Shown here: positions 1 to 47,107 of the stretch, piece after piece
Layout of the letters: every line of letters begins with the position of its first letter
How positions within the stretch are numbered: the stretch's first letter is position 1
Source: a virus
Lineage: Duplodnaviria; Caudoviricetes
Direction: 5' to 3' (one strand)
IMG/VR virus record: IMGVR_UViG_3300032294_002517
Location: 1 to 47,107 of that record
Length of the DNA stretch: 47,107 bases
Position numbers and translations under genes: made by a program
The notes under the pieces: generated by a model
The model's database searches: none
The model's input: the letters and a program-made list of their open reading frames with translations, nothing else
What the model was told of the DNA's origin: nothing

Positions 1-170
1 AAATCATAAAATGGCAAAAGTTCTATGCAAGATGAAAACGGCTGAACCAGTTGAATTGCCTAGATTACAAGCCCTGTAAGGCTTAATTAAATCTTGCAGA
101 TTTAAAATGAGCGAACGTACAGTCAATAGGTTGCTTCCTTATTGAAATACGCCGCGAACCCAAAGGTTGC

Positions 171-497
171 ATGATTACAGTACACGCGGACGGAGTCGTT
201 TACCGCACCCCAAATGAGCAAGGAATTGGGCTTGATGAATGTTGCGAATTGGTAGCCAAATTCTTGATTGAGCAGTCGCAAGCAATTCAGCAAGGTACTG
301 TCGTCGCCAATCAGAAACCCGAAACGTCCCTATCCATCGAAGAAATACTCGCGCAAATGTCAATTTTGCAAGAGCAATTGTCAGAACAGATAAGATTAGC
401 AATTACCCCCGCAGTCCTGACAGAAATCCAAAAACAACAACGCCCAGGCGGGAATTTAACGAAAACTACCCCACCAACCTACACACAAACCGAGTAG
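171..497 (+). CDS. hypothetical protein
   Basis: 108-aa ORF converging on the tail gene; no recognised motif. Confidence 0.5.
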   Translation: MITVHADGVVYRTPNEQGIGLDECCELVAKFLIEQSQAIQQGTVVANQKPETSLSIEEILAQMSILQEQLSEQIRLAITPAVLTEIQKQQRPGGNLTKTTPPTYTQTE

Positions 498-1224
498 CCG
501 TTACCCAATACCCCCCATACATAAAAAACTCACTCATCCGCCCTTCACCTAAATTGTGGAGGGCTTTGCCATTCTTAGGGTCAAGCAAAATGGCGGAGTG
601 ATGAGTTTGTGTACCAGAAATGCACATCAATATCACGTCGTTAGCTTGTAGCGGTTCATCAGTGTCTAACTTCCTAAATCCGGCTTTTTCAAAATTACCC
701 GCGAACATATCCCAGTCAGGTGACGTGGTTTCCTTGATCTCATTACGCGGAAAATCTGGTAAATCAACGCCCAGTATCCCTTTGTAGTACGAACGCACCA
801 GCGTATAACAATCAGAACGGTTGTAGTCAAATTTCCACCCCAAATAAAACGGCAATTCTTTCGGCATCCAGGGATTAGAGATTAACGGATAGGGGTAAAT
901 ATCGGTAGGATCATAGTAGTCCCATTCCCTAAAAACCGTATGGTACAAAGCGTAGGGTATTTTCCTTGCTTTACTATTAGCAATATCAACAGGACTTAAA
1001 ATAGCGGGTTGTGAATCAAGGCAATGGCTGTGATATATCCCCACTGCGGAGTCAGCGACTAGATCAAACTCGCTTTGTTCAATAATAAAATTATGCTGTG
1101 GTTCATTTGCACAATTGTTCATTTGTACAATTTCGCCATTGTTCAGAATCACGCCACAAATCTCTACGTCCGGTGTGGCGATCGCTTGGTTGATGATTTG
1201 GCGTTTGATTTGGGTAGTTAGCAT
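466..1224 (-). CDS. tail assembly protein, lambda gpK-like (JAB/MPN + NlpC/P60)
   Basis: N-terminal EICG...YHSH...S..D JAB motif; C-terminal DCYTLVRSYY and HHSAI...LH NlpC/P60 motifs. Confidence 0.9.
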   Translation of the reverse strand: MLTTQIKRQIINQAIATPDVEICGVILNNGEIVQMNNCANEPQHNFIIEQSEFDLVADSAVGIYHSHCLDSQPAILSPVDIANSKARKIPYALYHTVFREWDYYDPTDIYPYPLISNPWMPKELPFYLGWKFDYNRSDCYTLVRSYYKGILGVDLPDFPRNEIKETTSPDWDMFAGNFEKAGFRKLDTDEPLQANDVILMCISGTQTHHSAILLDPKNGKALHNLGEGRMSEFFMYGGYWVTATRFVCRLVG

Positions 1225-1252
1225 TTTGGCAGGATATGATTTTTAATATTGT

Positions 1253-1292
1253 TGACCAATGACCAATAACCACTGACTACTGACTACTGACC
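1253..1292. repeat. degenerate heptamer tandem repeat (STRR-like)
   Basis: GACCAAT/AACCACT/GACTACT units, typical of heterocystous cyanobacteria. Confidence 0.65.
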
Positions 1293-1296
1293 AAAC

Positions 1297-1322
1297 AAAA
1301 AACTCCCGAAAACTCAGGAGTT
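1297..1322 (-). terminator. intrinsic terminator closing the minus-strand ncRNA unit
   Basis: minus strand AACTCCTGA-GTTT-TCGGGAGTT followed by a T-run. Confidence 0.7.
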
Positions 1323-1341
1323 ATGATCCATGTACATTTAA

Positions 1342-1497
1342 GAGAAGGGGGAGGGATCGAACCATCCTTTTCTTTATTAACAGAGATTGCCGTGTATTTT
1401 TGCTCTTCTGTCAGAAAGTCACATTTTATGGCAATCTACGTGAATCGCTGACACTTCACGCTGCCTCAAAAGTGTTTTACCATTAAACTACCCCACA
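1342..1497 (-). ncRNA. tRNA-like structured RNA with about 100-nt insertion in place of the anticodon loop
   Basis: D-arm TAGTTTAATGGTAAAAC, T-loop GGTTCGATCC, inner helices CGTGAA/TTCACG and AGATTGCC/GGCAATCT, complementary loops TGTCAG/CTGACA. Confidence 0.6.
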
Positions 1498-1500
1498 AGA

Positions 1501-1562
1501 ACGCCATTCCTGATCACGCCCGCAAGGCATGAAGCCTATATAAAGTTAATCAGTTCCGGCGT
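1501..1562 (-). ncRNA. structured 5' RNA element of the same transcript
   Basis: closed by ACGCC/GGCGT, with inner CTGA/TCAG and TCATGCC/GGCGTGA helices; starts about 7 nt after an extended -10 TGCTATTAT (1577-1569). Confidence 0.45.
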
Positions 1563-1646
1563 AAAAACATAATAGCACAATTTTAGCTCAATGTCTCTGA
1601 ACTACCCCGAAAACCCTTATTGGCAATGGATTGCAAGATTTTCTCT

Positions 1647-1693
1647 ACCGCCTTCTAAGCGGACGGTCGCTGGTTCGAGTCCAGCCGTACCCA
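1647..1693 (+). other. attP core: 3' half of tRNA-Arg(UCU)
   Basis: CCGC-CTTCTAA-GCGG anticodon arm, GCTGGTTCGAGTCCAGC T-arm and 3' acceptor strand; no 5' half; about 130 bp upstream of the integrase. Confidence 0.85.
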
Positions 1694-1700
1694 TTCCCTG

Positions 1701-1727
1701 AAAGTCTTGAGAAATCGAGACTTTTTT
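1701..1727 (+). terminator. terminator supplied to the reconstituted tRNA
   Basis: AAAGTCTTGA-GAAA-TCGAGACTTT plus T-run. Confidence 0.65.
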
Positions 1728-1819
1728 ATTTATCCGTAGCACTTACACGCGCTTGGAATATTGCTTTATATGGCTTTATATTGCATCCTGAGTAAATAAT
1801 TTAGTTCAGGAATAGTTCA

Positions 1820-2893
1820 ATGAAATGGACCCTAGATGCGGTAAACGAACGGCTAAAGGCTGGGATGATTGGAGTGAAAGTTTGCCAACGAGGCGATCGC
1901 CTTTCACTCCGTGCCACATTTCCACCAAAACCCGACTCACAAAAAACGGGACCACATCAACAATATTTGGCATTGGGAATTTATGCCAATGCCGCAGGAC
2001 TGCAACGGGCTGAAGCTGAAGCCAAAATTGTCGGGGGACTATTGGCAACAAACTCATTTGATTGGGGACGATACCTAGAACCCGAACCGACAAACGTGGG
2101 GACGTGCGGGTATTGGATTGATAAATTCAAGATTGAATATTTTGCGGCCAACGGGAACAGCATCACCACCCAGCAAACCTGGAAGAATCATTATCAATCT
2201 TGCTTTGGCAGATTACCCCAAGATGAACCGCTTACCCGTGAAATTTTAATCGCAACTGCTATTCAGACAGAAGCCAACACATGGACCAGACAGCGGACTT
2301 GCCAAAAATTTGAACAATTAGCCAAATTAGCCGATGTGGCGTGTGACCTGAAAAAATATCATGGCAACTACGGCAGCAACAGCCAAGTCATTAAACAACT
2401 GCCGACAGAAGAGGAAATTATCGCCAATAGAGAGAAAATCACAAACCCGTCTTGGGTGTGGGTATTTGGAGCGATCGCTTGCTACGGATTGCGCCCTCAT
2501 GAGGCTTTATTTTGTGAAATTGAACAAACTGAACCGCACCGATGCAAAATTCTAGGCGGCAAAACCGGAACACGCCTTGCTTATCCGTTGCCTGTGGAAT
2601 GGGTGAAGGACTGGCAACTGTGGCAGATGGATAAACCGACTATCAAAACTGACAATAGGACTTTAAAAGATATTGGCAGCGTTGTCTACAAGTCAATGAA
2701 GCGATACGGCGTGACTTTTGCGCCTTACGATTTACGCCATGCCTGGGCTGTTCGGGCTGCTTTAAAATACAAAATCCCTACGTCTGTGGCGGCTAAATGG
2801 ATGGGACATAGCGTGACCGTACACCTAAAAGAATATCAGCGTCATATCACTGACGCCGATCATTTGGAAATATTTGAGAAATTTACTAAATAG
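1820..2893 (+). CDS. int: tyrosine recombinase / phage integrase
   Basis: YGLRPHE (R), KTG (K), YDLRHAWA (HxxR box variant), MGHS and Y catalytic motifs; cyanobacterial arm-binding N-terminus. Confidence 0.95.
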   Translation: MKWTLDAVNERLKAGMIGVKVCQRGDRLSLRATFPPKPDSQKTGPHQQYLALGIYANAAGLQRAEAEAKIVGGLLATNSFDWGRYLEPEPTNVGTCGYWIDKFKIEYFAANGNSITTQQTWKNHYQSCFGRLPQDEPLTREILIATAIQTEANTWTRQRTCQKFEQLAKLADVACDLKKYHGNYGSNSQVIKQLPTEEEIIANREKITNPSWVWVFGAIACYGLRPHEALFCEIEQTEPHRCKILGGKTGTRLAYPLPVEWVKDWQLWQMDKPTIKTDNRTLKDIGSVVYKSMKRYGVTFAPYDLRHAWAVRAALKYKIPTSVAAKWMGHSVTVHLKEYQRHITDADHLEIFEKFTK

Positions 2894-3166
2894 TTTATAT
2901 ACCCCTAATCTAAAGGATAGCTTTTCATGCGACTTCTTTCTCTTCCTTTAATGATATTATTTCCCCCGCCAAATACTCTCTTTTAGCTGAATCCATTCTT
3001 ACGCGGAAGCTATCATTATCCTCTTTGTTGCGTCCCATATATCTTATTTTTGGTGTACAGTTTTATAATAACAAGATAGACGAAAGAGAATACTAACCAT
3101 TTAAAAACTTTTAGCAAATCACAAATAGATAATTGTATAATTAAAGACGATGCAAAGAAAAACAAC

Positions 3167-3790
3167 ATGATTGTGGATATTGAAAATCTACTGGCTAAAT
3201 GCTCTGTATTCCGCGCGAATATTGAAAAAGACCAAATATTCGTAGTCTGCGATACGGATGAAACATTTATAGAAATAGCTAAAAGACAGAAAGAGTTTAT
3301 CCAAGCCTTGACGGTTGATAGTGAATCTTGGGATGAAATCATCCTAAGATCAGAATTGGGGGGGAAGCTAACCACATTCTACCCTCCCAAATTCAGACCT
3401 CTTATTGCAGCTAAACCTATGGTGCATTCTAGCATACTGGTAATCCCTGAAGCGGAGATTATCAGTGAAATCATGAAATATCCTAATCCGTCGTCTCTCG
3501 TCGAATTTTCTAGTGATAGGGGGTGGTTCACTAATACTCACGTAGAAAAAAGCTCTGGTGCTAAATTCAGCGAATGGATCGGCGCAAACCAGGGAAGTTA
3601 CTGGATACCCGAAGAATTGCAGCGATTCAAGCAATTACTTCTTAAAGACAAGGAGTTACTGGGATTCAAATATCAGGCTTTTCTTTATACAGGGCAAAAA
3701 GCCGATTTTGAAGTTGATGCTCGACTTGTAACTTTCAATGGCAGTTTATGCCGTTGGGTTCGGGTTGTTGACTGTCAAGTGATTTCCTGA
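3167..3790 (+). CDS. hypothetical protein (possible PAS-like C-terminus)
   Basis: 207-aa ORF converging on the repressor; the fold suggestion is weak. Confidence 0.6.
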   Translation: MIVDIENLLAKCSVFRANIEKDQIFVVCDTDETFIEIAKRQKEFIQALTVDSESWDEIILRSELGGKLTTFYPPKFRPLIAAKPMVHSSILVIPEAEIISEIMKYPNPSSLVEFSSDRGWFTNTHVEKSSGAKFSEWIGANQGSYWIPEELQRFKQLLLKDKELLGFKYQAFLYTGQKADFEVDARLVTFNGSLCRWVRVVDCQVIS

Positions 3791-4352
3791 TTTCGCAATA
3801 ACTAATTAATTCCTCCCGGCTGCTAAACCCACCCTTAGTAGTCGGGTTTTTTAATGTTGCTGCAATCAACGTTAGTAGCACCTCCGTATCATCTACAGAC
3901 GCAGGTAAAACGCCGTGCATCAGTGCCGTGTATTGGCTTTCAGTGATTCCCGACTTTCTACAGAACTTCTCAATGGAAAGTCCAGAATCTCGAATTAAAT
4001 CTATCAGGCAATTTACATCAATCATCTGCTGTACCTCTAGGCGTTCAGAGTATTTACCAGCTAATAGAGAAATTAATCGTTGTTGCTGAATCGGGTCTAA
4101 TCCCAATGCCATGCCCAGTAAATCTTCAGCGGTGCGTGGTTTTGCCCCACCCAAGCCTAAGTATTGATCTAATTCATGTCCTGGGCGACATCCCATAGCT
4201 AGACATAAATCAATATATCTCTCTAGCCCTGGAGAGACTTTTTCTGATTGCCATTCACTCAACGTCCCTTGACTGACCCCAGATTTTTTGGCGGCTTGAT
4301 TCATGCTAGATGCACGACTACAAACCGATTTAATTAATTCACCCAATCGCAT
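3735..4352 (-). CDS. XRE-family immunity repressor
   Basis: N-terminal HTH (MNQAAKKSGVSQGTLSEWQ) plus a second HTH-like segment; divergent from the early operon. Confidence 0.8.
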   Translation of the reverse strand: MRLGELIKSVCSRASSMNQAAKKSGVSQGTLSEWQSEKVSPGLERYIDLCLAMGCRPGHELDQYLGLGGAKPRTAEDLLGMALGLDPIQQQRLISLLAGKYSERLEVQQMIDVNCLIDLIRDSGLSIEKFCRKSGITESQYTALMHGVLPASVDDTEVLLTLIAATLKNPTTKGGFSSREELISYCEIRKSLDSQQPEPNGINCH

Positions 4353-4458
4353 ATTTTTAAATTTAAAAAACTACTTCCCATTTTCCCACCACTAAGCTAC
4401 GATAAAGTTATCAAAACTCCAATAAAGGCATAGAAAACGCGATAAAGACATATAAACT

Positions 4459-4869
4459 ATGCAAAATAACAGTAGCACGGTGGAAGGGGGAAAGCCTCTA
4501 CCACTAGACAGAGGGGAAATTGTCACAATCCCAAGATTGGAACTTGACGCGCTGATCAATCGCGCTGCTTCTAGTGCGGCGGAAAAGGCTGTATCAGAAG
4601 CAGTCAAGCAGTTTGAGTCCCTATTTTTAAAAACCGTAGGGGAAAAAACAGGGAAGGGCGAAAAGTGGCTTAATACTGCGGCGGCGGCTGTGCTACTAGG
4701 CAAGCGTCCAGAGCAATTACGGGAAATGGTAAACGACGGGAGATTAAGGGTAGGAAAGGAAGTGAGGGACGACCGACCTAAAAACGCCATACGCCCTGTC
4801 TATGTGTTCCATATTCCAAATTGTGAGCAACGCCTTTTGACCCCTCCAGAAAAACGGGGGAATAAATGA
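4459..4869 (+). CDS. excisionase-like DNA-binding protein
   Basis: WLNTAAAAVLLGKRPEQLREMVNDGRL MerR/Xis-type HTH; first gene divergent from the repressor. Confidence 0.7.
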   Translation: MQNNSSTVEGGKPLPLDRGEIVTIPRLELDALINRAASSAAEKAVSEAVKQFESLFLKTVGEKTGKGEKWLNTAAAAVLLGKRPEQLREMVNDGRLRVGKEVRDDRPKNAIRPVYVFHIPNCEQRLLTPPEKRGNK

Positions 4870-5090
4870 AACAATCTGTAAATCAGGAGTTGAATAAAAA
4901 GCAAAAGCAGCTTGGTTTTCGTAGTGGCGATGCCCTATTTGACAGCTATTCCAGAAATGATGGAATAGAACCAAATACCGACTACAACACCTCATTGATC
5001 AGCGGGTTTTTGAGGTCTGTACCATCCTTTTCTGATGCTCAAAAACGGTTAATTTATGAACAGTTAATCAAATCAGGATTTACGCCATGA
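4866..5090 (+). CDS. hypothetical protein
   Basis: ATGA overlaps at both ends within the early operon. Confidence 0.6.
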   Translation: MKQSVNQELNKKQKQLGFRSGDALFDSYSRNDGIEPNTDYNTSLISGFLRSVPSFSDAQKRLIYEQLIKSGFTP

Positions 5091-5278
5091 ATCCTGAGAT
5101 TGAATGGGAACTTTTTGAGTTTGTCCAAACTGAAAAATCATGGAGTCAAATCTGTGCAAGGATTAAGCAGCCGTTACCCATAATCTCCATTGCACTTAAA
5201 CAATTAGTGGACAACGAAAGGATAATCAAAATAGTCAAAGGCGACGATATTTATTATGCCCAAAAACAGCATGATTAA
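5087..5278 (+). CDS. small winged-helix protein
   Basis: ISIALKQLVDNERIIK wHTH pattern. Confidence 0.6.
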   Translation: MNPEIEWELFEFVQTEKSWSQICARIKQPLPIISIALKQLVDNERIIKIVKGDDIYYAQKQHD

Positions 5279-5525
5279 CGACAGAATAATCGCTGAATTA
5301 CGCAAGGGTGATATGTTTGCCCATGAGATTAAATCAGCCTTGAACGTCAAATACTCCGAACTTTGGGAAGCGATAAAGCAGCTAGAGTCAGAGGGGTTAA
5401 TCCGCCGATATTTCCGCGAAACTCCACCAAGCGCGACACTGTGCTACTGCTTATCGAGTAATCGAAAAGTGCCTTTATCGGTTCGATGGAATCAGGGGGG
5501 GATAAAAACATGGACACCCGCGTAA
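5256..5525 (+). CDS. small winged-helix protein
   Basis: MFAHEIKSALNVKYSELWEAIKQLESEGLI wHTH pattern. Confidence 0.65.
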   Translation: MPKNSMINDRIIAELRKGDMFAHEIKSALNVKYSELWEAIKQLESEGLIRRYFRETPPSATLCYCLSSNRKVPLSVRWNQGGIKTWTPA

Positions 5526-5781
5526 CCATACCGCCATCGGATTTATTTGAACAAGCAAAACCGTATCTGCTTATCACAGTCCAAGGTATTGGGGGAAAGA
5601 AATTATTTTTGGGTTTCGCAAGCCATTAATAGAAATCCATGAACGCACCAGAAACGACCATTACGTAAGCTGGGAAATCACCATAAACCTTAATCCTAGA
5701 TTCGGCGTTAAAGCTCCCATGATTATAATTTCCGCATACGAAAAAGCAACAAACGCCGATACTTCGTTGATTTGGAAATAA
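5510..5781 (+). pseudogene. hypothetical gene split by a -1 frameshift at GGGGGAAAG
   Basis: ATG 5510 frame stops early; the -1 frame is open from 5593 to TAA 5781. Confidence 0.5.
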
Positions 5782-5838
5782 CCTCATTTTGTCCATAGCT
5801 ATTGAGAAATCAATAGCTTTATTACTTCGTTAAACCCA

Positions 5839-6621
5839 ATGAAAATTTACACCTCATATTACGGCGGAGAACAAATAGGGACTTCCATCTGTATCTCTAT
5901 CACCCAAAAACACGGGTGCAGTTTTCAGGATTTACCTTTATTCAAGCCATCGGACACACTATTTAAGTTTTGGAAAAACTCTAAAAAAGACGCTGAGGCA
6001 GAAAAACATTACACAGATGTGTTCATGGCGAATTTAGCGTCTGAATTTAACGATAAAGCGGTTGATATTTGGCTGCGTAAAGTGGCTAAATCAGGCAGTG
6101 ATGTAACTTTGAACTGTCACGAAATCAAGGGGTTTTGTCACCGTCATTTAGTAGGAAGAATTATCAAATCAAAACGCCCTGAATTATGGGGCGGTGAAAT
6201 TAGCAAAATTCGACAACAACCCGATCAACTAACACTATTCCCGTCCACCCAGGCAACACAAACCAATCTTCCAAATAAACAGACGGAACTGTCCAGACAA
6301 GAAAATCAAGCTGTCCAGATAGCGATCCAACGCCCAACACCCATTGCCTCAAGAAAACTGGAAATACACGAAATGGGATACACTAAGCCCCGTTACACTT
6401 GGGCGGATCAAGGTGCTTTGGCTAAATGGTGGAATCCTCACGGCGAGGAAATTTCGTTTATTAGTAATTTGGAGACTGGGGAAAACAAGTACAACATTCA
6501 CAAAGCTGAAGACATCCCTGATGGTTGGGGCGCAATTTTGGCGTATGGCGGCATACCTATTCCTAAAAATGACTTAATTCTAGTTTTTGACCCTCACAAA
6601 GAAGCAAGGAAGGCAGGTTAA
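5839..6621 (+). CDS. DUF488-like domain protein
   Basis: MKIYTSYY N-terminus and LNCHE..FCHRHLV motif. Confidence 0.7.
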   Translation: MKIYTSYYGGEQIGTSICISITQKHGCSFQDLPLFKPSDTLFKFWKNSKKDAEAEKHYTDVFMANLASEFNDKAVDIWLRKVAKSGSDVTLNCHEIKGFCHRHLVGRIIKSKRPELWGGEISKIRQQPDQLTLFPSTQATQTNLPNKQTELSRQENQAVQIAIQRPTPIASRKLEIHEMGYTKPRYTWADQGALAKWWNPHGEEISFISNLETGENKYNIHKAEDIPDGWGAILAYGGIPIPKNDLILVFDPHKEARKAG

Positions 6622-6624
6622 GTC

Positions 6625-7701
6625 ATGTCAAGCGCACAGCAAGCCTTGGAATTTATTAAACGGAATAATGGTGTTGTTAAGTTGCGGGAATTAAGGCATT
6701 TTCCGCAACAATTACTTGAAAGCTTGGAGCGCAATCAATCCATTGAAATAGTAAAAATTGATGGTGATTGGCAAGCACGCATTAATTCAGTGTTTGACCA
6801 AAAAACGAATGAATCACCTATCACAATTAACGCCAACAAACATCAAGAGTCAATCCGTAAAGATTGCGCCCAAAAGCCAAGAACTCAGCGGAGACAAATC
6901 AAAGCCACTCCCCAAGTTGTTCCAGATCCGAAACCATTGCGACAAAGAAAGCCCATACAGAAAAAACCGATAACTTGCGCAAAACCCAAAAAAATAAAGA
7001 TAAAACCAAAGCGCGGATACGTATATTCTAAGGAGAAAATACTAAACTTTCTCGCAACGTCAGAAAAAGCACTGACCGCGAGAGAGATAGTAGAAAGTGG
7101 ATTGTGTGGGTACAAAACATCTGTCTACAAAACATTAAATCGGCTGATAGAACTTGGTGATGTTGTCGCCTCTTCTGATAAAGCCAAAAACAGAGTATTC
7201 ATTGATAAAGACCGAGTTCATTTATTGCAAGTTGAGCGAATTGTTAGACGACGCGAATTTGTCCAGATGAACCGAAACAGGGTTTTAAACTACATAAAAA
7301 AAGAAGGTAGGATACTCGAAGTTGCTGACGTAGTAGCCGCAACAAACATCACGAAGAAAACAGCGATCAGGATAGTGATTTTTTGGGGAGAGGCAGGGGA
7401 TCTCACTCTAATTAGAGACTCCGAAAGGGGGAATAGATTACATTTTGTACCATCAGAGAATGCTGAATTGGTAACGGAACTGATGCAATTAAACGAATTA
7501 TCTACCGCCAATCAAGTTAGGAAAATCCTAGAATCTACCAATAGGGGCGTGTCTATTGGCGATGTGTTGGTAGCAATCGGCAAAGGACGGAGAAACGGCG
7601 GTTGCTACAAATACATTAAGAAATTATTCAAGCAATGGGGATGCAAGAACTACAGGCAAGGATGCGGACTTTATTATTATCTTGATCAGGAAACAAAATG
7701 A
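6625..7701 (+). CDS. multi-winged-helix DNA-binding protein
   Basis: repeated wHTH patterns, e.g. LTAREIVE..KTSVYKTLNRLIELG. Confidence 0.65.
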   Translation: MSSAQQALEFIKRNNGVVKLRELRHFPQQLLESLERNQSIEIVKIDGDWQARINSVFDQKTNESPITINANKHQESIRKDCAQKPRTQRRQIKATPQVVPDPKPLRQRKPIQKKPITCAKPKKIKIKPKRGYVYSKEKILNFLATSEKALTAREIVESGLCGYKTSVYKTLNRLIELGDVVASSDKAKNRVFIDKDRVHLLQVERIVRRREFVQMNRNRVLNYIKKEGRILEVADVVAATNITKKTAIRIVIFWGEAGDLTLIRDSERGNRLHFVPSENAELVTELMQLNELSTANQVRKILESTNRGVSIGDVLVAIGKGRRNGGCYKYIKKLFKQWGCKNYRQGCGLYYYLDQETK

Positions 7702-7861
7702 AGCCCATCAAAATAGGAACAAGATTCAAGGATTGTGACGGCGTGAAGTGGAAAGTTTATACAAAAGTGGGTGATCGTCAATGGAGTTGCTTGCCGGTGA
7801 GTGACAACTCGCGCCCTTTTACTATATTCACGGAAACCCAGATTCAGGAGTATTTGAGCAA

Positions 7862-8209
7862 ATGACAAAAATTAAATTAATGACTGATTATGGCTGTTAC
7901 CCATTATGGTGGGCAGATGGCGACAAAGTTGGTAACATTGACCCAGCCAAACTGCCCCTCAGCCAAGAGACCGCCGCACGGCTACAAAAATGGGCGGACA
8001 GCTTTGATGACGGATTAGACTGGGACGATCCGGGTAATTCCCCAAGTCCAACCCCAGAGGAATTAGCAGCTTTTGAGAGGGAAGGTATTAGCCTATGGGA
8101 GCAACTGCAACAAGAACTCGCGCCTAATTACGAAGTTGTTTATTTTAGTCAGATATTGGGCAGGATCATGACTGGCGTAAATGAATTAGAAGAGGTGGAT
8201 TATGGCTGA
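7862..8209 (+). CDS. conserved hypothetical acidic protein
   Basis: IKLMTDYGCYPLWW N-terminus seen in a widespread small protein family. Confidence 0.7.
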   Translation: MTKIKLMTDYGCYPLWWADGDKVGNIDPAKLPLSQETAARLQKWADSFDDGLDWDDPGNSPSPTPEELAAFEREGISLWEQLQQELAPNYEVVYFSQILGRIMTGVNELEEVDYG

Positions 8210-8256
8210 AATGGAAGGTAAGGACTTGTTTTAGCCGAAGAACAGAATAAAGGCAC

Positions 8257-8280
8257 AGACGGGTTTACAGCCCGTTTTTT
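8257..8280 (+). terminator. intrinsic terminator
   Basis: AGACGGGT/GCCCGTTT hairpin plus T-run. Confidence 0.6.
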
Positions 8281-8321
8281 ATTTCTTATTGGTAAATCAA
8301 TACCAGATATATAGATAGCTG

Positions 8322-8350
8322 TTGACAGAAAGGCGGTAAGATGTTATCGT
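8322..8350 (+). promoter_or_regulatory. sigma70-type promoter of the replication operon
   Basis: TTGACA-17 bp-TATCGT with TG extension. Confidence 0.6.
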
Positions 8351-8372
8351 ATTTATATTGAGTTGGGAATAA

Positions 8373-8579
8373 ATGAAAGTGAAGTGCAAGCTACGAGAGT
8401 TCATGGAAGAAAAAGAGCTAACTCAAATGGAAGTGGCGGGTAAAACAGGGTTGAGTCCTACCATAATTGGGCGGCTGTACCATAATCGGTTTAGCCGGCT
8501 CGACAATCAGACGGCCGCCAAGATATGCGAGTTTTTTGGGCTTTCGCTGGGTGAAATGTTCTACTTGGCTAACGATTAA
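8373..8579 (+). CDS. Cro/C1-type HTH regulator
   Basis: LTQMEVAGKTGLSPTIIGRLY...KICEFFG. Confidence 0.85.
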   Translation: MKVKCKLREFMEEKELTQMEVAGKTGLSPTIIGRLYHNRFSRLDNQTAAKICEFFGLSLGEMFYLAND

Positions 8580-8669
8580 CAGATTCGGCAAATCATCGGC
8601 GTGCTGCGGTGCTTCCGTGCGCCTATAGTTATTGAAAGATCAATAACCCAATAAATCTTTTAATAGGCT

Positions 8670-9776
8670 ATGACAAAACATCTTATAAGGCATTACGGAA
8701 AATACATTTATCGTCACGAGGATTACCAGGCAATATGCCAAGGCGATGATTGTGCATCCCAGATACTTAGTCTTTTCGAGTTCTGGACTATTTGTAGGAT
8801 AGAAGAAATCAAGCGAGTAGAAAGCTACAACGAGCAAAACAAAAGGAGTAAAGCGCATCTGTTGCAGACACCAGATTTATGGCTATACGAAACTATGGAA
8901 GATATAAGTGGTGGCATGATTAACGCTTACGGTGATTCTTCTATAAGAAAATCGCTCAAAAAGCTTATTGCATGGGGATTTATTGATTCCCGAAAATCGA
9001 AAAATGATTTTGACAGAACTAAGGAATACAAGTTTAATACTGAGTCAATTCAATCATCACTAGATCAGTGGTGGAACGCTCAAAGCATTGGAAATTCCGA
9101 TCCGGTAAAAACAACGTTCGAGCCGTTAGAAAAAACGTTGGAAACGGTAAAAACAACGTTCGAGCCGTTAAAAAAAACGCACGAGCCGTTGAATTTAACG
9201 TCTGATCTATATTCTCTAAACAGTCTTAATAAACAATCTCTTTTAACAGAGGACGAAGGGAGCGAAATTGAATTAAATCCAAATACCGAAGACCCCAACC
9301 CAGAATTAATCGCTCCGTTGGTAAATAAGCCAGAATCTTCGCAACCAACCGATAACTCAGCCCTGGGGGCAATAATTCCGCCGCCCCGCCCCGCGTCGAG
9401 TCACAACAAAGCGGATGAGCTTTTTACTAACCCACGCGAATTTAACAGCGCAAAAGGAACTTATAAAAGCGCAAGTTCAGATCCTTGGATGTCGTCTGCT
9501 CATAACCCCGATAAAGGCTTTTCTGAGTGGCTATTTTCCAAAAGATATAAAGATAAGCCTTCAGCTACATTAGCCGATGCTAAAGCCGAAATTAGGAACA
9601 GTTGGGAGCGTGCTAGTGACTTATGGGAGGAATACCAATTTGAACTACTTAAAAAACAGCAGCGAGTAGAAATCATTGATCCTGTACCAGATGAACCATA
9701 TAAGCCACAGCAGAAACCAGGGCGCATGACAGAAGAAGCCAGAAACGAATTTATCCAAAAACTTGCATCTAAGTAG
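8670..9776 (+). CDS. phage replication initiator
   Basis: N-terminal wHTH (SIRKSLKKLIAWGFI...DRTKEY), internal iterons, directly upstream of dnaB. Confidence 0.75.
   Translation: MTKHLIRHYGKYIYRHEDYQAICQGDDCASQILSLFEFWTICRIEEIKRVESYNEQNKRSKAHLLQTPDLWLYETMEDISGGMINAYGDSSIRKSLKKLIAWGFIDSRKSKNDFDRTKEYKFNTESIQSSLDQWWNAQSIGNSDPVKTTFEPLEKTLETVKTTFEPLKKTHEPLNLTSDLYSLNSLNKQSLLTEDEGSEIELNPNTEDPNPELIAPLVNKPESSQPTDNSALGAIIPPPRPASSHNKADELFTNPREFNSAKGTYKSASSDPWMSSAHNPDKGFSEWLFSKRYKDKPSATLADAKAEIRNSWERASDLWEEYQFELLKKQQRVEIIDPVPDEPYKPQQKPGRMTEEARNEFIQKLASK
9103..9201 (+). repeat. replication origin iterons, 21-bp period
   Basis: CGGTAAAAACAACGTTCGAGC at 9103 and 9145, with variants at 9124, 9166 and 9187, inside the initiator gene as in lambda O. 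Confidence 0.7.
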
Positions 9777-9784
9777 GGGAATTT

Positions 9785-11116
9785 ATGGCGACAACACAAT
9801 TGCAGCTACCACCTCAAAGCATCGAAGCAGAAGAAGCAATTTTAGGCGGTATCTTATTAGACCCTAATGCGTTAGGGATAGTGTCGGCAATTTTAGAGAA
9901 AGAGGCATTTTACCTCAACACTCACCAAACTATTTACCAAGCATTGCTTGACCTTCATTCACAAAACAAATTAGTTGACAACCGAGAAAATAAACTAATT
10001 TTACTTGCCGACCACTTAAGCAACCAAGAACAATTACAGGACGTGGGGGGGCGAAATAAACTAGCAACACTGGTTGACCGCACAGTTTCCGCAGTCAACA
10101 TTGACGCGATGGCTCGACTGGTAATGGAGAAATATACTAAGCGGCGATTAATTATGGCTGGTAATGCGATCGCTCACGCCGGGCAAGATTCTTGGACTGA
10201 CCCCGACGATGCAATCCAATTTGCAGAAACTCAAATATTTGAGATATCGCAAAAACAGCATGGCGATCGCTACCAGCTTGGTAGTGCTAAAGAAATGGCT
10301 ATTGAACTATTTGACTACCTTGAATCTGGCAAAATGCAAGGGGTGAAAATCGGCTGGTATGACTATGAAAACCTAACTGGCGGATTGCATAAAAGTAAGG
10401 TGAAGCTAATTGGTGGTGAGTCTTACATGGGGAAGTCTCATACAATGCTTGCCGAAGCTTATGGGCTGTTACTTCAGGGATTGCCGGTTCTTTATATCAG
10501 CCCAGAAATGGACAAAAAACAAGTAAATGCCCGAATGCTGGCGATGATTACGGGGATAGATTCAGCAGAATTGCTTGATAACTCCCATAAATATTTAGAT
10601 CAAATAGTTGATGGCATAGACAAACTTTCAGAACTTCCTTGGAAAGTCTACGATCACTCCTCTCCTACAGTTGGAACAATTGCATCAACCGTTAGGCGTG
10701 CGATAACTGAATTTGGTTGTCCGTTAGGCGCAGTTTATATTGATTATTTACAGCAAATACCACTTAGCGGGAAACAACTACTTTCCTATGAAATAGGGCA
10801 GGTAGTGAGAGGAATTAGAGACATTGCAAAATATCATGAAGTGCCGATTATTCTTGGTTCTCAATTGAACCGAGGCAACGCGAACTCTGAGAATAAGCGA
10901 CCTACTAAAGATATGCTCCGAAACTCAGGAGAAATTTACGAAATATGCGATCAAGTAGTGCTACTTTACCGCCCTGGATATTACTCAAAAGATCCATCCG
11001 ATCAAACTATTGAATTGATAGTTGAAAAGAACCGAGTCACGGGTAAATCAGGGACGGCAACCATGTTATGTGATCTCAGAACATCTAAGTTTATGAACTT
11101 GAAAAAGGGGTATTGA
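9785..11116 (+). CDS. dnaB: replicative DNA helicase
   Basis: LPPQSIEAEEAILGGILL, GESYMGKS Walker A, IDYLQ, SQLNR, LRNSGEI, KNR motifs. Confidence 0.95.
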   Translation: MATTQLQLPPQSIEAEEAILGGILLDPNALGIVSAILEKEAFYLNTHQTIYQALLDLHSQNKLVDNRENKLILLADHLSNQEQLQDVGGRNKLATLVDRTVSAVNIDAMARLVMEKYTKRRLIMAGNAIAHAGQDSWTDPDDAIQFAETQIFEISQKQHGDRYQLGSAKEMAIELFDYLESGKMQGVKIGWYDYENLTGGLHKSKVKLIGGESYMGKSHTMLAEAYGLLLQGLPVLYISPEMDKKQVNARMLAMITGIDSAELLDNSHKYLDQIVDGIDKLSELPWKVYDHSSPTVGTIASTVRRAITEFGCPLGAVYIDYLQQIPLSGKQLLSYEIGQVVRGIRDIAKYHEVPIILGSQLNRGNANSENKRPTKDMLRNSGEIYEICDQVVLLYRPGYYSKDPSDQTIELIVEKNRVTGKSGTATMLCDLRTSKFMNLKKGY

Positions 11117-11284
11117 TTGCCGTATGGAGCTATCAACCGATGAATTTTACCTTCAAAAAATGATTTCTGAAATACAAGAAATTTTGAAAATAATCAAGCC
11201 GGGAGAAGATGAGCAAAGATACAAAAACAGACTTGCAGATTATCAGAAACAACTTGAAATCATGACTTGTAGATATTCGGGAGG

Positions 11285-12046
11285 TTGAATTTTGGTATGA
11301 AAAACATAAAAAACTGGACAGATGAAGAGGATTCGTATCTTCTGAATTTTGGGAATCAACTTACTTGCAGGGAGCTACAGGAACGTCTTTGTGTTGGTCG
11401 TTCACAGTTAGATCATCGCTGTAAAATTCTTGGTGTTTCCCCAAAGAAACTAAAACATCATAAAATCCTCACAGAAGAGGAAAAGGAGGTTTGCTTACAA
11501 GGCTATCTTCACCAAGCAGCGGAAAAGTTGGGAGTCTCTATTCCAACTGCTAGACGACGTAGGAGGGAGCTTTTAAGAATAGATTGTCGTGGTTTTGATA
11601 CGAGAACGCCAGTGTCATTACCGCCATCTACACCAACAAGATCGCTGATAAATTTTGTTGGTTTCAGTAATGGCGAAAAACCCGTAGAACCACCCATAGA
11701 ATCAAGCATGGAATCAATAGCAGATCCAACATGGACACCCGAAGACGACAGGCTTTTAATTAAGCGAATTAGCAATAATTCCATTGATAAAGTCGCCGAA
11801 TTATTTGGGCAGACCGAAGAGCAAATTAAGGAAAGATTACGCCATGTTTTGAAAAAAGAAAAAGCCAAGATTGGTATTAACGAAATTTTGTTTCAATTCC
11901 AAGGAATGACCGCCGAACAAATTCATCAGATGGAACTTATTTATTCCTATAACCCTAAATCAGCTGTGAGATATTGTGAGGTGATCAGGGAATATGCAAA
12001 GAACAGAGCCGCATATTCACCAGCAAGAATTAAGAACGACAGATGA
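11285..12046 (+). CDS. Myb/SANT-like repeat DNA-binding protein
   Basis: WTDEED and WTPEDDRLL repeats; likely start ATG 11297. Confidence 0.6.
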   Translation: MNFGMKNIKNWTDEEDSYLLNFGNQLTCRELQERLCVGRSQLDHRCKILGVSPKKLKHHKILTEEEKEVCLQGYLHQAAEKLGVSIPTARRRRRELLRIDCRGFDTRTPVSLPPSTPTRSLINFVGFSNGEKPVEPPIESSMESIADPTWTPEDDRLLIKRISNNSIDKVAELFGQTEEQIKERLRHVLKKEKAKIGINEILFQFQGMTAEQIHQMELIYSYNPKSAVRYCEVIREYAKNRAAYSPARIKNDR

Positions 12047-12189
12047 ACCAATTAACTTTAGATTTCACGACAGTTGAAACACCAAAACCAATCATGAAAC
12101 GTCATGGTTTTGACAGATACGATAGTCCGCATTGGTTCGTAACTCATTTACCTAATTACATCAAATTAGAGGTTAAATTCAATGACTGA
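12043..12189 (+). pseudogene. N-terminal fragment of a probable DNA methyltransferase
   Basis: MNQLTLDF...FDRYDSPHWFVTHL then stop; resembles phage methylase N-termini. Confidence 0.35.
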
Positions 12190-13696
12190 CGACGATCTAA
12201 CACCCTGGAATCCCGCTTATTTTGGACACACAGATTTCCAAAAAGAATCCGATGGGCAACTAACCATTTTCTTTGAAGATGCCCACGAACCACCAGACCC
12301 CGACGATTTCGCCAGTATCGCAGACTACGAAATCGCCTGGACTGAACGGGAACAAACACAAACTTTACCACAAGAGGACACGATTATGAATTTTCAACTA
12401 ACAACACCATTTGACAGCGAAATCGAACAACTCAAAGCTAGATTGGCAGAACTAGAAACACAAAAACACCGCGTCTCTACCTGTGCAAATAGGATTGTTG
12501 AACAGGTTGGGGAATGCGTTATTGAGATGAAAGAAGCGGGGGTGAGTAATGGAATTTTGAGCAATTGGGCGTGTGTGATTTACAAAGAAATAACAGGTGA
12601 AGATGTCCCCGCGCTGAGTAACTCGGATGTTTTGAAAGGTGCAATCGCATGGGAAGAAAAGTATAAAGAAGCGCGTCAAAAAGTAGTGGAATCAGTGGCT
12701 TTGTGCAAATTCTTCGCACTTGAAAACCAAAAAATAAAAGAAGAACTCCAAAAACTGCAATCTGGCAATAGCAAGGACACAGAAGAACCGTTTAAAATTG
12801 ATTTGCTCAAAAAAGTTTCTGATTTAACTATTGAGCGTGATACAGCATTGGAAAGATTAGCGGAACTGGAAAAACTAAATGCCAGTAATGCGCGGGGGAT
12901 TGCACAACTTTCTGTAGCCAATCAGGAATTATGCGAGAAATTAGATAAGCTAAATAAACCTGAAGAATTAGAGGAAAGCTCCAGCCCCAGTCAAAACGAT
13001 ATTCCTGTGGGAGTGCGTGTAGAAGTGGCAGATCCAGCATACTCAAATTATCCACGCGGAATAGTGGCTGCTGTATCAGATGACGGCGTATCCGTGCATT
13101 TTCACAAGACAGATGAAACCGAGGAAGAAACAGTTATTTTCCCTGCATCTTCCCTTAATGTCATCCCCAAAGATCCCGGAGAGGAAGCCCAAGAAATAGT
13201 ATCAGAATTTCTCAGAAAACTTGACAGAATTAGCCGCGTTGACAAACTGGATTGGGTGAAAATTAAAGAACTACCCCTCAACATTGAAACCATGCGGGAA
13301 TTAGGATTGCAAGCAAAACCCAAGTCCAAAACGCATAGTTATTTGCTAGAACAAATGCCCGTAATATGTGCTAGTTATGTCAGTGAAACAGGCGATAGAT
13401 CAGACTTAGAATGGTTGCCCAAGCACTTTGTCGAAAGGGTGGAATATTTGCTCAAAATAGAGGCGTTGGGCAGTGCCAGCCATGAATCAACTGGTGAGGA
13501 AGAAGAATCAAAAAAGCCTCCTCGGTCTACGTCCCTTTCTGAAGCAAAGCCGACTATCCAGCGTGGTGATAGCGTCCGTCACTTGGTATATGGGGAGCGC
13601 ACAGTCTTAGATGTTAACGGCGAATGGATCAACGTCAAGGATCCAGACGGATTAACCGATATGTGGAATATTTCAGATGTTGAATTAGTTGCATAA
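12182..13696 (+). CDS. coiled-coil hypothetical protein with SH3/KOW-like segments
   Basis: 504-aa ORF; PVGVRVEV and QRGDSVRHLVYG segments. Confidence 0.7.
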   Translation: MTDDDLTPWNPAYFGHTDFQKESDGQLTIFFEDAHEPPDPDDFASIADYEIAWTEREQTQTLPQEDTIMNFQLTTPFDSEIEQLKARLAELETQKHRVSTCANRIVEQVGECVIEMKEAGVSNGILSNWACVIYKEITGEDVPALSNSDVLKGAIAWEEKYKEARQKVVESVALCKFFALENQKIKEELQKLQSGNSKDTEEPFKIDLLKKVSDLTIERDTALERLAELEKLNASNARGIAQLSVANQELCEKLDKLNKPEELEESSSPSQNDIPVGVRVEVADPAYSNYPRGIVAAVSDDGVSVHFHKTDETEEETVIFPASSLNVIPKDPGEEAQEIVSEFLRKLDRISRVDKLDWVKIKELPLNIETMRELGLQAKPKSKTHSYLLEQMPVICASYVSETGDRSDLEWLPKHFVERVEYLLKIEALGSASHESTGEEEESKKPPRSTSLSEAKPTIQRGDSVRHLVYGERTVLDVNGEWINVKDPDGLTDMWNISDVELVA

Positions 13697-13769
13697 ACAT
13701 TGTTATTGGCATATCAAATACTTTTAAGATATGCCAATAATTCACATTATTGAAAGCAGGGATAAAACA

Positions 13770-14675
13770 ATGAGAATAGGTTCAATTTGCTCAGGCGGTG
13801 GAATTGCTTTACACTGGTTAGGAACAAATATTTGGGGGATTGAATGCGATGAGGCGATCGCCAATGTCTACGCCAAGAATCACCCCAGCAGCAAAATAAT
13901 CACAGATTACGTCCAAAATGTTAGCCCGGAAGAATTAGAGGATGTAGATTGTATAATTGCCACGCCTAGCTGTAGAAATGCCAGTATTGCTAATTCAAAA
14001 GCAGGTGAAACGGCGGATGATTTGATTGTGGCGGAATCTATAGCTAACATCGTCAAAACAAAACTCCCAAAATTCTTTATCCTGGAGAATGTAGAAGGAT
14101 ATAGAAAATTTGAGAGCTTTGTAAATATCAGGGCGGAACTCATCAACCAAGATTATTATACCACTACTCAAATTCTAAATCTACAAGATTTTGGCATTGC
14201 TCAAAGTCGGAAAAGAATGTATTTGTTAGCAGCCAGAAATCAAGAGATTACCGATATCCAATTACCTCAAGTTGTACAAGCAGGATGGTATGAGGCGATC
14301 GCTGATTTAATACCTACACTCCCAGAAACATTCCTCTCAAAATATCAGGAAAAGTGCAAGGGCATGACTGATACCTGCTTAATTCGGCGCATTGGTGCTA
14401 ACACGGCGAATAATCGGGCTTATCAACCGCATGAACCGTCATTCACGATTCGTGCATTTGGGCGCAAAGCTGATAACCACTGGAATCAGGCAAATGTACT
14501 GATTGATGGCGTAGTTAAATCGGTTACGCCGCAAGCTTGCCTCAGATTCTTTGGTGACAAGCAAACCGCCGATAAAATCTGGCTACCCGAACGAAAAGCA
14601 CTAGCGATGGAGATAGTCGGGAATGGTGCATCGTGGGAAATTATGCAGATCCTCTTGAATCATATTTCGGTTTAG
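13770..14675 (+). CDS. DNA cytosine-5 methyltransferase
   Basis: SICSGGG motif I variant, TPSC motif IV, ILENV, QSRKR, VGNG motif X; upstream ATG 13731 also possible. Confidence 0.88.
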   Translation: MRIGSICSGGGIALHWLGTNIWGIECDEAIANVYAKNHPSSKIITDYVQNVSPEELEDVDCIIATPSCRNASIANSKAGETADDLIVAESIANIVKTKLPKFFILENVEGYRKFESFVNIRAELINQDYYTTTQILNLQDFGIAQSRKRMYLLAARNQEITDIQLPQVVQAGWYEAIADLIPTLPETFLSKYQEKCKGMTDTCLIRRIGANTANNRAYQPHEPSFTIRAFGRKADNHWNQANVLIDGVVKSVTPQACLRFFGDKQTADKIWLPERKALAMEIVGNGASWEIMQILLNHISV

Positions 14676-14744
14676 GCTATATTATTGGTATGCCTATAAC
14701 TGAATTGATATATTGAGCAAGCTTTACACCCCAATCACTCCATT

Positions 14745-14770
14745 GCCACCTCTGCGCGGGGTGGCTTTTT
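14745..14770 (+). terminator. intrinsic terminator ending the early region
   Basis: GCCACCTC/GGGGTGGC hairpin plus TTTTT. Confidence 0.7.
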
Positions 14771-14895
14771 ATTGGGAATAATAAAATAAAAGCAGTTAAA
14801 ATCCTTTGATTAATTAATAGTAATTTTATGCTAATTATGGTGTGACTACATAATCCGTGCGCTAATATACGCTACAGTTTGATATATTACAGTTT

Positions 14896-15501
14896 GTGAA
14901 AATGAAAAAAACAGGAAGGCCAAAAGGTAAAAGTCCGCGAACTTCTATTCAAATTGAAAATGATAGAGTTTTTATTGCAGAGAAATACCTGCAAGGATGG
15001 ACTCAACAGAAGATTGCTGATCACCTAGAGATACCTCAACAGTGCGTTTCAGATGAGTTAAAAACAATTAGAAAACGTTGGTTAGAATCTTCAATCAGGG
15101 ATTTTGATGAGGCTAAATCACGAGAATTGGCTAGGATAGACTTGCTTGAAAAGGAAGCATGGGAGGCATGGGAAAAGTCAAAACTTCCTAAAACGACCAA
15201 GACTCATAAGCGGGGACAAACACCCAAGGGCGATATAAACGAAATCACCGACAAGGTAGAAGAAAGGGAAGGTAACAAAGCTTTCTTGGATGTAATTGAT
15301 AGGTGTATTTTACGCCGCTGCACAATCCTTGGTATTGATGCTGAAATTAAATTCCAAGACATTAATTTAGCGATCGCAACCGCAGTTAGAGCCGGATTTA
15401 AAGTAGAAGCCCCCCGTGATGAAATTAACCAGGACAATGCTATTGCCGTCAACGGCGAAGCTGTTGACACCGACAGAGATAGCGACAAATCAGAGGAATA
15501 A
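14896..15501 (+). CDS. terminase small subunit
   Basis: HTH (YLQGWTQQKIADHLEI) immediately upstream of and overlapping terL. Confidence 0.75.
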   Translation: MKMKKTGRPKGKSPRTSIQIENDRVFIAEKYLQGWTQQKIADHLEIPQQCVSDELKTIRKRWLESSIRDFDEAKSRELARIDLLEKEAWEAWEKSKLPKTTKTHKRGQTPKGDINEITDKVEEREGNKAFLDVIDRCILRRCTILGIDAEIKFQDINLAIATAVRAGFKVEAPRDEINQDNAIAVNGEAVDTDRDSDKSEE

Positions 15502-16909
15502 ATACAACATCCCTGAATCCTACAAAGATTTTTTAACAGAATGTTGTCGCATCCGTTCGGGTAATAAATTTATCCCATTCCTGCCCTATGAGTATCAAGT
15601 GGTTATTTCCGATTTGATAGACAAGCATAGGGGCGTTATCGCATTTAAAACTAGACAGATGGGGGCTACCGAGTGCATAAGTGCTAAGTTTCTCCACAAA
15701 GCGTTATTAAATCCTGCTTATGCTGCGGCTGTGATGTCATTGGGGCAAAAAGAATCATCGAACGTAGCGACACGGATACAGGCGATGCCGTCAAATGTTC
15801 CTAATTTGGCGTTCCTGACTAAATCTAAAACTGAGATTCATTTTCAGGATGCGGGTAAGATTTGGTTTAGACCAGCGACGGATAACGCCACGCGATCGCT
15901 AGAATCAATTTCAGATTTACTATTTGATGAGGCCGCATTTCCCCAAAACTTTGAGGAAATTTATTCAGCGTCCGCACCGTCACAAGAGGCGGTAGGGGAT
16001 GAAGCGCGGACGATAATTGCATCTACCATGTCAGAACTTGGTAAACTCTCAAGATTTTGGCAGATATTTGACGACGCGAACCCAGTAGACGCAGATGAAA
16101 TGGTGAACCGCGTCAAGGAAGGGAAGGAAGAACCGTGTACTCACTGGGTAGATGCAAACGGATGGGCTAAAGTAATCTTGCACTGGAGAGCGCATCCAGT
16201 TTATGTATCAATACCCGATTACCTGCAACGGACCAAGGACAAACACAAGCTAACCGACTCAAAGTTACAACGGGAATACAATCTGGGTATTCCTGCTTTT
16301 GGCGGGTCCCTATTTAATCCTGAAGCGATATCAGCTTGTGCAGTTGGTAGTTGGGAGTTGCCAAAACCCGGACGGCATTATTTGTCCATGCTTGACCCTA
16401 ACTTTGGCGGTAGTGATTTCTGGGAGTATCTGATTTTGGATATTACGGAATTGCCTTATACCATCGTCGCGGAGTACAGGGAACAGAACCGACAATCAAC
16501 ATTTTGTGTAGAGAAAACTTTAGAATTATCTGATATTTATAAACCGCTGATGATGGTAATTGAGCATAATAGCGGCGGTGCCGTAATTGCTGAAAAGATT
16601 ATCAAAACCAGACCGGAATTAAGAGTGGAAACTGTGAATACGTCCCGTGTCTCCAAAGTCCAAAATACTGACCGCATGGCGTTGATGATTGAACGGGGTG
16701 AGATTAATTATCCCCTTGACTGGGCTGGTATTGGGGAAATGAAAAACTTTGGATTGCAAGACAGACGCGCAATTTCTGGGCATGACGACGCTGTTATGTG
16801 CCTTGCTATTGGGTTGGCTAAATTAGATGAGGCACTAAAACTCAGGGGCAACGAAATGGTGGGAGAATTGGGGACTGTAATACAGCCTCAGAAACGGCGG
16901 TTTAGGTGA
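15416..16909 (+). CDS. terL: terminase large subunit
   Basis: YEYQ, KTRQMGAT Walker A, LLFDEAAF Walker B, LDPN, HDDAVM nuclease motifs. Confidence 0.93.
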   Translation: MMKLTRTMLLPSTAKLLTPTEIATNQRNKYNIPESYKDFLTECCRIRSGNKFIPFLPYEYQVVISDLIDKHRGVIAFKTRQMGATECISAKFLHKALLNPAYAAAVMSLGQKESSNVATRIQAMPSNVPNLAFLTKSKTEIHFQDAGKIWFRPATDNATRSLESISDLLFDEAAFPQNFEEIYSASAPSQEAVGDEARTIIASTMSELGKLSRFWQIFDDANPVDADEMVNRVKEGKEEPCTHWVDANGWAKVILHWRAHPVYVSIPDYLQRTKDKHKLTDSKLQREYNLGIPAFGGSLFNPEAISACAVGSWELPKPGRHYLSMLDPNFGGSDFWEYLILDITELPYTIVAEYREQNRQSTFCVEKTLELSDIYKPLMMVIEHNSGGAVIAEKIIKTRPELRVETVNTSRVSKVQNTDRMALMIERGEINYPLDWAGIGEMKNFGLQDRRAISGHDDAVMCLAIGLAKLDEALKLRGNEMVGELGTVIQPQKRRFR

Positions 16910-17194
16910 CGTTAGTGATCGCTCACAAAGAACGACCGCCAAAATACTAAATTACGTCAACTACGGACGGATACCACTGCAAAGATTGAACAGTTTTATT
17001 GTGACCTTTTGCCGTATCCAATACCAATCGAGAATATTCCTCACCCTGATCCGTTGGTAGCCAGCATGGGTTACCAGATGGGTTTTTGATTTGCAGCCCT
17101 TCATCCATCAGCAGCGTGTTCATTTTCCGCGCTGATTATAACGTCGAAACATCAATAACATAGCGTATAATTACGATAAATACGTATATGGAAT

Positions 17195-18421
17195 ATGCCC
17201 GACTACAGAAATATAATTAATAGAATTTGGCAGTTTTTCCGAGGTAGTCCGTCCCGACAACCATTAGAAGGATACCGCCAATCAATTACCTACCCTGGAG
17301 CTTATCTACGGCATAACTTTGATTTACCGGAAACACCAATTCGACCAACTTACGGCGACTTAAACCTAAGTTACGAACTACTAGAAATGTACCATTGGTG
17401 TTATGAATATCGCCACGCCATTGATGCAATAGCCGCAGATTGTTTTCAGCAGGTTGATGGTGAGGTTGGTAGCTGGTACGTGCCAGATGAGTTGTCAGAC
17501 GGCACAAAAATCAGCCCAGAAATATCATTAATTGCTAAAGAATTAGCCACTGAAAGAAACGGTAAAAACTTAATTTTAGGTGGTGATTTTTTAGTGAGAG
17601 CCGCTATAGAATCACTCGCTTTTGGCGATAGTTTTGTAGAGTTGGGAATTGATAAAGTTGATAATAAATGGGATATTGTTAGTAGCCAATATTTACCTAC
17701 ATTCTCAATGTTTGTAGATCAGGATCAACACAGTGGGACTAATGCCTATATTCAACGGACAAAGTTAGCGCCATCCAATAATGATCTTGAGTTTGCACCA
17801 TTAAAAATACTGCATTTTAAATACAAATCACGCGGTTTATACGGCAACGCATTGGGGTTTCCATCAACTGAACCCTGGCGTAAATTCAAAGATGCTTCTA
17901 TTGCCCTGGAGACAGCGGCTAGAGACGTGGGAATTGTTCCTTGGCTACATATTATGGGTGAGGGGAAAACTGAGAATGATAGAGATTTGTACCGTCAACG
18001 TCATGAATCAATGTTGTCGTCTGGAGTTATCAGCAACTTATACTTGATGCACGGCGCAGACGTTCGCAAAGCTGCTAACGAATCAGGGAACGCACTAAAA
18101 CCGCTTATGGATTATTGGCTACAATTGCGGTTTCAATGTATCCCACCTAGAACGCCTGTATGGATGTTTCCGGGGTTATCAAATACCGGCAGCGGGGCTA
18201 AAGATTTGAACGGACAACCAGCTTTGACCTACGCCAGATTTGTTGCGGAAATTAGGTCAATGATTGGTGAGCAGGTTAGGTGGGCTATTTGTTTAAAGTA
18301 TGTCTTGCGGCTTGGTAAATGGGATAATCCACAGTTTGATGTTAAATGGCCTCATTGGGTTTTAACGCCATTATCAAATTACGCCCAAGAAATAAAGGGA
18401 GATAATCAAGATGGTAGATAA
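17195..18421 (+). CDS. portal protein
   Basis: position after terL, size, AFGDSFVE and KILHFKY...LYG portal-like motifs. Confidence 0.8.
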   Translation: MPDYRNIINRIWQFFRGSPSRQPLEGYRQSITYPGAYLRHNFDLPETPIRPTYGDLNLSYELLEMYHWCYEYRHAIDAIAADCFQQVDGEVGSWYVPDELSDGTKISPEISLIAKELATERNGKNLILGGDFLVRAAIESLAFGDSFVELGIDKVDNKWDIVSSQYLPTFSMFVDQDQHSGTNAYIQRTKLAPSNNDLEFAPLKILHFKYKSRGLYGNALGFPSTEPWRKFKDASIALETAARDVGIVPWLHIMGEGKTENDRDLYRQRHESMLSSGVISNLYLMHGADVRKAANESGNALKPLMDYWLQLRFQCIPPRTPVWMFPGLSNTGSGAKDLNGQPALTYARFVAEIRSMIGEQVRWAICLKYVLRLGKWDNPQFDVKWPHWVLTPLSNYAQEIKGDNQDGR

Positions 18422-18587
18422 ATTCATCCCCGCACCAAATCAACCGCCGTTAATCTCAATTTACACACTGCTGAATAAAGCTCAAATTACCCAAGAATCT
18501 ATTGATGAAAGTGTTGAAGATTGGGACGAAAATAATCCTGATTACGACGGATTACTAACAGCAGAAACTAAAAGCGAGGACAAATGA
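18411..18587 (+). CDS. 58-aa acidic hypothetical protein (not in ORF track)
   Basis: ATG 18411 to TGA 18587 after a GGGAG RBS; overlaps both neighbours. Confidence 0.6.
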   Translation: MVDKFIPAPNQPPLISIYTLLNKAQITQESIDESVEDWDENNPDYDGLLTAETKSEDK

Positions 18588-20041
18588 CGTTCACTTTTGA
18601 TCCGCGTTCCCAAAGATTCAGGTACACATCGGGCATCTATGCGGGTCAATTTGTCTCACGCAAAGATGTGGCGGAAGTAATTGAGAATAACATCACTCGA
18701 ATTAAGGGTGATTTAGGAACAATTACAAACTTATTGCTTGAGAATAAAATCACCGTTGCAACTTGGGAAGATGCAGTTTCATCTACTATTAAAAAAGGTG
18801 TTGTTCAGTCTTACCTCGCTGGTAAAGGTGGCACGTATCAACTAAAGCCCAAGGATAAAGGTATTTTAGGTCAGGCACTTGGCAACGAATACGGCTACTT
18901 ACGCCAATTCTCACAATCTATTTTGGATGGCGAATTATCAGCAGCACAAATAGCAGATAGAGCCAACAAATACGCCGATTCATTCCATAAATATTATGAA
19001 CGTGGCAGGAGTGAAGGGCATAAGGACAATGGCTATAAATGGGAATTATGGGTAACATCTGGAGGTGGAAATATATGCCCTGACTGCATTGGCTATGCGA
19101 CGCAAAGATGGCAGCGGATTGGCAGTTTACCCGGCATTGGTACAGCGTCAAGTTGTCGGATGCGGTGTAGATGTCACAAGGAATATTCCACCGAGCTAAA
19201 CAAGCCTCAAGATAGTTTATTATTGAATAAATACGGATGGTTAAACATGAAAACTACAGAACAAAGATTAGATGAAATCTCTCAAAAGGTGGAGGAAATT
19301 AGCAGTATTTTGATAGGTGATAAATTATCAACTGCCGATTTGGTGATGTCATCTGGTAAACGGACTTTGTACATGGGTGAACCCACACCGGAAGATTTAC
19401 AAAAGATTAAAATATTGACAGGTGATGATAGCTGGGAAGGCTCAGAATGGTTTGTAGTTCCACTTCGCGCTTCTGATAATTTACTCAGTAGAAGTCTGAG
19501 AGTATGGCATGAAAATATTCTCAATCAAATGCCTAAGCAGTTGATTGGTAGAAGTTTATTAGAAGATCATTCTTGGGATGAGGTAGATGATTCAATTGGT
19601 GTTATTTTTGATAGCTTTGTTACTAATGATGTTGTCTCTGATGACGTAATTAATAGCGGTAATCGTGGTAAATTTAATCAACAAATAATTAACCAATCTG
19701 GGTGCAAAGCCGTCTACTGTTTAGCTGCTATTCATGCCTCTAAACCAGAAGAAATCATGGCAGTTAAAACCATGAGATTTGACAAGTGTTCCACTGGCGG
19801 AATGTTGTCAGATATTGACGTGATTTGCCCAAATTGCTCCGCCGAATATGGCAGGGAAGTTAGCTTTTTTGAAACTGATGATAGAGGCAATTATGTCTGC
19901 CCCCATGAGATGCCCGGCGGTTACTATTATGAAGAAGACAGCCTGATTGCTGATTATGCAATTTGGGACGGTATATTTGATGGTGTGGAGTTGTCGCTGT
20001 GCGTCGTCGGGAATTTACCGGGCGCGGGCGTGGTTAGATAG
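18584..20041 (+). CDS. head morphogenesis (MuF-like) domain fused to prohead protease
   Basis: CPDC...CRMRCRC motif, then LEDHSW, CSTG and VELSLCVVG protease-like motifs. Confidence 0.75.
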   Translation: MTFTFDPRSQRFRYTSGIYAGQFVSRKDVAEVIENNITRIKGDLGTITNLLLENKITVATWEDAVSSTIKKGVVQSYLAGKGGTYQLKPKDKGILGQALGNEYGYLRQFSQSILDGELSAAQIADRANKYADSFHKYYERGRSEGHKDNGYKWELWVTSGGGNICPDCIGYATQRWQRIGSLPGIGTASSCRMRCRCHKEYSTELNKPQDSLLLNKYGWLNMKTTEQRLDEISQKVEEISSILIGDKLSTADLVMSSGKRTLYMGEPTPEDLQKIKILTGDDSWEGSEWFVVPLRASDNLLSRSLRVWHENILNQMPKQLIGRSLLEDHSWDEVDDSIGVIFDSFVTNDVVSDDVINSGNRGKFNQQIINQSGCKAVYCLAAIHASKPEEIMAVKTMRFDKCSTGGMLSDIDVICPNCSAEYGREVSFFETDDRGNYVCPHEMPGGYYYEEDSLIADYAIWDGIFDGVELSLCVVGNLPGAGVVR

Positions 20042-20049
20042 GAGATATT

Positions 20050-20136
20050 ATGAAGTCAGCAGATATTTGGACTTTGGTTTTATTTGTGTCCGCTTTGCTT
20101 TCAATACTTGAGTTTCTATTCCCGGTTAGTCCGTAG
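20050..20136 (+). CDS. 28-aa single-TM peptide
   Basis: GGAG RBS; MKSADIWTLVLFVSALLSILEFLFPVSP. Confidence 0.4.
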   Translation: MKSADIWTLVLFVSALLSILEFLFPVSP

Positions 20137-20146
20137 CGTTAAAACA

Positions 20147-20414
20147 GCGATCGCATCGAGTAGAACATTCTTTACTTGAAACTTTAGGAGCGACTAAAAG
20201 ACGCAAAAAAATTGACGAAATTTACATTTGTAAAGCAAGAGCAAGTGATGGCACAACAGTATATATTGCTAAACACGCAGGTAGCTCAATCAGTGAAGTT
20301 GTATTTTCTGTAATGAATAAAGCCAAGCAGGAAGGTTTTGAGGGTAGTTTTGAAGAAAGACTAGAAGAGTTGGGCTGGTCTGTGGTTAGAGCAAAAATAA
20401 CGGAATTAGCTTAG
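20147..20414 (+). pseudogene. 5'-truncated gene fragment starting at a HIP1 site
   Basis: open frame ...EIYICKARASDG...KITELA* with no start codon at its 5' end. Confidence 0.45.
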
Positions 20415-20480
20415 TCAGGATGTCACGCGGTTGGCAAAAACAACTCTTCCACAGATACGCCTAATGCCTTGTCAACGACG

Positions 20481-20524
20481 TAAAAACAGTGATCGCACTC
20501 ACCACAATGCGATCGCTGTTTTTA
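20481..20524. terminator. bidirectional hairpin containing HIP1
   Basis: TAAAAACAGTGATCGCA...TGCGATCGCTGTTTTTA. Confidence 0.6.
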
Positions 20525-20629
20525 TTAATGCCCTCTATAGTGCCTGGGGTTAGCAGGTAGAGGTGATGGTTTTGGCTTACGTGGCTTATCTTTATCTTTC
20601 TTATCCTTGGGTTCTTTATTCATAATTTT

Positions 20630-20851
20630 TTACCCTAACAACTTTTCCACAGATACATCTAACGCCCTGGACAGTGGCATGATCAGCGAAGGCTTTGCAA
20701 TTCCCCTCTGTTCGGCACGGATAATAGTCATTCTCGACACGCCCGCGCATATTGCTAATTGCTGATGAGACAGCCCCTTTGCAATTCTCCTATCTCTAAT
20801 AAAGCTCCCTTGACTTAGATTTCTCATAAACCTATACCAATATTGATACAA
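20630..20851 (-). CDS. XRE-family HTH regulator
   Basis: RIAKGLSHQQLAICAGVSRMTIIRAEQ. Confidence 0.85.
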   Translation of the reverse strand: MYQYWYRFMRNLSQGSFIRDRRIAKGLSHQQLAICAGVSRMTIIRAEQRGIAKPSLIMPLSRALDVSVEKLLG

Positions 20852-20921
20852 CTATCTAAATAATTGCCACCTATTGATTTATTCAGAATTTATTCTGAGA
20901 GTAGAGATACTGAATAATCAA

Positions 20922-22676
20922 ATGACTACACGAAAAATTATCAAAGAAGTCACTACAGAAGCGGCTGTAGTTGACTCAATAAATGCCGAAAAGCGAAAAC
21001 AGCGAAACACGCCCAGAGGTTTTGCGGTTCAAAGTTCCGTCAAAATTCAAGATTCTGCGTCAGTAGATGAACCCACAGAACCCGAACCCGAAAAACCCGC
21101 AGAAACTAAAGAAGAAGCTAAAACTTCCCTGACTTTGGAAGACGTACAGAAGCTTATTCAAAATCGATTAATTCCTGTTCAACAAACATTGTCTCAAGAA
21201 CAAGAAAACCGCCAAAAACTAGAGGTGGAACTTGCGGCGGAACGTCAAGCCAAGTCTGAATTAGAGCAAAAATTAGCTGTAGCCCAGCAGGATCAAAAAG
21301 TTCTAGAGGCACTATCAAAATTACAGGGGCAGACTGTTACACAAGTGGCAAATTTTAACCGCATTGTCGGATCTAAATCCGATAAACCCGAAGGTGCTTT
21401 AAGAGATTGGTTTGATATTCAGTCACGCTCTGACAGATACGAAAAACTCACCAAGAAAGGGCGGATCATCGAAACTGCCGACAATCGGGAATTGAACCAA
21501 TTTGTCAAGGAAAACCGTCAAGCGTTGATCAAAGATTTAGAATCTTGGGCTAAATCTAACGGGTTGCTGCGTGGTGCTAGTATTTCCAAAAACGCGACAA
21601 CTACCGCCGGCAATATCATGGGCGGCTTCTTAGCTGCTTTGTCTTCGTTGATGCGGACGAACAACCGTGAAGGCTTTATCTTTTGGCAGTTTGCGACTAC
21701 TGAATTTGATTTTGCCAAAGGTGAAGGAGATACCATCAAAGTCCCCCGCGCGGCTTATCTGCCACCTCCAGCATCTTCTAATGATCGCCTATTATCAGGT
21801 GGTGGCACTTACACCGCTATTGATTCCGGCACTCAAAATCTCTCTACCGGAACAATTAACCTCCAATTGGATGAATGGGGTTTGGGGCGCAATTCTCAAT
21901 TCCCACCGGTGGCAATCAGTAATTTTGTCAAGTCTTATTCCCTGATTGGCTTGATGGATATTTTGGAAAGAAACCTGATGCGTGACTACTACGCTTGGGA
22001 AGATTTGAGAATCCGTGAATTATGGGAGCCAACCAGCCGCGTAGTTTATAACAATGGCAACCGGGTGACAACTTCTGCGGGTGATGTTACCACTGGCGAC
22101 GGTGGACAGATGACACGGCGTTTTGCGTCCGCACTGTATGGCTACATGAAGGAGCTAAAAATTCCACCATTCAGAGGCAATAAGTACGGTTTGGCAATAA
22201 ACACCACTGCCCTAACCCAGCTAAAACAGGATTACGATAGATTCTGGAGTCCCGCCACGCCCCAGCAATTGCAGTCTCTCACAGAATACCTGAACCCTGC
22301 ATTGATCAGCCCTGGTGAAACTGATAGAGTTTCTGGCTATGTCGGCGACTTCGAGAACTTCATGATCTTTGAAACTAACGCCTATGGTGTTGGTAGTGCT
22401 GGTTCTCCTGGTGTCCAAAATGAAACCATTAACAGTGGAACGCAGCAAACCCATAGTAGCTTTGCTTTTGGTGAGCAAACTATCGCGCGGGGTATAGGTA
22501 CAGAAATGCAAATCTTGACTGATAACGATTTATTTGAGCGTTCCGAGCTTGCTATCTGGCACTCTGAGGAAGGCTTTGCAGCTATGGACGTTGACCCCAC
22601 TGGATACAACGACACTAGCGATGTTCCTCAGCAACTCCGTGTAATTGAAGTTAGAAGTACAGCGAACGCAATCTAA
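20922..22676 (+). CDS. major capsid protein with N-terminal scaffold/coiled coil
   Basis: position after protease, coiled-coil N-terminus, GEGDTIKVP capsid motif; ATG 20922 preferred over TTG 20874. Confidence 0.85.
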   Translation: MTTRKIIKEVTTEAAVVDSINAEKRKQRNTPRGFAVQSSVKIQDSASVDEPTEPEPEKPAETKEEAKTSLTLEDVQKLIQNRLIPVQQTLSQEQENRQKLEVELAAERQAKSELEQKLAVAQQDQKVLEALSKLQGQTVTQVANFNRIVGSKSDKPEGALRDWFDIQSRSDRYEKLTKKGRIIETADNRELNQFVKENRQALIKDLESWAKSNGLLRGASISKNATTTAGNIMGGFLAALSSLMRTNNREGFIFWQFATTEFDFAKGEGDTIKVPRAAYLPPPASSNDRLLSGGGTYTAIDSGTQNLSTGTINLQLDEWGLGRNSQFPPVAISNFVKSYSLIGLMDILERNLMRDYYAWEDLRIRELWEPTSRVVYNNGNRVTTSAGDVTTGDGGQMTRRFASALYGYMKELKIPPFRGNKYGLAINTTALTQLKQDYDRFWSPATPQQLQSLTEYLNPALISPGETDRVSGYVGDFENFMIFETNAYGVGSAGSPGVQNETINSGTQQTHSSFAFGEQTIARGIGTEMQILTDNDLFERSELAIWHSEEGFAAMDVDPTGYNDTSDVPQQLRVIEVRSTANAI

Positions 22677-22912
22677 TGGCAACTAAACCAGCAATTGAAA
22701 AAACCGAGGATGAAACCGTTCTCACCGAACCTCAATCCGAGGACAAATCCACAGGCGAAACCGTCCCCACCGAACCCGTACTGGAAGCTCCACCCCATGC
22801 GGGGTTCACAAAAAACGGCGGTTGCCTGACTTGTTCTGGAAAAATCAGGACTAATACCGAGGGTAAAATTTTTTGCCCCATTGATCACCCTAGCTGTCCA
22901 AGGAATAAATAA
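22676..22912 (+). CDS. small Cys-containing head-associated protein
   Basis: TAATG coupling to the capsid gene; CLTC...CP..HPSC. Confidence 0.6.
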   Translation: MATKPAIEKTEDETVLTEPQSEDKSTGETVPTEPVLEAPPHAGFTKNGGCLTCSGKIRTNTEGKIFCPIDHPSCPRNK

Positions 22913-23314
22913 ATGTCCCCTCCAATCCCCTCTAGGATGCAACTTGATACCGTTGGTGGTATCGCTAAAGCTACTTTTGATCTTTCTGAACACGGCGGTG
23001 CAGTCGGTTCAATCCCTATTGAGTTAGAATTACCAGCCGGTGCAATCATCCATCGTGGTTTTGTAGATGTCGTCACAGCCCCCACTAGCGGCGGTTCTGC
23101 CACTATCGCACTGAATTTCATCGGTAGTGGAACTCAGGCGATTTTGTCAGCAACTGCGATCGCATCCGTAACTGGAGTATTGGCACTTACAGCAAATACT
23201 ACGCCCGTTAAGGTTGTTAGCACCACTGGCAAAGCAAAACTGAATGTCACCGTTGCAACTGCGGCGTTGACAGCGGGTAAATTTAACGTTTACTTACAAT
23301 ATTTCGGAGTTTAA
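22913..23314 (+). CDS. head decoration/spike-like protein
   Basis: Ala/Thr/Gly-rich beta protein with LPAGAII motif, following the capsid gene. Confidence 0.6.
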   Translation: MSPPIPSRMQLDTVGGIAKATFDLSEHGGAVGSIPIELELPAGAIIHRGFVDVVTAPTSGGSATIALNFIGSGTQAILSATAIASVTGVLALTANTTPVKVVSTTGKAKLNVTVATAALTAGKFNVYLQYFGV

Positions 23315-23316
23315 AA

Positions 23317-24039
23317 ATGTCTTGGCTGTCCCCAGAAGAATGTTTAGAATATGCTCCAAACATGACCCTATCTGGGGCTGCCTTGCAGACGGCAATTGAT
23401 ATTTCTCAGATGATTGTGGAGGGGGTGAATGGCGCAGACCGCCCCCTCTCAGCCACGTCTTTCACTAAGGTCATAAAGATTCCCCAAGACAATAGGATTT
23501 TATTGCCAATTACGCCATTACTGGACGATCCCGCGCCTGTTGTAAGGCTAAGAGGTTCAGATTTAGCCCCAAGATTTGGCTCTTATTCTAGTCAAGAATG
23601 GGAGGTATTAAGTAATGATAATTATATAGTTGATTATGACAATAATGAGATTGCGTTATTGGGGTTGAATAGGCTTTTCTATAGAACAAATTCATCTGCT
23701 AATGTGGGTAAGTTTAGGAGACAGCAGCGGCAACCCACTGCGCCGCTTGGGCAAAGACAGGTAAAAATAACCTACTCAAGTGGGGTTGATTTTACTGCGG
23801 ATACCCCAGAAGCCAATAGATTAAAAATGGCGTTAGCGTCAATAGTTGCGCTGAGAACTTCCGCTCAATCGCAAGGTGTAAAATCAGTGGAAATTAGCGA
23901 TGAAGAATACAAGGTGATTTACGCCTCGCAGTCAGATTATATGGGTATTTCTTCTCAAGGTGGTGGCGTAAACGGTTCACCAATTAATGAGCTATTATCT
24001 ATTTTTAAAAAATACAAACCTCTTGATTTTGTCGCATGA
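23317..24039 (+). CDS. head-tail adaptor
   Basis: YIVDY, VKITYSSG, GVKSVEISD motifs and synteny. Confidence 0.7.
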   Translation: MSWLSPEECLEYAPNMTLSGAALQTAIDISQMIVEGVNGADRPLSATSFTKVIKIPQDNRILLPITPLLDDPAPVVRLRGSDLAPRFGSYSSQEWEVLSNDNYIVDYDNNEIALLGLNRLFYRTNSSANVGKFRRQQRQPTAPLGQRQVKITYSSGVDFTADTPEANRLKMALASIVALRTSAQSQGVKSVEISDEEYKVIYASQSDYMGISSQGGGVNGSPINELLSIFKKYKPLDFVA

Positions 24040-24479
24040 TTGATATTGAATCTATAGCAGCATTGGCATTGCAGCACATCCCAGATCCTTATTTTGGAAC
24101 TGCAAACCTAACGTTAACTCTCAGCGTTGGTGACGGTGATTTTGAAGTTGACCCAGACACAGGAAACCCGATAGAATCATCTTCTGAATTAGTAATTGAG
24201 TGTAGTGTTTCTGAGGATAAGGACGCACGACCGAATCCGATAGAAGGCAATATTGGAACGACTGTTTTATATTTAAAAGGAAGGTGTTTAAATCCTAAAG
24301 TTTTGCCAGGTACTATTAATTTCACTAGCACGGGTGAGGCTGTATTAACTAATCCAGACAATACTACTGTTTCTGGTAATTGGCGATTCACGGCAACTCC
24401 CCAGAATAGAATCAACTCCTATGTTGACAAACGTGGTAGTTTTATTAAAGGTATATTAGTTGTGCCAACGGCGGTTTAG
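24036..24479 (+). CDS. head closure/stopper-like protein
   Basis: synteny; VDPDTGNP motif. Confidence 0.55.
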   Translation: MIDIESIAALALQHIPDPYFGTANLTLTLSVGDGDFEVDPDTGNPIESSSELVIECSVSEDKDARPNPIEGNIGTTVLYLKGRCLNPKVLPGTINFTSTGEAVLTNPDNTTVSGNWRFTATPQNRINSYVDKRGSFIKGILVVPTAV

Positions 24480-24490
24480 GAGCGTGATCT

Positions 24491-24736
24491 ATGCTAGATG
24501 AAAATGATGTTAAGCAGCTTGAGATAATTTACCAAACTGACAAAAATGAGGCGAACAAGCGCGACTTATCTATGGCAATCCGCCATATAAATATGTTTGA
24601 ATCTCAAGTTACGGCGGTCAAAGATATTTTGTCAAACTCTTTCGCTTCCAATAGGAGTAAAATCACGAGATTATTTGTATATACCAATATAATGGATATA
24701 CAGCAAGGAATGGAATTAAAACGAGTAAAATATTGA
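24491..24736 (+). CDS. hypothetical protein
   Basis: AGGAG RBS; 81 aa. Confidence 0.55.
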   Translation: MLDENDVKQLEIIYQTDKNEANKRDLSMAIRHINMFESQVTAVKDILSNSFASNRSKITRLFVYTNIMDIQQGMELKRVKY

Positions 24737-24743
24737 CAAACCG

Positions 24744-25097
24744 ATGATAATTTTATTGTTGCTATTAGACGGGGTTAGAAAAGAATACGACTTTGAAGCT
24801 AATAGTGGCATAAAAATCGGTAGCAGTCGTATTTGCGATGTAGTCGTCCCCGATATTGACAAGATACATTGCACTCTGGTTCTTTTTTATGAAGATAGTT
24901 TTTATTATTTATTGTTTGATGGAGAAATTCTAGGAAACCCTTCTGGTAATGGGGTTTGGGTTAATAACAAAAGGATTTTTTCAAAATGTAAGGTAAAAGA
25001 TCGAGACGTGGTAACGTTCTTTGAAAATTCTATTTATCCTCATTTAATATTATTTCCCGACGGAATACCAACGGAGTGTAAAATCAATGAAATTTAA
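24744..25097 (+). CDS. FHA domain protein (degenerate)
   Basis: IKIGS..CDVV..IDKIHCTL...DG..GNPSGNGVWVN. Confidence 0.75.
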   Translation: MIILLLLLDGVRKEYDFEANSGIKIGSSRICDVVVPDIDKIHCTLVLFYEDSFYYLLFDGEILGNPSGNGVWVNNKRIFSKCKVKDRDVVTFFENSIYPHLILFPDGIPTECKINEI

Positions 25098-25551
25098 TAG
25101 AAAGGAAGTTTTATTTGTCGCTCCTGTTTTGTCTGCCGCTTTTTTTATTATTGGCAAAAAGCTTGGACTGACGTGGCTAGAATTGCAGGGCGTTTTCATC
25201 GCAATACTAGGGCTTATTGTATCCGTGTGGGCGGCTTTTAAATCCATCGAGGACACAGAACAAGCATCAATTAATGGAATAAAACAGGAGCTAACCGCGT
25301 TAATTGAAGGCATCAAGCGTGACAAAGAGGAGATGGACAAATCTCAGTCTAAGGATCTTGAGTTTATCAAGCAGCAAGCAACTTTTTTGTCGGAGGTGGT
25401 TCAGGAGCAAAATCGGATCAACCTTGATATGGCACGAGGTTATGAGCAGCTATCAGCAGCGTTCGCTCAAAATGATAAGTATACAGGGACTATGAAGCTA
25501 CTGGAGAACGCCATTAAACGGATTGAGGAGTTGGAAAATGCAAGTCATTAG
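25087..25551 (+). CDS. two-TM plus coiled-coil membrane protein (possible holin-like)
   Basis: two hydrophobic N-terminal helices followed by a coiled coil. Confidence 0.55.
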   Translation: MKFNRKEVLFVAPVLSAAFFIIGKKLGLTWLELQGVFIAILGLIVSVWAAFKSIEDTEQASINGIKQELTALIEGIKRDKEEMDKSQSKDLEFIKQQATFLSEVVQEQNRINLDMARGYEQLSAAFAQNDKYTGTMKLLENAIKRIEELENASH

Positions 25552-25603
25552 TTATTGGTTGTTGTTATCGGTATTTTTATGGAGTTATTGGTAAATAAAT
25601 GTA

Positions 25604-25632
25604 TTGACAACTGGTAGTTACCAGTTTAGGAT
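25604..25632 (+). promoter_or_regulatory. promoter with palindromic operator
   Basis: TTGACA-17-TAGGAT; spacer contains ACTGGTAGTTACCAGT. Confidence 0.75.
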
Positions 25633-25719
25633 TTTAAATATAAAGAAGGTGAACGCTTACTTTTCTCAGGAGGGCGTTCACCTTCTAATTCACTCACAAG
25701 TAAATGAGAGAACTGTATT

Positions 25720-25812
25720 ATGGCACAAAAGTCAGGTGGCAGTAGTTTAACTTTGGTTTTAGAACAGGTTAAACAAGAAATTCAAGTTGATGCCGATGGT
25801 AATCCCGACTAG
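25720..25812 (+). pseudogene. truncated antirepressor-like gene fused to a CAST repeat
   Basis: MAQKSGGSSLTLVLEQVKQEIQVDADG then runs into repeat sequence and stops. Confidence 0.55.
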
Positions 25813-25917
25813 GGGTGGGTTGAAAGTATATATAGGTTATTGACTTGCATTAACCATTAAAATGGTTGCAAAATAGAAATGATCATGGGAGGGTTGAAAG
25901 GCGCACTTCGTTCGGGA
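25801..25917 (+). CRISPR. type V-K (CAST) array remnant with tRNA-Pro homing spacer
   Basis: partial repeat ...GGGGTGGGTTGAAAG, 38-nt spacer, atypical repeat GTTGCA...GGGAGGGTTGAAAG, 17-nt spacer GCGCACTTCGTTCGGGA. Confidence 0.85.
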
Positions 25918-25981
25918 TTATTCTGAGATGTTTTAGTATACTTAGAAGTGCAGTGGAATCAACTCCACTTCATCAAAATCA

Positions 25982-26141
25982 CGACATTAATTTGCGAAAA
26001 CTCAGAATCATTAAATTGACTCCAAAAAACAGCAACCGCGACATTAATCTGCGAATAACGACATTAATCTGCGAATAACGACATTAATCTGCGAATAACG
26101 ACATTAATCTGCGAAATGCGACATTAATCTGCGAACGTACA
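25982..26141. mobile_element. solitary V-K CAST (Tn7-like) transposon end
   Basis: six CGACATTAAT(C/T)TGCGAA TnsB-type sites, five of them at 20-bp period, ending in GTACA (TGTAC terminus on the minus strand). Confidence 0.85.
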
Positions 26142-26212
26142 GATTTTATTGGATGAGTAACCAGTTTTCCTTATTCCAATAAGTTATTTGATTTTTCAAT
26201 AACTAGAGCCAC

Positions 26213-26257
26213 ACAACCATTAACCCGTCTTTTGTGGCGAGACAGGTTAATGGTTGT
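26213..26257. terminator. long hairpin at the 3' end of the HTH gene
   Basis: ACAACCATTAACC-CGTCT...AGAC-A-GGTTAATGGTTGT. Confidence 0.55.
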
Positions 26258-26486
26258 CAAAGCTTACGCCAAAGTCAACGCCCAATACTTGTTCTAACTT
26301 TTTTAGGGTTGGGTAAGCGATCGCCTCAACTGCACCCTCTTCAAACCTTCGTAATGACAAGCGACTGATTCCAGCGTCTCTGGCAACTTGTGACAAGGGC
26401 GTGTCTCCCCTTGCTTCCTTTAGTCTTTGTGATAAGTCAGGAATTTCCGCTTCCTGGGTACGACGGACTTTCATGTTGGTAGTCAT
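26247..26486 (-). CDS. XRE-family HTH regulator
   Basis: RLKEAR..LSQVARDAGISRLSLRRFEEG. Confidence 0.85.
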   Translation of the reverse strand: MTTNMKVRRTQEAEIPDLSQRLKEARGDTPLSQVARDAGISRLSLRRFEEGAVEAIAYPTLKKLEQVLGVDFGVSFDNH

Positions 26487-26550
26487 GATTAACTGTTCTC
26501 CTATGTTACGTGATACTTTCCAGATCCCATAATAATCTTTATTTTCCCTC

Positions 26551-26579
26551 TTGACAACTGGTAACTACCAAGTTACTAT
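26551..26579 (+). promoter_or_regulatory. promoter with the same operator as 25604
   Basis: TTGACA-ACTGGTAACTACCAAGT-TACTAT. Confidence 0.75.
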
Positions 26580-26664
26580 TATAAATATAAGGGAGGCAGC
26601 CGCTACACCTACCAAAGTTAAACGACTGCCTCCTACCAACCCTATAAAAAGGATTTCTTAAATC

Positions 26665-27756
26665 ATGTCACATCCAATCTACTCAAGTCAACAGTTATTA
26701 AATCGTGGTTTAGCTAAAGTTAAAAAAATCGCTGCTGACTTGGGCGTTATCCCCACAGGCGATAAGAGACTTATCCAGTCATGGGTAGATGCAATTGTTG
26801 AGCATCAAGCCGCCCAGGTTAGTAAAATTGAAATCGTAGAAGCAACCATTGAGTTTGACAATGGCTGTGGGGGACTCGTAGAACCGTATACAGCATTAAT
26901 TGATGGGCAGGAAACTCTGCTCAATGGATGGAGTCACGAAGGACTGACAGAGCCTTATATGGTTATGGTCAATGGTGAAGTCGTTCACAGAGCCGCAACC
27001 TACCAACAAGCTGAAAGATATTGCAAATGGCACTCCCTCACCCTTGTTGACAGTCAAACCTTAGCTCAAAATGAGCTAGAGGTTGAAATGGAACAGCAAG
27101 CCGCAACAAGGGCAGAGAAAGCCGCATCTGTAGAGGTTCTGGAACAGGTAGAGGATGAGGGCTTTGTTAAGTTTGTCGTCCAAAGTGGTGAAAACTTGTA
27201 CACCGTCACACCTGCACACCCAGTGAATAAAGAGCGTTGTGAGCGTGGGGATGTGCATTTTAGGAGTGTCGAGTGTAAGCACCAAAACGCTGTCAAGAAT
27301 GCTTTAATCGCCAAAATTCAGTTTATATCCCCTGCAGATTTTGGGGATTGGGAGGCTATTGTAGACAATGAGGTCATCGGGACTATAGATCAGGATTTCG
27401 AGGCTGGGTTGTGGCGCGTGAATATGCTCCGAGAAACTCATAGCTTTAGCTCGTATCTAGAGGCGGAGCAATTTATCAAAGATCAATATGTGGGGGATGT
27501 TTTTATGAATGGCAGGGGTTCAGGCCGCATAGAGCAGCCTATCGAAGACATCGGCTATTTAATCGAAGACATTAATTTTAGGGATGAAAGAGGACAGCAA
27601 TATTCAGTTAGATTTCATGGGGTGCTGACTGGGTATATCTGGCTAAATGATGATCTAGGTTGGACTCTCAATGGTGAGGATCACCAGGATGACTGGCGAC
27701 CCGTAGCCAAGGAATTAGTCAAATTGACCAGACATGAGTATTTGGTAGCAGCTTAG
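26665..27756 (+). CDS. multidomain early protein with degenerate SWIM zinc finger
   Basis: CERGDVHFRSVECKHQ (CxC...CxH with the second Cys replaced). Confidence 0.65.
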   Translation: MSHPIYSSQQLLNRGLAKVKKIAADLGVIPTGDKRLIQSWVDAIVEHQAAQVSKIEIVEATIEFDNGCGGLVEPYTALIDGQETLLNGWSHEGLTEPYMVMVNGEVVHRAATYQQAERYCKWHSLTLVDSQTLAQNELEVEMEQQAATRAEKAASVEVLEQVEDEGFVKFVVQSGENLYTVTPAHPVNKERCERGDVHFRSVECKHQNAVKNALIAKIQFISPADFGDWEAIVDNEVIGTIDQDFEAGLWRVNMLRETHSFSSYLEAEQFIKDQYVGDVFMNGRGSGRIEQPIEDIGYLIEDINFRDERGQQYSVRFHGVLTGYIWLNDDLGWTLNGEDHQDDWRPVAKELVKLTRHEYLVAA

Positions 27757-27825
27757 TAAATCGGCTGGGTGCGATGCCTTATCAAATCCGCACAGATAAA
27801 ACAATAAACGTACAGGACAAAAACA

Positions 27826-28740
27826 ATGACAAAAACAGCAGTAACCGCTCCAGATTTTGAAGATCAGTCTTTTAGCGCACCCGCAAGCGATCGCCCGCCA
27901 TTTGCCCAAATAATTAATCCCAGATTTACCAAGAAGGGTATCGCGCCTTATGGTTTCGCATTAACCAAGAAAAATGCAGAGGCTTGTTCATTTTCGCCCC
28001 CAAGTCATTGGGACTTGGTAGAGCATGAGTTCGCTAGTGGGGATAAAGAGCCAGTCTTCATGACCCTTACTCCAAGGTTGCTGATTATCGCCCAAACACC
28101 TTTGTATCTAAAGCTTCGAGAAACAGGGGAGTTTCTAGGAGAGATGCGAGAAATTCCCGATTATTGGGATAACAAAAACCTTTACAAAATTATTAGCTAT
28201 AAGTGGTGTTATGTGCTTGATGAAAATTCCAAGCCATGTAATGCCGTCCCTTTGCTGATATCCCTTGGAGGCGCAAGCGGCGCATCGTTCAACGCTTCAT
28301 GGCTGCAATATCAGACAAAATCGGTATCTCGTAGCGGGTTCTGCTTTGACATGGAGAAAGCTTATGCTCAAAGCAGGAAACAAGATTACAAGCCGATGGG
28401 TGAACTATTTCACGCTCATTGTATCTACGAACCTATGTTTGACGCTGACGAGCGTGGGACTAAACCCAATACGGCGTTAGTAGCTATTGTCGCAAGTTAC
28501 AAACCTGCAAATATTGGCTCTTTGGTTGTTAACGGCAGTGATTTAAGCGAACAGATCAAAGTCGCTAGAGAGTCCGTAAAAGACTGGCAGCCCCGCAAAA
28601 AGGCAAACAAGCCAGAAGTTGAAGACGACGGATACAGCCCAAAAGGCAAGCCGTTAAGCGGCTTCAGCGAATATGATGCGGCGGCACAATCGGGGGTTTC
28701 CGGGCTTGATGATGACGATTTTGGCTATCCTCCCTACTAA
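27826..28740 (+). CDS. cyanobacterial SSB/recombination-like protein (DUF5895-like)
   Basis: PFAQIINP, PRLLI motifs; acidic DDDDFGYPPY tail. Confidence 0.6.
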   Translation: MTKTAVTAPDFEDQSFSAPASDRPPFAQIINPRFTKKGIAPYGFALTKKNAEACSFSPPSHWDLVEHEFASGDKEPVFMTLTPRLLIIAQTPLYLKLRETGEFLGEMREIPDYWDNKNLYKIISYKWCYVLDENSKPCNAVPLLISLGGASGASFNASWLQYQTKSVSRSGFCFDMEKAYAQSRKQDYKPMGELFHAHCIYEPMFDADERGTKPNTALVAIVASYKPANIGSLVVNGSDLSEQIKVARESVKDWQPRKKANKPEVEDDGYSPKGKPLSGFSEYDAAAQSGVSGLDDDDFGYPPY

Positions 28741-28761
28741 TTAATCCCATAGGGTGCAGCG

Positions 28762-28968
28762 ATGCACCCTAACAAAAACTTTCACCATTTAAATAATATG
28801 AATATCTGGAAACCAACGACACAGCCTTTTATTATTTATTGCCGAATCCCTGGCGAAAATGAGCTACGAATTGTCAGAGGATTTGATGATTCTGAAGAGG
28901 CTAATCAGGAATTGGAACGGCTAAATAAGCCGACAAATTCAAAGCCATACAAACTAGGTGAATCATGA
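28762..28968 (+). CDS. hypothetical protein
   Basis: 68-aa ORF in the operon. Confidence 0.5.
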   Translation: MHPNKNFHHLNNMNIWKPTTQPFIIYCRIPGENELRIVRGFDDSEEANQELERLNKPTNSKPYKLGES

Positions 28969-29144
28969 TAGACCAATCTTTGATAGACCATTTTTAATCT
29001 CGCATCCATTCCCGTCGGTACACTTGTCAGGCAAAAATATTGTGATAGTGCTACCTACCCTCCATGTTTGCCCTCGCGTGGCAAGTAAGTCAAATAATCT
29101 CTCTTTCGCCATCATCGTGAGAGTTAATGATGATTGCTGCATTT

Positions 29145-30287
29145 TTATTTATTTCCTCCAGTTTTCGCCGCCGCCGATTTAACCGCCGTCGTCACAGAAC
29201 AGGCTAATTGTGATTTATTCATGGCCAAGGTCAACGCCTCTAACGCCGCTTCACGTTCCACAGTAACAGGACATTTTTTAACTATAAAATCCGCCAAATC
29301 AGCAAACTTTGCGGTTAGTTGCCATTGTTCAGTTAGTGCCATGTGCCGATAAGTTAATAGATTTATTGAACTATCAATAACATACTTTTTCCGCCATTTA
29401 CAAGCACTTGCGACGCTAACACCCAAAAACATCTCGCACCACTGCAAAGATTTTCCACTATCAATTGCTTCAATAACTTTTGCCTTTAATTCCACGTCAC
29501 GTCCAATATTGCCGACGGGCTTGGGGTTGACGCGAAACCAATATTTACAATCCTTGCAAGAATATCTAACGCCACGTTTGACAGTGTTGTAGCTCTGACA
29601 TTTTGGACATTTGACGCGCCCGTCAGCGATCGCGCGTAACTTCCCCACCGCTTCTTTTTCAATTTGGCGGATCTTCCGCGTCCCCATGCCGTGAAGTCTG
29701 GCAAGTTCACCAATGGGGGCCCTGTTGATGTAAAGTCCGTTGATAATCGCGGCGTGTATTTCCGGCAGTTGGTTTATTAGTGGCGTAATTCTATCTAGTT
29801 CCTCTTGCTGTTCATCCGTCAATGATTCTGGTAGTTCTGCGTTATGTTGGTTACACGCTGTGGCGCATTCTTTGGCAAAGTCTAAAGGAATGTCAAGGGA
29901 TAAAGCGGCTTGTTCATAAGTAACACCGTGTTTTTGGGCATAGCGTTTAATCTTTTGATGAGTTTCTTGCAACTTTCTGGGGACTTTAATTAGTCGTCCT
30001 TTATCACGGATAAATTGCAACATTGCGCCATTGATATAAAAAACCGCAACACTTGATAATTTGCAGTTTCTACTAGGATCAAATTTCTCGATTGCTCTAA
30101 TTAATCCTATTGAGCCAATCTGAATTAAATCCTCAAGTGGCAATGTGCAGCAATGAACCATTTTATTTGCAACTGCTTTAACCAATCCTATGTTATTGGT
30201 GACAATCTTGTTCCTAATCCTGATGTCTTTGGTGTTGCAATAATTTATTAATAATTGAAGATTATCTGCATATTGATTATTTATCAT
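29145..30287 (-). CDS. RNA polymerase sigma-70 family factor with C-terminal Zn-ribbon/HTH extension
   Basis: IRNKIV..NIGLV..EDLIQIGSIGLIRAIEKFDP region 2; region 4 HTH; CPKC..CKDC extension. Confidence 0.9.
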   Translation of the reverse strand: MINNQYADNLQLLINYCNTKDIRIRNKIVTNNIGLVKAVANKMVHCCTLPLEDLIQIGSIGLIRAIEKFDPSRNCKLSSVAVFYINGAMLQFIRDKGRLIKVPRKLQETHQKIKRYAQKHGVTYEQAALSLDIPLDFAKECATACNQHNAELPESLTDEQQEELDRITPLINQLPEIHAAIINGLYINRAPIGELARLHGMGTRKIRQIEKEAVGKLRAIADGRVKCPKCQSYNTVKRGVRYSCKDCKYWFRVNPKPVGNIGRDVELKAKVIEAIDSGKSLQWCEMFLGVSVASACKWRKKYVIDSSINLLTYRHMALTEQWQLTAKFADLADFIVKKCPVTVEREAALEALTLAMNKSQLACSVTTAVKSAAAKTGGNK

Positions 30288-30509
30288 ATTGAAGTTGTGA
30301 TAAAATTGTCTGAATATTTATAATCTAATGCAAATATGGACAATTTAGCGCAGAAACTTCAATCATTGTTAGACGGATTTGGGAACAAGAACAATGGCAG
30401 AATTGAGAGACGGAGTGACGGTTTTTATTATGTGAATAGTGCTGTGATTATGCACCTTGACAGCGATTATCACAGCGCAGTTTCAATAGTAAAGCAATTG
30501 TTTATTTAA

Positions 30510-30582
30510 TCCTGGATGCAGGAATTGAACCTGCTTGTGCCATATTATGAGTATGGTGCTTAAACCAATCAGCCAATCCAGG
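30510..30582 (-). tRNA. tRNA with CAU anticodon, probably Ile2 (lysidine)
   Basis: complete cloverleaf CCTGGAT/ATCCAGG, CCATA-CTCATAA-TATGG, GCAGG-TTCAATT-CCTGC; resembles cyanobacterial/plastid trnI-CAU. Confidence 0.9.
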
Positions 30583-30641
30583 AAATGCGATCGCATAATG
30601 ACCAATGACCAAATCATTAGTTTGTAAACAAAGAGGACAAC

Positions 30642-30812
30642 ATGACAATTACAGTTCAAGAATTAATGGACAGGCTTGAATTATCTGCTGATAGCCATTA
30701 CTTAGTGAAAATCCAATCAAAAGGCACTGTCTTCGATGCCTATTCGATTCAGGTAGATGACAGCACAGGGACGGCAATTATCTCTGTACGGGAATACGAA
30801 GACGAAGAATAA
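30642..30812 (+). CDS. 56-aa hypothetical protein (not in ORF track)
   Basis: GAGG RBS; MTITVQELMDRLE...EYEDEE. Confidence 0.55.
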   Translation: MTITVQELMDRLELSADSHYLVKIQSKGTVFDAYSIQVDDSTGTAIISVREYEDEE

Positions 30813-30842
30813 TTTCAAGACCTTGGTAGTGAGTTCTCTCGC

Positions 30843-30891
30843 TACCAATTACCAATTACCAATTACCAATTACCAATTACCAATTACCAAT
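30843..30891. repeat. STRR heptamer (TACCAAT)x7
   Basis: seven perfect tandem copies. Confidence 0.95.
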
Positions 30892-31186
30892 GACATATAC
30901 CCTATTGGAGATAGCAGACATGGAAATCAAGCAAGAAGTCTTAGATAACGCCGTTGAAATTTGGGACGGCATGAACGTTGAAAATATCGCTCCTTATATG
31001 CCCGCCAACGGGACGGAAGGAGATATTTTTGAAAGTCGTTGGTGTGAGAATTGTGATTTCGTTCCAGATATAGAAATAGGTGAATGCTCCATCCTCTCTA
31101 ATGCTTACCGGGGCATTCAACCCGAGGAATGGATTTATTACAACAACAAGCCAACCTGTACAGCATTTAAAAAGAGAAATAGTTAA
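30890..31186 (+). CDS. Cys-rich phage hypothetical protein
   Basis: PANGTEGDIF..WCENC...C..L...EW...PTCTAF. Confidence 0.65.
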   Translation: MTYTLLEIADMEIKQEVLDNAVEIWDGMNVENIAPYMPANGTEGDIFESRWCENCDFVPDIEIGECSILSNAYRGIQPEEWIYYNNKPTCTAFKKRNS

Positions 31187-31590
31187 TGGTAGACATTAGC
31201 CAACGACTCAAAGAAGCTAACGGAAGATTAAAAGCTAATTGTTTTGGGGTAAGTATTGAGCAAATTGGAAATAGGCTCTATTTACGTGCTGTTTTACCCC
31301 CAAAACCTTCCTCCACTAATACCAATCCTCATCAGCAGAAAATTAGTATTGCTAATGCTAATAATGAAGGAGTCAAGGTTGCTGAACGTGAAGCCAAGAA
31401 ACTTAGCTCCAAGCTTGATGAAAAAACTTTTGATTGGGGTGATTACATTACGGAACAGCAAAAGCAGCCCGTAACAATTGGTGAATGGATTTCTGCATTT
31501 GAAAAAGATTACTTTGAAAGAAGGGAGCGAACTTTCAAAACAGAAACAACATGGAAGGTTGAATATCGTACAGTATTCAAAGTCTTACAA
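31186..31590 (+). pseudogene. N-terminal fragment of a second integrase
   Basis: paralogous to the 1820 integrase N-terminus (LYLRAVLPPKP..PHQQ..AEREAK..FDW); homology ends near 31590 and no catalytic domain follows. Confidence 0.85.
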
Positions 31591-31731
31591 CCCATCATTT
31601 TTATTTGCGCTATTGAACTCATGTTTTTTTACTTCTGCATAGTAATTAACCATGCCAAGTCTTTTATTGGCAGGTGGAAATATTTTGCATCCGTGCTTGA
31701 TGTATCCGTTTTCTAGCCATTCAATTTTCAT

Positions 31732-32007
31732 TTATTTATCCGATTCCTCAATTAACTTAGACACAAATTCTGAGCGATCGCCCGTCGGGACTTTTTGCAG
31801 TTTCTCGTAAGCAGACGGACTTATACTAAATGCAACTTTATATGTTGCCGATTCTGCTTTTGGCGGTCTACCACCTAAGTTTTTCCTGTAATATTGGTTG
31901 AGGCAACCTTGACAAGTTACCTCTTCAATATTGCTTGATAGGCGCGGGGAAAAGCCTTGATTACTACAAGACTGTTTCCCTGAATAGTGGATTTTATTGG
32001 TTGGCAT
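31732..32007 (-). CDS. small ribbon-helix-helix-like DNA-binding protein
   Basis: GGRPPK followed by VAFSISPSAYEKL...RSEFVSKLIEE. Confidence 0.65.
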   Translation of the reverse strand: MPTNKIHYSGKQSCSNQGFSPRLSSNIEEVTCQGCLNQYYRKNLGGRPPKAESATYKVAFSISPSAYEKLQKVPTGDRSEFVSKLIEESDK

Positions 32008-32263
32008 TTTCTAGATAGCCATCAACAAAGAATGGATCGAAGCCATCTAAACCTTCATGCCAAGCAGCCCTAGCATCCATAATCTGTTCAATCGTCCCTA
32101 GAAAAACCCATCCATCGGGAGGTATAGCTGCTAGATACCCCCCGGAATTATTGGGGATTTCCCCCACGATAGCTTCTGAATCAGGGGTTGTTTTTTCCGC
32201 CCAAACTCCATGAGAGTTTGAATAATTATCAACTTGCTCAAAAAATTCAATTACTGTTTTCAT
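31994..32263 (-). CDS. hypothetical protein
   Basis: overlapping minus-strand operon. Confidence 0.55.
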   Translation of the reverse strand: MKTVIEFFEQVDNYSNSHGVWAEKTTPDSEAIVGEIPNNSGGYLAAIPPDGWVFLGTIEQIMDARAAWHEGLDGFDPFFVDGYLENANQ

Positions 32264-32453
32264 CCCTTCCCTCGCAAAAAGAACAACGCCGCCGGACGGA
32301 CTTACGGGCAGCTAAGGACGAGAAATGATCTCTGCCATCAACTCCAGTCCATTTAGCAAATAAATGACCGCATTCAAGAGCTTCCCAATATCTCAAAGCA
32401 TCGCGGTCAAAATGCCTTGAAATAACTTTTTTAAGAGGGGCAATTTTTACCAT
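32247..32453 (-). CDS. small Zn-finger-like protein
   Basis: LECGH...RRRCSFC. Confidence 0.55.
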   Translation of the reverse strand: MVKIAPLKKVISRHFDRDALRYWEALECGHLFAKWTGVDGRDHFSSLAARKSVRRRCSFCEGRDENSN

Positions 32454-32463
32454 TGCTTAAACT

Positions 32464-32730
32464 TTATAAAGAAAAAAGCTTTGAGTGCAAAACTTGATCG
32501 TTTTGATTTTCGATCCACCATGAGGCACGCAAGGGAATCTCTATATCTACATTTGCTGTAGCATAACCAAACCACCCTTTCCGAATGGCTTTGTCTATAA
32601 TTGTTTTTGCGAGCTTAATTTGTTTTTCTGTCCCAATTAATTCTGAGGATTTTAGAAGATTAATTCGCTCTTGGACTGGCAAAGAATGCGGAATTAAAAC
32701 TTCGATCATTGGCTTAATTTGTTCTGTCAT
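32464..32730 (-). CDS. hypothetical protein
   Basis: LIGTEKQIKLA..ASWWIEN, a motif common in small phage proteins. Confidence 0.6.
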   Translation of the reverse strand: MTEQIKPMIEVLIPHSLPVQERINLLKSSELIGTEKQIKLAKTIIDKAIRKGWFGYATANVDIEIPLRASWWIENQNDQVLHSKLFSL

Positions 32731-32866
32731 AGTTTTGTAGTTTTTCGTAAGCAGACGGGCCTATGCTAAATGCAACTTTATATGTTGCCGATTTTGCTTT
32801 TGGAGGTCTACCACCTAAGTTTTTCCGGTGGTATTGGTTTAGGCAACCTTGACAAGTTACCTCTTT

Positions 32867-32896
32867 ACTATAACTAAACTATTACCAGTTTGTCAA
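32867..32896 (-). promoter_or_regulatory. promoter of the minus-strand small-gene operon
   Basis: TTGACA-AACTGGTAATAGTTTAGT-TATAGT. Confidence 0.6.
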
Positions 32897-32971
32897 TACT
32901 AAACTATAAAATAACTGAAAACTAGCAGATAAAAGGATTTTAGGTTAAGCGATCGCGTCGCAATATCTTTT

Positions 32972-33283
32972 TTGCCCCCTACGCAGTCGGCATCTAAACC
33001 CGAAAACGCAAAGCACCCCACAATAAAACCACTAGAAGTAATGAAGCGGTTAGTAGAAATGCTTACTCCTGAAGGTGGTACGGTTTTAGACCCCTTCTGT
33101 GGTAGTAGTACAACTGCCGTAGCCTGTAAAGAACTTGGCAGAAATTACATCTGTATTGAGAAAGAATTGGAATATTATCAAATAGCTTGTCAGCGCATAA
33201 GCCAACCTATTGAACCGGAAAAAGAAGTAATTCCGGTAGTTGAGGAATTGCCAAAAGTTAAGCAGTTGTCATTGTTTGGGTAG
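32972..33283 (+). pseudogene. C-terminal fragment of a beta-class N4/N6 DNA methyltransferase
   Basis: HPTIKP...VLDPFCGS..T..AC..LGR motifs without the DPPY half; ends QLSLFG. Confidence 0.85.
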
Positions 33284-33397
33284 TTATCGCAACTATCCCA
33301 AGCTCTATCCAAATCTCAATAACTCATGCTAAAATAAAAACACCCTCCCAAAAGCCAATCCGGGAAGGTGTTTCGTTTTCTATATAAACCTTGAATT

Positions 33398-34066
33398 ATG
33401 ACTACTATAACATCATCCGGCTTTTTTACGCAAGTCTTAGGCGAAGTTTCTCACCCAATTAATATAGTGAGAGAATATTTAGAGGCATTCGGCAATAAAT
33501 GTAAAGCTTCTATCTTGACTTGGCTTGATTCATGGACACGCACAAAAATAGCACAGGGCAAGGATACATGGATTTGGGAGAGTCAACGCTCCTTAGCAGA
33601 AAAAATAGGGTACAACAAATCAACAGTCAATACCCATTTAAACGAGTTGATTGACGAGGGATTTATTGAAGTATCCCTACAATCGCCAAATAGTTGCTCA
33701 CGTCTGCTTAAATACAGATTAAGAATTGACAACTTATCTGTATTCCTTAGTCAGTCAGGGTTTTCGCCATTAAGTCGGAATTCCGTACATGGTAAAACGG
33801 AAGCCCGGACAACGGAAGCCGGAAAACCGGACACTAACTTAAATCATTCTCTTAATTCAAATATTCCTAATTCAAATGATAAATACAACAACAGTGATGA
33901 TGTACCAAGCGAGTGTAATCTGGATTTAGAGGAATTAAGAGAAGAGAAGCCTACAGATATCTCGTTTGTTGAAAAACCAAAACTAAAATCTTCCACTCCA
34001 CAGATAACCCCTCATGAGGGCGATAATTGCGCGGCGCGGCGCGCAACACAACAAATCCAGACGTAG
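33398..34066 (+). CDS. second wHTH replication-initiator-like protein (N-terminal part)
   Basis: SQRSLAEKIGYNKSTVNTHLNELIDEGFI; short ACGGAAGCC repeats near 33795-33830. Confidence 0.65.
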   Translation: MTTITSSGFFTQVLGEVSHPINIVREYLEAFGNKCKASILTWLDSWTRTKIAQGKDTWIWESQRSLAEKIGYNKSTVNTHLNELIDEGFIEVSLQSPNSCSRLLKYRLRIDNLSVFLSQSGFSPLSRNSVHGKTEARTTEAGKPDTNLNHSLNSNIPNSNDKYNNSDDVPSECNLDLEELREEKPTDISFVEKPKLKSSTPQITPHEGDNCAARRATQQIQT

Positions 34067-34512
34067 AAATAAATATGCAATTAGTAGCGAGTTTAGGCGT
34101 TACATTGAACCCTAGGCTAAAACGGTTTCTAGCGTGCGTAACGGCAGAGGAAGTATTGAAAGGTCTTGCCGCTTACTACTACACCCTAGAGATTAAGCAG
34201 ACGGGCGTTGAAAGCATACCTGGATTTATCATTGATTCCATCAGAAATAACTACATCGAAGACACGAAGATGTGGATGGATTCTACCGAACCAACCCGGA
34301 AATTTATCCTACTAGCGGCTGGTGCGATGGGTATGGGGATGTCTTTGGACGGTGGATTTCTGATGGCAATGGATACAGGTAAATTAGTAGTTGTCGGGGA
34401 AAACAGCGATCGCTCATCGTTCCATCTTGACAGAATAATTGAATTGCTAGACAAAGCAGGTTACGCGGAAACATTGAAGATAATGTTGGATAGCTACCGC
34501 AATTTAACTTAA
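34027..34512 (+). CDS. probable C-terminal part of the same initiator (frameshifted) or a separate hypothetical protein
   Basis: overlapping frame; SIPGFIIDSIRNNY replication-protein-like motif. Confidence 0.5.
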   Translation: MRGAARNTTNPDVEINMQLVASLGVTLNPRLKRFLACVTAEEVLKGLAAYYYTLEIKQTGVESIPGFIIDSIRNNYIEDTKMWMDSTEPTRKFILLAAGAMGMGMSLDGGFLMAMDTGKLVVVGENSDRSSFHLDRIIELLDKAGYAETLKIMLDSYRNLT

Positions 34513-34642
34513 TTTAAGAAAACCAGCGATCGCTAAAACATTGGAAGAATAGATGGTTAAGCTACTGGTGAAATTAGCAAAAGTTCCGTTTTAAATAGCC
34601 ATTTTTCTGCAATAATAATGTTAGTTAATCCTCAAAAATAAA

Positions 34643-35158
34643 ATGAACAACAATTATGGAATGCCTCAAACACGAGACAAATGTTATGGTATGTCCGCTT
34701 GCCTTACTTACTGGGCTTTTAAATGCCGTGACAGAAAACGCAGCCCAGCGATGGGTGCTAAAACATGGACTTACTTGGAATCCAGTATCAGAAATTCGGC
34801 GGAAATATCAACTAATTTAGAGGATTATTTGCAGCGACTTTGTGATAAACTTTGTTCACAATTACGCCCAGTTGAATTAACAAAAATAATTCAACCTACT
34901 CAAAGAATCCTGCGAGTAAATGAAGACGCTACGGAAATTAAAGAACTTCCCATTGACCAAAATCTTGTATTTATGGGATGGTTGGATTTAATTGCTGACA
35001 TTCAACCACACGGATTTACAGAGTGGGATGTACTTGAATTATTGCGAACTAAAGCAGGAATCATTCAAGTAATTTGCAGGTTACGATTCGAGGAAGATCG
35101 TAGTTTAGGGTTGGATGAGCCAGAGGAATTTATAGAAGTTGAGGTGACAAATGTTTGA
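34643..35158 (+). CDS. cas11: type IV-B small subunit (Cas11-like)
   Basis: helical 171-aa protein overlapping csf2; assignment mainly by synteny. Confidence 0.6.
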   Translation: MNNNYGMPQTRDKCYGMSACLTYWAFKCRDRKRSPAMGAKTWTYLESSIRNSAEISTNLEDYLQRLCDKLCSQLRPVELTKIIQPTQRILRVNEDATEIKELPIDQNLVFMGWLDLIADIQPHGFTEWDVLELLRTKAGIIQVICRLRFEEDRSLGLDEPEEFIEVEVTNV

Positions 35159-36281
35159 TAATTACAATGTTTTTGACCGTGAAAGATTGACTCTACATTG
35201 TGTGATTACAGCACAAACACCCTTATCACATATTGGGGAAGTGTCGGGAAATGTGAGCAACTTAAAAACACTAAAGTTACTTGATTTTGAAGGCAATCCT
35301 AGAAGTGTTTTCACCTATTCTGGTAATGCCTTGAGAAATGGATTGTTGCGGCGTGTTGGTGTGGCTGCGGCGTTAACTGAATTAGGGTTGCAAGTGAATC
35401 CTGATACACACCATACAATGTTTGCGGGTGGCAGAATTGATGCGGGTACAGCTTCAGACATGGAGCTTGACAAAAAGATCCGGGTTTTAATGCCTTGGCT
35501 GTCGGTTCTGGGGACTGCTAAACCTGCCAAAGTTTTCGGCTCTAAAGACGCTCAAATGGTGCAAGGCAGAATCAATGTAGGCTCTGCTTATTTGGCTTGC
35601 TATGAGTCAGCAGAATACATCTACAACCAGATACCAGCGATACTACCACCGGAAATACAACCAGCTATTCAGAAGCTAATTGAAGCTAAAAATAGATTAT
35701 CTTCAGACCCTTTTATCCCTACAAAGTCTGAGGACTTAGATAACTGGAATCAGGCAAAAAATGATTATTTGCCTTTAATTAGAAAGGTGATGAAAACTTG
35801 GACTGAGTATTTGACGATTGATCAAACTACTCGCAGGGATGCAACTTTAGACCCCAATTTAATTAAATTTCTGCCCACAGAGGTTCAGGCGCAATTAAAA
35901 GGCGACGGCACGGCTAAAGAGAAAAAATCAGATCAGATGATTGCTTCTGATAGATTAATTATGCCAGGAGCAAAACTATACTCAAGATGGGACTTGAACT
36001 GCACCAAAGTCGAACAAGGTTGGATTTTTGATACTTTGTTAAAATTTGCACAGTTCCCATATTTGGGCGGTAAAGGCAATCGTGGCAATGGTCGCGTTAG
36101 CATAAATTTCTGGTTTAGTTCCGAGTCAGAACGCGGATTATTGTGGAGCTCTGAAAGTGGTGTAGAGAGCGATAGATTCAATCTTGCACACGCTAAATAC
36201 AGGGAGTATATCAGTCAATATCAACAGTTTTTAGGTGAGGCTAGAACATCAACTGAATTAAGGAGTTTGTTAGGTGGATAA
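35151..36281 (+). CDS. csf2: type IV Cas7-like backbone protein Csf2
   Basis: ITAQTPLSH, YSGNALR..LRR, MFAGG, P.LSVLG and terminal G-rich loop YLGGKGNRGNG. Confidence 0.9.
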   Translation: MFDNYNVFDRERLTLHCVITAQTPLSHIGEVSGNVSNLKTLKLLDFEGNPRSVFTYSGNALRNGLLRRVGVAAALTELGLQVNPDTHHTMFAGGRIDAGTASDMELDKKIRVLMPWLSVLGTAKPAKVFGSKDAQMVQGRINVGSAYLACYESAEYIYNQIPAILPPEIQPAIQKLIEAKNRLSSDPFIPTKSEDLDNWNQAKNDYLPLIRKVMKTWTEYLTIDQTTRRDATLDPNLIKFLPTEVQAQLKGDGTAKEKKSDQMIASDRLIMPGAKLYSRWDLNCTKVEQGWIFDTLLKFAQFPYLGGKGNRGNGRVSINFWFSSESERGLLWSSESGVESDRFNLAHAKYREYISQYQQFLGEARTSTELRSLLGG

Positions 36282-36963
36282 CTTAAAAATAACGGCACAT
36301 TTAGCAACATCTTTAGGAGCTTATGATAACTGGAGTCCGTCGCTAGAAGGTATTTTGGTGTATAGGCTTTTAGAAGAAAATAGTCTGCTTTCACCTAATC
36401 CCACGCCGGATCAAGTAGCAGAAACCAAAGAGTTTATTGAGCAGAATTTACCACTAAAGCAAGGTGTCATTAAGTCAGAGAAATATTGGTGCGTGAGTTC
36501 ACCTTGCTATGTTTTGCAGGGTGAAGCTACAGACAAATATAGAAAACGATGGGATAATCACGAAAACAATTTAGACTGGGGTAAGCGCAAACCTAAGTTT
36601 TTAACAGGTGAAGGTGCGGAAAAATCCTATGATTTACCGCTTTACACAAGGTCAATCAACTCTATTTCTTGGTTTGCTGTGGGCGATAAAACGGCAATCA
36701 AAAATCTTTTGTCGTCTGTTACTCACATTCAGAAAAAGCGTAGTTACGGCAATGGTGAAGTCAGGGAATGGGAAATAGGGATAATTTACGATGATTATCA
36801 TCTGTGGCGTGATAATAAATTAATGCGTCCTATTCCTGTTAGATTAATTGATCGAAAAATAGATAATCCTCAGATGGTTTGGGGATGGAGAAGCCCCGCT
36901 TGGTTGGCAGCAAATAAAGAATTGTGCTATATGCCAAAGGATAGCGTGATTTATGCTAAGTAA
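36274..36963 (+). CDS. csf3: type IV Cas5-like protein Csf3
   Basis: LKITAHL, WFAVGD..I..LL..VTHIQKKRSYGNGEV, LMRPIP, GWRSPAW. Confidence 0.88.
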   Translation: MDNLKITAHLATSLGAYDNWSPSLEGILVYRLLEENSLLSPNPTPDQVAETKEFIEQNLPLKQGVIKSEKYWCVSSPCYVLQGEATDKYRKRWDNHENNLDWGKRKPKFLTGEGAEKSYDLPLYTRSINSISWFAVGDKTAIKNLLSSVTHIQKKRSYGNGEVREWEIGIIYDDYHLWRDNKLMRPIPVRLIDRKIDNPQMVWGWRSPAWLAANKELCYMPKDSVIYAK

Positions 36964-37699
36964 CGGATCTGGCGTTCAATATCCCTGGTTAAAAAAGAAA
37001 ATAATCAGGGCAAAAGACTCAATTAAAATCTGGCTAGAACAATGCAATCATCAAGTGTATGCGAGTGTTTCTGGCGGTAAAGATAGCCTAGTGATGTCTC
37101 ATTTAATCAGGCAGGTTTACCCAGATTGTCCTTTGGTATGGGTAAATCAGGGATTGCTTGCCGAATGGGATGATTGCGTTGAGCTTTTAGAGTATTTAAA
37201 AACTCAAAACTGGAATATTATTGAACTTTGCCCAGTACGTGATTTATGGCATTTATACCTTGATTATGGCGTTCCACTTGAAGGAACAATGGATACAAAA
37301 GCCGACAAATTAATTAATCAAAAATTAATTTATGACCCGCTTAATGAATACCAAGAATTAAATAATATCAAGGGTTATGCGTGGGGTATTCGTAAGCAAG
37401 AAAGCAGGAATAGGGCATTTTACCTTAATAAATATGGTGAAGTGCATACCCTTAAAAATGGGTTGATTTGTTGTTCACCTGTGGCATTTTGGACTACTCA
37501 AAATATTTGGGAATACATTGATATGTACTCGTTAAAATATCCTGCCATTTATGATGTTGATAGAATGACAGTTAGGAATGGATGCCCAATCGGCACAACA
37601 GGTGCTAATTGGGGAAGACTGGCAGAATTAAGAAAGCATTATCCAGGTATTTATAATCAATTCGTTGTTAAATTCCCGCAAATATCAACCTATGTCTAA
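36953..37699 (+). CDS. cysH: CysH-like PAPS-reductase-fold protein of type IV-B
   Basis: SVSGGKDS PP-loop, GIRKQES..R, P..FWT..IWEYI. Confidence 0.9.
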   Translation: MLSNGSGVQYPWLKKKIIRAKDSIKIWLEQCNHQVYASVSGGKDSLVMSHLIRQVYPDCPLVWVNQGLLAEWDDCVELLEYLKTQNWNIIELCPVRDLWHLYLDYGVPLEGTMDTKADKLINQKLIYDPLNEYQELNNIKGYAWGIRKQESRNRAFYLNKYGEVHTLKNGLICCSPVAFWTTQNIWEYIDMYSLKYPAIYDVDRMTVRNGCPIGTTGANWGRLAELRKHYPGIYNQFVVKFPQISTYV

Positions 37700-38444
37700 C
37701 TGCTACCTGTGCGCTAAACCCGGTTCTAATCCCTTGGAATTATCCAGCACCTTCACAATGCACTCATCAGCTAAATGTCCAGATTCTAAGGTGTTGTGCG
37801 ATCGCTGTTACTCTACTATTTCTGGTAATCAAAAGCAGCTTTGGTACTGGAATGAGGGTAAGAATAAATGGTCTAAATTGTGGGGGCGTTCTTTGTCCAG
37901 GGTGTATCAGGGTGATAAATTAATTGCACCAATAATTGAAGGGGAGTACACAGAAGGTAAAGATACTTTTTCAATAGTTAAAAACTTAATGACCAGGGTA
38001 GAAATTAGAGAATATTTGTTGAATCCCCCTGAACCACCATTTACTATCGCTATAGCTGAATCAGGGCAAAAACATATTATTCCTTGGGCGTTAGAAGCGC
38101 AAAGCCGGGATCTATTCCCTGCGCAATTTGAGCTTGATACTGTTTATATTGATGATAGATTTAGAGGGTTTTTGCAAGTATATGAGCAATTGATGGGGTT
38201 AGGATTTAGTAAAACTGAGATTGATTCAGGGGATTATCGAAGCGATAGATTGATGAAAGTTTTTGATAAATACTGGGAACTTGAGGATCGTATATCGGGT
38301 ATTAGGGGGACTAGATTAATGCAATTGATAAGTTATATCGCTCAATCACAGGATGTGCCACCAATTGCGGAAATAGTAGAAATTCCTGTAATCCCTGCCC
38401 AATCAAAAGTACCTAAAAAGCCATTGCAATTATCTTTGTTTTAA
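37692..38444 (+). CDS. csf1: type IV large subunit Csf1 (Cas8-like)
   Basis: CYLC...LCDRC zinc finger and PPEPPF..AIAESGQKHII motif; ends in QLSLF. Confidence 0.85.
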   Translation: MSNCYLCAKPGSNPLELSSTFTMHSSAKCPDSKVLCDRCYSTISGNQKQLWYWNEGKNKWSKLWGRSLSRVYQGDKLIAPIIEGEYTEGKDTFSIVKNLMTRVEIREYLLNPPEPPFTIAIAESGQKHIIPWALEAQSRDLFPAQFELDTVYIDDRFRGFLQVYEQLMGLGFSKTEIDSGDYRSDRLMKVFDKYWELEDRISGIRGTRLMQLISYIAQSQDVPPIAEIVEIPVIPAQSKVPKKPLQLSLF

Positions 38445-38450
38445 ACCAGC

Positions 38451-38681
38451 ATGAACAAACCAACGGTCACGCCGGAACAAATAGCCGGCGATATGTACTA
38501 TTTTGCTGGTGGCAAAATCATGAAGCGAAAACTAATTGGGGCGCGAGTGCGATCGCTTCATGATATGTCCACGTTTGGCAAAGTTCACCCTTCCCAGCAA
38601 TGGCATAGGGTATGGGATAGAACCGAGGATGGATGGAAGTTTGTGGGGTTACAATTTGGTAGAGAGCCAATAGTAAATTAA
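38451..38681 (+). CDS. hypothetical protein
   Basis: 76-aa ORF 6 bp after csf1. Confidence 0.5.
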   Translation: MNKPTVTPEQIAGDMYYFAGGKIMKRKLIGARVRSLHDMSTFGKVHPSQQWHRVWDRTEDGWKFVGLQFGREPIVN

Positions 38682-38693
38682 TGCGAAAATATC

Positions 38694-38906
38694 ATGACTA
38701 ATTCTGTTGATGAATACGCAAAAACACTAATTGAATATTGGGAAGAAGGGATCAAGGATAATCAATTTAGAGAGTGTTCTTGCTCCTACGAGGAATATGT
38801 AAAATCTTGCTGCTTTTTTGTCTCAACAAGAGAGTCAATGGATATAAAATTAGGAGTCAGAATCTTTGAGATATTAGCTTTTATGAGAGACGCTTGCAAC
38901 GAATAG
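38694..38906 (+). CDS. hypothetical protein
   Basis: 70-aa ORF. Confidence 0.45.
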   Translation: MTNSVDEYAKTLIEYWEEGIKDNQFRECSCSYEEYVKSCCFFVSTRESMDIKLGVRIFEILAFMRDACNE

Positions 38907-38967
38907 CTATTATATTAAAGCCCTTGTCAGTAGTGGGAAAAATCAGATCAACTTCACATAACCCACT

Positions 38968-39360
38968 ATGGTTCAGGTCAACTGGAATAAAATCAACATC
39001 CCCCGCAAACAGACGGCGACTCTTACATGGTCCGCTGACCACGCCGCGCTAGTTCATGAGGGGGCAACTTTACGCAACGGAACAGAATTACCTCCCCGTC
39101 CCTGGGTAGATGAAACGGTTCAACAATTTAACGCCCCCGAAAGTTATGCGGAAAGTTTTCAAAAATCGGAAGATTTTGCACAGGCATTTACGGAAATGGC
39201 GATCGCATTTGGTGAGACGGCGCAGGAAATTATAGAAACGGAAATGTGGGAATGGCCACGCCAAACCATCAGACAAAACGGAACGGTAGCAGGTTCACCG
39301 CGTGACATTGTGGATACTGGAGAACTGCGCGACTCATACACAATCGAGGTGAACCAATGA
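38968..39360 (+). CDS. neck/tail completion protein (HK97 gp10-like)
   Basis: A.LVHEG, PPRPW, PRDIVDTGELRDS. Confidence 0.75.
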   Translation: MVQVNWNKINIPRKQTATLTWSADHAALVHEGATLRNGTELPPRPWVDETVQQFNAPESYAESFQKSEDFAQAFTEMAIAFGETAQEIIETEMWEWPRQTIRQNGTVAGSPRDIVDTGELRDSYTIEVNQ

Positions 39361-39734
39361 CAACAGCCGCAGAATTACGGGCAAAACTCACCACGCTGTT
39401 AGCACCGGAACTTGGTAAATATTCCAATAACCAGCCGTCCATCTGGGTTTACGGATCAAACGTAGATCCACCATCTGCTAGTGACGGGCTGGAATGCTTG
39501 ATCAAACAAATGCCGTCTGGCGCGTCTCAAAGTTCAAGTGGCGGACAAAGATACAAACCTCAGCAGTTTGAAGTCACCCTGAAAAACTTTAAAAAATCTT
39601 CTAACTTAATCAAGGCACTGGAGAAAATCGAGATTCATTTTGTAGTCCAACGCTATACTCATTTCCCGTTTAGCCCAACAACAATCGAACAGGCGAGAAT
39701 TTTGGTTTTCGCTCCAAAAACTATAAATATTTAG
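39357..39734 (+). CDS. tail terminator-like protein
   Basis: synteny and size; ELRAKL..LL N-terminus. Confidence 0.6.
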   Translation: MTTAAELRAKLTTLLAPELGKYSNNQPSIWVYGSNVDPPSASDGLECLIKQMPSGASQSSSGGQRYKPQQFEVTLKNFKKSSNLIKALEKIEIHFVVQRYTHFPFSPTTIEQARILVFAPKTINI

Positions 39735-39772
39735 ACATGGGAAAGCTATAGAAAATTCTCACAGGAATTACT

Positions 39773-40483
39773 ATGACTCGTCCCGTGCAAGATATTATTC
39801 TTCAGGATTACACCCTTGATATCCTACTTTTAGCAGCAAATAGCAGGGCTGTCACTAGAGCCACAATTACCGCAGATGCCGCAGCCGCAGTTGGTGACAC
39901 TACCATTAGTTTGACCGCAGCCAGTAGCACCGTAATTAAAGCAGGTACTTCTATTAGTTTTGCGGCTGCGTCTGGTGCTACCGAACGTCAGCAAGTGCTA
40001 TTTACTGCTAACGCTACGATTACCGCCACTGCGGCTAGTTTTGCAATTGCACCTCTCAAGAAAGCGATCGCAGATTCTTCCGTCGCTAGTTTTGTCGTTG
40101 GTACTGTGCCATTGTTCGGAATTCAGACAATGGATAAAACCAACCAAGAAACCCAAGTTGACACCACTAATTTCCAAAGCGGTTCAGGCACAGAAATGTC
40201 CATTGTTCGGAATGCCCGGACATTGAATATTTCAGGAATCGTCAAAGCCGGCGATTTAGCTTACGTGGACATTATCAAAAAAGTTTCCGACAATCCTGCA
40301 TTCTTGAATAGGGAAATTTACGCGATTGCGACCTTACCGGACGGCGAAAAATTTGAGGGCGCGACTAAACTCATGGGATTGAACGAACCAGCGAACCAGA
40401 ACGAAATCAAAAAATACACTTTTAATCTAACTTTCCAAGGTGACTCATTCATTTGGACACCTGGTTATTACGCTGCTGCATAA
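39773..40483 (+). CDS. major tail tube protein
   Basis: VDTTNFQSG, LNISG, YTFNLTFQG tail-tube motifs. Confidence 0.8.
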   Translation: MTRPVQDIILQDYTLDILLLAANSRAVTRATITADAAAAVGDTTISLTAASSTVIKAGTSISFAAASGATERQQVLFTANATITATAASFAIAPLKKAIADSSVASFVVGTVPLFGIQTMDKTNQETQVDTTNFQSGSGTEMSIVRNARTLNISGIVKAGDLAYVDIIKKVSDNPAFLNREIYAIATLPDGEKFEGATKLMGLNEPANQNEIKKYTFNLTFQGDSFIWTPGYYAAA

Positions 40484-40722
40484 TGCAACTTTTGACTGAC
40501 AAAACACAAGTATTGGCAGTTTTAATAAACTGCCGACTTGATGGCAATTATATCAAGTGTGGCGCGGCTGTATTTAGGGGTGGGATGTCTGGAGAAATTG
40601 AAGTTTCAAACGAGTCCCAAAAGTTTAAAATCAAAATCCCTGAATCAGCCCAAAATTGCGCCACACATCAAATTTTCTCTGACAAAAACGATAACCTAGA
40701 AATTGAATTATGCGCCCAGTAA
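40483..40722 (+). CDS. hypothetical tail-region protein
   Basis: TAATG coupling gives start at 40483. Confidence 0.6.
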   Translation: MQLLTDKTQVLAVLINCRLDGNYIKCGAAVFRGGMSGEIEVSNESQKFKIKIPESAQNCATHQIFSDKNDNLEIELCAQ

Positions 40723-41564
40723 TTAACAGAAAATCTCGTTCCGAAGTAGTAGCAATTGGTGATGAAAATATTGGTATTATTTACTTAGAAAAACGTGGGT
40801 TTGTTTCCGTTGGGGAAAGAATGGAAATAGATGAATATGAACTAAGCAGAAGCAAAGCCCAAATTGTTGCCACAAAATTAATTAAGACTATTGCCAAAGA
40901 TAGAAACATCAGTTTTGAATCTGCACAGGAATTATTGTCGCCAAAACCCGTTGATGGTGTGGCAGTGGATAACAGCGATATTGTTTATGATTACGTGGAA
41001 GAGTTTGCGGAATTGCAGTCATTAAGCGCAGTTAATAGCAATACTTTAGCTGTGGCGATTGCAACTATTTTCATTCAGAATCGCGCTGCATATCCCATTC
41101 AAATTGATTACGACGCTGTTATTAATGCCACTGCATTAGACATCATTCCGCAATCACTCAACCTCAAAAATAAACAACAAATTGCATTTGGTGGGGTCAC
41201 TGGACAAAAGGTAATTATTAAAGGTAATCAGTCTAGCGATGTTTCTGTAATTCAAGTTGAACCCATTGAACAGCCACTTACAGAAGGCGATATTGGCTTT
41301 TTAGTAGATGGCAGAAAATATATTGTCGGTTCTGATGAGTGGACAATCGAAGATACAAAATCACTTGATGAAAGCCTGGTATCAGCAATCTATGAGTTCT
41401 ATCAAAATGAGCGTTTAGGCTGGGTAAAACCTGAACCCGTTGCAACTACAAGCGAGGAGGAAACGGCGGGGGAGTCCCTACAATTGACTGGAACGGACTC
41501 TACTGGAGAATCCAATACTACGGAATTGGAGACAGCCGATTTAGTAGTTACGACAGCTTCCTAG
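40710..41564 (+). CDS. tail assembly chaperone (gpG-like)
   Basis: after tail tube; slippery GGGGGAG at 41468-41474 near its end. Confidence 0.7.
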   Translation: MRPVINRKSRSEVVAIGDENIGIIYLEKRGFVSVGERMEIDEYELSRSKAQIVATKLIKTIAKDRNISFESAQELLSPKPVDGVAVDNSDIVYDYVEEFAELQSLSAVNSNTLAVAIATIFIQNRAAYPIQIDYDAVINATALDIIPQSLNLKNKQQIAFGGVTGQKVIIKGNQSSDVSVIQVEPIEQPLTEGDIGFLVDGRKYIVGSDEWTIEDTKSLDESLVSAIYEFYQNERLGWVKPEPVATTSEEETAGESLQLTGTDSTGESNTTELETADLVVTTAS

Positions 41565-41857
41565 AACAACCCGACTACGTGGTTTTTGATTGTGTTAACA
41601 ACCTTGAAAAACTGCGTAGGGAAAAGGCAAATACAGAAGCCAGGGTACACGCGATTGGGTGGTCTGGCTTGTTTAATGCTTTCAAAGGTAAAGACGACGC
41701 ACCAATGGAGTTTATAGACTTATTGCCGTTTGTTGATGATATTAGGAGTGATCGGAAACGGATAAGTCTAGCCACTGAAAAGGTCATTAAAAAGTTGGTC
41801 AAAAACGAATCTTTACCAACTCAAATATTATCTATTTTGGGGATGTTGCTAGAATGA
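41468..41857 (+). CDS. -1 frameshift extension of the tail chaperone (gpT-like)
   Basis: -1 frame open from 41468 (GGVPTIDWNGLYWRIQYY...) through the 41579 ORF. Confidence 0.7.
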   Translation, partial: GGVPTIDWNGLYWRIQYYGIGDSRFSSYDSFLEQPDYVVFDCVNNLEKLRREKANTEARVHAIGWSGLFNAFKGKDDAPMEFIDLLPFVDDIRSDRKRISLATEKVIKKLVKNESLPTQILSILGMLLE

Positions 41858-41929
41858 TCTGTGATATAATCGTCGCATATATTGAACTTTTATAGCACTG
41901 CTATCTCCTTCTTGGCCTCCAGATGCCTT

Positions 41930-42673
41930 TCACCCCGTCTCCTTGGACGGGGTTTTGTTTTGAGCTAAGAATGTATTGAGTATTTTTAGTAACTCTAAAA
42001 CAGCGTCACCAGATATTTGATCACGGTTTGATAATTGCAATAGTTCACGCCCCAATAATTCGTGATTTAATTCAACTAAATTAACGACTACAGGGTGCTT
42101 TGACTTCAGTATTAATGCTTTATTGATAGCGTCAAATTTCCAGTACAGCGACACATCTATTAGTATTGAATCCTTCTGAAAACTCAAAACTAATGATTGT
42201 GTAATGTACCATGCGCTACAATCATTAGTTTTGATTTTTCCGTCGTTATCTTCAATCAGAGTAACTAGATTGGGCTTCAGTTCTTCTAATTCCTGTTCTA
42301 GTGATTTCTGAATCATCTTTATCTCTTTATACCGTGCGAGATATTGGCTTTTGTCGTAGCCTAAATCAATAATAGGTGATTCAGAGTCAACATCATTATT
42401 GTTTAGCGGTGGGTTGAATTTCTGGATGTATTCATGTTCCCATTCCTCTAAATCATCTAAGTCATTCCACGTCAAATAACTGATGTATTGCACGTTGTTG
42501 ATGATAAGATCGCTTGTATCGTGGTGTTTAAATACATCTTGTAAACTGGATGAAATGCCGATATACCAGACACGATATGCAGCATCACAGGCGAAATAAA
42601 TGCCGGGTGAGTCAGGTAAATTATGAGCGTTATTTAGTGTGACTTTAGCGAGTTTCTTGATTGTTAGGTTCAT
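41930..42673 (-). CDS. GIY-YIG domain protein, possibly chimeric
   Basis: LPDSPGIYF...WYIG...E.EYIQKFNPPLN; expected catalytic Arg not evident. Confidence 0.75.
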   Translation of the reverse strand: MNLTIKKLAKVTLNNAHNLPDSPGIYFACDAAYRVWYIGISSSLQDVFKHHDTSDLIINNVQYISYLTWNDLDDLEEWEHEYIQKFNPPLNNNDVDSESPIIDLGYDKSQYLARYKEIKMIQKSLEQELEELKPNLVTLIEDNDGKIKTNDCSAWYITQSLVLSFQKDSILIDVSLYWKFDAINKALILKSKHPVVVNLVELNHELLGRELLQLSNRDQISGDAVLELLKILNTFLAQNKTPSKETG

Positions 42674-43018
42674 TGGCTTTGAGTGTGATTTTGTTGTTTT
42701 ATTCTTGATTTAATAAAGTCTCGCAATTCTATCTCTACCGCGCCATTATTTATTGCTAATTGCCTTTTAGATGGCGTTAGATCGTAGTGGGGAAATTGAT
42801 GCGCTTTCCGTTGATTATTCTGAAAATAAGATTGTTTTAACCCTATTTTTTGAGCCATTTCATGCAGTTCGGTCAAGTCACTAGAATCCGTGAAAAGATG
42901 ACACCACTGATTGCCATGCTTTTGCGCTTGGCGTGTTTTTGGTGTCATTGTAAAAGGCTATCTACGTATACTGTCATAGCGTGACTTCAGCGAGTTTCTT
43001 GATTGTTAGGTTCATTGG
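42639..43018. repeat. 38-bp direct repeat (42639-42676 and 42981-43018) flanking the DUF4031 gene
   Basis: one mismatch; equals the first codons of the GIY-YIG gene. Confidence 0.9.
42670..42948 (-). CDS. DUF4031 family protein
   Basis: WCHL..D...ELHEMA..IGL...FQ...PHYDL...R..AI..GA. Confidence 0.85.
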   Translation of the reverse strand: MTPKTRQAQKHGNQWCHLFTDSSDLTELHEMAQKIGLKQSYFQNNQRKAHQFPHYDLTPSKRQLAINNGAVEIELRDFIKSRIKQQNHTQSQ

Positions 43019-43019
43019 T

Positions 43020-43361
43020 TTAGTGTGCCACAAATAACATAACTCTGTTCTTTTCTGGGCTGATATTACAAGCTGCTAAAGTTCTATTCCCCCAAACTAG
43101 AAGCAATCCTAGCGGGAATTTATCAGCAATATCTGGTGTAATAATTTCTGCACTGTTAGCCGCTTTAGCAAATTCTATTACTTGTTGGTGAGATATAGAA
43201 TCAGTTGATAATGTATCTCCTGATTGGGTATCATGGTGTATTTGGATAGCGCGATCTCCTATCAAGTACAACCATCCAAATACAGATATTTTAGACATAA
43301 GCTCTGAGTGGAATAACCAATCATCAAGCCTTTTTTGGTTTTCGGTTCTTTGATCATTCAT
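43020..43361 (-). CDS. hypothetical protein
   Basis: AGGA RBS; 113 aa. Confidence 0.55.
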   Translation of the reverse strand: MNDQRTENQKRLDDWLFHSELMSKISVFGWLYLIGDRAIQIHHDTQSGDTLSTDSISHQQVIEFAKAANSAEIITPDIADKFPLGLLLVWGNRTLAACNISPEKNRVMLFVAH

Positions 43362-43447
43362 GGTTTAATTCCTGTTGATTGCTTATGGTAGAAAGAAAGA
43401 GGTTATTTCACTAACTGATACTTTTTCTGGTTGTTGGTTATTCATGA

Positions 43448-43892
43448 TTAACTTCTCCATTCAGCTTGTGCTGGGCTACACCATTTTTGCGTCCAATTCA
43501 AGTTCTCGGACATTGCGTAAACATAAGCCCATTCTTGCCAGTAAGCAGCTACAATTTCAGGTTCGCTGATGACAACTGCATTTTCTAAAGACCTTGTACC
43601 ATTTTGAGTGAAATTAAATGAACCAGTCCATACTTTGTAAGGAATTGATTTTTCGTTACAAAACAGCATGAACTTATGGTGCATCCTGGGCATGGCGGGT
43701 GATTTATCTGTGTTTAAGTTTCCAGCGCATCTAATAGCCTCACTTTCCCAAGGATCGTGCCTACCATGATTCACATACGTAACCGATCTAAATGGTAGCT
43801 TGGATTTGCCTTTTTCTCTGCTATTCCGGGCTGATAAAACAACTGAATTACCGTCTCTATCATTCTTGCCCTCATCCTCCCAATGATCGTCT
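43448..43892 (-). pseudogene. 5'-truncated phospholipase D-family nuclease
   Basis: MHHKF...WTGSFNFT...EN HKD-type motif; frame stays open up to the junction with the KilA-N remnant near 43890. Confidence 0.75.
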
Positions 43893-44240
43893 GAGGGATG
43901 CTGTGGCGTGCGATCGCTGTAGTGCCAGTTGACATCAAATTAAAAATATGTCCGTCACACCACACAGCAAAATCTGCGCTAATCCATCGAGCCAGGTTAA
44001 TTGCTAGACTAGGATGCCCCAAGTTCCCTGTAAATCGGGTTCTCCGCCTTGTACTACCTGCGTTACCACCATCTGGTGTGAACGCTCCAAGCAGTCAATA
44101 TATTCTTTGGTTTTCTGGGCTTTCATGAAAACATCAAGCCGTTTACCGTTTGCTTGACACATTTGGGTTAAATTAATAAACCCATTCTGACGGCGAGAAA
44201 TTACTTGTCCGTTGTAGTCAAATGTTGCTATGGTGTTCAT
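43890..44240 (-). pseudogene. KilA-N antirepressor, frameshifted and truncated
   Basis: GFINLTQMCQANGK...QGTWG | HPSLAINLARWISADFAVWCD split at a G-run near 44018; ends at IPQT. Confidence 0.85.
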
Positions 44241-44466
44241 AACAAAGTAACCCGCCTTTATCGGGTGAAAAACTAACCATTGGAACCACCGGAATACCGC
44301 AAATATTCCTGCGTGGTATGGTTTCAATAATTATATCATTGTTTCGATACTCTTATTAATTCTTCAATAACTTAGGATACAATATTATCCAGTCGCGTGA
44401 TGGTGTTGGTAGCACCGATTCACCACTGGCTGTAGGTCTTGTACACCCACATTGATATTATTCCCA

Positions 44467-46383
44467 ATGAAAACTATTAAAATCAAGGTCAAACTTTTTG
44501 CTGAACAGGCGCAATCATGCGATCGCTACCTAGAAGAATTGACATGGCTATGGAATCAGGTATTGGCTAATCAATTGCATAACCATTGCATCACCTGGTA
44601 CAACTGGGCTGGTAAGTTGAGCGCAGATTTAGCTAAGGCGACGGAAAAGTTAGAGAAGCTAAAACCGGAACAACAGCAGCTTGTTAGGAACTACTACCGC
44701 AGCAAAGACAAGCCAAAACTCAACAAAAAAGAACAGGAATTAGTTGCCAAATTTGATATATTTTCCCGGTGGTTGCCGTTTGACTTAGAAAATATTATTC
44801 CCGTACCTTTGCGAGTTGGCAACAGTGGCTACGAGGGCTTATCGTGCCAGATTGCTACAGGCGGAAGTTACTGGAAACGGGACGATAATTTTAATATTCC
44901 AATCAAAACCAAAAAGGGGATTATTCACGTCAAAGGGTCTAAATTGGTTAAGGGTGATTGCCCCTGGAAACGAATACAAATAACGCCGCATAATTATAAA
45001 ACTTTTCCCAGTGGTAAGTTTGAGGGGAGGGAATTAATAGATGTGATGAAGTTTGATAATTTGAACGGACTAAACGGGCTGAGAGCGATGCAGAATCTAC
45101 CTGATTTATCCGTTTCCTCGCACTACGTTGGAGGCTTGTTAGAGTTTTTTAAACAGTCATGGTTAGCGTTTTTAGACCCCAAAAGGGTGAATAGCAGGAA
45201 ACCAAAGTTCAAAAAAGACGCTGATAAAATTACCACCTTGTCGAATAATCAGTGTGCGCCAAATAAGATAGACGTGGCGAATGATTGGATTGATATTACT
45301 GGGTTCAATAAGTTGATTGTTGCTGACAAGAACTGGGTTAAAAGATTAAACATAGACGAGGTTCTACCCAGGACGTATATGCTCACGAAAAAGACATCAG
45401 GGTATTACATAAATATCGTCGTTGCTCATCCATTACAAGAAGAAAAAGCAGCTTTAACAAAGAAATTACTCAAGGTCAAAAAAGAGTTTGGCGAAGATAG
45501 TCAAGAGTACGAAGATACTAAGTCTAAAATCAAATTTATTGAACAACAAATCAAAGATTCATCAATTACACAAGGTAAGAATTTAAGCGCAGGGATTGAC
45601 CCTGGGGTACAGGCTACTGTGGCGACGGATCATGGGGCGCTGTTTCTCCCAAATCTAAGCAGGGAGCGCGTGTCAATCCATATCGAGGAACTACAATCAA
45701 AGCTTGATAATCTTGAGTTAATTAATGATAAAAAGTGGAAAGATTCAGGGCGCAAAGGTACTCGACCTAAGACAAAAAACGAGATTAAGATACAAGATAA
45801 AATTACCAGATTGCATGAACGTGGTGCTAATTCTTCTAATGCCTTTAATCATAAAATGTCAACTAGATTAAGCAGGACTTACGAGCATATAGCATGGGAA
45901 GATACCCAGCTAACTAATCTTCTGAAACAAACAGAAGCTAAAGCATTACCTGAAGGCGTGGGATATGCTCACAATGGTGCGTCTGCTAAACGGGGTTTAA
46001 ATTGGATTATGAGACAAAGATGCTTAGGTGATTTAAAAACTAAAACTAAGCAAAAAGTTGAGAATAGAGGCGGTAGTTTTCATGAACCACCTGCTAACTA
46101 CAGTTCTCAATTGTGCCATTGTTGTCATCAAAAAGGTGAACGATTATCACAGTATGAGTTTATCTGCAAAAACTCTGATTGTGAGTTATTTGAACAGGTG
46201 CAACAAGCTGACACTAATGCTGCTAGAAACCACAAACATAATAGTAGTTTTGAGCTAGGAGAAGTCAAATATCACAACACTAGATTAATCTATCAGAAAC
46301 CCAAAAGATTTAAAAAGAAACGCTTGACAAAGCAGATGGTTTTAGTTAATATTAATTTACCGCAGTTTGGACGGGATGACTAA
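44467..46383 (+). CDS. c2c8: type V TnpB-derived CRISPR effector, C2c8 (V-U2)-like
   Basis: TnpB-type N-terminus, RuvC GIDPG / WED / ADTNAA, CHCC..C zinc finger, about 638 aa, adjacent to an array, no cas1/cas2 in the window. Confidence 0.75.
   Translation: MKTIKIKVKLFAEQAQSCDRYLEELTWLWNQVLANQLHNHCITWYNWAGKLSADLAKATEKLEKLKPEQQQLVRNYYRSKDKPKLNKKEQELVAKFDIFSRWLPFDLENIIPVPLRVGNSGYEGLSCQIATGGSYWKRDDNFNIPIKTKKGIIHVKGSKLVKGDCPWKRIQITPHNYKTFPSGKFEGRELIDVMKFDNLNGLNGLRAMQNLPDLSVSSHYVGGLLEFFKQSWLAFLDPKRVNSRKPKFKKDADKITTLSNNQCAPNKIDVANDWIDITGFNKLIVADKNWVKRLNIDEVLPRTYMLTKKTSGYYINIVVAHPLQEEKAALTKKLLKVKKEFGEDSQEYEDTKSKIKFIEQQIKDSSITQGKNLSAGIDPGVQATVATDHGALFLPNLSRERVSIHIEELQSKLDNLELINDKKWKDSGRKGTRPKTKNEIKIQDKITRLHERGANSSNAFNHKMSTRLSRTYEHIAWEDTQLTNLLKQTEAKALPEGVGYAHNGASAKRGLNWIMRQRCLGDLKTKTKQKVENRGGSFHEPPANYSSQLCHCCHQKGERLSQYEFICKNSDCELFEQVQQADTNAARNHKHNSSFELGEVKYHNTRLIYQKPKRFKKKRLTKQMVLVNINLPQFGRDD
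46324..46352 (+). promoter_or_regulatory. promoter for the tracrRNA, inside the effector 3' end
   Basis: TTGACA-17-TAATAT. Confidence 0.7.
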
Positions 46384-46508
46384 CTTGTTTAGTCTATGGC
46401 TTGATGAGTTTAGGCTCAAAAAGCAAGAGAGATGGCGACTACTCTTATAGACCAGCCGGAACTATGGCTGGCAGACTCTCAAAGGGATTACCGAACTTGC
46501 AATTTTTT
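46359..46508 (+). ncRNA. predicted tracrRNA
   Basis: four hairpins, then anti-repeat CAGACTCTCAAAGGGATTACCGAACTTGCAAT (46472-46503) and T6. Confidence 0.7.
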
Positions 46509-46697
46509 GGCGAACCATAAGCGCGGTCAAAAACCTCGGACATTCGCCAAAATCTCAGAACCTAGACAAGCAAAGGGATTAGGGCGGTCTTTGCAGAATA
46601 TTAAAAGGGATTGAAGCGGCTAAAATAGACTTTTTGATCCGATCTGCCAAAACAGGCTTCAGGATTCAGCTATGTCAAGGGTTCTAGATCCCGGCTT
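46509..46697 (+). promoter_or_regulatory. CRISPR leader resembling cyanobacterial type I-D leaders
   Basis: GCGAACC...TCAAAAACC...TTCGCCAAAATC...GCCAAAA motifs upstream of repeat 1. Confidence 0.6.
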
Positions 46698-47107
46698 ATT
46701 GCAAGGCGGCTAATCCCTTTTAAGGGACTGAAACTTATCACTCATGATGTATTGCAGTTTATAGAGTTATTATTGCAAGGCGGCTAATCCCTTTTAAGGG
46801 ACTGAAACTAGCGCGTTATGCTGATAGTTTGAGTATTTCTCTGATATTGCAAGGCGGCTAATCCCTTTTAAGGGACTGAAACTCAGAGTCAGATAACTTA
46901 TTTATAATATAGCTTAGTATTGCAAGGCGGCTAATCCCTTTTAAGGGACTGAAACTTGTAAGGTTGATAATTTTTCAATCATTCTCTTATTTATTGCAAG
47001 GCGGCTAATCCCTTTTAAGGGACTGAAACCATAACCGCCAAATTCATCATCATCATTTGGCATATTGATTATTGCAAGGCGGCTAATCCCTTTTAAGGGA
47101 CTGAAAC
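46698..47107 (+). CRISPR. CRISPR array, 6 repeats and 5 spacers, cut by the window end
   Basis: ATTGCAAGGCGGCTAATCCCTTTTAAGGGACTGAAAC (37 bp) at 46698, 46772, 46846, 46919, 46993, 47071; spacers 37, 37, 36, 37, 41 nt. Confidence 0.99.

Follow-up and report, generated by a model that had tools for sequence, protein, structure and literature searches.

The left ends of type V-K CASTs such as ShCAST and AnCAST consist, in order, of an array repeat, a truncated repeat (R*), a 17-nt anchor spacer and an end made up of TnsB sites (Ziemann et al. 2023, PMC9938897), and the left end is the PAM-proximal end of the element (PMC9876797). Racr and other solitary repeat units are host-type CRISPR repeats found in viruses without cas genes, after a predicted promoter (Camara-Wilpert et al. 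2023, PMC10651486). In the target immunity of Tn7 and Mu, an array of transposase-binding sites lies on the would-be target DNA. Features shared with each of these arrangements occur at a segment of 340 bases (25802–26141) in the virus record IMGVR_UViG_3300032294_002517, of which all 47,107 nt were analysed (hereafter, the window). This segment is the left-end cassette of a type V-K CAST, and it has the same order of parts as the ShCAST and AnCAST ends.

The window belongs to a temperate cyanobacterial phage, and encodes a terminase (PHROG E 1e-23), an integrase-like protein, DnaB, a sigma factor and tail proteins. A longer copy of the phage (G004, 60.7 kb) is identical to the window over the 20 kb surrounding the remnant and adds about 15 kb, including the gene for a 4004-aa protein that is likely the tape measure. 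The phage genome is larger than 60 kb, but G004 was possibly built from the window's own reads and was not counted as independent support.

A predicted phage promoter of the sigma-70 type (TTGACA-17-TAGGAT, 25604–25632, plus strand, matching 10 of 12 consensus positions) points into the remnant. It is followed by the 5′ 27 codons of a phage gene (25720–25802, plus strand), the intact homolog of which in the related phage L112 encodes 284 aa. At 25802 the gene runs into the 3′ 25 nt of a 37-nt V-K CRISPR repeat (25802–25826, plus strand; 100% identity over 25 nt to the array repeats of CASTs in G001, G010 and G170), and the fusion forms a 30-codon ORF (25720–25812) that ends at a stop inside the repeat (25810–25812). 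Next are a 60-nt segment with a weak hairpin (25827–25886, plus strand, fold z -2.3), the truncated repeat R* of the delocalised (anchor) crRNA (25887–25900, plus strand), a motif also located ahead of the anchor spacer of 67 natural ends, and a 17-nt anchor spacer that matches tRNA-Pro(CGG) (25901–25917, plus strand).

The transposon end proper begins with a distal TnsB-type site (25982–25998, plus strand), placed 57 bp before a tandem of sites, as in natural left ends of the same class. The tandem (26039–26135, plus strand) comprises five TnsB-type sites with a 20-bp period, starting at 26039, 26059, 26079, 26099 and 26119; all five 17-bp cores are identical, as are the first three 20-bp units. 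The terminal 8 bp (26134–26141, plus strand), the same as in the natural ends L078, L075 and L119, are joined straight to phage DNA. This right flank holds the last six codons of a phage gene (26142–26162, plus strand, aligned to L112 and L107; 144 aa in L107), and 26142–26146 would be the sole surviving copy of a 5-bp target duplication. Beyond it lie a strong hairpin between convergent operons, likely a terminator (26213–26257, fold z -6.0, conserved in L112), and the gene of a 79-aa helix-turn-helix (HTH) regulator (26247–26486, minus strand; PHROG transcription regulator, E 7e-6), which has homologs in L107–L110 and L112 and is a conserved flank marker of the slot. The original prediction, made from the letters alone, had described a truncated phage gene fused to a partial V-K repeat, an atypical repeat, a 17-nt spacer and a transposon end, and each of these lies where it had been placed; its five TnsB-type sites are correct for the 20-bp tandem, while the distal site at 25982 brings the total to six.

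Genomes were scanned for the truncated repeat plus spacer, giving 67 loci, most of which continue with TnsB-type sites and then the 3′ end of tRNA-Pro(cgg). In natural ends, a protospacer with a GGTA PAM lies in the adjacent tRNA-Pro(cgg), 53–64 bp from the end (13 ends measured). Under the published nomenclature the remnant is a left end: the truncated repeat and 17-nt anchor spacer stand beside the end, the arrangement given for left ends in PMC9938897, the TnsB-type sites have the natural spacing of 57 bp and then 20 bp, and the 8-bp terminus is that of L078. It departs from natural left ends in lying away from the tRNA target, with phage coding DNA as its flank and no anchor protospacer in a tRNA outside the end, in lacking cas12k, tns genes, an array and a right end, and in having five identical tandem sites rather than three varied ones, the terminal site being shortened to 22 nt.

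The 60-nt segment after the partial repeat had been taken for a spacer. Together with the flanking repeat parts it is 92% identical to G010, 90% to G170 and 80% to G275 at the same position, and 71 of 74 nt agree with L078; it is instead a fixed linker that connects the truncated repeat to the last repeat of the array. An acquired, self- or phage-targeting spacer at 25827–25886 was rejected, since the linker is common to natural CASTs. The closest natural copies of the cassette are L030, L078 and L092/L140. Downstream of R*, the closest genome is L030 (Anabaena sp. WFMT, at tRNA-Pro), with 162 of 169 nt identical, and the linker and tRNA-Pro spacer occur together at 97–98% identity in contigs of X2, X5 and X8, which are sequencing runs of three studies. 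The X5 and X8 contigs match 25830–26075 with 7 differences and then reach a normal long terminal site after two short sites, so the nearest parental end has 1+3 sites and not the five-unit tandem. The original prediction had given a parental end with the same tandem as one mark of a neutral scar, and in this respect the parental ends differ from the remnant.

With up to 3 mismatches allowed for TnsB-type sites and tRNA-Pro targets, and up to 2 for the 3′ end of a V-K repeat, searches of the window revealed no further site or repeat and no tRNA-Pro target. The ORFs of two natural CASTs, including a 635-aa Cas12k confirmed by NCBIfam (NF038191, E 6e-286), were used as tblastn queries, and gave no match for Cas12k, TnsB, TnsC or TniQ in the window or in the roughly 15 kb G004 extension; Pfam found no transposase family among the 46 window proteins. 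In the window and in G004 (rated 58% complete) only six sites are present, all on one strand, with no second inverted end. There is a single, partial repeat, the DNA upstream of 25802 is phage, and Rfam found only a tRNA in the window. The absence from the window of tnsB, tnsC, tniQ, cas12k, a second end and a tRNA-Pro target had been predicted correctly. The remnant falls short of a complete CAST; its origin is a V-K left end.

The empty allele is collinear across the insertion site. L112 shares with the window the end of the upstream gene, the promoter and the HTH gene; its slot contains the intact 284-aa gene, another gene of 160 aa and the final part of a third, and is 2044 bp long compared to 718 bp in the window. 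A contig of X2 matches the window up to 25802 and bridges from there to 26184 with 1347 other letters. Identity to related phages around the slot is about 67–80%, and about 90% for the X2 contig. Between the junction points of the remnant, related phages have 1.3–1.7 kb of phage DNA and no CAST sequence, and 1.3–1.7 kb of accessory operon was lost together with the transposon body. The slot is a variable, dispensable accessory locus, because L070 and L107 carry other gene sets there.

The two junctions differ in kind. On the right, the exact transposon terminus meets the phage six codons before the stop of a gene; on the left, phage codon 27 is joined to the middle of a CRISPR repeat with an overlap of about 1 nt and without a transposon end, and this junction was probably not made by TnsB. 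A full two-ended insertion is something we infer only, because no partner of the target duplication survives. With the empty-site alleles and the 1+3 parental ends, the proposal that a CAST had inserted, was mostly deleted and had its remaining end amplified is well founded.

Terminal runs were counted in 67 natural tRNA-Pro ends (L010 was dropped as a duplicate of L011, and the identical L012 and L022 were both kept) and in 31 distinct crRNA-side ends of the same class, using a site pattern that overlooks degenerate sites and undercounts some natural runs by one: in the first set the run is 1 in 10 ends, 2 in 18, 3 in 20, 4 in 19 and 5 in none, and in the second it is 3 in 25, 2 in 5 and 1 in 1. 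Identical cores never exceed two in the 67 ends, and no two tandem cores are identical in the 31. Three identical units and an unusual homogeneity, as first noticed, are thus confirmed against natural ends. The terminal site of the 31 ends is 23 nt in 28, 22 nt in 2 and 26 nt in 1; that of the window (22 nt) is without the conserved extra base of natural terminal sites. What was amplified is the unit that opens the tandem in natural ends (L092/L140, for instance), and the linkers between the sites are those of L078.

In the source run, both junctions are inside single long contigs, with even depth (30.1 and 29.5) and no other letters or alternative joint. The repeat unitigs have depths of 76.4 and 53.8, or ratios of 2.6 and 1.8; three identical units should give 3 and 2, and two such units 2 and 1. 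No host-type CAST end was among the contigs assembled from the source run, a gap that carries no weight either way. The expansion is real, because the depth ratios fit three identical units best, and some admixed shorter alleles are possible. An assembly artefact, whether phage reads wrongly joined to reads of a host CAST or a tandem with too many units, is highly improbable given the depth at the junctions and the worse fit of two units; the points in its favour are that the source-run graph breaks within the tandem, leaving no single piece that spans it, that the ratios fall below 3 and 2, as a mix with shorter alleles might produce, and that an identical record (L001) may derive from the same reads as the window.

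The scar could have arisen by a different route: the tandem may be a hybrid of left-interior and right-terminal units formed by end recombination, or the insertion may have been an aborted, one-ended replicative event. The last two inter-site linkers and the terminus are unlike those of the nearest parental left ends, in X5 and X8, and agree with right ends (L119 for both, L075 for the terminus); V-K elements are also known to transpose replicatively and to form cointegrates (PMC11406308). The left end of G010 (L078), however, has the same linkers and terminus natively. The natural right ends L075, L119 and L127 carry no more than two tandem terminal sites, of which the inner is degenerate, and a hybrid alone would not yield five identical cores. 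Nor would a one-ended event by itself delete 1.3–1.7 kb of phage DNA. Such a route is accordingly rated as rather unlikely.

The remnant is probably the product of an insertion away from the attachment site, a rescuing deletion and slippage, and most likely has no selected function. TnsB would have made the right junction, away from the tRNA-Pro attachment site, in an array-guided or untargeted insertion. Elements of the same class span 10.5–26 kb between paired ends, and an addition of 10–26 kb likely pushed the genome past its packaging size. Phage heads impose a packaging limit, and an oversize genome favours large deletions. A TnsB-independent deletion may then have been favoured, in which the right end, the transposon genes and most of the array went together with the dispensable operon. 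Slipped-strand events duplicate and delete units among 20-bp repeats; freed from selection for transposition, the 20-bp units of the remnant were likely duplicated and homogenised in this way, and slippage may also have overwritten the longer terminal site. Cognate TnsB would probably still recognise the six sites, and local target immunity could be a by-product.

Loss of units is seen in natural ends as well (L044, L059, L138, L154). Among 54 chromosomal tRNA-Pro ends with at least 5 kb upstream, 24 have less than 300 aa of Cas12k cover within 6 kb, a count that would take in any end whose Cas12k gene was displaced by an insertion. End decay is ordinary in chromosomes, where no phage benefit applies. 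Decayed or stacked chromosomal V-K ends (e.g., L004, L044, L053, L054, L080 and L154) resemble the remnant in consisting of a left end, an anchor crRNA and one or a few repeats, separated from cas12k, and several of them break inside a repeat, L053 within one base of the position in the remnant. They differ in remaining at the attachment site, with the repeat often cut by the end of another element, whereas the partner of the remnant is phage coding DNA; the tandem grew in the remnant and shrank in the chromosomal ends. The empty phage allele and a nearly identical CAST end were both present in run X2.

Some findings fit less well with a scar. The tandem rose to five, while all 6 departures from three among the 31 natural ends are downward, in part because degenerate sites were missed. 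To reach five units takes several slippage or conversion events, and the rest of the remnant has diverged only 3–4% from the closest ends. Finally, as a result of the deletion, a predicted phage promoter lies upstream of the repeat, the linker and the anchor crRNA.

How the insertion was targeted was examined with 226 V-K spacers from the fetched loci, none of which matches the window over more than 15 nt and none of which matches the insertion site. Weak matches to 26142–26260 occur in 15 of 301 genomes (12 with loci, none of them repeat-flanked). A GTT PAM lies 59 bp from the end, inside the natural range of 53–64 bp, but GTN has about an even chance of occurring there by estimate and was not counted. 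The flank is 75% AT compared to 59% in the window, which is compatible with untargeted insertion and undiagnostic; V-K systems also insert untargeted, at AT-rich DNA (10.1101/2023.07.14.548620).

The five identical consensus cores, compared to at most three sites in 31 natural ends, are the sole expansion among the ends examined, and the several events required to reach five units could point to selection for target immunity or for a TnsB sink, with more consensus sites favoured after the deletion. As immunity, bound TnsB would strip TnsC off nearby DNA and block new CAST insertions; as a sink, the replicating phage copies would titrate TnsB. ShTnsB binds each repeat and either end alone (PMC9527255), a mini element 50–500 bp away cut insertion driven by Sh TnsB and TnsC nearly 100-fold (10.1101/2025.08.27.672191), and immunity depends on how concentrated TnsB is locally at its binding sites (PMC9308760). 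Without the long terminal site, the end could still be bound and yet be mobilised less. V-K systems seem to be immune, by a mechanism that PMC11406308 leaves uncompared with that of Tn7. In Tn7 and Mu, immunity is a property of the element's own ends, while an immunity conferred by the remnant would be a hypothetical extension of that analogy. Its range is uncertain: Tn7 immunity spans more than 190 kb (PMC9308760), but about 20% of activity was back at 5 kb in a type I-F CAST (10.1101/2020.07.17.209452, PMC11702153), and the phage exceeds 60 kb. The natural ends also form several site classes, so protection is likely limited to one class; tnsB and cas12k are under repressor control in Anabaena (PMC9938897), so the pressure may be weak; and the remnant occurs in one lineage only. 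Selection of this kind is considered unlikely.

The position of the repeat behind the promoter at 25604 raises another reading, that of a Racr-like RNA decoy. A transcript from this promoter would supply repeat-linker RNA as well as the tRNA-Pro anchor crRNA; by pairing with host tracrRNA, these would load Cas12k with guides that have no target in the phage. The promoter upstream and the hairpin at 26213–26257 downstream are both predicted, and both conserved 3′ repeat halves are intact. As in Racr, the repeat is without cognate cas genes and downstream of a promoter (here by consensus match only). Solitary repeats located behind promoters function as RNA anti-CRISPRs, and interference was also reduced by a non-targeting crRNA (PMC10651486); further Racr precedent is given in PMC11656645. 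Unlike Racr, the repeat of the remnant is tied to a transposon end and was born of a deletion, V-K guides need a tracrRNA, and the RNA role is a prediction by analogy. Moreover, both RNA units adjoin every left end of this subfamily, so selection is not needed to explain them, and the promoter comes from the ancestral operon, with a likely repressor operator, and is inherited. The main text of the Racr paper is without mention of V-K or tracrRNA (PMC10651486), and no other viral contig has this repeat. A decoy is consequently very unlikely.

A combined form, in which the phage would have domesticated the end of its attacker, amplifying the TnsB sites to a binding-only immunity array and using its own promoter to express the guide-RNA halves as decoys for Cas12k, is likewise unlikely. 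If true, it would be a phage anti-CAST device of DNA and RNA alone. The overall interpretation of the original prediction thus held for the history of insertion, deletion and amplification, while its target-immunity element or TnsB decoy kept by selection found no direct support.

The original prediction had also named absence from all related phages as a mark of a neutral scar. A TnsB-type site was present in 0 of 4 related phage records (22–82% complete; two look identical at the locus), and the empty-site contig is also without one. This is weak evidence on the fate of the remnant within the lineage that bears it, because the relatives are distant and incomplete. In four scans of viral collections for CAST motifs, nothing came up but the identical copy and a single locus of the attachment type (L113), and a metagenome scan for the linker plus tRNA-Pro junction returned none; a metagenome scan for the HTH protein returned 2 distant loci. 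Annotated plasmid and phage collections gave no match, and no prophage copy of the left flank was present among 401 genomes. L113, a viral contig with a V-K end, was rejected as a second case, being at its own anchor target beside an integrase. In the literature listings searched, there was no paper on a solitary V-K end in a phage or on a phage using a transposon end or target immunity as a defence; the available text of PMC9881144 has nothing further on phages, and that of 10.1101/2021.07.06.451292 no target-immunity data.

A review attributes nearly all natural V-K insertions to the attachment-site crRNA (PMC11406308), and even as a scar the remnant is field evidence for the insertion of a V-K CAST into a phage off its attachment site. 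The likely outcome for the phage was escape via a large deletion. With six consensus sites and without the long terminal site, the remnant is a natural test substrate for questions of single-end immunity and its distance, the effect of site number, and the role of the terminal base in strand transfer. If it has been selected, it would represent a new kind of phage counter-measure against RNA-guided transposons.

Several other features of the locus and the window were recorded. The product of the truncated gene has no convincing match in NCBIfam (best E 0.006, far under the cut-off) and no match in PHROG. Atlas look-alikes of the 284-aa homolog, with ORF6N, Rha or AntA domains, score 0.86–0.87, under the 0.9 threshold, and its antirepressor-like nature is a lead only. 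The start of this gene (25734–25757) is complementary at 22 of 24 nt to 26611–26634, a hairpin leader downstream of a promoter at 26551, and in L112 the leader and gene start share a matching change. The pairing resembles the antisense control of a phage antirepressor, of the P1 C4 or P4 CI type; Rfam found nothing at gathering score for the leader. The same 16-bp palindrome occupies the 17-bp spacers of two sigma-70-type promoters (25610–25625, a likely operator, and 26557–26572) beside the 79-aa HTH gene. It differs in L112, where the -35 hexamer of the first promoter is kept, and palindromes and HTH gene likely form a variable repressor-operator module.

Among the natural ends, the linker is paired with a tRNA-Ala anchor spacer in L078, L079 and L080, and with tRNA-Pro in the window and L030; left-end modules appear to have been swapped at the truncated repeat. 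In L053, L054, L080, L094, L044, L154 and L113, the V-K repeat upstream of the anchor crRNA is fused to another transposon's end, often 12–18 nt in, which suggests that V-K repeats are insertion hot spots for other CASTs.

Elsewhere in the window, the region 44452–47107 encodes a 643-aa C2c8-like type V protein (E 3e-52, under cut-off); after it comes an array whose repeat is 37 nt long, with 5 spacers inside the window. The ORF at 44452 was considered as a Cas12k and rejected, as it scores C2c8-like and has a different repeat. The 5 spacers have no match in the window or the fetched loci, the best against CAST loci being 14 nt, and the G004 copy of this region diverges (97% identity, with gaps). 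A type IV-like cassette is carried at 34643–38444, with matches to Csf2, Csf3, a PAPS reductase (CysH-like) and Csf1, all under curated cut-offs. A tRNA-Met(CAT) gene (30509–30583, minus strand) lies near a perfect tandem of 7 x 7 bp (30843–30891), and a pair of 133-bp repeats, 92% identical and about 940 bp apart, is found at 31793–31925 and 32733–32865.

Follow-up and report, generated by a model that had tools for sequence, protein, structure and literature searches.

The Csf complex of the type IV-B system in Mycobacterium sp. JS623 (PDB 7JHY; PMC7937560, PMC7038947, PMC8175902) is encoded by csf1, cas11, csf2 and csf3 together with a cysH-like gene, on a mobile element and in the absence of DinG, Cas6 or an array of its own. 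A Csf2/Cas11 filament on RNA has been demonstrated for JS623 only (PMC7937560), prophage-borne type IV-B loci have already been reported (PMC7937560, PMC7038947, PMC8175902), and the function of the subtype is still given as unknown in reviews from 2024-2025 (PMC11656645; PMC12669027).

Here we analyze an operon that shares the gene set and mobile-element location of JS623, but lies in a cyanobacterial phage and places csf1 last. The window, meaning the whole stretch of DNA analyzed, is 47,107 nucleotides long (IMG/VR record IMGVR_UViG_3300032294_002517). Five plus-strand genes follow in the order given by the initial annotation, cas11-csf2-csf3-cysH-csf1, with successive overlaps of 8, 8, 11 and 8 nt:

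34643..35158, plus strand: cas11, type IV small subunit, 171 aa (PADLOC typeIV_Cas11, E 1e-5)
35151..36281, plus strand: csf2, Cas7 backbone, 376 aa (PADLOC Csf2_0_IV, E 2e-36)
36274..36963, plus strand: csf3, Cas5, 229 aa, GTG start (PADLOC Csf3_0_IV, E 1e-42)
36953..37699, plus strand: cysH-like PP-loop protein, 248 aa, with an SGGKDS loop (Pfam PF01507, PAPS_reduct, E 4e-15)
37692..38444, plus strand: csf1, Cas8-like large subunit, 250 aa (PADLOC Csf1_0_IV, E 9e-22)

With its csf1/csf2/csf3 core, cas11, and a linked cysH overlapping both csf3 and csf1, the operon is confirmed at the level of gene content and profile matches as a phage-borne type IV-B-like Csf gene set. The NCBIfam Csf models (TIGR03114-6) match the window Csf proteins with scores under the curated cut-offs. 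The best PDB sequence match for a profile of the window Csf2's clade is 7JHY (E 6e-6), while a sequence search of solved structures returned no relative of Csf1. The reported lack of Cas6 and DinG stands on this possibly incomplete contig: a Pfam scan of 54 window ORFs found neither family, two local Cas6 profiles gave nothing against the six frames of the window, and no DinG/RecD helicase or own array accompanies the operon. Rfam returned a tRNA only, and no conserved ncRNA or mini-array was seen 5' of cas11, where nine close loci compared by eye differ beyond the ribosome-binding region. DnaB and a replication initiator are encoded in the window, and no polymerase or clamp gene was found among the ORFs scanned, as would fit reliance on the host replisome.

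A further difference from JS623 and the other actinobacterial loci examined is the C-terminal tail of the window Csf1, which consists of two segments:

38346..38426, plus strand: variable Pro-rich linker of Csf1, predicted disordered (coil, pLDDT 54-58; pairwise identity across 39 tailed homologues averages 0.13)
38427..38441, plus strand: QLSLF, the beta-clamp-binding consensus at the extreme C-terminus (from sequence; motif identity 0.78 among homologues)

The folded core of Csf1 comprises residues 1-218, with AlphaFold2 block means that mostly fall at 88-98 as far as residue 220, but at 77-78 for residues 11-30. The 32-residue tail contains 6 Pro, bearing out the Pro-rich linker noted earlier, and QLSLF directly precedes the csf1 stop. 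QLSLF binds beta clamps, and Csf1 has the features of a clamp client, namely a Q-L-x-L-F peptide on a flexible terminus, conserved apart from the linker. The consensus has been validated for another protein, the IS1634 transposase (PMC4549789), and MuC, TnsE and TrfA likewise carry the pentapeptide at a flexible terminus (10.1101/2025.01.04.631326). Repeated gain in proteins of mobile elements is common to these clients and Csf1. Unlike them, the putative client here is Cas8-like and belongs to a class 1 ribonucleoprotein, for which no precedent was found in the literature searched.

The same motif had been reported to end a DNA methylase fragment; it is present there, but one Gly follows before the stop (QLSLF-G-stop):

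32972..33283, plus strand: truncated N6/N4 DNA methylase (Pfam PF01555), motif at 33263-33277

This fragment aligns only to residues 189-284 of a full-length relative, and full-length relatives in loci L006-L010 share the terminal motif. A third occurrence in the window, QLTLF at 6226-6240, is internal to a DUF488-family protein.

Whether the Csf1 motif is conserved has a two-part answer: it is kept in most tails, but the tail itself is absent from 78 of the 120 near homologues listed. Tails of at least 20 residues are present in the other 42, and 40 of these have a Q-x-x-L-F-type motif in the last 17 residues (exact QLSLF in 22), compared with 0/78 of the short proteins. Among representatives at 50% identity, the motif is found in 44/61 tailed proteins and 1/82 others; among 147 non-redundant loci, the figures are 56/86 and 0/61, all these loci being related, so that the counts do not represent independent events. 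In the same locus set the motif is rare in other products (cas11 2/127, csf2 0/128, csf3 1/130, cysH 0/119, other frames 12/1686). The identity of 0.78 in the motif, against 0.13 in the linker of tailed near homologues, marks the terminal motif as under selection and the linker as drifting. Tail-less proteins also make up 82/143 of the representatives, and over half of the Csf1 homologues are without the motif, even 98%-identical ones: the tail-less Csf1 of L083 and the tailed Csf1 of L088 are 98% identical over 173 residues. On this distribution the motif tail is accessory, and not obligate, in type IV-B. That tail-less bacterial loci have moved the motif onto a different subunit was considered and rejected, with only 2/127 Cas11 proteins (L251, L142) carrying it. 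No clear motif was found in any of eight actinobacterial plasmid or phage loci (L061/L072, L248-L250, L252-L255), JS623 included, or in two of three haloarchaeal plasmids. In locus L102 a beta-clamp gene starts 3 nt past csf1, and in one other phage group such a gene is found no more than 4.5 kb upstream of csf2.

In distant phages where csf1 precedes cas11, the Csf1 tail is overprinted on cas11, using one or the other of the shifted frames and several different offsets. The motif ends 41 of 68 such tails, where synonymous recoding would be expected to yield 0.16. The Cas11 residues beneath the motif vary freely in one clade; in another, Cas11 carries [NS][ST][LIA]C in 23/26 motif-bearing loci and 2/18 others. 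Independent origins of the motif are argued because the reading frames and offsets differ, and not from phylogeny; a quick tree, with unreliable long branches, gave 10 state changes for the free tail and 21 for the overprinted tail, gains and losses being inseparable. The overprinted tails are also a clear example of a second reading frame giving rise to a functional motif that reshapes the protein beneath it.

A possible counterpart was found on archaeal-type Cas11, that is, on the small subunit and not on Csf1. An L-x-x-F-[IVL]-like C-terminal tag is present in 30/48 homologues, compared with 2/244 internal windows and none of the other 126 Cas11 proteins of the locus set, and occurs in one member of a third archaeal-type group, which comprises 17 Cas11 proteins. 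Archaeal clients of PCNA such as NucS and NreA (PMC4929162), which carry a PIP box at the C-terminus, likewise place a hydrophobic-x-x-aromatic core behind a variable linker. The putative Cas11 tag departs from the full QxxhxxAA PCNA-box consensus: another residue stands in for Gln, and the final position is aliphatic. Lacking the canonical Gln and the second aromatic, it is called PIP-like only. Strings similar to it end 5/91 ORFs of a Thermococcus plasmid, and no PCNA-box-like tag on archaeal-type Cas11 was found in the literature searched. The likely switch of tag between bacterial and archaeal clamps lends independent support to the clamp as partner.

PP-loop enzymes with the SGGxDS signature adenylate their substrates, and SxGKDS is present in 108/114 aligned CysH homologues. 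The initial annotation pointed to DndC, and the window CysH does share a nucleotide-binding fold with DndC, SspD and PAPS reductase (weak matches). The analogy is not supported at the level of chemistry: unlike those enzymes, CysH has no conserved catalytic cysteine in the 114-homologue alignment, where Cys212 in the C-terminal region is kept in just 11/114 and the best Cys column (81/114) sits in the core C-P-x-x-x-W segment. Since that cysteine is missing, DndC-type phosphorothioation was rejected as unlikely, an argument already made for type IV-B CysH (PMC8175902). No Dnd or Ssp partner genes were seen in the window operon. CysH is near-obligate in IV-B loci, and in four loci with Csf2 78-85% identical to that of the window it is merely 29-30% identical. 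On these comparisons CysH is swapped between close phages on near-identical scaffolds, another difference from JS623. A 230-aa gene accompanying a second CysH subtype has no PHROG match, and is Coq4-like at 0.88 by language-model features, a lead only. Matches to glucosyltransferase, DNA methylase or TGT families account for 9/60 genes inside IV-B operons and 1/60 flanking genes (p 0.017); the window operon itself has no extra modification gene. SpoU-family RNA methylases, and also sigma-region-4 and HTH genes, occur within some IV-B operons.

It had been proposed that the Csf complex may be tethered to replication forks and deliver CysH, which is borne out in part. The tether withstands the refutation test set for it, and is supported by retention of the motif in tails, in several frames and registers, and by the archaeal counterpart on Cas11, but has to be softened to an accessory role, given the tail-less near homologues. 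The Csf1 tail probably docks the complex on the host DNA sliding clamp. In the explanation we favor, with a probability of roughly 0.4, the QLSLF tail would bind the host clamp, and clamps remaining on freshly made DNA would serve as the address. A CysH-like enzyme associated with the Csf complex would be brought to new DNA, where its substrate would be a DNA base given a protective chemical modification, which glycosyl- or methyltransferases encoded alongside would sometimes decorate further. The tail would make the process more efficient without being required. Delivery of a DNA-modifying CysH by the complex is, as a separate element, plausible, although we would not put it at even odds; a CysH-dependent modification of DNA is supported indirectly, by the swapping of the gene and by the genes around it.

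An unlikely alternative is that the clamp-docked complex carries out RNA-guided interference, using guides in trans (host crRNAs or a phage type V array) to find replicating rivals or host DNA, which CysH marks or blocks. The description of the locus as array-less holds for the operon and not for the phage, since a type V gene and a six-repeat array, which the initial annotation left out, lie downstream, the array 8.3 kb from the operon:

44452..46383, plus strand: C2c8/Cas12u2-like type V gene (NF038192, 178 bits, under the cut-off of 350; PADLOC Cas12u2, E 3e-53)
46698..47107, plus strand: CRISPR array next to the type V gene, with six repeats of 37 nt, running off the window end

Guided interference is consistent with the retention of all of Csf1, Csf3 and Csf2, with the C2c8-like genes and accompanying arrays that several close relatives have at most 10 kb from csf1 (directly after csf1 in L007; near csf1 in L096), with the presence of Cas6 genes within the operon at as many as eight loci, and with Tn7 TnsE, a known clamp-binding target finder (10.1101/2025.01.04.631326). 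Against it, the arrays adjoin type V genes, essentially only in the cyanophage clade, and few crRNAs are bound by JS623 Csf (PMC7937560). The 74 spacers of the window and close relatives had no full match, and one 25-nt partial match, within the loci analyzed, and a link from the type V array to IV-B was rejected on that basis.

Distinctly unlikely is a counter-defence sponge for crRNAs or small RNAs, or an AMPylator of RNA or protein, merely concentrated by the clamp tag at sites of phage replication. Such roles have been hypothesized (PMC8175902) and would suit the heterogeneous RNA binding (PMC7937560), the dispensable tail and the SpoU-family genes within operons, but leave unaccounted for both the repeated costly overprinting on cas11 and the glucosyltransferase and DNA methylase genes within operons. 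Use of the clamp for gene or replication control, by coupling late transcription to replication or by MuC-like sequestration of host clamps, is improbable: the C protein of phage Mu requires its clamp motif to drive late transcription, and its overexpression depletes clamps (10.1101/2025.01.04.631326), and sigma-region-4 and HTH genes lie within some operons, but no role is left for a near-obligate CysH or for its swapping. That the motif is a by-product, whether a sticky ending of a common kind or the result of reading through into cas11, or that its partner is not a clamp, is very improbable, for although the Cas11 [VI]NSLC segment can encode it in a shifted frame, phage methylases end in it and tails are frequently missing, the consensus is exact, the recoding null and the background of just 12/1686 are far exceeded, the window's clade has free tails without any overlap, and an archaeal-style counterpart exists on Cas11.

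With a clamp tag on Csf1 and an archaeal-type counterpart on Cas11, the unexplained IV-B system likely acts on replicating DNA. A broader reading, which we regard as doubtful, takes IV-B for a ribonucleoprotein that rides on clamps and is carried by bacterial and archaeal viruses and plasmids. It would have evolved host-fitted tags time and again (QLxLF on Csf1 in bacteria, often overprinted on cas11; PIP-like on Cas11 in archaea) and would bring exchangeable adenylating enzymes to new DNA, possibly guided by RNA; it would then be a Cascade-derived, replication-coupled DNA modifier, and not an immunity system. Now that a host partner can be named and a handle of five residues is available, simple experiments can address the function of type IV-B.

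The five overlapping ORFs that the initial annotation had placed at window positions 34643-38444 (plus strand, cas11-csf2-csf3-cysH-csf1) were found there, with mutual overlaps of 8-11 nt. PADLOC models assign Cas11, Csf2, Csf3 and Csf1 of type IV, Pfam recognizes the PAPS-reductase-domain protein, and the NCBIfam Csf models match below their cut-offs; the locus is a real type IV-B system of known kind. The QLSLF described at the Csf1 C-terminus is present (38427-38441), as is the copy on the DNA methylase fragment, which terminates QLSLF-G (33263-33277). In the AlphaFold2 model the Csf1 core is confident to about residue 220, and the tail is predicted as coil (pLDDT 54-58).

A homologue search found 251 Csf1 proteins, and the counts rest on the 120 listed, query included. 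Tails of at least 20 residues occur in 42 of these 120. In the alignment that the initial annotation had proposed for the terminal QLSLF, the Q-x-x-L-F-type motif lies within the last 17 residues of 40 of the 42 tailed proteins (22 with exact QLSLF), beyond a divergent linker, and is missing from all 78 short ones. Across 39 tails, identity is 13% in the linker vs 78% in the motif. Among the 150 listed of 902 representatives from a profile search, with seven dropped (one repeat protein, five incomplete cores and one Csf1-Cas11 fusion), the motif is present in 44 of the 61 proteins with a long tail and in 1 of the 82 with a short end. At the locus level, the set of 178 distinct Csf1 was cut down to 147; nine with an unaligned core end were skipped (six of them actinobacterial, read by eye). 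The corresponding counts for the terminal motif are 56/86 and 0/61, using a pattern chosen after seeing the data (Q-x-x-[LIMF]-[FW] or Q-[LMI]-x-[LIM]-[FWL]); the stricter second form alone ends 49 of the 86 long tails. Background in this set is 2/127 for Cas11, 0/128 for Csf2, 1/130 for Csf3, 0/119 for CysH and 12/1686 for other frames. The putative clamp-binding tail is under selection. Its presence differs even within a 98%-identical pair (L083 without, L088 with), and since it is absent from most homologues and from all actinobacterial loci read, the probable clamp docking is an accessory gain rather than the defining function of the system.

In distant phages with the gene order csf1-cas11, the overlap of the Csf1 frame with cas11 is 50-370 nt long and uses either shifted frame; the Csf1 frame mostly terminates shortly past the motif. 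The motif could here be a by-product of reading into cas11, as Cas11 [VI]NSLC can spell it when out of frame; however, synonymous recoding of Cas11 with the codon usage of each locus predicts 0.16 tails that end in the motif, whereas 41 were observed among 68 related and hence non-independent loci (a further two lacked an overlap start). Beneath the motif, Cas11 is highly variable in one clade, where the Csf1 frame is constant; in another, [NS][ST][LIA]C is found in Cas11 of 23 of the 26 loci with the motif vs 2 of 18 others, a few segments being mis-picked by the pattern. A quick tree does not separate gains from losses; nonetheless, the occurrence of a free tail, of two reading frames and of four or more offsets is difficult to reconcile with a single event.

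A comparable tag is found on many archaeal-type Cas11 proteins. The Thermococcus nautili plasmid (order csf1-cas11-csf2-csf3-cysH) encodes a tail-less Csf1 and a Cas11 ending in S-L-S-E-F-V, with L-x-x-F kept in 10 of 10 close homologues (one labelled Methanocaldococcus); a haloarchaeal plasmid Cas11 ends in K-L-T-D-F-I. The tag ends 30 of 48 archaeal-type Cas11 (45 from a profile search whose profile included the tails, plus earlier ones; archaeal names stand on only three records) vs 2 of 244 internal windows. These 30 comprise all 19 members of the haloarchaeal group, the 10 close homologues of the Thermococcus-plasmid Cas11 and 1 of 17 in a third group. The tag is similar to the core of the PIP consensus (QxxhxxAA, PMC4929162) but has neither its Gln nor its second aromatic residue. 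Of 91 ORFs in the Thermococcus plasmid sequence read (59 kb), 5 have similar terminal strings, and the tag was not found on two other haloarchaeal plasmids or on virus L256. On this Thermococcus plasmid the ORF that follows cysH (L246 6268-6891) likewise has a PIP-like string at its end.

Clamp-type motifs also occur on other proteins. A DUF488-N3 family protein (window 5839-6621) contains an internal QLTLF (6226-6240), the third such motif in the phage. The window methylase (32972-33283) retains the C-terminal third alone, and N6/N4 DNA methylases of the phage group end in QLSLF (L006 8819-9673, L007 1319-2260, L008 4128-4985, L010 3383-4756). Two bacterial loci with tail-less Csf1 bear the motif on Cas11 (L251 3477-3947, QLELF; L142 2277-2666, QERLF), and P0212 (423 aa) is an apparent Csf1-Cas11 fusion with a terminal A-D-L-F string. 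Beta-clamp (DnaN) genes lie 3 nt after csf1 in L102 (8673-9827) and near the operons of one further phage group (L227/L228/L245 617-1988); these contigs are phage-like or viral.

Among 114 CysH homologues, SxGKDS is kept in 108, a G-x-R-x-x-E-S-x-x-R segment is nearly invariant, and no conserved catalytic cysteine was found in the alignment, in line with the AMPylation, not phosphorothioation, proposed in PMC8175902. The enzyme is exchanged on a constant Csf scaffold, since Csf2 of L010, L011, L080 and L083 is 78-85% identical to that of the window and CysH only 29-30%. The second CysH subtype is accompanied inside the operon by a 230-aa protein that carries the motif HDxxH...E. Language-model features alone liken it to Coq4 (0.88), which is no more than a lead:
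L010 9296-9988, 230-aa protein
L011 9252-9944, 230-aa protein
L083 7294-7983, 230-aa protein
L052 4764-5531, 230-aa protein

Glucosyltransferase, DNA methylase or TGT-family best matches were obtained for 9 of 60 intra-operon genes vs 1 in a random sample of 60 out of 218 flanking genes (p 0.017, uncorrected for relatedness); further intra-operon genes encode Cas6, SpoU, GNAT, ParB and regulators. Cas6 genes lie inside operons with no array detected in L181, L201, L212, L214-L216, L052 and L118. In L030, L069 and L152 a single cas11-csf2 pair is shared among several csf3, csf1 and cysH paralogues, with Csf1 both tailed and tail-less, suggesting interchangeable heads on one backbone.

Terminase, DnaB and initiator genes identify the window contig as a tailed phage. 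Its host is likely a cyanobacterium, because the octamer GCGATCGC, which we take to be HIP1, occurs 26 times where base composition predicts 0.3, and a SigF-like sigma factor of cyanobacterial type is encoded. A CRISPR locus 8.3 kb downstream of the IV-B operon, absent from the initial annotation, and a tRNA gene are also present:
44452-47107, C2c8/Cas12u2-like gene with CRISPR array
30510-30582, minus strand, tRNA gene (Rfam)
In close relatives there are one or two C2c8/Cas12u2-like genes; the 37-nt repeats differ, and the arrays reach a length of 27 repeats. L001 shares the operon and first three spacers with the window and differs thereafter. Of two separate replication-initiator-like genes (33398-34512 and 8670-11116), one adjoins DnaB and one lies just upstream of the IV-B operon. 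Direct repeats bracket small gene cassettes (31793-31931/32733-32871 and 42635-42685/42977-43027), and a 20-nt tandem repeat lies at 26034-26138.

A clamp-binding tail on type IV-B Csf1 was not found in the literature searched (main texts outside subscription journals). The phrase 'clamp binding motif' is absent from the 20 papers listed in one search; among the 25 matches listed of 36 in another, PMC11551745 reportedly mentions a sliding clamp once. Sliding clamp, QLSLF and phage co-occur in a single paper, on transposases. The word 'clamp' is absent from PMC8175902 and PMC7937560. The archaeal-style tag, CysH exchange and operon cargo are added by the present analysis.

The complex may act in guided interference, in RNA sponging or in MuC-like transcription control. 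The most likely reading is that the tail docks on the clamp and CysH adenylates a substrate there. We put docking, judged from sequence, at a probability of roughly 0.8; QLSLF itself, as part of another protein, was shown to bind clamps from three species (PMC4549789). The enzymatic step is the weaker part and is proposed tentatively. The Csf1 tail would anchor the Csf filament to clamps of the host on phage DNA, at the fork or behind it; CysH would adenylate its substrate at the clamp site, most plausibly as a step in a base modification protecting the genome.
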